Assembly (NCBI RefSeq): GCF_030028105.1
Contig: NW_027276046.1
Span: 1-45,698, forward strand
Direction: 5' to 3'
Source: Mobula birostris
Taxonomy: Eukaryota
Length of the DNA stretch: 45,698 bases
Position 1 is the first letter of the stretch; every line of letters begins with the position of its first letter. This document shows positions 1 through 45,698 of this stretch, piece after piece. The notes beneath the pieces were generated by a model. That model was not told the DNA's origin and ran no database searches. It worked only from the letters and a program-made list of their open reading frames with translations. The position numbers and the translations under genes were made by a program.

Positions 1-854
1 ATCTCTGGTTCACTGAGGCACACAAGCCACGATACTCTTTGACAAGATTGTGGTCCTCTTGGGGGTAAAAAGAAGTTTCACTATTTTGACTGGTGCCATG
101 GTGGGGTTGTTGTGTCAGGTGGACATAAAAGGTTTGGAAAGTTCTCCACTATCTGTTCCGACATTGATCCCTCAACCAGTATCACACTGAAACAGGTTAA
201 AAAGATTTTGTGGGGAGAACTGCTGAGGGCTTGGCACTGAAATTCATGGTGCCAAGTCCCTGAAAGAGAAAATACCTTATAAGTGTAAATTCCACCCATT
301 TCCACCAGGAATCGCTGTTTAGCATTGATTCTTGTGGTGTGGGAGCAGTGAGAAGATTGTGTGGTAACTCTTTTTGTTGCTTCATACATTTTCCTGCAAA
401 GACAGTCTCAGCCTATGTCTCTAAGGAGAATATCTGTCCATTGACTGGTCTCTCAGTCCCTGTCTCCCGGGGGATATCTGTCCACTGACTGGTGTCTCTC
501 ATTCTCTCTCGCTGGGATTCTGTGTGTTTCAGTTTAAACAAACTGTTCATCGCTGAAATTGATGAATCGAACAGAGAGTGACCGATCTTTAATCCGGATC
601 TGGTCACTGCCGCTGACCTGCCGCCTGTTGCAGAGACAAACATCTTTTGGGGAATTGAAATCGCTGCTGTGGGTGGGGACAGGAAGCTGCGCCTCTGGTT
701 TCAGTGTGTGAGAGCCTGTTCAAACCGCGGCTCCCTCTCTCACTCACAGCCCACGTCCCTATCTAAACAGCGCTCACTGCGACTCCGGACAAAGCCGGCC
801 TGAGCTGAAGCCGCCGATCTCAAAGTGTCCAAGTCCGGCTCAGTGTTCAGGGCG

Positions 855-900
855 ATGGGGGTCGTGCCTTATTTCTGTCTTCCCTTGTCTTGTCTGGCAG
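855..900 (+). CDS. IgW: Ig heavy-chain leader exon (L1)
   Basis: ATG at 855; 46-nt exon [16 protein letters not shown] ending at a phase-1 donor G|GTGGGT. A 109-nt intron (901-1009) ends ttttttattgacAG, and the signal peptide is completed by GVRS in the V exon, the typical Ig leader architecture. Confidence 0.9.
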
Positions 901-1009
901 GTGGGTGTCCCGCCGCTTGTCGCTCAACCGGGACCGGCTGTTTCTCAGAGGCTTTGTGAACCCCTGACCGTGGAACATTTTATTAATTTCTGCTCTTTTT
1001 TATTGACAG

Positions 1010-1314
1010 GCGTGCGGTCCGCCGTCGTGCTGACACAGCCCGAGTCAGCTTGTGGTAAAGCCCGGACATTCTCACAGACTGACTGTGCGGTCAGTGGGTT
1101 CAGCCTCGGCAGCTATAGCATGGACTGGGTGAGACAGGTCTCCGGGAAAGGGCTGGAGTGGCTGGCAGACATATCGAGTGGTGGTAACAAGTACAACGCG
1201 CCTGGAGTCCAGAGCCGGTTCACTGTTTCCAAGGACAGCAGCACCGTCTATCTGCAAATGAACAACCTGAGACTGGACGACACGGCCACCTATTACTGTG
1301 CGAGAGGGTGGGAG
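1010..1314 (+). CDS. IgW: IgW-type VH exon with short D-like 3' extension
   Basis: Translates as [90 protein letters not shown]. Canonical Cys (1084-1086), WVRQ, LEW and YYCAR (Cys 1297-1299) are present. FR1 between 1051 and 1083 is out of its usual frame (see findings). Confidence 0.93.
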
Positions 1315-1342
1315 CACGGTGATGGGGAGCTGAACAGAAATT
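1315..1342 (+). other. Recombination signal sequence, 12-bp spacer
   Basis: Heptamer CACGGTG (1315-1321), 12-nt spacer ATGGGGAGCTGA, nonamer ACAGAAATT (1334-1342; consensus ACAAAAACC), immediately after the V coding end. Confidence 0.8.
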
Positions 1343-3797
1343 GGTCCCGACAAAGGAGTGTCTGCAGCGCAGTCTGTCTCCACGGATTCCGCATTGCTGC
1401 TTCCCAGAGTCAAATCCCTGAAGCCTTACTCGGACTGCTGGGCGCAAATGCCCATTTCTGGACAATTAAAAGCCCAAAAGGATTTGACTCTGATTCTGGG
1501 GGATGGCGGGAGCCGGTGTCCGCAGACAGGGAAATTGTGAAAATGCCTTTACTCACACGCCAACAAGAGACAAGGACAGAGTTTGGGATGGAAATCCTGG
1601 AAGCGGCTGCTCCCGGTCCGGACAGGGATCATGTTGATATTTAGAGAAAGTACATGAATCTCCCCGAACCGGCGGGTTTCTCTAGAGCACAGTAACAGTA
1701 CAAGGGTACACACCCCACCCACCAGTGCACTGTCCACAGACCGGGAACAGGCTCAGGGGAATGGGGTCGGATCTTGTCACCAGACTGTGCCTTGACACCG
1801 GCCGATTGTGCTGAGTGAGCTCAGTGTTTGGTTCAAGTCTGGCTTCTGATCCTCAGCACCGACTGAAGCCACGTTCAGGGGCTGAGCGTTTCAGTGCAGT
1901 TGAACTTGTTCCCTGTCAGTGACAACAATGGATCTGTTCGGTGTCAAATTACTGGGATTGGGTTTTACTGTCGGCTGCTTTCATGTTGAAGGTAATGGGA
2001 TTCAGACATAATCTGAGGGAACGGTGTACACATGTATGATCTGGTTGATGTCTCAATATCCCCAGGGTACAGGTGGGTGTCAGTCCCATCATGTAATGTC
2101 CGGCATGAGGTCCGTCCTGGGATACAGCAAAAGTATCGGCGATATCCCAGGATTAATTGATGGAATTGAGGTTTTAGTTTTATTCCCTGATGGGCGAGGA
2201 GGTGGGGTACTGTGGGGAAGATTTTTGGAGTTGGGAAGGCAGTGGGGAAGTGGTGCAGGAAAGGTAAGGCGGGGAACTGAAATCTCAATTCCTTCACACG
2301 TTCCGGGCAGCCTTGCATTGTTGGGTGGGGGAGTGGGGAGTGGTGCAGGTGGGGTGGGGAGGGAAGCGTTCAATTCAATAATGTGTAATAGGGGAGCATT
2401 TAAGGGAAGGTTTGTTGATGAAGGTTTGTGATCTGGGACACACTGCCTGAATGATGGTGATGGCCAATAGTGAGTGTGGAGAGGGAACAGGATGAGATCC
2501 GCCTTTTGTAGGGATACAGGGAAGAGCAGAGAGACCAATGGGTCTATTGGGTTTGCTCAGCTAAATGAAGCACAGAAACAATAGGATGAACGGCCTCACT
2601 CTCTGCTCTATCATTCAATGGAATCAGTATTTATCTTGTAAATCTGGGAAATTCTTCCTCAAAGGGATTCCAACAAGCACCCCAGAGTACACAGAGCATG
2701 AGTTAAATGCAGATCACAGCTCCCATGTCCTGTCCTGGCAGCCACGGATTAGATACAAAGATCCTTCTGCACTGTCCCATCCCTCCCAGGACAGGGGCAG
2801 CAGAGATTAGACACAGAGTGAAGCTTCCCCCAACCTGTCCCATCACACACTCACGGGACACGAGTTGAACTTTACTGTTCAAATGAACTGTTTATTCTTA
2901 GTTCACAGACAGAGCAACTCATCTAATTTCTTGTCCTCCTCCATCCCCCGACTGGGTTTGTTTAACAAGTGTTTTCCTACGTTAACCAGTGTTGCTGGTG
3001 ATTCAGTAAAAGTGGTTGTGAGATAAAGTGCTGACATTTACAGAGCACCTTTCATGGTGCCCCCGAGGTCTTCACAGGCAATGAAGTTGTTTCAAAGTAC
3101 AGCCCTGTTGTAGAGTCGGGAATGTGGAGCCACTCTGCATACAGCAGAATCCACAAACTGCAAGGCGAGAACGATCAGACAGTCTGTTCTGGTGATGTTA
3201 TTGAAGGAGAAATATTGTCCAGGACACCGTGGACACAGTGATCCAATGGACAGGCACAAGGTTGGATTTGGAGTGATTGGAAACAGGACAGTACATCAAA
3301 GCAAATGAGTAGTGCAGAGGGATGGATGAACAGTCCACGGATACCACCATAACAAAATTGACAAATTTATACTCAGTTCATAATACAGATTTGGATCTGT
3401 GGTCGGATTTCCAAGATTTTAATAATTGGTATTGTTTTTAAATCCAATCATTGGTAATGATGACCCTTCAGTTTTACTGATGTCCCTCAGGGAAGGAGAT
3501 CTGTCATCCTGACCCTTCGAGCCTATTTATGACTCCTGATCCATCAATGTGTTTGTCTCCAAATGCCCTCTGAATAGCAGCTCAGATGCGTAATTCATTC
3601 AGACTTTACCGGCAAAGCCCAGATCCCAAAGGATGAATAAATAAAACTGCCCACCTTTCGTTCATACTACCCGATATTCTATCCACTTAGTACAATACAG
3701 ACTAAAATCAGACTGAGTCTCCCCCAATCTGCTGATTCTGGGCAATCATTTCGTACAAATTCCCAAGTGTTATTTCATTGCAAATTTCTTCTGAGCT

Positions 3798-4097
3798 GAT
3801 CCACCCAGATCCAGTTCCCCTCTTCACCCCAGCACCCTGTGATCCACCCAGATCCAGTTCTCCTCTTCACCCCAGCACCCTGTGACCCATCCAGATCCAG
3901 TTCCCCTCTTCACCCCAGTACCCTGTGATCCACCCAGATCCAGTTCCCCTCTTCACCCCAGCACCCTGTGACACACCCAGATCCAGTTCCCCTCTTCACC
4001 CCAGCACCCTGTGACCCACTCAGATCCAGTTCCCCTCTTCACCCCCGCACCCTGTGACCCACCCAGATCCAGTTCCTCTCTTCACCCCAGCACCCTG
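3798..4097. repeat. 43-bp minisatellite, about 7 copies
   Basis: Unit GATCCACCCAGATCCAGTTCCCCTCTTCACCCCAGCACCCTGT starts at 3798, 3841, 3884, 3927, 3970, 4013 and 4056 with few substitutions. Confidence 0.97.
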
Positions 4098-7000
4098 CAG
4101 TCAGTTCGTTGGGTGTTTTTACAAAGACCCAGAGGAACACTGATCCAGACAGAACTGTACTTACCACCTGCTGGTCCCGGGATGTAAAAGATCCTCAGCT
4201 GCAAATCTCACCGACTGACATTATTGTGCCTCCTGCACTGCCGACACTGAGCAGCTCAGGGACCATCTGTGGGTGAGAAGCAGAGTGAATGTTTCACATC
4301 AGTGACCTTTCACCAGACTCCGTCAGTCTGATTTCTGGCAACTACGCTGTTTCCAGTGTTATTTTACAGAATTTATTTTCAAGAAAACAATCTGTTTTTC
4401 ATTGACTTCTACAACCCCAGAACATCCCAGAGCCTTTTCCAACCCAGCAAGTACTTCTGCAGTGTGTCACTTCATGTGGGGGACTAAACCTCCAACTTGT
4501 CTGCATCTTGTTCCCACAAACTGAACTACGACATGACAATCTCGTCCGTTTGGGTGATGTTGGAAGGGAATGGTCACTTTCAGCCTACAATTCCTAAAGC
4601 TCCCCACCACTGAGAAGTCCTCAGCTGAATTCTGACTATGCAGTAGATGAATAGACAAACACTAGTTAGTTATAGGCCATCCATATGGTCCCTAGTCTTT
4701 GGTCCAGCAATTCCCCTGCTGTCAGGGGTTGACACTGATAAAGAGCAGTAAGGCTCCTCAGACTACAGCTGACCAGCCCTTTCCTGAGGTACTGTCTACC
4801 TGGGAAGCTGAGGATAGTGTGGGTGAAATGGTGCTGGTTGTGCCTGGCAGTCTGAAGGAGACAACTAGTGTTCAGTCACTTACACTGGAGTCAATCTCAC
4901 AGTTCCACAGACCACTGTAACCCAGGATTTACTGAGTGACATATGCCTCCAGAGCAGTGACCACACACTACCACATGGCACCAGGTCCTGCTGGAATTCC
5001 CAGGGTAACACTGGGAAATCCACCTCCACGTTTCCCTCACAGGCCGGACCTGACAAAGGATCACATTTTCCATTCATCTGACTGGGGATTCTGGGCCTTG
5101 GGAAGGGATTTATCCAGGAATGATTTCTGTCTGATTATTATGTTTTAATGCATTTCAGATTTATTATTTTAAACAAAATATGCAAAGTTAATTGTTGCCA
5201 CAGGAATTTACATTAACTTTAATGTTTCCAAGTCATTTTGAACCTGTTAAATTACATGACAGCATTAACACAAGACAAAGCCCTCCCATCAGGGTGTTCT
5301 GGACCCAGAGTCCCAGCAGGGTGTTGTCTGAGGCTATTTAATGCTGAGGCCCTGATACACCTCAACACAAGCCGCCAGCATCCAGAAACCCAGTGAGGTC
5401 CCACCTTTCCCAGTGTTAGGAGTGTGGGGAGAGTCCCAGTAGGTTTGAACCAGCACCATTCAGCCCGGTCTGTGTGGACATGGTCCGGCTGGCACCGTGC
5501 CCTGTGCTTTCTCTCCTGTGACACTTCAATCACAGCACAGGTCAGCTTGTCCCACTGTTTGACAGAAGTTGTGTCCCCGATGGGGAGTCTGACGTCAGCA
5601 TTTCACTGGTTGTTTCAGGCCCAGTCTGAAAGGAATGAGAAAGGGACCATTTCTCTGCTCTGCCTGTCCTGTCAACCTGAATCACCTGTGTTTACTCAGG
5701 AAGGCAAATATTCTGAGTTCACAGTCCCCAGTGTCACCTTGAAATGGTTCAAAACAATGCAGCTGTCATTACTGACCAGTTACATTATATCGATTCCTAT
5801 CTACTTGAGATAGTTATTGATTTATATTCATTCTATTTGAAACCCAGGTTTCAATATTTTATGCCTTTTGTCCCAGAGTGATGACTGTGAAGTGAATATT
5901 TCATTATTTTGCCCCTGAATGAAATTGTGACCTTCCCACCACTGCACTTCCACTCCAAATGTTGAATTTGCTGCCCTTCCAATAGCAGAATCAATCTGAA
6001 GCCTGTGTGTGTCTGTTGACCATCTTACTGTTGGGCAACAAAGCCCTCATCTACTGCAATTCACACTGTCTAACACATACCCTCCCGCTAGTCTCCTACT
6101 CCCAGAGCTCCTGCTGTGTCCACACAGTCTTTTTGGGTGATTTTAACCTCATCCACCAGCAACAATCTGTCATTGACAGTGTCAATCATGAGGTGAATGA
6201 TGTCACGTCAGTGGGTCAGAACAAACCCCGTCCACAACACTGTTCAAGGTAATTCTGACAACTGGTCAAACCACATATCCACCTGTCAAAGCTGTCAATT
6301 GGTCAATTAGCTAATTGATCTTCGCACCTTTACCTACCTTAGTAAGTCAACACGTCTCCTTTTCCTGTGAAATGAATTAAGAAACAGTGCTTTCAAGTGT
6401 ATTTCACACCTTAAGTGGTTGGGAATTGCTACAACCTGCATTTCCTCTCTGGGCTGGTCGTTCAGTGAGAATATCACCTACATCTAACAACACTTTGAGA
6501 ATTCTCCATCTCCCCAGGAATCTCATCGTCACTGTCGGTTGTGTTGGCCGACACTTCTCCACAGAGTCTGGGCTAATGTATTTCCACAGTTCCTCTGTCC
6601 TTTCTGATGCAAGTTACCATTCCCTCCCAGTTAGCCAGTAGTTTCCACAGACTCAGTGGGGTTGGAATTCTTGCTCAGTCACACACGGTAAATATGTGAG
6701 GCAGTGTCAGCTGCATCATGTAGTCTGTTGAGTTGAATTTCAGAAGCAGAGTCCATTTCCCAACCTCCACTATACTGCACACATGGTGCTGGAGACTGGG
6801 TACCACTATATCCACACCAATCACTCCTCTCATCAACAGCAACACTGAACACATCAGAATTATTCCATAAGATACTTCTAAATCTTACTTTTTTTGTAAA
6901 CTTCATTGATCAAGTGCTAACAGACTTCTCAGAATCAGGAATTGTATTTGGAGGAGAGACAGATTGTCACTTTGGTATTTTGGCTGAAATTCCACCAATC

Positions 7001-7249
7001 GGACATTGGGTCACTGCCTCAGTCCTGCACTGAAGTGTTGGCCTGGATTGTGAGTCCAAGTTGCCACTGTGGGATTGATCCACACCCTCCTACCTCAGCG
7101 ACACAGACTCACAGCTGAGTGTTAAAGTGATATCAGCTTTGTTTCATGAGGTGAATAATTTTGAAAATTACTGCTTTATAAAACGTCTCCTTTCTCTGCC
7201 AGTAATGCATTTATTCAGAGAACCGCCTGTGAATTTCTTTCCATTTCAG

Positions 7250-7831
7250 AGGTCAAGTCTGCACCATCAGTCTACATCACTCCTTCCTGCAACACAGAAT
7301 CTGACCAAGGCATCAGCCTCCTCTGTCTGGTCAAGGACTATCAGCCTGAGAGCATCAGTCAGACATGGTCCACTAACAGTGGGGACATCACCACTGGAAT
7401 TAAGAAATTCCAGGCCGGCTGGTGGCGCAGTGAGATCAGCACCAGATTCTGGAGCGAATGTTCCCGAGTTCAAATCCTGGTTAGGCCACTCCCTAGCACG
7501 CTTTCCCCACTCCCGAGCACACTGTCCATCCGTGCCCGGTTGAGTGTCGAGATAGCCACTTGGCCTCGTAAGAAATATATAAGGGTCAAGTCAGGAACGT
7601 TCATAACATGACCCGGTTAATCCTGACACCACGTGCCAGACAAGAATGGCTGAACGTCTGGTATGACATGCTAAAAAAAAAATAAGAAATACCCGGCGGT
7701 GTTGGGGCAAAATTCTAAGTACATAATGAGCAGCTTGCTTGAAGTCTCTGCGGCGGACTAGAAGAAGAATAAAGTCTACTCCTGCAAGGCAGGGAGTGTG
7801 ACATCGCAGTGGCAGAAACCTCAACCTCAAT
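7250..7831 (+). pseudogene. IgW: IgW CH1 exon, disrupted by a SINE insertion and a nonsense codon
   Basis: Acceptor ccatttcAG at 7248-7249. The 5' half reads EVKSAPSVYITPSCNTESDQGISLLCLVKDYQPESISQTWSTNSGDITTGIKK. After a 282-nt insert it resumes KYPAVLGQNSKYIMSSLLEVSAAD*KKNKVYSCKAGSVTSQWQKPQPQ, with TAG at 7759-7761 where Trp is expected. Phase-1 donor T|GTTAGT at 7831/7832. Without the insert the exon is 300 nt. Confidence 0.93.
7412..7682 (+). mobile_element. tRNA-derived SINE inside CH1
   Basis: A-box-like TGGCGCAGTGAG and B-box GTTCAAATCC; A10 tail at 7673-7682; target-site duplication TAAGAAAT(T/A)CC at 7401-7411 and 7683-7693. Confidence 0.88.
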
Positions 7832-8703
7832 GTTAGTATCAGAACTAATTTATATCGAAAGCTGCACTGATGTCAGAGCATAAATCTGGAGTAGGAAGCT
7901 TTGTCAGATAATGCAGGAGCATGGCAACTAACTCCTTTATTCTGCTCTTACAACAGCAGTGAGAAAATGTATAACAGTCAATATGGGCAGTGAAACTCAG
8001 TATCAGGATCTGCCTCCATTGTATCCGCTCCATTGTCTAATTTCAGGAGCCTCTCCACCACCCACTCCCACTAAACCCTCCCTACAGATCAGCTCCTGTA
8101 CACATACAGAGACCGCTGGCCCATCATGCCCCTGCACACAGAACAACAATTTAAACTTTACCCCACTCCTCCGCACTTTCCCCCTCCACCCTGCAGCTGC
8201 CCTTCTTCTGGTAAAAGCAATCCCTTGTGAATGTGATGGGGGAATCCACTCCACTGCCCTTCTTTAACCAGCTTCTCACAGATCTGAACAAGCCTTTGCA
8301 GTAACAAAAAAAAAAATTTCCTCCTGTCCATCTGTTCTTCTTTCTCATTGAAAGTAAAATTGTGTTTCCCAAACTTGCCAGTGGAAACAGTCCCACACCA
8401 TGTACTCCTGCTCACAGGAGCTGGTATCAGTCATTCTCCAGTAAACAATTAGATATGGCAGGTCTGCACCTCAACCCCATGACCCACCTCTCCGCATTAT
8501 CATAGCACAGTGGGACACACTGCTGGGAGGCCCAAGTTATACACCCAGCCCTCCCACTCACTGGTGTGAGCCATCAGATCATCAGATCAGCTGTAAATTA
8601 ACAACATTCTTGAGAGGGCTGGAATTGGGGAACTTGCCTGGGATGAGGGAGAATGAAGTCAAAAACATGGGCAAAGCAATCATGTACTGACAGATATTAA
8701 ATG

Positions 8704-8788
8704 TGTTACAGCTCCGACGCTCAGCCCCCCTGTTACAACTCCGAAGCGCAACTCCCCTGTTACAGCTCCGAAGCTCAGCTCCCTTGTT
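8704..8788 (+). repeat. 27-bp tandem triplication spanning the CH2 splice acceptor
   Basis: TGTTACA(G/A)CTCCGA.GC.CA.C.CCC. units start at 8704, 8731 and 8758, with a partial fourth TGTT at 8785. AG acceptors are retained at 8710-8711 and 8764-8765. Confidence 0.9.
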
Positions 8789-9065
8789 CCATCCCGGGAG
8801 GCAATCCACGGGCAAGCAAATGTTGTCCTGGGCTGTGTGATATCTGGATTCGCTCCTGACAACGTTAAAGTATCCTGGAAAAAAGCTGGATCTGCCCAAA
8901 AAGGCATCATTCTCCCTTCCACTCCGAGATCTGATGGTGGATTTGAAACAATCGCTTACCTGACAGTGCCTGTGCAGGAATGGACCAAGAAACAGAAATA
9001 TATTTGTGAAGTGAATCACGCACCTTCCAGTTTCAGTGGTCAGGTCAACATGACGTATCAAGAGG
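8712..9065 (+). CDS. IgW: IgW CH2 exon (start 8712 or 8766 depending on acceptor)
   Basis: From 8766, a 300-nt open frame APKLSSLVPSREAIHGQANVVLGCVISGFAPDNVKVSWKKAG...LTVPVQEWTKKQKYICEVNHAPSSFSGQVNMTYQE with C1-set Cys/Trp/Cys; donor G|GTGAGT at 9065/9066. Confidence 0.93.
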
Positions 9066-9748
9066 GTGAGTGATGTCTGAAGAAAAATTAATTATCTTAC
9101 AATACTAAACTACTTAACTGATACTCCCACCCAATTCCTGTCCCTACTGTCGATCTTGTTGAGTGATGTACAGATGAGTCTTGCACTTTGAATCAACTCA
9201 TATCACCAGCAGCTTTAACCCCATCTACTGGGCAGGAAAGGTGTAAGATCAGGTCACCTGTCCATTCCGTCTCAATAATTTTAGTTGTCTATGTTTGTAG
9301 TTATAATGAAAATAATTTAGTGAGCAAAGCTCACGTCCCATGTTTTACCTTCTAGAGAAAATCTCCCTGTTCCCTTTTCACTGTCTTCTCAGTGTTAGTT
9401 CCTCAAAAAAATATCTCTGCAATTTTGCATTTGTTTCAGTCTCCAGAGTCTATTTCCAGTGTTTCCTGAGAGACTCTTCTGTCGATTGTCCACTCACTGA
9501 AATGTAGGTGGCGGGATTAATTTTGAATTGATGCCCAATCCTCAAGTGAATGTTGTGACCTTGTGTCCTCAGATCCTTGACCAGGTTCAGAGAGCACATT
9601 CATTTATCATGGCTGACAAAACCTCATCCTGATAGGATGTGACATACAAAGGATACAGAGTGGGAATATGTGGGGCTCCCTTTTTTCCAAGCATGGGAAA
9701 AAAGGTAAAAATATCTAACACTTAAATCTATGAATCTTCCATTTCCAG

Positions 9749-9879
9749 GTGGAAAATGTCCCAGCTGTTTTTCGGAGCCTGTGCCAAAGTTCTTTTACCA
9801 GAGTAATCTCAATGCAACATTCTCCGATGGTTCTACCCAACAGTATCATTGTTCAGCAGGAAAGTGTGAAATAAAGTGA
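9749..9879 (+). CDS. IgW: IgW short-form secretory tail exon
   Basis: Acceptor atttccAG at 9747-9748; phase-1 frame GGKCPSCFSEPVPKFFYQSNLNATFSDGSTQQYHCSAGKCEIK-stop (TGA 9877-9879). A Cys-rich tail ending in CEIK is what I recall for short IgW/IgX secretory forms. Confidence 0.85.
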
Positions 9880-9981
9880 TTGGCTGTGTATACAATTCAT
9901 CAATGAATTTTATTGCTATCCACTTACTGGATTCTAGACCTGCCTCTGGTATCCATTGGGATTGAAGTTTAACAGAGAGAG

Positions 9982-9987
9982 AATAAA
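9982..9987 (+). terminator. Candidate poly(A) signal for short secretory IgW
   Basis: AATAAA about 100 nt after the secretory stop codon; a second AATAAA overlaps the last codons at 9870-9875. Confidence 0.6.
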
Positions 9988-10029
9988 ACACGATTGAAAC
10001 TGACTACCTCTCCAATCACATTTCTATTA

Positions 10030-10665
10030 TCCTCGTGGCCACCTATTTCAATTTGACTTTCCATTCCCATTCTGTCATGTCTGTCCATGGGCTCCTCTAC
10101 TGCCATGGTGAGGCCAAAGTCAGGTTGGAGTAGCAACACCTCATATTCCATCCAGGTACCTGCCAAACTGATTCCATGAATACTTATTTTTTAACTTCCA
10201 GTAATGATCCCCCACTCCTTTATTCTCCCTTTTATTCTATTCCTCATACTAGATACACCCTCATCCCTTCGTTTCTCCTCACCTTCCCATCATTTCCATT
10301 TGGTTCCCCTTCTCCTGCACTTCCCTCCATGGTCCACTGTCCTCTCAGATTCCTTCTGTTTCAGCCATTTATCTCTTCCACTTATGCCCTACCAGCTTCT
10401 TACTTCATACTGCCTCCCCCATCCACACACTTTCCCCCTCACCTGGTCTCACCTCTCATCTGACAGAATGTATTCCTCTCTACTCCTCCCACCTTCTTAT
10501 TCTGGCTTCTGCCCACTTCCTTTCCTGTACCAGTGAAATCTCTCAGCCCAAAATATCGACTGTTTATTTCCATCCATAGATGCTGCCTGACTTGCCGAGT
10601 TCCTCCAGCACTTTGTGTGTGTTGTTCAAGATTTCCAGCATCTGTAGAATCTCCTGTGTTTCTGG
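10030..10665 (+). mobile_element. Penelope-like element 3' remnant (GIY-YIG C-terminus plus pyrimidine-rich UTR)
   Basis: Degenerate coding resembling the ...RLEEQHLIF...NF* end of the Penelope endonuclease, followed by a CT-rich tract and the GATGCTGCCTGACTTGCCGAGTTCCTCCAGCA...AGATTTCCAGCATCTG tail I recall as common in batoid genomes. Confidence 0.7.
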
Positions 10666-12607
10666 TTGTCCATACACTCATTCATTTGTGTACATTGTTG
10701 CTTCAGTGTGACTCAGATCCCAATTCCAGTTTCTTTGGCCAGATTCCCTGTTGTCTAACTCCAGTCAGCAAGAACTGGAACCTGTTTTTCACCCAATGGC
10801 TGTGAGGCATGAGGTGATGAAGGTGAACGGGGCTGAAATTCTAAATTGACTCTGTCAAAGGACGGATGACCCTTTGATAATGTTGGGCACAAGACAAATC
10901 GGTGAGACAAGACACAGGGGTCTAACCAGTCTCCTGTCCAATCTGTTATGCTTTGTGTTTAAATCCTGGATCAGACAAATTGCTAAAGTTACATTGGTCC
11001 ACGTGCCGGACACTGAATTCAGTCCAAGAGGGCAACTCAGTGATCCCAAGGAATATCAGAAAGGAGAATGTTTTGTTAGAATTACTCAAGCAATGACAGA
11101 ATTCTATACTTCTTGTGGAATAACACCAGCATTCAGCAATAAAGGGAACATTTCCAAGTGACTGCTGAACATCAAGACAGTGCTGATATGGGACATAACT
11201 GAGAAACCTGCAAAAAACATGTTTAACAACATCACAGTGCTGATTAAACTGCGATTCACAATTCAGTGACTCTTCAGTGTACACCTAGGTTTGCATATTT
11301 ATGATATTACACGACAACAATGATCATCTGGACCACACCAACGGACTTTCTGTTTTAAAAGAAAATTGCTCATAATCTTACTGAAATGAGAAAGGTTAAG
11401 AAATACACATCATACCTTGTCGGATGATCCGACCCAGTCAGACTGGAACCGTGTGTGTTGCGTCTGCTCTTTCTTCAGACAAAGACAGTGACTCATAGTC
11501 TCATTGAAGGTCTCAGCCATGACACAAACACAATCCGCCTCCACACTAAATGTCAAAGAGCAAAAACACCCCACGGGCCTGAAGGTGACCGAGTGTGTAA
11601 ATGGTGAACACAAAGTGCAGAGAGCTGCAATGTAAGTGAACTGACGATCGTGCATTGGGAGACGACCTCAACAACTTCACTTGAGTGCAATCACACAAAA
11701 CTGACTCTAACCAGAGTACAGGTGACCCAACACTTGATCAAAGAGCTGTTTTATTCATTTATCATTTCCCATCGATCACTGATCTCTCTGGAACTGAGGG
11801 ACTTGCTGCCTCCTTCCTGATGGTGATTCAGCTCCAGCCGTGTTGCTGGAATCACAAACCAGCCAGACCAGACGAGGCTTCTCTCCGGAAGTTACCACAG
11901 AGAATAACACTACAAATACCTCTGTAGTCTTCTTTTATTCCAAGAAGCATTGATGAAATGAATATAAACTTCCATCCACCGGGTTGGGATTTGAACCCCT
12001 GTTGCCAGTTCATCAGTCCCTAATTTATGGATACACTCTGACCACAGCTGCTCATTTCAAGTGAGACAGAGACTTCAGTGTTTGTCAGCAAGAATGCTAA
12101 AACCACAGGCACCAGCAGAAGTAGTGCAGGTGTATGAGTGAGCAGAGTTGAAAGAATACGATGTTGTCTGAAGCTTGTGTGGGTGGTGAAGGTTGCAGAG
12201 ATGAGGAGAGGCACAGCCACAGTGAGACTGGAATGTCGGGATGTGAAGTTATTAAACTGAGTGAATCCCAGGCTCAGCTCAGATGGAGAAAGGAATTCTC
12301 ATTGATTCACAGTGTTCATTGTTACTAATCAATGGCACTGAGTCTCCAAGCAAAGAATATACTGAGCTGTGTCTCTGCTGAGAAATCTGCATGCTTCTCT
12401 GTCTCACAGAGCTCCGTCTCACAGTGAACCGATTGGTACAGTTATTAGAAAGGGATTCGAAATTTAGTTAGCACATCTTTTGTTCTGATTTTCTCTTCTT
12501 AATCAAAGCTAACAGGATTATGAGACACATGATTTAGCCCTGGACCTAACACAACCAATGGAAATATCTCCAGTAAGATTCTGAGCATTTCCATTTCTAA
12601 CCCACAG

Positions 12608-12910
12608 AATTGTCTGTATTTATTCAAAATCCCGACATTGAAGAGATGTGGATCGACAAGTCTGCTTCCGTGAGGTGCACAGTTATCTGTACAGATCCCG
12701 AAGACATCCACGTCTCTTGGCACGTGGGCGGGAAGGAGAAAACTAAAGGAATTCACACCCATCAAGCGGAGAGGGACGGGTCCCGATACAGAGTGCTCAG
12801 CGAACTCCAGATCAGTGTGGAGGAGTGGTTCAGTGGGGTGGAGTATGAGTGCTCTGCTCAGGAATCTCCTTCAGCTTCCCCAGTGTCAGCACGGACCAAT
12901 AGCACCAAAG
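12608..12910 (+). CDS. IgW: IgW CH3 exon
   Basis: Acceptor cccacAG at 12606-12607; 303-nt open frame ELSVFIQNPDIEEMWIDKSASVRCTVIC...VSWHV...SVEEWFSGVEYECSA...RTNSTK; donor G|GTGGGC. Confidence 0.92.
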
Positions 12911-12998
12911 GTGGGCAAGAGACCAGTGATTAAATGGCCAGCATTAGTTACCTGAGTCAAAATGTTTGACATTTCCTTTGTTTTCTTTTCTATTCCAG

Positions 12999-13316
12999 TT
13001 GAGATAAGAAGTCCCAAGGTCAGACTGCTGCCTCCAGCTCAGGAAGAGATAAAGAATTGGAAAACAGCCACACTGGAGTGTGTGGTCTCTGGATTCTACC
13101 CGGATCAAATAAATGTCACCTGGGAGAAAGGCAGCACCGTGATCACCTCCAACACCAGCGCGACACCGACCGCTCTGGAGCAGGGGTGGACTTTCAGTGC
13201 CGGACACTTCCTGACCGTGAGTTTACAGGAGTGGAAGACAGAATCAGTCTTCAGCTGTACAGTGACTCATCCTCCCTCCAACAGCAGTATCAAGAAGCAA
13301 GTGAAGAACGTCCAAG
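12999..13316 (+). CDS. IgW: IgW CH4 exon
   Basis: Follows an 88-nt intron; acceptor tattccAG; 318-nt open frame VEIRSPKVRLLPP...TLECVVSGFYPDQINVTWEKG...EWKTESVFSCTVTHPPSN...KNVQ; donor G|GTAGGG. Confidence 0.92.
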
Positions 13317-13429
13317 GTAGGGTCCTGGGACTCAACCCATTATTGAAATTGTTTACATTGTGCAATGAATTCAAGGTCAGCACTGAATCACGGTGCAGTC
13401 CTGGTTTAGTTTTGTGAGTGAACTGATAA

Positions 13430-13870
13430 AGTTGAAAGTACAAAGCACATTTATTATCAAAGTATGTGCACCATATACAACTTTGAGATTCTCTTCTTGC
13501 AGACAGTCACAAAACAAAGAAATACAATAGAATTCAGGGTCAAACATCCAATGCGTGAAAGAGAAAGAACAAATTGTGCAAACAATAAAAAAAATCCAAA
13601 CAAACAATCTACAGAACCTGAACCGCAGAGCCCCCTGAAGTAAATCCACAGCCACGTTGCCAGTTCAGCACTGCAGCCGGTCCAGGAGACCGATGGCTGC
13701 AGGCCACGGCCGTGGAGCCAGGCTCAGTGCTGAGGTGAGTGCCGATGGCTGCAGGCCGCAGCTGCAGAGTCAGGTCAGTGCTGAGGCGAGTGAAGCCTCG
13801 TCGAGAAGTGAGCCGAATACCGGTTTGTCCATTGACTCAGCCTCAATGCCTTCATCTTTTTAATCACTCT
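13430..13870. repeat. Interspersed repeat, class unresolved (related to 22570-23190)
   Basis: Shares the ...ATTATCAAAG...ATACAACTT...CAGA.AG.CAC.AAACAA.AAA motif with 22575-22670 and contains a short internal duplication (CCGATGGCTGCAGGCC...CAGTGCTGAGG twice). Confidence 0.5.
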
Positions 13871-14665
13871 TAGCACTTAAAACGGCCAATCATGGGTTTG
13901 TTTTCCACTCTCAACCAACATAATCCACACTTCCACCACAGAAATAAGAGTATCCCAGAAAATACTTTCATAACTGGAGGAGAATCCCGACCATTTCACT
14001 GGACAGGCACTCTGGAAATCGCTGATACGCGGCTTCAAAATGTTCTCTCCATCTGCCTTTGAACATTATCCCATGCCTCCAATCAGTGTCTCAGTTGTGA
14101 CTGAATTTCCAGCAGAGCAGCTCTCCCTCTGCTCCTGTGTGGGAATAGTCAGCCTGGACAATGTGTAGAAGCCTCTGGAGGGCAGCTTGAACACACAACG
14201 TTCTGACAAAGCAGCAGCAAATTTTCGTTACACCTTATAGAGAAAAAGAGTGTATTTTAATATTTGTGACAGAAACTAAATATTTCTCATAAATTTTGAA
14301 ATATGAAGTGTATTTTCTGGAAGATTTTCATGTGAAACTTTGCTCTGTTTCCTGTGCCACCGACACACTCTGAAATACTGGGGATTTTCTGTATTTGTTT
14401 TAATAAGTATCTGGGAACAGTTTAAGTGACTATGAAACTGCAAAAACAATGTAAGGGCCAATCTTGTTCATTTACGTTCCCTCATGGTGTTTACCCTGTC
14501 TGCTCAAAAGGGGAGATTCCTTTCTTCACCAATGTAGATTGGTCTCATCTCGTCTTGATGGGACTGGCAAATCGTTGACCAGAGATGAACAGAAATGCTG
14601 GTCTTGTCAGTGAGAAATTCGTCCATTGGGGAATGGTAAAATAATAATTGTGACATTTCTCCCAG

Positions 14666-14986
14666 ATGACTGTCCAGACACCCGCCCCTCTGTCACTTTA
14701 AGCAAACCTTCCTTCGAAGAGGTCTGGACAAAGAGGACAGCGACTATTCTGTGTGAGGTGGTTCACAGTGATTTACAGGGATTCAGTGTAATCTGGCAGG
14801 TGGACGGAAGGAAGAGGGAAGATGGGGTGAGGATTCTGGGTCCAGACAGCAACGGAGGTGAAGACATGATCACCAGCAGACTGACAGTCCCTGCTGCAGA
14901 GTGGAACAGTGGGGCTGAGTACTCATGTGTGATAGAGGACAAGAGTTTGCCAACACCAGTGAAGAAATCCATCAGGAAGAACTCAG
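14666..14986 (+). CDS. IgW: IgW CH5 exon
   Basis: Acceptor tttctcccAG; 321-nt open frame DDCPDTRPSVTLSKPSFEEVWTKRTATILCEVVH...VIWQVDG...SRLTVPAAEWNSGAEYSCVIEDKSLPTPVKKSIRKNS; donor G|GTACGT. Confidence 0.92.
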
Positions 14987-15639
14987 GTACGTGCAGACAG
15001 AATTCAGTGTGAGTCTGATCTTAGCAACTGGACAGATTTATCAACATCCAGCACTGTGATAGACTATAGAAAATGAGAACAGGAGCAGGTAACTGGGTCT
15101 CTCAATCTGCTCAACCATTCAATCTGGTCTCAGCTGATCATCCAAATTCAATCCCTTTCCCTGTTTTCTCCAGGTATCCTTTGACCCATTCACCCGAAGA
15201 AGTATATTCAACCCATTCTTGAATATATTAGATGATGTCTTCAAGTGCTTTCTGTGGGAAAGAGTTCCACAGGTTCTCACTCCCTCTCACAGGTACACAG
15301 CTTAGACTGCCACCCCTGCTCCAGGGGAGATGGAACAAACAGCACAGGATAATGCAAGTCCAGGGGCTGAGTTCCACTTTCTGTCGAGTTGCTGTGTTCA
15401 GTGACTCCCGTTGATTAAATTGAATAAACTAACCTCGCTGGAAGCTGTAAAATGCAGCAGGTTCAAGATTTCCACTCCACAAATCCCAACGACGAGCTGA
15501 AAGGGAAAAGCCTTTAGTTTCAGATAAAGTGAAACCTCTCAGATTTAGAAATTGTTCATGTTGATGCAAGACCAGAATGTGTTGGATACGTAGGGAATTA
15601 TTGTAAGATTCATTCTAACTGAGATTCTCTCTGTTCCAG

Positions 15640-16025
15640 GTGGTGTTGTGACTCGTCCTCATGTCTACCTCCTTCCCCCTTCATCGGATGAGGTAGTCAC
15701 CGATCAGACTGTGACCTTGATGTGCCTGGTCACCAAGTTCTCTCCCACTGAGATCTATGTGGCCTGGATGGTCAATGACACCCTTCTGAAGACAGGGTTT
15801 GTGAATCAGCCAGTGACCAAGGACCCCAGAAATGGCTGGAACACAATGACCAGTCAGCTGAAGGTTTCTCCTGAGGAGTGGAATAGTGGCACCACTTTCT
15901 CCTGTGTGGTGGGTCATGAGTCGCTCCCAACCAACCTGTTCCGAAGCATCAATAAATCTCACAGCAAACCCACCCTGGTCAATGTCTCACTCATTCTGAC
16001 TGATAGTTTTAAATCTTGTGTGTAA
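15640..16025 (+). CDS. IgW: IgW CH6 exon with long-form secretory tailpiece
   Basis: Acceptor ctgttccAG; GGVVTRPHVYLLPPSSDE...TLMCLVTKFSPTEIYVAWMVND...EEWNSGTTFSCVVGHESLP...SINKSHSKPTLVNVSLILTDSFKSCV-stop. The tailpiece has the N-V-S sequon and penultimate Cys. Confidence 0.94.
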
Positions 16026-16280
16026 TACTGTGTGATTCAATCCATGAAACCCCAGTTTTGTTAGTTTTATGATTATTAATTATAACAGAGGATTATTTAG
16101 CTGATTAAAACATGTTTAAAATCTAGACCTTTTAAAATAATTAAGAATGAAATTATGATCAAGAACCAAATTAAGGAACAAACATGATTCACCTCAAATC
16201 CCTGAGTTTGTACGTACATCCTAAGACCTTCTTCTGCCATGATTGAATGGATTTCAACCCTGTGTGGGACTGCACAATGT

Positions 16281-16325
16281 AATAAATCTTTGTTTGTGTC
16301 AATGTACCGATCCAAGTTCAATAAA
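16281..16325 (+). terminator. Candidate poly(A) signals for long secretory IgW
   Basis: AATAAA at 16281-16286 and 16320-16325, downstream of the tailpiece stop. Confidence 0.6.
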
Positions 16326-16679
16326 TATGATTTGAAAATGTTCTAGCTGTGATTTTTGGAGACGGGAAACAAGGAACCTTCAACATGTGGTGTGGTAGGT
16401 GGCGCACATTCGGGGAGAAATAGGTGTCTTTGTATCTATGGTGTCTAAACCCTTCCTGCATCATGAGTCCCAGTGATCAGCTGTCAACTAATGGTCAGAG
16501 AAATTAGAACCTACGGCCATCTGACGAAGAGTTCAGAGTTGAAACCACTGACCAAATGTCATATCAGTGTTGAAGATGTCGGATCACTGTATGAGGGTTC
16601 CTTGTTCCCACTAACCTCGCTGCTCCTCACCTGGTCATTGTTGGGAACTGTTCTGTTGCAACTTCGCAGTTAAACGTCT

Positions 16680-19240
16680 GTCTGTCAGGGCAGATGGTTT
16701 GCATCTGCAGTGAAGTGGGACTAATATCCTTACGGAAAGGTTTGCTTGTGCTGCATGGCGGGGGTGGGGGATGCAACTTGAGTTGCAGGGTATGAGAACC
16801 AGAGAGTCAGGACAGATAGTGGAGAGGTTGTGGAGACAGATGTCAGGAATTAAACAGTTGAGCATGGTGTGAGTAATGTTCTGAGTTGCGTATATTTCAA
16901 AGCAAGTATTATTGTAGGAAAGGCAAATGAGCTCATGTCATAGATCAACATATGGAATTTGATACTGTAGACATTAGTGAGACTTGGCTGCAGGAGAGGC
17001 AGGAATGGCAGTTCAGTATTCCAGGGTTCCATTGTTTTAGACACATCAGTGCAGGAGGGATAGCGTTGCTCGTCAGGGAAATTGTCACAGCAGTGATCAG
17101 TCAGGAGAGACTGGAGAACTTCTCTAGTTAGGCTTTATGGGTGGAAATGAGGAATAAGAAAGGTATGACCTTGTTCATGGGGCCATATTGTAGACGACCC
17201 AGCAGTCTGCAGGATTTAGAGCTACAAATTTGTAGGGAGATCACAGACTGCTGCAAAAAACATAAGGTTGTGATTGTGTGTTATTTCAACTTTCCACATA
17301 TTGACTTGAACTCCCATTCTATAAAAGGGATGGATCTCGTGAAATGTACACAGGAAAGTTTCCTTAATCATTACGGAGAGGTCCCAACAAGACGGTGTGG
17401 AATACTTCATGCCTTTTTAAGGAATGAGACAGAGCAGCTGACAGAAGATAGTGTAAGGGAACACTTTGCATCTACTGATCAAAATGCAATTAGTTTCAAA
17501 ATAAATATGGAAAAAGATGAATCTGGTTCACAGGTTCAGATGCTAAAGTGGAGAAAGGCCAATTTTGATGGTATCAGAAAGGATCTGGCAAGTGTGAGCT
17601 GGGACAGGCTGTTTTCTGGCAAAGGCGTACTTGGTAAGTGGGAAACCTTCAAATATGAAATTTTGAGAGCACATTGCTGTATGTGCCTGTCAGATTAAAA
17701 GGCAACAATGACAGATTCAGGGAGCCTTGGTCTTCAAGAGATCTTGAGGCCCTGATTAAGAAGGAAAAGGAAGTCTCAGCAGGGTCAGGCAGGTAGGAAC
17801 AAATGAAGTACTTATGGGGTATAGGAAATGCAAGAAAACACCTAAGAAAGAAATAAGAAGGGATAAAAGAATGGATGAGGTTGCCCTAGCAGGCAAAGTG
17901 AAGGAGAATCCTTTAGGATTCTACAGATATGTCAAGATAAGGTAGTAATTTCGAATGGATATTGGCTTTGTGGGAGAAGCCACAGATGGTAGTAGATAGT
18001 TGCTTATCTGACTGGAGGCCTGTGACTAATGGAGTTTCGCAGGGCTTGGTGCTGGGTCCATTGTTGTTTGTCATCTGAATCAATGATCTAGATGAAAATA
18101 TAGTTAACTGGATCAGCAAATTTGTAATTAACTCCAAGACTGGGAGGTGGAGTAGACAGCAAGGAAGACTATCACAGCTTGCAGTGGGATCTTGACCAGA
18201 TGGTAAAATGGCAGATGGAATTTAATGCAGGCAAGCGTGAGGTTTTGCACTTTGGTAGGACCAACCAGGGTAGGTCTTACACAGTGAACGATAGGACACT
18301 GAGGATTGCAGTACAACAAAGGTTCATAACTCATTGAAAATGGGGGCACAGGTAGATAGCATCATAAAGAAAACTTTTGGCACATTGGTCTTCATAAATC
18401 AAAGTTCTGAGTACAGGAGATGGGAAGTTATCTTTAAGTTGTATCAGACATTCGTGAGGCCTAATTTGGGAGTACAGTGTGCAGTCACTAACCTACAGGA
18501 AAGATGTAAATAAGATTGAAAGAGTACAGAGAAAGTTTAAAAGGATTCTACCAGGACTGGAGAAACTGTGTCAAAAGGAAAGATTACATAGGTTAGGACT
18601 TTATTTCCTGGAACGTAGAAGATTGAGGGGAGATTTGATGGAGGTATACAAAATTATCAAGGATATAGATAGGGTAAATGCAAGCAGGCTTTTTCCACTG
18701 AGGTTGGGAGGAACGCCAACTAGAGATCATGGGTTAAGGGTGAAAGGTGAAATGTTGAAGAGGAACATGAGGTAAACTTCTTCACTCAGAGATTTATGAG
18801 AGTGTGGAATGAGCTCCCAGAGCAAGTGGTGCTTGCAAGCTCGATTTCAATGTTTCAGAGAAGTTTGGATGGTTACATGGATGGGAGGGGTATGGAGGGC
18901 GATGGTCTGGGTGCAAGTCAATGGGACTTGGCAGTTTAAATGGCTCAGCAATGACTAGATGGGCTGAAAGGCCTGTCTCTGGGCTGTACTTCTTTATGAC
19001 TCAATGGGCAGAAAAATGTCAGATGGAATTTAAGTGAGATGTGTTGCAATTGGCCTTCACAAATCTAGGTATTGTGTACAGGAGATTGGATGTAATGTTG
19101 AAGTTGTATAAGACATTCCTGAGGCTAAATTTGGAGTGTAGGTACATGAATGGGAGGGGTATGAATGACTATGGTCTAGGTGAAATTCAATGGGACTAGG
19201 CAGTTTAAATACTAGATGGGCCAAAGGGCCTGTCTCTGTA
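16680..19240 (+). mobile_element. Degenerate CR1 LINE (ORF1 end, endonuclease and RT fragments, 3' ends)
   Basis: Fragmentary ORFs 17141-17698 (endonuclease region, ...YFNFPHID...STDQNAISFKI) and 18479-18775 (ERVQRKFKRILPGLEKL...RRRLRGDLMEVYKII, the CR1 ORF2 C-terminus); many stops and frameshifts; a second 3' stub at 19000-19240. Confidence 0.85.
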
Positions 19241-19859
19241 ACTGAAGTGACTGTCAGACAGTGACCGAGGCCAGACTGTCAGTGTCTGCATTGCTTGCAG
19301 TTGAGAAGAATCCAGGATTTCTGGACTCAAACATTTCAGATACAAAAGGGGCACAAGAGGGTTGATGTTGAGAGATTGTCACCCATCAGAGAGTCACAAG
19401 CAAGGGGACATAGTTACGAAATAAGGAGCCAGACATTTGAAACTGAGGTGCAGAGAAATTTCTTCTCTCAGAGGGAACGAATCCCCAGAAATCTCAGCCC
19501 AGAGCATGGAATCTGGTGGTCTACTCTTTCTCCTGTTTTCTTTTCTTCTTGTGAGTTCAGTGGAGACAGAGACAGAGAGAATTGCAAGAAGAGACAAAGG
19601 ATGAGATCAGAACTATGCAAATAAAAAAACTGTGTGGATGTTTGAAGAGAGAAGGCAGAGGACAATCTGAGTGGCTAAAGCAGAGACAGACAGACCTAGA
19701 AAGAGACATAGGGAGGTCTTCAAAGGAATCATTGGTGTCGGTGCCCTTTGAACAGGACCTCAACCTCAGTGTGTCTCAACAAAATCACCCTTACTCTATG
19801 CAGGACACAGAACACGTTACGTGATCCACGACATGCCTAACATTTTGCGGAACTCCAAA

Positions 19860-20480
19860 AGACCTTAAGACCATAAGACATAGCAGCAGAATTAGGCCAT
19901 CTGGCTCATTAAGTCTGCTCCATCATTCAATCATGGCTGATCATTTTTTTTCTCCTCTTCAACCCTAGCTCTTGTCCTTCTCCCCGTAACCTTTGACGCC
20001 ATGTCCAATTAAGAACTTTCCAATCTCTGCCTTAAATACACCTAACAATTTGGCCTCCACAGCTGCATGTGGCAACAAAGTCAACAAATTCACCACACTT
20101 CGACTAAAGAAGTTTTTCCACATCTCTGTTTTGAAAGGGCGCCCCTCTATCCTGAGGCTGGGGTGCCCTCTTGTCCTAGACTTTCCCACCATGGGGAAAC
20201 ATCCTTTCCACATCTACTCTGTCTAGGCCTTTCAACATTCGAAAGGTTTCAATGAGATCCCCCCTCATCCTTCTGAAATGCAGTGAGAACAGACCCAGAG
20301 CCATCAAACGTTCCTAGTATGATAACCCTTTCATTCTTGGAATCATCCTTGTGAACCTCCACTAGACCCTCTCCAATTCCAGCACATCTTTGCTAAGATG
20401 AGGGGCCCAAAACTGTTCACAATACTCAAGGTGAGGCCTCACTAGTGCCTTATAAAGCCTCAGCATCACATTCTTGCTCT
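19860..20480 (-). mobile_element. CR1 LINE 3' fragment
   Basis: Minus-strand peptide ...SRTRGHPSLRIEGRPFKTEMWKNFFSRSVVNLL...VFKAEIGKFLIGHGVKGYGEK; closely similar to 44870-45490. Confidence 0.85.
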
Positions 20481-20859
20481 TGTATTCTTGTACTCCTCAC
20501 ACACAGTTTGTGCTCAAGCGACTGGAACCCTGACACCAGTTCTGATTCAGTGTAAAGTGTTTTGTATTTCTCACTTGAGTCAAACACAGCAGCTTTATTG
20601 TTGGGTCAGAGATTAGACGTTATTTCCCGATGGTGACTGAGAACACATGTTCCTCCCAGGTCATCCCAATGAGAGGATTAGTGTGTGTAAGTGTCAGTGT
20701 TACCAATCAAAGATGAATAGAGGAAATACAAAAAGGTATCATTGTGAGTATTCCACAATGCTGGTATGTTTAGAGAGACAGTATTTCATAAGTACAGACG
20801 TGAGGTGTGGTTGGTGATTTTGAGTCCATGGTGACCAACCTCTTCGACCAGAATCAGAA

Positions 20860-23800
20860 TTAGCTTTAATATCACTGTCATTTGTCATTAAATTTGGTGT
20901 TTTGCTGCAGCAGTACATTGAAATACTTAATAATAAAAAGCAATAAATTCCTATATGAAGTAAATATAAAAAATAAATTAAATAAGTAGTGCAAAACGAA
21001 GAAAAAATGGTGAGGTAATGTTCATGGCTTCATTGTCCATTTAGGAGGGGAGAAAGCTGTTCCTCAAATGTTGAGTGTGTCTTCAGGCTCTTGTGCCTCC
21101 TGCTTGAAAGTGGCAATGAGAAGGGGGCAGGTCCTTGGTGGTGGGAGACCTTAATGACGAATGCTGCCTTCTCAAGCCATCGCCTGTTGAAGGTGTCATT
21201 GATACTGGGGAAGTTGGTGTCCATGATGGAGCTGGCTGAGTTTACAACTTCCTGCAGCTTTTCCTGATGGTAATGCAATCAGAATACTCTCCATGGTACA
21301 TCTATAGAAATCTGCGATAGTCTTTAGCAACATACCCAGACTACTCAAATTCCAATTAAAATATAGCCACTGCCATGCCTTCTTTGTTATTGCATCAATA
21401 AGTTGGACCCAGGATAGATGTTCGGAAATATTGACACCCAGGAACTTGAAACTGCTCACCCTTTCCACTGCTGATCCCACAATGAAGACTGACGTGTGTT
21501 CCCACAACCTACCCTTCCTGAAGTCTGCAATCAATTGCTTCATCTCACTGACATTGAATGCAAGGATACTATTGTGATACCATTTACCCAGCTGCTCTAT
21601 CCTGCTCTTGTATGCCTCCTCATCACCCTGAAATTCTGCCCACAATAGTTCATCAGCAAGTTTATAAACGCCACTTGAGTTCTACCTAGTCGCACAGTTG
21701 TGGGTGCAGAGAGAGTAGAGCAGTGGGCTAAGCACACATCCTTGAGGTGCTCCAGTGTTGATTGTCAGTGAGGAGGAGATGCTCATTCAGATCCACACTG
21801 ACTGTGGTCTCCCAGTGAGGATGTCAAGGATCCAGTTGTGGAGAGAGGTCTGGAGGCCCAGGTTTTGGAGTTTGTTGATTTGAACTGAGGTTATGATTGT
21901 GTTGAACACTGAGCTGTAATCAGTAAACAACATCCTGATGTTCAGCAGGTATTGTTATTGTCCAGGTGATCCAAGGCCGAGTGGAGAGCCAGTCAGATTC
22001 CATCTGCTGTAGACCTATTGTGGCAACAGGTAAATTGCAGGGGTCCAGGTCCTTGCTTAAGCAGGAGTTGATTCTGGCCGTGACCAACCTCTCAAAGCAT
22101 TTCCTCACAGTAGATGTGGGTGCAACTGAGCGATAGTCATTGAGACAGCTCACCCTGCTCTTCTTGGGCGCTGGTATGATTCTCACTCTTTTGAAACAGA
22201 TGGGAACCTCTGACTGCAGCAGTGAGATATTGAAGATGTTCCTGAACACTCCCACCAGTTGGTTGCACAGGTTTTCAATTCCGTACCAGGCACAGCATCA
22301 GGGCCTGATTCAGTGTGAGGATTCACCCTCTTGAAAGCTGCTCTGACGTTGGCATCCGAGACAGAGATGACAGGGTCACCAGACACTGCAGGGATTCACC
22401 CACATGTAGTTTCATTCTCCCTTTCAAAGTGTGCTTAAATGGTGTTCAGCTCATCTGGGAATGAAGCATCACTGCCATTCATGTTGTTAGGTTTCACCTT
22501 GTAGGAAGTAATGGCCTGAAAAGTCTGCCAGAGCTGAAGGGTATCTGATTCCTTCACTAAGTTCAATTGGAATTGTACAAAGGTTCATTATTATCAAAGC
22601 CTGTATCCACATACAACTTAAAATTTGTGTTCTCCAGATAGCCACGAAAACAAGAAAGAACATGAAAGTCGTTCAGAGAGAAACATGAAACTCACCCCAT
22701 CCCCCCACTGACAAAAATGGCATCCCAATCATCAATCCCCCCCCGATACCCCCCTTCACAAAACAGAACAGTAACACCGACCCCACAAAACAACCCCTCC
22801 CCCACACAAAAAGCTAACAGAACACCGACCCCCAAACACCCTCCCGTCACACTACAAAACAGAAAAGGAACGGGCGATAAAAAACACAGAATATAAGTCT
22901 GAAAATGTCCACAGTCCATAAACACAACAGTCGAATCCACAAATACAGAACCACAATACCATCTCCGATATCACCGACATTCATTGAAAGACAGGAGAGG
23001 GACACCACACGAGGCAGAGAGGCCGACCCGCCTGTCACAGCAAGACACAAAGCAAAAGGCCGCTCACAGAATCCATCTCCAGCAGTGATCAAAAGACAGG
23101 CATCGGCGCCAAAACGTTCACTCGCTTAATGAATGCTTTAAATGGCGAAATGGAGTCAATCGTCGGCTCGCACCCTGTCTTGAAGTTTCATTGCATCGAG
23201 GTGATCTGAGTACATGCTCAGAATCTTCTCAGAGTCAGCAAGGTACTGGATCACTGAAACAATCTCCAATCAAAATCGCAGTCTCTAACTCTAACAGTCC
23301 CAGAAACATATTTAAGGAGAAAAACAGACATAAAAGACCAAAAAAGGATATCTTCATGAGCAATCTGGAAGAGGTTGACCGAGCGAGGATTGCATTCTGG
23401 CATCATCTTGACCAAGATGAGTTTATTCACTCTTAAAATAGCCTTCCGCAGGTCGTACCTGGGCTTCTTGTCTAATGCTAGATCACCAGCCTGGACTGCC
23501 ATAAATCGAGCCCTCAGCAGACTACAAATCTCCTGGTCCATCCACAGCTTTTGCTTTGGGTATGTCCGGTATGTTCTTGAAGGCACACACTTATCCACAC
23601 AGGGTTTGACAAAGTTGGTGACAACTGTGGCATATTCATTCCGATTTGAAGATAAGTCTCTGAATACACTGGACAACAAAGATCTTGCTTCCTGAATACC
23701 TTTAGCTGTATCTTTTGAATTTTGGGCTACCGATCATGAAAATCATCATGAAATTTCCCTATCACGCACCATTTTTTGAAGTCACTTATGTTTATTATTT

Positions 23801-24990
23801 CAATTCATAATTCAAGTCAATTAAAATGTTGCCTACAATGTAAGCTGGAAAGATTCCTATCTTGTCCAGGCATGCTTGGGCATGCTTAGGCGGCACGGCT
23901 GCTGCATGGCAGGACAGGTTTTAGTAATAATTTTTGGGTTCAGGACTGTAAGGATGGAATTTGCTATCACCAGGCACAAACATTTCTATGAAGGATTTTG
24001 ATATTTGAGACAGATGCTTCCCAGAATAACTGATGCCAAGATTAAGGAAAGTATTTTTGTTGGTCCACAAATCAAACAGGTCATCAATGACAGGCAATTT
24101 GAAGAATTTCTAGTGGGACCGGAGAAAATCACAAGTCATTCAAGGAAGTTGTTGAAACTTTTCTCGGTATCTATAGAGCACCAAACTACATGCAGCTGGT
24201 TGAAAGCATGCTTCAAGCATACAAAACCTTGAAATGCAACATGTCACTAAAGATTCATTTTCTCCACTCCCATTTAGACTTCTTCCCTGCAAATCTTGGT
24301 GCTGTTAGTGACGAGCATGGTGAGAGGTTTCACCAGGACGTTGCGGTCATGGAGAAAAGATATCAGGGCAACTGGAATCCATCAATGCTGGTGGATTATT
24401 TTTGGACAGTTAAGCAAGAAGCCGCAGACATTGAGCACAAATGAAAATCATTAACAAAATATTTTCATCTTAGTTGAACTATTGCAAAGCATCAGCACCA
24501 TTATGCAATTAAACACATTATATTCAATAAAAGTTAATTTGTTGTTTCTCCAAATTCCTACGTGATCCAAGTAGTCTGAAATTATATTTGTGTTCATCTT
24601 CAAGCAGTCTATCATAAATAAAAAAAACTCTGAGGAAGCAACATTTTTGAAAAAATTGTTGTGCAGTAATATTATCCAGTTCACCAACTCAAAAGTCCTG
24701 TCGGCGCACTTCTGTCTTCCTTGACGATATCTTCTTGGTCCTTGCTACCAACGCTGTGGTCTTTAGTCTCTGCCTATATGCTGGGAGTTGAAGTACATCC
24801 AGGTGATCAGCCTTACCAAAGTGTGGCCATGTGCTGGCACGGTAACCGTTGTTGATGGTGGTATCACAGTGGTCAAGTGTTGGCTCGTCTGGTTCCACAG
24901 GAGATATGTGAGTGGTCATTGTTCAGAGACTTCCTCAAGATGTCCTGGTTCATATCCGGGTGTGCTATTTCGTGTTTACTGATCACGGCG
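20860..24990 (-). mobile_element. Rex1/Babar-like LINE, fragmented by nested insertions
   Basis: Collinear minus-strand ORF2 pieces: 24689-24919 (...WPHFGKADHLDVLQLPAYRQRLK), 23251-23679 (NEYATVVTNF...YPKQKLWMDQE), 21920-22386 ([32 protein letters not shown]...KCFERLV) and 21196-21645 (ERVSSFKFLGVNISEHLSW...KKAWQWLYF). Clade assignment is from remembered motifs. Confidence 0.75.
23667..24668 (+). mobile_element. Internally deleted DNA transposon, Chapaev3-like (CMC superfamily)
   Basis: Imperfect TIRs: left CACTGGACAACAA (23667-23679) versus right reverse complement TACTGCACAACAA (24656-24668). ATA flanks both ends. Frameshifted transposase C-terminus ITDAKIKESIFVGPQI / MSLKIHFLHSHLDFFPANLGAVSDEHGERFHQD...EKRYQG at 24005-24444. 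Family name is from recall. Confidence 0.72.
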
Positions 24991-25904
24991 CTCAGCTCTT
25001 CCAGTGACTGCCCGATGTTGGCCTGAGGTGGCTGCCCCACACCATGCCTGGATCTGCTGTAGACTAATGGACTGAAATTGTTTGCAATCATTCATCAACA
25101 ACTCCATTATCACTGTGTCATGTGACAGGGGACTGAACTCAGCAGGATTTAATCGTGAGCAGTGCCCTGCAATGATCTTTGTCCGCCCTGCAACTATTCA
25201 CTGATATTACTAATGATGTGGATGATGGGACACAAAGCCATGTCTATGAGTGTCCAGCAAGTGAAAAGCAGACTCCACAGGAAATAGAATGGCAGGGAGG
25301 TTTAAAGTGTAGAGATGGAAATAGATGAAGTGAATAGGACAACTGGAACAAAGTGAGATCATTGACTAGGGCAGGCAAGTTACAGAAATGAAAAGAGAGA
25401 TTTTTCATGGGAGATTCGAAAGTCAGCATCAGAATTTTCATTCTGGAGGAATCTCAGGCTCAGTCCTAACGATATGAGGCAGCTCATTGATTCAGCTCAA
25501 TGTCACAAATGGATCTACAGGCTCTCACATGCTCCAAGACAAGAAGATTTCAGGAAATGTCGTCTTTCATGAGAAACTGCATCTCTCATTGCAATTGACA
25601 GCTCTGATAGTGCATTTGATTGGCATTGCAGCAGCTAAATGTCACGTAGCTGGGCAACTGTCCTGTAGTCCCTGTTGTGACCCAACTGGGTCCCAAGGAA
25701 AGAAGCTCCTTGATGTTTGATTTTGTTTTCTCATTCAAAGGTTGTAAACAGAGATGAGCAAACCCACTCTGCAGACAAACCTGATTTCACCCCATTGTAC
25801 AATTATGTACAAGTTGAGCTTCAGGATAAGTCTGAGCTGAAGTTGTCAAGCCAGCTGACAATAGATATCGTCCAGTTTGTAAGTTTTCTATTACTCATCT
25901 ACAG

Positions 25905-26207
25905 AGTTGTCCGTCTTTATCCAAAATCCCTCCATTGAAGAGATGTGGATCAACCAGACCGCTACTCTGGTGTGTATGATTGTGGGTGCTGATCTGAGCC
26001 AGGTCCAAATCCACTGGAAAGTGAACGAGAGGGAGAAAATTAAAGCAAATGTGACCAAAAAACCAAGAGAGGAAGGAACCCAAGATACAGTGATCAGCCA
26101 ACTCCAGACCAGTGTGGAGGAGTGGACCAGTGGGGTGGAGTACACTTGCTCTGCCCGACAACCTTCTGCAACCTCACCAGTATCAGCACGGACAAAAAGT
26201 ACCAAAG
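25905..26207 (+). CDS. IgW: Duplicated IgW CH3-like exon (CH3')
   Basis: Acceptor catctacAG; 303-nt open frame ELSVFIQNPSIEEMWINQTATLVC...IHWKV...SVEEWTSGVEYTCSA...RTKSTK; donor G|GTGGGC. About 52/101 aa identical to CH3 by manual alignment. Confidence 0.92.
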
Positions 26208-26290
26208 GTGGGCAAGAGGTCAGCGATTAAAATGGACAACGTTGGTTACCTCAGTAAAAATGTTTGACATTTCCATTGTTTGCCCATCAG

Positions 26291-26614
26291 TTCCACTGGA
26301 GACAAAAAGTCCCAAAGTCAGACTGCTGCCACCGCCAGAGGGAGGGACCAACAGTGGGAACACGGTCACCCTCGAGTGTGTTGCCTCTGGATTCTACCCG
26401 GAACAAATAACCGCCACCTGGGAGAAAGGGGACTCTCTGATCTCTTCCAACACCAGTGTGAGACCAACTGCTCTGGAACAGGCAGGGACTTTCATTGCCA
26501 GCTACGACCTGACCGTGAGCACAGAGGAGTGGAAGGAAGACTCAGTTTTCAGATGCACAGTGTCTCATCCCCCCTCCAACACCAGTGTCAGGCAGGATGT
26601 GAAAAACATTCAAG
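26291..26614 (+). CDS. IgW: Duplicated IgW CH4-like exon (CH4')
   Basis: Follows an 83-nt intron homologous to the CH3-CH4 intron; 324-nt open frame VPLETKSPKVRLLPP...TLECVASGFYPEQITATWEKG...EWKEDSVFRCTVSHPPSN...KNIQ; donor G|GTATGA. About 65/105 aa identical to CH4. Confidence 0.92.
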
Positions 26615-28580
26615 GTATGATTCTGAGATTCACTGTACTGTTGACATCCTCTGCCACAGTCACAACCCAGGGACAAGCAAGGTCAATAGGTAACGGCAAG
26701 TCTGGCATTGTTGTAATTGTGTGAGTGGATTAATAATGCAGAGGCAGAGAGTGGGAAAGAATCAGAGTTCATTCAATGCTTCAAGCCAGTTTTAGATTAC
26801 AAACTATTTCACTGATGTTCTTTGGTGAAGGACACTGCCCTTCCTACCCTGTTTACCTGTATCCATCAGTCCCACACCAAACTCTTCACTGCTCTGTGAC
26901 GGACCTGCTGGAGCAGAGCAAGGAATGCCGGCCTTGTCAGTGAGGGAATGATGAAATAATGACTGCAGGGTCAATGTTCTCACACCAGCATCTCAGAAAC
27001 ATGAAGCAAGTCTATCTGTCAGCAGAACTGGAGGAACTGAGTTTCACTGGAGCAGGCATCGTGGAATGTAACTGGACACCAGACAGTTGTTGAGTTCCAG
27101 TAAACCAGAGAGATGCACAGTACTCAGCCAGGCACAGAACTAGTGCTGAAGCAATGGTACAGAGTACACTTGTGATGCTCTCTCAATGTTATCCCTTTCT
27201 CTGTTCACAAGTGTTTTCTAACCCACTGAACACTTTCCACAATTTCTCTTTCATTTCCAAAAGTAAAAAGCCTTTACATTTTAGATGTGGAGAGATCACT
27301 CCTGGTGTAAATATTAGCCTGAATGGTGTAAGAGCAGAATATTCCAGGAAAACTTCAGATGAATAAAAAAGTCCATTCCCAGTAGGAACCCTCTAAAGCT
27401 ACACTTCCTCATCAGATAAAAGGACAAGTGTCAGGTCACTGAGTTCTTTGCAGCAGAGATTCCCGTGGCCAGCTACCCCACTGGTCAACCTCCAGTTGGT
27501 GGCTGATCCTACAACAATGTGGTTTATCTCCCTGAAACAAGCAAGGTTACCTGCAAGTTCTTTCTCATTAGCTCAAAATGGAAATATATATTTCCATGAT
27601 TAAATACATCAAAATAAATTACTAACATGTCTGAGATCCTGCAGTTTTTTTTAAAAACTTCCTAGTGTCAGGTCTGATCCTGTTGGAAACTTCTGTAGAC
27701 TACATGAGAGGTTGAATGTCAGCCTGTGTTTGTGCAATCAAAGTTCAATAAAGAAGGTACGGAAAGCATTCGGCTGCCAGTGTTCCGTGCCGGTATGTTT
27801 TGGGATACAACTGTGTGACTCAAACATGAGGGGCTGGAAGTGTTGCCTGGTTGGTTCTGTCCTTCATTATATAGACAGGCAGACAGACATTCAAATGGTT
27901 ATAGGTGTATGTGTATTCTAGTTTCTACTGTACAGATGACAGAACATTCTGGATTGGTCCGCAGTTTCAAATATACAAAGGTAATTGACAGGGAAAGATA
28001 TTTCATCAACTTTGTGAAGACATTTAGTGATCTCATTCAGAAAGTGGAGAGCTACAGAAAGAAGGGACAATATGTAGACAGTGATGCCCTGTGACCTGCA
28101 GCAATGTGTTCAGTGCTGACACTATTCACTAGATTTATTCATGGTTTAGATATTGGGCAGAAACACACATGACAAACTTTGCCACTCACACAAGGCTGGC
28201 AGATCTGTTAGCAGTCTGAAAGGCTTTAACTGCAGAGATAATAATCAATGAAATGAATACGCAGGAACTAACAGCAGGTCTTTGGATAAACTGTCTTGGA
28301 GGGACTGCTGAACATACATGCACTTCCCAGAGTAAATTACAAACTGGGATGATGTTTAATGAACGCTAAGTGAATATCTGGTCAATATTTTTAACGGAGC
28401 GAACATAGTCGTTTCGGAGAAACTAGTTCATTTAGCTCTATCCAGCTGCTCCCTGGTTACAAATGACATGCTGTGGGGAAACATGACTTGAGTCATTAAG
28501 TTTACTCAAGTTTATTGCCATGTTGATCTTCAAGAAACATCGACAAGAAACTAACAGTCTCACTTTCTCAATTCTTTCAG

Positions 28581-28723
28581 GAATCTGCACAGACTTGACA
28601 GGAGAGGAGGGGAAGGAAGAACAGGGACACGTGGATGGAGATGACAATGTGCTTACAGTTGCTGCCTTTGCCATTCTGTTCATCATCAGTTTCCTCTACA
28701 GCACCTTCGTCACCGTTATCAAG
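28581..28723 (+). CDS. IgW: Ig transmembrane exon TM1
   Basis: Acceptor attctttcAG; phase-1 frame GICTDLTGEEGKEEQGHVDGDDNV-LTVAAFAILFIISFLYSTFVTVIK, an acidic spacer plus a hydrophobic helix with the conserved antigen-receptor TM pattern (LF..S..YST..T); phase-0 donor AAG|GTAACC. Confidence 0.92.
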
Positions 28724-28919
28724 GTAACCAAGTGACTAACAGAGACTCCCATGAAACCCAAACTTTCACCTTCCTTACTTCACATTGCATTCTCTGACAC
28801 TGCAATCCCAACGACAGCACAGTCAACAGACAATGCAGTCTGAAGCCCTTCACAACCCCTGGGAACTTTACACCTTTCCTCTTTACTCGAAGACTCTGGG
28901 CCTTGATAAGCAGAAGTTA

Positions 28920-30555
28920 TGACCTGTAGAAAAGGGACAGGTTACACCTGAATCGATGGAGGCAAATAGATTTGCAGACCAGTTTGCTAGAGTTGTTCAG
29001 AAGGGTTGGAACAAATTTGGCAGGGGGATGGGAAATGAAGTGAAAGGGTTGAGGATCAAGTTGTTGGTTTACAAACAGAAGCAGTGTGTAGTGAGACTGC
29101 TAGCAAGAAGAAGTTGATGTTCGGGTAAAATTGCCGTCAACGGGATGAGTTACAATGTAAAAGGGAGACAAAATTTTGAACTGTGATAAACACAAGACTG
29201 AAGGTGTTATATCTGAACGCACATAGTATACGGAATACACTATGCTAGATGAACTTGTAACACAGCTACAGATTGGCATGTATGACATTATGGGTATCAC
29301 TGAATTGTGGCTGAAAGAAGATTACTGTATAACTGGGAGCTTGATGTCCAAGGATACATATTGTATCGAAAGGACAGGGAAGTAGGCCGAAGGTGTGGTG
29401 TGGCTGTGTTGGTAAAAAATTAAATTAAATGATTAGAAAGAGGTGACATAGGATCAGATGGTATAGAACCGTTCTAGGTAGAGCTAAGAATTTGCAAGGG
29501 TGAAAGTCCCTGATGGGAATTAGAAACAGACCTGCAAATAGTATAACAAATATGTGGTCTACAAATTACAATGGGAGACGGAAGATGCATGTCAAAAGTG
29601 CAATGTTAAGATAATCAATGGGAATTTCAGTATGCAGGTTGATTGAGATGGATTGCACCTGAACTGCAGGGGAACAATTAACCTGGCTTCAAGATTTGCT
29701 GATGCTACATGGGAGAGTTTAAGGGATTCTGATCGGGCTGAATTTGTTAAGTGCATCCAAGAAGGTTTCTCAAATCAATATGTGTATGGTCCAATGAAAG
29801 GAGGGGCCATACTGCTCCTGGTACTGGAGAATGAGCCTGGCCAGGTGACTGATCTTTCAGTGGGTGAACAGTAAGGGAAGAGTGACAACTCGTTAACTTT
29901 CAGGATAACTATTGACAAGGATAGGTATTATCCTTGTGGAACAATTTTAAATTGGCATAGGGCAATTTACAAGGGCATTTGGCAGGAACCAAGAATTGTT
30001 AATTGTAAACACCTTTTCTCTGGCAAGTTCACATCAGACATGTGGAAGGTGTTTAAAGAGCAATTGCACAGAGTACAGGAAAAGTATGTTCCTGTCAGAA
30101 GGAAGGATGAGGATGCAAAGATAAGAGAACCCTGGATGTTCAGAGAGGTGATGAGTTTAGTCAAGAAGAAAAAGATCAAGTATGTAAAGGTTGAATCAAA
30201 CAAAGCACATTAGGGGTATAAAGAAGCCAGAAAGGAACTAAAGGAAATTAGGAAAGCCAGCAGGGGCTATGAAAAGTCCTTGGCAAGTTAGATTAAGGTG
30301 AATCCCAAGGCATTCTATACATATGTCAAGGGTAAGAGGATAACTCGGGAGAGGGTGGGACCACTTAATGATAAAGGGGGGAATATCAGCTTGGATGCAG
30401 AGAATGTGAGTGAGGTACTTAATGAGTACTTTGCTTCAGTATTTACAAAGGAAAAAGATGTGGATGACCAAGAGATCAGTGCTGAATGTACAAATAAATT
30501 CGGGCATTTCGAGGTAAAGTTGGAGGAAGTATTGGGCCTCCGTAAAGGGATTAAC
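28920..30555 (+). mobile_element. Two degenerate CR1 fragments
   Basis: ORF1-end and endonuclease-like remnants (28920-29640), then ENEPGQVTDLSVGE and NPKAFYTYVKGKRITRERVGPL...LNEYFASVFTKE segments. Confidence 0.82.
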
Positions 30556-30559
30556 ATAG

Positions 30560-33500
30560 GAACATAGAAACTTAGAAAACCTACAGCACAATACAGGCCC
30601 TTTGGCCCACAAAGTTGTGCTGAACATGTCCCTAACTTGGAAATTACTAGGCTTACCCATAGCCCTCTATTTTTCTAAGCTCCATGTACCTATCCAAAAG
30701 TCTCTTAAAAGACTCTATCGTATCCACGTTCACCACCGTTGACAGTAGCCCATTACACGCACTCACAACTCTCTGCATAAAAAAAAACATACCATCTCCT
30801 CTGTACCTACTCCCCAGCACCTTAAACCTGTGCCCTCTTGTGGCAACCATTTCAGTCCTGGGAAAAAGCCTCTGACTATCCACACGGGCAATGCCTCTCA
30901 TCATCTTATACACCTCTATCAGGTCACCTCTCATCCTCCGTCGCTCCAAGGAGAAAAGGCCGAGTTCACTCAATCTGTTTTCATAAGGCATGCTCCCCAG
31001 TCCAAGCAACATCCTTATAAACCTCCTCTGCACCCTTTCTATGGCTTCCACATCCTTCCTGTAGTGAGGCGAACAGAACTGAGCACAGTACTCCAAGTGG
31101 GGTCTGACCAGGGTCCAACATTACCTCTCGGCTCCTAAATTCAATTTGACGATTAATGAAGGCTAATACACCGTATGCCTTCTTAACCACAGAGTCAACC
31201 TGGGCAGCTGCTTTGAGCATCCTATGGACTTGGACCCCAAGATCCCTCTGATCCTCCACCCTGCCAAGAGTCTTACCATTACTACTATATTCTGCCATCA
31301 TACTTGACCTGCCAAAATGAACCACTTCACACTTATCTGGGTTGAACTCCATCTGCCACTTCTCAGCCCAGTTTTGCATCCTATCAATGTCCCACTATAA
31401 CCTCTGACAGCCTTCCACACTATCCATAACACCACCAACCTTTGTGTCATCAGTAAACTTACTAACCCATCCCTCCACTTCCTCATCCAGGTCATTTATA
31501 AAAATCACGAAGAGTAGGAGTTCCAGAACATATCCCTGAGGCATACCACTGGTCACCAACCTCCATGCAGAATATGACCCATTTACAACCACTCTTTGCC
31601 TTCTGTGGGCAAGCCAGTTCTGGATCCACAAAGCAATGTCCCCTTGGATTCCATGCCTCCTGACTTTCTCAATAAGCCTGGCATGGGGTACCTTATCAAA
31701 TGCCTTGCTGAAATCCATATACGCTACATCTACTGCTCTTCCTTCATCAATGTGTTTAGTCATATCCTCAAAAAATTCAATCAGGCTTGTAAGGCACGAC
31801 CTGCCCTTGACAAAGCCATGCTGACTATTCCTAATCATACTATATCTCTCCAAATGTTCAAAAATCCTGCCTCTTAGGACCTTCTCCATCACCTTACCAA
31901 CCACTGAAGTAAGACTCACTGGTCTATAATTTCCTGGGCTATCTCTACTCCCTTTCTTGAATAAAGGAACAACATTTGCAACCCTCCAATCCTCCAGAAC
32001 CTCTCCTGTCACCATTGACGATTCAAAGATCATTGCCAGAGGCTCAGCAATCTCCTCCCTCGCCTCCCACAGTAGCCTGGGGTATATCTCATCCGGTCCC
32101 GGCAACTTATCCAACTTGATGCTTTCCAAAAGCTCCAGCACATCCTCTTTCTTAATATCTATATGCTCAGGCTTTTCAGTCTGCTGCAAGTCATCACTAC
32201 AATTACCAAGATCCTTTTCCATAGTGAATACTGAAGTAAAGCATTCATTAAGTACCTCTGCTATTTCTTTCGGTTCCGTACACACTTTCCCACTGTCACA
32301 CTTGATAGGTCCTACTCTTTCACATCTTAGCCTCTTGCTCTTTACATACTTGTAGGATGCCTTGGGGTTTTCCTTAATTCTGCCTGCCAAGACCTTCTCA
32401 TGGCCCTTTCTGGCTCCCAGAATTTCCTTTTTAAGCTCCTTCCTGTTAGCATTATAATCTTCTAGATCTCTAACATTACCTAGCTCTCTGAACCTTTTGT
32501 AAGCTTTTCTTTTCTTCTTGACTAGATTTATTACAGCCTTTGTGCACCATGGTTCCTGTACCCTACCATAACTTCCCTGTCTCATTGGAATGTACCTATG
32601 CAGAACTCCACACAAATATCCCCTGAACATTTGCCACATTTCTTCCATACTTTTCCCTGAGAATATCTGTTCCCAATTCAAGCTTCCAATTTCCTGCCTG
32701 ATAGCCTCATAATTCCCCTTACTCCAATTAAACGCTTTTCTAACTTGTCTGTTCCTATTTCTCTCCAATGCTATTGTAAAGGAGATAGAATTATGATCAC
32801 TACCTCCAAAATGCTCTTCCACTGAGAGATCTGACACCTGACCAGGTTCATTTCCCAATACCAAATCAAATACAGCCTAACTCCCTGTAGTCTTTTTTTC
32901 AGGACCTCTTCCCTTTTCCTACCAATGTCATTGGTACCAATATGTACCACGACCTCTGGCTGTTCTCTCTCCCACTGCAGGATACCTTGGACGTGATCTG
33001 AAACATCCCGGATCCTGGCACCTGGGAAGCAAACTACCATCCAAGTTTCTTTCCTGCATCCACAGAATCGCCTGTCTGACCCCGTAACTATAGAGTCCCC
33101 TATCATGACTGCCGTTCTCTTCCTTTCCCTCCCCTTCTGAGCCACAGGGCCGGACTCTGTGCCAGAGGCACAGCCACTGTTGCTTCCCCCAGGTAAGCTG
33201 TCCCCCCCAACAGTACTCAAACAGGAGTACTTATTGTCAAGGGGTACAGCCACAGGGGTACTCTCTAGTATCTGACTCTTCCTCTTCCCTCTCCTAACTG
33301 TTACCCACTTGTCTGTCTCCCGTGGCCCCGGTGTGACCACCTGCTTATAACTCCTCTCTATCACCTCCTCACTCTCCCTGATCAGACGAAGGTCATCGAG
33401 CTGCATCTCCAGTTCCCTAACGCGGTCCCTTAGGAGCTGCAGCTTGACACACTGGGTGCAGATATGGCTGTCTAGGAGACTAGGAGACTCCAGGACCTCC

Positions 33501-33790
33501 CACATCTGACACCGAGCACAGAACACCAGCCTCACACACATACTTCCTTTCCGCTATGAACACAGGTAAACCCACCTTGCCTCGCTACTGCCTAAGCCCA
33601 TTGAGCTAAAGCCCTCTCACTCTGCTACTTCTCACTCCGTTGCCTGCTCTGAATGCTGCCCACTGAATATGGCGGTCTTCTTTTTGAACTTTTCCTGCTC
33701 TACTGGTTGATGTCATGTGCTTGCGCAGTCTTGCCTCTCTTTTACCCCGAGTAGCAAAATGCCTTCGCTCGAGAAATCCTTAGCCGTTCA
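30560..33790 (-). mobile_element. Long CR1 LINE with ORF1 and RT, endonuclease largely deleted
   Basis: ORF1 at 32771-33541 (Cys-rich N-terminus, heptad LRDRVRELEMQLDDLRL, esterase-like VMIGDSIV...VHIGTND). RT ORF at 31395-32864 (PGNYRPVSLTSVVGK, QHGFVKGRSCLT, MDFSKAFDKVPH, FTDDTK). Frameshifted 3' pieces at 30653-31379. Confidence 0.93.
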
Positions 33791-33849
33791 CTGGCAGCCT
33801 TCCTGCTCCGAATTAAGATGCATAAGTCATCAGAACTAATATTGTACCT

Positions 33850-35350
33850 CTGTTTATGAAGGGAACAAGGGCACACCTTTAATGGCAAGGTTCTTAACAG
33901 TGTTGCTGAGCAGAGAGATCTTGTGATCCAGGTTCAATCACCTTGAAAATGGCTACACAGTTCAATAAGGGGCTTAACAAGATTTGCAGAAGGCTTGCTT
34001 GTATTAGTTGCGGCATTGAGTTCAAAGGTCAGGACGTTATTTTGCAACTTTATAAAAGCCTGGTTCGATCACATCTGGAGTATTGCGTAGAGTTCAGGTT
34101 GGCCCACTATAGGAAATATGCTGAGGCTTCGGAGAGGTTGCAGAAGAGGTTTACCAGGATGCTGCCTGGTTTAGAGGGCATGTGCTATCATGAGAGGCTG
34201 GATAAACTTGGTTTGTTTCCTCTGAGCATCAGATAGAGGTGTACAAGATTATGAGAGGCATATGAGTGGACAGAGAGTATCTCTTTCTCAGTTGTTGTAA
34301 GGAAGTAGGAGGGCTATGCACATGGTGAAAGTAGGAGGGATTGATGTCTGGATGGTTTTGATTTGCTTTATAGCTGGTTTAGCACAATATTGTGGGCTGA
34401 ACGGCCTGTGCTGTACTAAATCATTAAGGTGCCGGATTCCAAGGGAAGGAATTTGTAGAATGCCTACGAGCTTGTTTTTTCAGAGCAGCTGGTGATTGAG
34501 CCCACCAGGCAATTAGCTATTCTGCATTGGGGGTTGTGCAATGAACCAGAGTTAAAAGTAAAGGAACTCGTAAAAGTAAAGCATAGACTATTTTCTAAAT
34601 AGAGAGAAAATTCAAAAATCTGAGGTGCAAATGGACTTGGGAGTCCTTGTGTGGGATTCCCTGAAGGTTAATTTGCAGGTTGAGTCAGTGGTGAGGAAGG
34701 CAAATGTGATGTCAGCATTAATTTCAAGGGGACTACAAGATAAATGCAAGGATGTAATATTGAAGCTTTCAAAAGCACTGGTAAGGCCTCACATTGACTA
34801 CTGTGAGCAATTTTGGCCCCCTTATCTAAGAAAGGATGTGCTGACATTGGAGGGGGTTCAAAGGAATTCATGTAAATGATTCCAGAATTGAAAGCATGTC
34901 ATATGAAGACCGTTTGATGGCTTTGGGCCTGTGCTCAGTGGAATTCAGAAGAATAAGGGCTGACATTATTGAAACTGATCAAATGTTGAAAGGCCTTGAT
35001 AGAGTGGATATAGAGAGGATGCTTCTCATGGTGGAAAAGTCTATGACCAGAGAACACAGCATCAAAATTGAGGGGCCTGTTTTAGAAAGGATATCAGGAC
35101 AAATTTTTTTCAGCAGAGAGTGATGAATCTGTGGAAGTTGCTGCCACATGCAGCTGTGGAGGCCAATTCTTTAGGTATATTCAAGGCAGAGGTTGATAGA
35201 TTCTTGATTAGTCAGGGCATGACGGGATACAGGGAGAAGGCAGGAGATTGGGACTGAGAGGGAAAGTGGATCAGCCATGATGAAATGGTGAAGCAGACTT
35301 GATGGGCCAAAATGGCCTAATTCTACTGCTATATCTTATGGTTTTAATGG
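33850..35350 (+). mobile_element. Degenerate CR1 3' fragments
   Basis: LYKSLVRSHLEYCV...RLQKRFTRMLPGLE (33943-34236) and ALVRPHIDYCEQFW...FRRIRADIIET (34625-35123). Confidence 0.85.
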
Positions 35351-35549
35351 AGGAGACCTGAGGGTTAAGAGCTATTTCAAAAAACTTGGGTTGATTAGGA
35401 TTAGTCAACAAGGCTGTGTGTGTGGGAGATTATGTCTCATGAATTTCCTCCATTTCAACCCTGCTCCACCTTCCATAAGACCACAAGGTTTCTCTCTTTC
35501 TGTTCCTATTTGTTCACTCCTCATCTATTAGGACATGGTAGTTTAGTGA

Positions 35550-36140
35550 GAATGGCTTCAGGGGCAGGGTTTTGCACTCTGTGTGGGATGTGGGAAGTCT
35601 GGGAGACTCCAGTCTCCCAGGTGAACACATCTGTACCAGGTGCGCCGAGTTGCAGCAACTGAGAGAATGTATTAAGGAACTGGAGCTGCAGCTCGATGAC
35701 CTTCGACTCATACAGGAGAATGACGAGGTGATAGACAGGAGCTACAGAGAGATAGTTACCCCAAGGTTGCAGGAGACAGGTAACTGGGTGACTGTCAGGA
35801 GATTGAGGGGAAATGCAGAACCAGTGCAGAGAACACCTGTGGCTGTTCCCCTCAATAACAAGCATTTAACTTTAGAAACAATGGAGAGGAATCCATCTAC
35901 TGGGGGGAGCCAGAATGACCGGGTCTCTGGCACTGAGTCTGGTGATGTGGCTCAGAAGAGGAGACAGGTGAAGAGGAATGTAGTTATGATAGGAGATTCC
36001 TTCATCAGAAGAACAGGGACGAGGTTCTGTGGGCTCGATAGAGACACCCAGATGGTATGTTGCATCCCTGCTGCCAGGAACAGGGATATCAAAGATTGTG
36101 TCCATGGTATTCTCAACGGCAAGCGTGACTAGCCAGAAGT
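35550..36140 (+). mobile_element. CR1 ORF1 fragment
   Basis: EHICTRCAELQQLRECIKELELQLDDLRLIQE...VMIGDSFI; paralogous to ORF1 at 32771-33541; truncated at about 36140. Confidence 0.88.
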
Positions 36141-37420
36141 TGTTATTACAAGACACTCCCAACTGCACCAACTTCCGGGAGTATGGATAGCTGGCATGGC
36201 CCCTTTAGGGAATCAGGATGGTCCTGCTAATTGATAATCATGTTTGGGCACCAAGAATTAAGTATTTAAGGAACAGCTGAACAGAGGTTCGGTGCTCAAT
36301 CATAAGCCAACTGGTGATATCATCCAGCATTTGTTTTGCGCTCAGATCTAGTTTGATACTGTGTTTAGAACCTTGCTTCGTTTACCCCGGCAATTGGGTC
36401 CAAACCATTCTCATCAAGGACTCTTGTCACATTACAATTGAGCAAACATGGACCCAGTGGGATATCAAAATCTTTCGTCCACTGTGGTGACAAGGATTTC
36501 CAGACAAGGCCTGGAGATTCACGAACTCCAGGTAGCCATTCAACAACTTTTGCAAGGAGGAAGCCAAGGTCGTTTGGAAAAGCCATTTCATGCTTGTATG
36601 GAGCCAGCACATCATTCAATCCCAGAGAGATTCGACAGTGACTCGGGTTCTTGCCATGGCTCTTCACCCAATGCTCATTCATGTTTGAACTACAGCTGTC
36701 CCAATTCCCTTCAGAGTGAGGAAAGGTGGCCTTCATTATCTCTCTCCGGACTGGAAGAGCCCTGGCCTGGGCCACTACGCATTTGGAATGTAGGTCTGAG
36801 ACCTCTTCGGATTCAGAGGAATTCATGGCTGCCATGAGGAAGGTGTTTAATCACCTCATCGGTGCCAGCGAGCTCAACAGTGGGTATGGTCTGCGGCCGC
36901 AATGCAGTCGAATTTTGGACCTTGGCCCAGAAGAGTGGTTGGAATGGGGAGGCCGTGGGCATGTTCTACTGCCACGGATGAACTGAAGGATGCCTCTCCT
37001 CGGGAAAGCCAACTGAGATCGCAGAGGCTTTGAGTGATCAGTCCATCCATCTCAATAATCATCTGGCAGACCAAAAGTGGGACCACTTCAGGAAATCAAA
37101 GTGAGCCGGTCCAATCCCAGTCCCTACGCATCGCAGTTTCACCCCCGAACCTCGGACCATAACCAGCCCGTCGCCGACTCAAGATCCAGTTGGACCCATG
37201 CAGGTCGATTGTACTGGAGTCTCCGCCGATGAAAGGTCCCGGCGTCAGAGTCAAGGTCGCTGCTTTTACTGTGAGAAAGACTGTCACTGGTGGGCCGAAT
37301 GTCCCCAGCTGTGGACTGGAGGGAGGGGAGAATCATTGCTTGCTCCAGTCATCATAAGAGGGTTTGTTTGTGCCATGGTGTTCTGAGACTCAGACTCTCC
37401 CGTGACCAACAACCAATAAT
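36141..37420 (+). mobile_element. Ty3/gypsy-like LTR retrotransposon gag remnant (possible 5' LTR about 36141-36436)
   Basis: Frameshifted gag-like peptides PERFDSDSGSC / AFIISLRTGRALAWAT...EEFMAAMRKVF and a CX2CX4HX4C zinc knuckle (CFYCEKDCHWWAEC) near 37260-37305. LTR limits are tentative (TG...CA). Confidence 0.75.
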
Positions 37421-37819
37421 AGGGCTGCCTTCCGTTTGAGGTAACCTGAGACCTTCGAGTGACCAAGTCCTGCCCTCAAGGATGAACAAGCCATTTCCCG
37501 TCAATACACTGCAAGTCCCAACACCATCTAGTTGGGACCTCTCGTTCAGGAGAGGACCAAGGAAATATCTGAACAGTCTGGGGAACTTGCAGCCAAGCTT
37601 ATGGAATCCAGCCACTAGGTATGAAGGAAGGGAAAAGATTCTTTTACGCTGAACCTCGAAGTCTATTTCCGAGAGGGAAATAACCCTCTGTAATGCCTCG
37701 CTGCCATTGCCTGAGGATTCAGACGGGGATTTGAGGAGGAAGAAGCGTTCAAAAGGCAAGATGACACAACCATGGCAAGATGACACAACAATGGAAGTCA
37801 AAAGCAACATAACAGCCAA

Positions 37820-38600
37820 AGACAGGGCATATCATTGAGCTCGCATTGGTGGGAAGTTAGAGGATTGGGCAGCATTTAAAACCAACAGAAGGCATCTAAA
37901 AACATCAGTAAGAAGAGTAAGACAGAATACTAAAGTTAGCTACCCAATAGTATTAAAGAGAACACCAAATCTTGCTTCAGATACATAAAGTGTAAAAGAG
38001 ATGCGAGAGTGGGTATCGGACCACTGGAAAAAATACTGGAGAGGTAATAATGGGGGACAAGAAAATGGTGGACAAACTGAATAAATACCTTGCATCAGTG
38101 AGGATGACACTAGCAGTCTGTTAGAAGTTCCAGGTGTCGGCGTCATGAGGTGTGTGAAGCTACCACTATTACAGAGAAGATTCTTGAGAAATTGAAAGGT
38201 CTGAAGGTAAATAAGTCACATGGACCAGATGGTGTACACCACAACATTCAGAAAGATTTTACCTTTTTACATTATATGTCAGTGATTTGGATGTTGGACT
38301 TGATGGATTTGTTGGAAAGTTTGCAGACAATAGGTCGAGGGGCAAGTAGTTTTGAGGAAGCAGGGACAATACAGAAACAGTTAAATAGATTAGATTAGGA
38401 GAGTGGGCAAAGAAGAGGCAGATGGAATACAATGTTGGGAATTGTATGGTCATGCTCTTTGGTAGAAGAAATGAAATGGTTGACTCTTTCCTAATGGACA
38501 GAAAATACAAAACTCTGAGATGCAAAGGGTTTTGTGAATCCTTGTGCAGGATTCTCTCATGGTTAATTTGCAGGATGAATCTGTGCCGAGGAATTGAACC
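37820..38600 (+). mobile_element. Degenerate CR1 fragments
   Basis: ILEKLKGLKVNKSHGPDGVH and W...QMEYNVGNCMVMLFG motifs of CR1 ORF2. Confidence 0.75.
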
Positions 38601-39109
38601 TTTCTGAAAAATTTTCATGCGATTCAACCCCCACAACGACTTTAAAAAATGTGACCACTGGTAGGGCAAGCCGTATGTCAGATCTGTGCGCAAACCAATG
38701 GAGATAAAAAGGGAGGGTGGGAACATGCAGATCTCCAACCAATAGAGGTAGATGGTCTGTATGTTTCTCTAACCAGATGAAAGACGGGTGGGAGGACCAG
38801 CAGACCTTTTAACCAATGGCGGCAGGGATAGAAACAGGTAGGTGGGAGGTCTGGTTCACTGTGTCTACCTGACTTTTTCTCTGGTGTTTCCCTTCTGTCT
38901 TCCCTTGGCAAACAGCCTATGGTGGGAGTGGCCTGTGTATACTGGCATCCCGACACTCTCGCAAACATCCTTTCCCCATCAATCCCATCTGGGCCTTTCA
39001 ATAGTCGATAATGTTCTAACGTTTTTATGGTGGTTGGCAAAAAGCTTGAGGGTGCATTACCGCCACTACTGAACCAGAGTGTGGGTCAACATATCATGAC
39101 ACACATTTT

Positions 39110-40545
39110 TAAATTTGACCCCATATTTATATTTGTATCAAATTTATAAAAAGACCTGTGTTCTTAATGAACTGCACTATATACTTAAGGTAATAATCCT
39201 GCAATCCTTTCTGCAAAATGCTGTTAATTTTAAATTGAATTTTATTCTGTGATAACTCTAAAATCAACCAACCACTCTCTTGATTATGTCTTGTTGATTA
39301 CAATAATCACAACTCCCATTATTGTGTTTCTTCATGAAAAACGATGTACTTTAATCCTGTGTGCCCAAATCTCAATTTTGATGTTATCACCTCCTGCCTC
39401 CTGCTCTTTCCTGCATTCCTCAACCATCCCATTTCTTTCTGGATATTATTATATAGTCGAAATAAGGTTTGTATTACCTTACTTACAATGTCTCGTCTTG
39501 CCTCTGAATGTAAATCTTTTAGACTCCTGATTGTTGTCCTTGAATCAGACAATATTGCAAATCTAATTGATCTTACCCCCTCCACCCACTGCAAAGTGAA
39601 TAGTCCAGCTGTCATTTCATCTGTATACACTGAGAAATCATCATCTATCCTCACCTGCTTTTTCATGTTAAAATCAGGCACCACCAATCCTACCCCTAAT
39701 CTAATATTGCCAGTTTTGAAGCATTTGTTTGCATTTGTAAATATACATAATGACCATTATTTACATAAGTTTCAACTATATCTTGATTTAAAATCACCTC
39801 TCTATTTTTCTGTCTCTTTTGGAATAATTTAGGATCCACCCCGGTGCTTCACACAGTCATGGAGACAGCTCAGGAAAAGGCATTGTATCACTCACTGCCT
39901 TTTTACTAACTCCTGTCCTTTCTGCTTTCCCTTCAATAGTCCATGCAAAACTTCTGAATTTCTTTCTTTCCTTTTCCCAGCATCAATCTAAAAGCCGTTT
40001 ACTTGGATGATGTTCTCCAGGCCCTTGTAGGTTTACCCAATATGTTAACACAAGTTGTGATCTTCTCAGTTCCAGAGGTGTCTCTCCAAACTCCACCTGC
40101 ATTGCCACCACTGGTATTGTCCTTATTGCCCCTGTCAGCTCCCCTTTCCTTTCCTTTTAAACACCTCATAACATTTAGCACTTTCTTACTTTTGGTTATT
40201 ATTTCTTTACTATGTGTTGACCATGTGAGTCTTTTATCAAACCAGATTCCTAAAAATTTAAAGGTATCCACATTTTCTAATTCCATACCATAAAGTATTA
40301 GCTTCAAGTGTTGTTCTGTCCTCTCCCTAGTGAAAAACATTATTTTGGATTTCTCTGCTGAAAATCTGAATTCCTATTTTCATGCCCAATCTTCCACCTT
40401 AACATTTGCTTCTTGAAGTTTCCGTGTTATAAATTCCACATTCCCACCCCTTTTCCATATAGCTCCATCATCCACAAATAATGATATTCCAATACTACTA
40501 TTTCTATTAGAAAATATATCATTTATCATGATAGTAAATAATATT
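39110..40545 (-). mobile_element. I/Nimb-clade-like LINE 3' portion (RT end plus RNase H)
   Basis: Minus strand SIGISLFVDDGAIWKRGG (about 40450-40500), FKFLGIWFDKRLTWSTH (39999-40340), and RNase H-like VYTD...AILSDSRTTIRSL plus SKLRFGHTGL (39319-39687). Confidence 0.7.
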
Positions 40546-40549
40546 CTGT

Positions 40550-41400
40550 TGTTGGTTTACAAACAGAAGCAGTGTGCAGTGAGACTGCTCTCCACAGTGA
40601 CATACCAAAACTCCTCAAGCTCCTAAACAAATACAGCAGCTGTTGTGCCTTCTCTGAAGCTGCATCAGTATGCTGGGTCTTCTGGGTCTTGATAAGGAAA
40701 AGGTGGAAGAATATTCATGGGTTGCACGTGAATCCAAGGCAGATAAATATCTTTGTGGGCAGGTTTGCTGGAGCTGTTCAGAAGGGTTTGAACTAATTTG
40801 GCAGGGGATGGAAAATGGAGTGATAGAGCTGAGGACCTATTCGTTGGTTTACAAACAGAGGCAGTGTGTAGTGAGTCTGCTAGCAAGCAAAGGCTGATGT
40901 TAGGGCAAAATTGCAGTCAATGGGATGAGTTGAAATGGAAAAGGGTGATGAACCTTGGGGTGATGCCCAAAGAAAAAACATTGAATTGAAAGGACAGGGA
41001 GATAGGTAGAAGGCGTGGTGTAGCTGTGTTGGGAAAAAAATTAAATCAAATCATTAGAAAGACGTGACAAAGGATCAGAAGTTGTAGAGTTGTTGTGGGT
41101 AGAGCTAAGAAACAGTAAGGGTAAAGTCCTTGATATGAGTTATATACAGACCTCCGCACAGTAGCAAAGATGCAGTCTACAAATTACAATGAGAGATAGA
41201 AAATGCATGTCAAAAGTGCAATGTTAAGAGAGTAATCAGGAATTTCAATATGCGGATAAATTGGGATTGGGATAGCTATCGACAAGGATAGGTATGGTCC
41301 TTGTGGAAGAGATTTAAATTGACACAGGGCAACCTACAAGGGCATTAGGCAGGAACTAAGAAGCGTTAATTGGGAACACCTTTTCTCTGGCAAGTCCATA
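40550..41400 (+). mobile_element. Degenerate CR1 ORF1-end/endonuclease fragment
   Basis: Nucleotide similarity to 28920-29640 (TTGTTGGTTTACAAACAGAAGCAGTGTG.AGTGAGACTGCT). Confidence 0.75.
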
Positions 41401-41404
41401 TCAG

Positions 41405-42845
41405 ACATAAGACCGTGAGACGGGGGCAGTATTAGGCCATTCAGCCCATCAAGGCTGCCCTGCTATTCCATCACGGCTGATCCCAGACTCCACTCAACCT
41501 CATACACCTGCCTTCTCGCCATATTCTTTGATGCCCTGACCGATTAGGAAACTATTAACTTCCACCTTAAATACATCCATGATTTGGCCTCTACTGCAGT
41601 TTGTGGCAGAGCATTCCGCAGATTCAGCATTTTCAGGCTAAAAAAACTCCTCCTTACCTTTGTTCTAAAAGATTGCCCCTCAAGTTTGAGGCTGTGCTCT
41701 CTTGTTCCATATACCCCCACCAGAGGAAACATACACTCCACATCCATCCTATCTAGTCTTTTCAACATTTGGTAGATGTTTGGTAAACATTTGGTAAATG
41801 AGATTCCCCCGCATTCTACTAAATTCCAGTGAGGACAGGCCCAAATCTGCCATTTGCTCCTCATACCTTAACTCCGTCATTCCTGGAATCATCCTCATGA
41901 ACCTTCTCTGGACTCTCCAATGAAAACACATCCTTTCTGAGATATTGGGCCCAAAACCGATGACAGTATGCCAAGTGTGGCCTGATTAGTGTCTTATGAA
42001 GCCTCTGCGTTATCTCCTTGCTTTGATATTCTATTCCCCTTGAAATAAATGCCAACATTCCATTTGCTTTCTTCATCACAGGCTTGACCTGTAAATTAAC
42101 CTTCTGGGAATCTTACACAAGGATTCCTAAGTCCCTTTGCACCTCTGATGTTTGAACCTTCTCCGCATTTAGATAATAGTCCGCACTATTGTTCCTTTTA
42201 CCAAAATGCATTATCATACATTTCCCTAGATTGTAATTCATCTGCCACTTTTTTCCAAATCTTCCAATTTGTCTAAGTCATGCTGCAATTGCATTGCTTC
42301 CTCAGCACTACCTACCCCTCTACCTATCTTCATACTTTGCCACAAAGCCATCAATTCCATTATCAAAGTCATAAACAAACAATCTGAAAAGTAGCGGTCT
42401 CAATACTGATCCCTGCGGAACATCACTCGTCAATGGCAACCAACCAGAGAAGGCCCCTCTTATTCCCACTCACTGCCTGCTGCCTGTCAGCCATTCCTCT
42501 ATCCATGCCGGTACGTTTCCTGTAACATCATCGGATTTTATCTTGTTGAGTAGCCTCAAGTGTGGCACCTTAACAAATGCCTTCTGAAAATCCAAGTAAA
42601 TGACATCCACTGCCTCTCCTTTGTCCACCCTGCTTGTTACTTCCTTGAAGAACTCTAACAGATTTGTCAGGCAAGATTTCCCATTGTAGAGACGATGTTG
42701 ACTTTGACTTATATCATCATTAGTCTCCAAATACCCCAAAAACTCATCCTTAATAAGAGACTCCAACACTTTCCCAGCCACTGAGTTTTGGCTAACTGAC
42801 CTATAATTTCCTTTTTTTTGCCTTCCTCCCTTCTTAAAGAGTGGA
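41405..42845 (-). mobile_element. CR1 RT to 3' end fragment
   Basis: LFKKGGRQKKGNYRSVS...CLTNLLEFFKEVTSRVDKGEAVDVIYLDFQKAFVKVPH (42470-42862) and downstream C-terminal motifs to about 41405. Confidence 0.88.
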
Positions 42846-45698
42846 AGATGTTTAAAGAGCAATTACACAGAGTACAGGAAAGGTATGTACCTGTTAGAAG
42901 GAAGGATGGGGATGGAAATATAAGAGAACTTTGGATATCCAGAGATGTGATGAACTTAGTCAAGAAGAAAAAGTATGTAAACCTTCAGAAGTTTGAATCA
43001 AATGAAGCACGTGAGGAGTATAAATCATGGAAAAGGATAGAATCAGAGAGGATTGGAAAATTTTTAATTGGGGAAGGGCAAATTTTGATGCATTAAGGCT
43101 AGAACTTGCGGGTGTGAATTGGGATGATGTTTTTGCAGGGAAATGTACTGTGGACATGTGGTCGATGTTTAGGGATCTCTTGCAGGATGTTAAGGATAAA
43201 TTTGTCCCAGTGAGAAAGATAAGGAATGGTAGGGTGAAGGAACCATGGTTGACAAGTGAGGTGGAAAATCTAGTCAGGTGGAAGAAGGCAGCATACATGA
43301 GGTTTAGGAAGCAAAGATCAGATGGGTCTATTGAAGAATATAGGGAAGCAAGAAAGGAGCAAAAGAAGGGGCTGAGGAGCAAGAAGGGGGTATGAAAAGG
43401 CCTTGGCGAGTAGGATAAAGGAAAACCCCAAGGTATTTTTCAATTATGTGAAGAACAAAAGGATGACAGGAGTGAAGATAGGACCGATTAGAGATAAAGG
43501 TGGGAAGATGTGCCTGGAGGTTGTGGAAGTGAGCAAGGTGCTCAATGAATACTTCTCTTCAGTATTCACCAATGAGAGGGAACTTGAAGACGGTGAGGAC
43601 AATATGAGTGATGTTGATGTTCTGGAGCATGTCGATATTAAGGGAGAGGAGGTGTTGGAGTTATTAAAATACATTAGGATGGATAAGTCCCCAGGGCCTG
43701 ATGGAATATTCCCCAGGCTGCTCCACGAGGCGAGGGAAGAGAGTGCTCAGCCTCTGGCAAGGATCTTTATGTCCTCGTTGTCCACGGAAATGGTACCGGA
43801 GGATTGGAGGGAGGCGAATGTTGTCCCCTTGTTCAAAAAAGGAAGTAGGGATAGTCCAGGTAATCATAGTCCAGTGAGCCTTACGTCTGTGGTGGGAAAG
43901 CTTTTGGAAAAGATTCTTAGAGATAGGATCTATGGGCATTTAGAGAATCATAGTCTGATCAGGGACAGTCAGCATGGCTTTGTGAAGGGCAGATCGTGTC
44001 CAACAAGCCTGATGGAGTTCTTTGACGAGGTGACCAGGCATATAGATGAGGGTAGTGCAGTTGTGATCTACATGGATTTTAGTAAGGCATTTGACAAGGT
44101 TTCACACAGTAGGCTTATTCAGAAGTCAGAAGGCATGGGATCCAGGGAAGTTTGGCCAGGTGGATTCAGAACTGGCTTGCCTGCAGAAGGCAGAGGGTCA
44201 TGGTGGAGGGAGAACATTTGGATTAGAGGGTTGTGACTTTTGGTGTCCTACAAGGATTGGTTCTGAGACCTCTACTATTTGTGATTTTTATTAATGACCT
44301 GGATGTCGGGGTAGGAGGGTGGGTTGGCAAGTTTGCAGATGACACAAAGGTTAGTGGTGTTGTTGATAGTATAGAGGATTGTCGAAGATTGCAGAGACAT
44401 TGATAGGATGCAGAAGTGGGCTGAGAAGTGGCAGATGGAGTTCAACCCGGAGAATTGTGAGGTAGTACACTTTGGAAGGACAAACTCCAAGTCAGAGTAC
44501 ATAGTAAATAGCAGGATACTTGGTAGTGTGGAGGAGCAGAGAGATCTGGGGGTACATGTCCACAGAACCCCGAAATTTGCCTCACAGGTTGATAGGGTAG
44601 TTAAGAAAGCTTATGGGGTGTTAGCTTTCATAAGTCAAGGGATAGAGTTTAAGAGTCGCGAGGTAATGATGCAGCTCTGTAAAACTCTGGTTAGGCCACA
44701 CTTGGAGTACTGTGTACAGTTCTGGTTGCCTCACTATAGGAAGGATGTGGAAGCATTGGAAAGGGTACAGAGGAGTTTCACCAGGATGCTGCCTGGTTTA
44801 GAGAGTATGGATTAGAGATTAAGGGAGCTAGGGCTTTACTCTTTGGAGAGAAGGAGGATGACAAGAGACAAAAGACCATAAGACAAAGGAGCAGAAGTCG
44901 GCCATTTGGCCCATCGAGTCTGCTCCGCCGTTTTATCATGAGCTGATTCATTCTCCCATTTAGTCCCACTCCCCGCCTTCTCACCATAACCTTTGATGCC
45001 CTGGCTACTCAGATACCTATCAATCTCTGCCTTAAATACACCCAATGACTTGGCCTCCACTACTGCCCGTGGCAACAAATTCCATAGATTCACCACCCTC
45101 TGGCTAAAAAATTTTCTTTGCATCTCTGTACTGAATGGGCGCCCTTCAATCCTTAAGTCATGCCCTCTCGTACTAGACTCCCTCATCATGGGAAACAACT
45201 TGGCCACATCCACTCTGTCCGTTGCTTTCAACATTCGAAATGTTTCTATGAGGTCTCCCCTCATTCTTCTAAACTCCAAGGAATACAGTCCAAGAGCAGA
45301 CAAATGTTCCTCATATGTTAACCCGCTCATTCCCGGAATCATTCTAGTGAATCTTCTCTGTACCCTCTCCAACGTCAGCACATCCTTTCTTAAATAAGGA
45401 GACCAAAACTGCCCACAGTACTCCAAGTGAGGTTTCACCAGCACCTTATAGAGCCTCAACATCACATCCCTGCTCCTATACTCTCCCATAGACATGACAG
45501 AGGTGTACAAGATATTAAGAGGAATAGATAGAGTGGACAGCCAGCGCCTCTTCCCCAGGGCACCACTGCTCCATACAAGAGGACATGGCTTTAAGGTTAG
45601 GGGTGGGAAGTTCAAGGGGGATATTAGAGGAAGGTTTTTCACTCAGAGTGCTTGGTGCATGGAACGCACTGCCTGAGTCAGTGGTGGAGGCAGATACA
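42845..45698 (+). mobile_element. CR1 ORF2 (RT) fragment(s), interrupted by an inverted CR1 3' fragment
   Basis: RT motifs in 43403-44236 and 44408-44815. The plus-strand element breaks at AGGAGGATGACAAGAGACA (about 44870) and resumes at AGACATGACAGAGGTGTACAAG (about 45490). Confidence 0.88.
44870..45490 (-). mobile_element. Nested CR1 3' fragment
   Basis: Minus-strand open frame YRSRDVMLRLYKVLVKPHLEYCGQFWSP...FKAEIDRYLSSQGIKGYGEKAG; same subfamily as 19860-20480. Confidence 0.88.

What the first reader, a model, noticed from the sequence alone, without database searches (positions are those of the whole stretch)
1297..1342. VH carries a 12-bp RSS and extra D-like bases: apparent germline-joined V-D
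Seen: after YYCAR come GGGTGGGAG and then CACGGTG-12-ACAGAAATT. Established: chondrichthyan VH segments carry a 23-type RSS, the 3' D has a 12-bp RSS facing JH, and germline-joined VD(D)-J clusters are known in sharks and skates. Inference: RAG acted in the germline (or this is DNA from a rearranged B cell), fusing V to the last D and deleting the V-D intervals. No separate D segments with paired RSSs were seen downstream.
Basis: partly seen in the sequence, partly recalled or inferred. Interest (0 to 1): 0.7.

Follow-up and report, generated by a model that had tools for sequence, protein, structure and literature searches.

The report
Germline VD-joined, J-less IgW pseudogene
This antibody heavy-chain (IgW) gene of a cartilaginous fish was inherited with its V piece already fused to D pieces by the antibody-cutting enzyme RAG, a long-known quirk of sharks and rays. 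This copy has since lost its J piece, is otherwise broken, and exists in about eight near-identical transcribed copies.

Summary
After TGT GCG AGA (1297-1305) come GGGTGGGAG (1306-1314), CACGGTG (1315-1321), a 12-nt spacer (1322-1333) and ACAGAAATT (1334-1342).

- Unjoined IgW clusters of the same genome read V-23RSS / 12-D1-23 / 12-D2-12 / 23-J.
- The window matches their V up to 1306 and their D2 3' end, 12-RSS and flank from 1311.
- About 865 bp between V and D2 is missing from the window.
- GGGTGG equals the conserved 3' end of D1 and GAG the end of D2, so this is probably a V-D1-D2 join.

The join is germline, not from a B cell. Eight copies plus a roughly 2.5% diverged sister cluster share the junction. 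Other clusters carry different junctions before the same RSS and are scattered among open clusters on a tree.

New for this copy:
- A 211-bp deletion removed J and its 23-RSS, so the 12-RSS has no partner in cis.
- FR1 carries a +1/-1 indel pair.
- CH1 holds a 268-bp insertion.
- RNA contigs still cover V, the junction, the RSS and the J-deletion point.

The kind is long known. The scan had already found VD-joined IgW clusters elsewhere in this genome. Interest is low.

The parts
855..900 (+). Leader exon (ATG 855-857; donor GT at 901-902)
   Evidence: Sequence. RNA contigs of run X2 skip 901-1009 with GT..AG ends (table 5). These contigs may come from any V of the family.
1010..1306 (+). VH exon up to the last V-derived base (GCGAGAG). 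FR1 carries a +1 insertion near 1050 and a -1 deletion near 1083, which scramble 12 codons ([12 protein letters not shown] instead of AVVKPGQSHRLT).
   Evidence: Translation. Pfam V-set matches only from residue 26. DNA alignment with 11 paralogues. blastn homology to the V of open clusters ends at 1306.
1307..1314 (+). D-derived junction: GGTGG, which with the preceding G gives GGGTGG (the conserved 3' end of D1), then GAG (the 3' end of D2).
   Evidence: D1 is ACTATACTGGGTGG, ACTATGCTGGGTGG or ACTATACAGGGTGG. D2 ends in ...TGGAG or ...TGGAC in open clusters. Cluster L025 shows an untrimmed V-D1-D2 join before the same RSS.
1315..1342 (+). 12-spacer RSS inherited from the 3' side of D2 (CACGGTG, 12 nt, ACAGAAATT). 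The nonamer change C8>T is specific to the eight copies.
   Evidence: It has the same heptamer and spacer as the D2 3' RSS of open clusters L044, L045 and L047. L053 differs at one spacer base.
1343..1635 (+). Former D2-J intervening sequence, retained.
   Evidence: About 92% identical to the stretch that follows D2 in open clusters.
1636..1644 (+). Scar of a 211-bp deletion that removed the J segment, its 23-RSS and its splice donor. The read-through ORF from V ends at TAG 1642-1644.
   Evidence: Alignment and blastn (window 1642 and 1636 correspond to L044 1831 and 2042). Sister L031 keeps J with TGG>TGA. No J-like match anywhere in the window.
1645..1991 (+). Former J-CH1 intron start, covered by RNA contigs up to a possible cryptic donor AG|GTAATG at 1991/1992.
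   Evidence: Contigs 1608-1843 and 1608-1991 have 0 differences. Depth falls to about 0 after 2011. Contigs continue for 28-30 unlike letters beyond 1991.
7270..7830 (+). CH1 exon interrupted by a 268-bp insertion (7416-7683, about 13-nt target duplication).
   Evidence: blastn against clusters L061 and L062. Pfam C1-set matches only profile positions 1-49. The insertion is shared with sister cluster L063.
8790..16022 (+). CH2-CH6 exons and the secretory tail, giving an IgW-type six-domain constant region.
   Evidence: Ig-like ORFs. Pfam C1-set E 2.7e-15 to 4.8e-21 for CH2, CH4 and CH6, weaker for CH3 and CH5.

Best explanation
The window holds an IgW heavy-chain cluster whose V segment was joined in the germline to D1 and D2 by RAG-mediated V(D)J recombination. 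This deleted the V 23-RSS, both V-D and D-D intervals and the inner RSSs. The 12-RSS from the 3' side of D2 was left directly behind a coding joint (GCGAGAG-GGTGG-GAG).

The joined cluster then decayed. First came a +1 insertion in FR1 and a 268-bp insertion in CH1, both shared with a sister cluster. Later, in the window lineage only, came a compensating -1 deletion in FR1 and a 211-bp microhomology deletion that removed J with its 23-RSS.

The dead unit was then copied by very recent segmental duplication of at least 45 kb. There are six near-identical copies on contig C12 plus two unplaced contigs. It is still transcribed from the V promoter as a read-through RNA that cannot encode a heavy chain.

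Shown: the anatomy, the homology to open clusters, the shared junction and the RNA contigs. Inferred: that RAG was the enzyme, that it acted in germ cells, and the order of events.
For: (1) Open clusters in the same genome have V|CACAGTG-23-ACAAAAACC, then 12-D1-23, 12-D2-12 and 23-J. The window equals V plus the D2 3' end, RSS and flank, with about 865 bp missing exactly between the coding ends.
(2) At least seven different junction sequences, 11 to 24 nt long, precede the same 12-RSS in other clusters. This shows the trimming and addition typical of coding joints.
(3) On a tree of the 1.49 kb 3' of the RSS, the joined state needs at least 4 changes. Joined L043 nests with open L044 (98*).
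(4) One cluster keeps a perfect heptamer-to-heptamer 23/12 signal joint beside an inverted D2. This is a direct RAG signature in the same gene family.
(5) The same junction is found in 8 copies and in sister L031 (100* clade; 97.5% identity over 9.5 kb).
(6) The J deletion, FR1 indels and CH1 insertion are shown.
(7) RNA contigs match V 1024-1278 exactly. They cross the junction and RSS (1278-1426, 2 differences) and the J-deletion point (1608-1991, 0 differences).
(8) Literature: VD-J, VD-DJ and VDJ germline-joined clusters, attributed to RAG in germ cells, are described in PMC5192425, PMC4279169 and PMC2193156.
Against: No DNA from sperm, fin or a second individual was examined. The junction words were found only in DNA runs of the probable source sample.

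The eight copies are so alike (0.07% divergence or less) that some could be assembly redundancy. The window contig is identical, over the 3 kb compared, to C12:19.41 Mb.

Whether the extra bases are D1+D2 or N bases plus a D2 variant (TGGGAG) cannot be settled. The sister clade L034 has ATGGGAC.

Runs X1 and X2 are only guessed to be RNA, although leader-intron skipping supports it. Contig depths cannot be assigned to single copies.
Confidence: 0.88

Rival explanations
1. Somatic rearrangement: the assembly captured DNA of a rearranged B-cell clone, so the join is not inherited.
For: The window is a small unplaced contig of 45.7 kb. Only DNA runs of the probable source sample hold the junction words.
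Against: Six chromosome-placed copies and a sister cluster about 2.5% diverged carry the identical junction. A somatic event cannot be copied to nine loci and then diverge. The cluster has no J, so it could not have been selected in a B cell.
Confidence: 0.02
2. Primitive state: V with a short CDR3 stub and a 12-RSS is the ancestral form, and the open V-D-D-J clusters arose from it by insertions.
For: VD-joined clusters outnumber open ones among the IgW-type clusters sampled (17 against 4).
Against: Junctions differ in length and sequence between clusters. Joined clusters are nested among open ones. The window junction contains the 3' ends of D1 and D2 as found in open clusters. The V 23-RSS is the common state, including in the more distant V array at 23.8-24.3 Mb.
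Confidence: 0.02
3. A non-RAG deletion (replication slippage or end joining after a random break) happened to fuse V and D2.
For: The same cluster did suffer an ordinary microhomology deletion, the 211-bp J loss.
Against: The end points fall within a few bases of the two RSS heptamer borders, here and in more than 7 other clusters. A retained signal joint in the family shows RAG acted on these genes.
Confidence: 0.03
4. The unit is still used. The VD-12RSS joins in trans to a 23-RSS J of another IgW cluster, or the eight copies serve as gene-conversion donors, like the fused-VD pseudogenes of the chicken.
For: The V frame was re-opened by a -1 deletion 38 nt after the +1 insertion. I estimate the chance of that at about 0.02-0.03, given 11 gap openings in 9.5 kb. 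The unit has been amplified to about 8 copies and is transcribed. The heptamer CAC and the nonamer A-tract are intact.
Against: FR1 is scrambled over 12 codons with an extra Cys, and Pfam V-set fails on that part. dN/dS is 0.5-1.2, with no sign of constraint. No in-cis J exists for hundreds of kb, and CH1 is broken. No expressed VDJ carrying this FR1 signature was seen.
Confidence: 0.05

Closest known systems
Partly germline-joined (VD-J, VD-DJ) IgH clusters of cartilaginous fishes (reviews PMC5192425 and PMC4279169; mechanism in Lee et al. 2000, PMC2193156)
   Same: V is fused to D-derived bases in inherited DNA. The outer D RSS with a 12-nt spacer is retained. Open paralogues with V-23 / 12-D1-23 / 12-D2-12 / 23-J sit in the same genome. 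Junctions show trimming as in coding joints.
   Different: This is an IgW-type cluster; the reviews I read describe partial joins for IgM clusters. The cluster has since lost J and is a multi-copy pseudogene, so it is VD-(no J) rather than VD-J.
Other VD-joined IgW clusters noted by this scan in the same genome (s1-145179, s1-145250, s1-145300)
   Same: Same phenomenon, same 12-RSS, same gene family.
   Different: Those were described as one-step VD-to-J clusters with a J present. The window family lacks J. It carries its own junction, GGGTGGGAG, and its own nonamer variant, ACAGAAATT.
Chicken pseudo-VH genes (germline-fused VD segments used as gene-conversion donors; discussed in PMC2193156)
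   Same: Multiple fused VD units that cannot rearrange to J on their own.
   Different: No evidence here of gene conversion. These units keep a leader, a promoter, an RSS and a full (broken) constant region.
Nurse shark IgM1gj (fully VDJ germline-joined, expressed in neonates; PMC4279169)
   Same: A product of germline RAG activity in a heavy-chain cluster.
   Different: IgM1gj is fully joined and functional. This unit is only VD(D)-joined and non-functional.

Membership tests
Germline-joined VD-J heavy-chain cluster of cartilaginous fish | V coding end fused to D-derived bases with no RSS or intron between them | tested here: met
   About 865 bp of V-D1-D2 interval is missing relative to open clusters. 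The junction is GCGAGAG-GGTGG-GAG.
Germline-joined VD-J heavy-chain cluster of cartilaginous fish | Retained 12-spacer RSS of the last D, homologous to the D2 3' RSS of open clusters | tested here: met
   Same heptamer and spacer as L044, L045 and L047. The flank is about 92% identical over 330 nt.
Germline-joined VD-J heavy-chain cluster of cartilaginous fish | Unjoined paralogues carry a 23-RSS on V and separate D1 and D2 with paired RSSs | tested here: met
   nine V loci with CACAGTG-23-ACAAAAACC or a near variant; full V/D1/D2 layout in L044, L045 and L053.
Germline-joined VD-J heavy-chain cluster of cartilaginous fish | A J segment with a 23-RSS downstream, so that one step completes the gene | tested here: not met
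   J and its RSS are removed by a 211-bp deletion, and no J is found anywhere in the window. The sister L031 keeps J with a stop codon.
Germline-joined VD-J heavy-chain cluster of cartilaginous fish | Join present in non-lymphoid or germ-cell DNA | tested here: inconclusive
   Indirect only. There are nine paralogous loci with the same junction and about 2.5% divergence. No sperm or erythrocyte DNA and no second individual were available.
IgW (IgD-orthologous) isotype | Six C1-set constant exons followed by a secretory tail, as against four in IgM | tested here: met
   CH1-CH6 are C1-set and the tail KPTLVNVSLILTDSFKSCV lies at the end of CH6. A further CH3'-CH4' pair fits the 6-8 C exons reported for nurse shark IgW (PMC5192425). 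No direct alignment to a named IgW protein was possible.
Functional Ig heavy-chain gene | Intact V framework, J and CH1 | tested here: not met
   FR1 +1/-1 indels, J deleted, CH1 interrupted by a 268-bp insertion.

The most novel reading that the evidence does not exclude
The J-less VD-12RSS unit is not mere debris. After the join it regained an open V frame, was amplified to about eight near-identical copies and is transcribed to a cryptic splice donor. It could therefore be a maintained element: a pool of fused-VD donors for gene conversion or trans-cluster joining in a ray, or a regulatory or decoy RNA or RSS for the IgW locus.
Probability: 0.05. Interest if true: 0.7.

Novelty: new member of a known kind. 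Interest (0 to 1): 0.25.

Why it matters
It adds a well-documented case to the evidence that RAG has repeatedly acted on antibody genes in the germ line of cartilaginous fishes. Here every intermediate form is seen in one gene family of one genome: open, V-DD-J, VD1-D2-J, VD(D)-J, VDJ and an inversional product.

This particular copy shows what happens afterwards. A joined cluster can lose J, die and still be amplified and transcribed, which leaves orphan 12-RSSs scattered over about 1.2 Mb of the locus. For annotation, these units should be flagged as pseudogenes and not counted as one-step rearranging IgW genes.

Tried and rejected
- A J-like site at 2176-2263 (23-spacer RSS-like motif, a WGSG reading and a GTAAG donor) was rejected. 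The region is homologous to the intron after J in all clusters, and no J homology exists in the window.
- dN/dS of the V exon against four paralogues (0.5-1.2 on 9-27 differences) was uninformative.
- A protein search with the CH6 exon gave one unnamed hit and did not name the isotype or the species.
- A junction-specific run search sampled only 4 words and found only the probable source sample. It could not show the join in a second individual or in the related organism B.
- PMC332511 (skate IgX genes) is not held, so I could not check whether VD joins of IgX/IgW were reported there.
- The species was not tested. Earlier notes of the scan call it a manta ray.

Full report
OBSERVATION

The sequence is as described.
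- TAT TAC TGT GCG AGA at 1291-1305
- GGGTGGGAG at 1306-1314
- CACGGTG at 1315-1321
- the 12-nt spacer ATGGGGAGCTGA at 1322-1333
- ACAGAAATT at 1334-1342

The upstream part is a VH gene. The leader exon is 855-900, the intron 901-1009 and the V exon starts at 1010. Pfam V-set matches with E 2e-10.

As a bare motif the RSS is weak. A loose scan gave 25 hits in the window. Its 26-mer core, however, occurs 31 times in the 4.0-Gb genome and 0 times as a reversed control. All occurrences lie on the V-bearing stretch of contig C12 or on two small unplaced contigs. In every copy read, a fused V end or a D end sits just upstream.

WHAT IT IS

A protein search of the window's own genome found 87 VH matches. 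Reading their 3' ends gave two classes.
- Nine V segments end GCGAGAGA (or a near variant) followed directly by CACAGTG-23-ACAAAAACC or a close variant.
- Many others have V, a variable stretch, and then the same 12-RSS as the window.

In three open clusters (L044, L045, L053) the full layout is as follows.
- V with a 23-RSS
- about 370 bp
- 12-RSS, D1 (ACTATACTGGGTGG and variants), 23-RSS
- about 335 bp
- 12-RSS, D2 (ATATGGAC, ATATGGAG or ACTATAACTATGGAC), 12-RSS

J follows about 385 bp later. It reads ...YWGGGTSLTVTS, sits behind a CACTGTG heptamer and ends in a GTAAG donor. The 23-nt spacer of the J RSS is assumed from the classical layout; I did not measure it.

The downstream constant exons of these open clusters are homologous to those of the window, so they are the right comparison.

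blastn of the window against these clusters and a multiple alignment gave three results.
- Window 677-1306 aligns to V.
- Window 1311-1642 aligns to the last bases of D2, its 12-RSS and the D2-J flank, at about 92% identity.
- The roughly 865 bp in between is absent.

The extra bases are best read as D1 plus D2. GGGTGG is the conserved 3' end of D1 in all three open clusters, and GAG ends D2. Cluster L025 shows an untrimmed V-D1-D2 join (...GGGGTGG + ATATGGAG) before the same RSS. The alternative reading, N bases plus a D2 variant TGGGAG, cannot be excluded.

GERMLINE OR SOMATIC

The V is 100% identical at protein level in eight places. Six lie on contig C12 between 18.6 and 19.75 Mb. The other two are the window contig C2045 and contig C3868. 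All eight carry the same junction.

A ninth cluster (L031/L011, C12:18.465 Mb) has the same junction. It is 97.5% identical over 9.5 kb, with 185 mismatches and 11 gap openings. It forms a 100*-supported clade with the eight copies.

A somatic event cannot be present at nine loci that have since diverged, so the B-cell alternative is rejected.

Direct proof from non-lymphoid DNA or from a second individual is lacking. The junction words were found only in DNA runs of the probable source sample.

MECHANISM

Other clusters carry different junctions before the same RSS. Examples are GCGAGAG-TATGGAC, GCGAGAC-ATGGGAC, GTGAGAC-AAAGTGAGGTGTTGGAG, ATAAGAGA-TCAGTCATGGAG and GCGA-TTTGGAG.

On a maximum-likelihood tree of the 1.49 kb 3' of the RSS, the joined state needs at least four changes. 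Joined L043 nests with open L044 (98*). Joining therefore happened repeatedly.

The end points sit at the heptamer borders with variable trimming, which is the signature of coding joints.

The same family also contains several other forms.
- A V-DD-J cluster (L042).
- A VD1 join that keeps the D1 23-RSS (L024).
- A fully joined, out-of-frame VDJ (L030).
- One cluster (L020/L052) in which the D1-D2 interval is inverted. It has a D1-inverted-D2 coding joint and a perfect 23/12 signal joint left in the chromosome.

The signal joint is direct evidence that RAG made these changes.

The literature attributes germline-joined shark genes to RAG activity in germ cells (PMC2193156; reviews PMC5192425 and PMC4279169). 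That the enzyme acted in germ cells here is inference.

STATE OF THIS CLUSTER

It is not a working VD-J gene.

(i) J is gone. The alignment shows a 211-bp deletion with a short microhomology at 1636-1642. It removes the J RSS, J and the J splice donor. The sister L031 still has J, with TGG changed to TGA. No J-like sequence exists anywhere in the window. The RSS-like site at 2176-2214 is spurious.

(ii) FR1 is scrambled. A +1 insertion is shared with the sister, which stays frameshifted. A -1 deletion 38 nt later is found only in the eight copies. Together they replace AVVKPGQSHRLT by [12 protein letters not shown]. Pfam V-set matches only from residue 26.

(iii) CH1 is interrupted. A 268-bp insertion at 7416-7683 has an about 13-nt target duplication. 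It is absent from clusters L061 and L062 and shared with the sister.

The order of events follows. The VD(D) join, the FR1 insertion and the CH1 insertion came before the split from the sister. The J deletion, the FR1 -1 deletion and the nonamer change ACAGAAACT>ACAGAAATT came after it. Last came amplification of a unit of at least 45 kb.

Window 27-30 kb is found at about 100% identity at the expected distance from the C12 copies. Over those 3 kb the window contig is identical to C12:19.41 Mb, so it may be a redundant contig.

EXPRESSION

Runs X1 and X2 behave as RNA. The leader intron is skipped with GT..AG ends, and depth in the intron is zero in X1. Four sets of contigs bear on this copy.
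- 1024-1278: an exact match to the window V, including the aberrant FR1.
- 1278-1426: crosses the junction and the RSS, with 2 differences.
- 1608-1843 and 1608-1991: cross the J-deletion point with 0 differences.
- Beyond 1991: the contigs continue for 28-30 unlike letters.

Depth falls from about 80-900 to about 0 after 2011. The sequence at 1991/1992 is AG|GTAATG.

My reading is that the J-less copies are transcribed through the RSS and spliced from a cryptic donor. The ORF stops at TAG 1642-1644, so no heavy chain can result. The splice partner is unknown.

COMPARISON AND NOVELTY

Partial germline joining of heavy-chain clusters in cartilaginous fishes is textbook knowledge (PMC5192425, PMC4279169).

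This scan had already reported VD-joined IgW clusters in this genome (s1-145179, s1-145250, s1-145300) and the inversional cluster (s1-145305).

What is specific here is the later history: J loss, decay, amplification and continued transcription. dN/dS gives no sign of constraint. I estimate that a frame-restoring indel would arise by chance with a probability of about 0.02-0.03. That is suggestive, but it is a post hoc estimate.

VERDICT

It is a new member of a known kind, of low interest.

Noticed in passing
G000:C12:21847500-21848700 (minus strand; loci L020 and L052): Germline inversional RAG product. V is joined to D1, then to an inverted D2. The inverted D2 5' 12-RSS now faces J. The 405-bp D1-D2 interval is inverted. 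A perfect heptamer-to-heptamer signal joint (D1 23-RSS | D2 3' 12-RSS) is retained. It is single copy in the genome, so paralogy cannot prove it germline. The scan already noted it as s1-145305.
   Followed up: partly
window 1050-1083: A +1 insertion in FR1 is shared with the sister cluster. It is compensated by a -1 deletion 38 nt downstream only in the eight near-identical copies. This re-opens the V frame but scrambles 12 codons and adds a Cys.
   Followed up: yes
window 1340-1992: RNA contigs cover the RSS, the former D2-J interval and the J-deletion scar. They stop at AG|GTAATG (1991/1992) with 28-30 further unlike letters. This suggests use of a cryptic splice donor in place of the lost J donor. 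The partner exon is unknown.
   Followed up: partly
window 7416-7683: A 268-bp insertion with an about 13-nt target duplication splits CH1. It is absent from two other IgW clusters and shared with the sister cluster at C12:18.455-18.465 Mb (first-reader note s1-145844).
   Followed up: partly
G000:C12:18.92-18.94 Mb and 19.57-19.58 Mb, compared with window 1009-27000: In two of the six C12 copies the distance from V to the segment matching window 27-30 kb is about 12.8 kb shorter. That is close to the CH3-to-CH3' spacing in the window (about 13.3 kb). The second CH3-CH4 pair may therefore be a tandem duplication that is present in some copies and absent in others.
   Followed up: no
L042 (G000:C12:20955291-20958316): A V-DD-J cluster. 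V keeps its 23-RSS, but D1 and D2 are fused (D1 5' 12-RSS + ACTACAACTGGCTGGAG + D2 3' 12-RSS).
   Followed up: partly
L024 (G000:C12:20116229-20119522): V is joined to a long D1-side stretch of about 26 codons with two Cys. The D1-type 23-RSS is retained (a VD1-D2-J configuration). The junction is unusually long.
   Followed up: no
L030 (G000:C12:20610054-20613287) and L018 (G000:C12:21954035-21957331): L030 is a fully joined VDJ with a very short, out-of-frame junction. L018 is a VD join whose 12-RSS heptamer is truncated to GTG.
   Followed up: no
G000:C12:23.79-24.32 Mb: A dense array of V segments about 10 kb apart, 50-66% identical to the window V and carrying 23-RSSs. Its D2 3' 12-RSS has nearly the same spacer as in the IgW clusters (ATGGGAAGCTGA against ATGGGGAGCTGA). 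These may be IgM-type clusters next to the IgW region. The isotype was not checked.
   Followed up: no
window 1642, run X9 (organism B): DNA contigs of a related species continue past 1642 with the undeleted J-bearing sequence. The J deletion was not seen there. Whether that species has the same VD junction is unknown.
   Followed up: no
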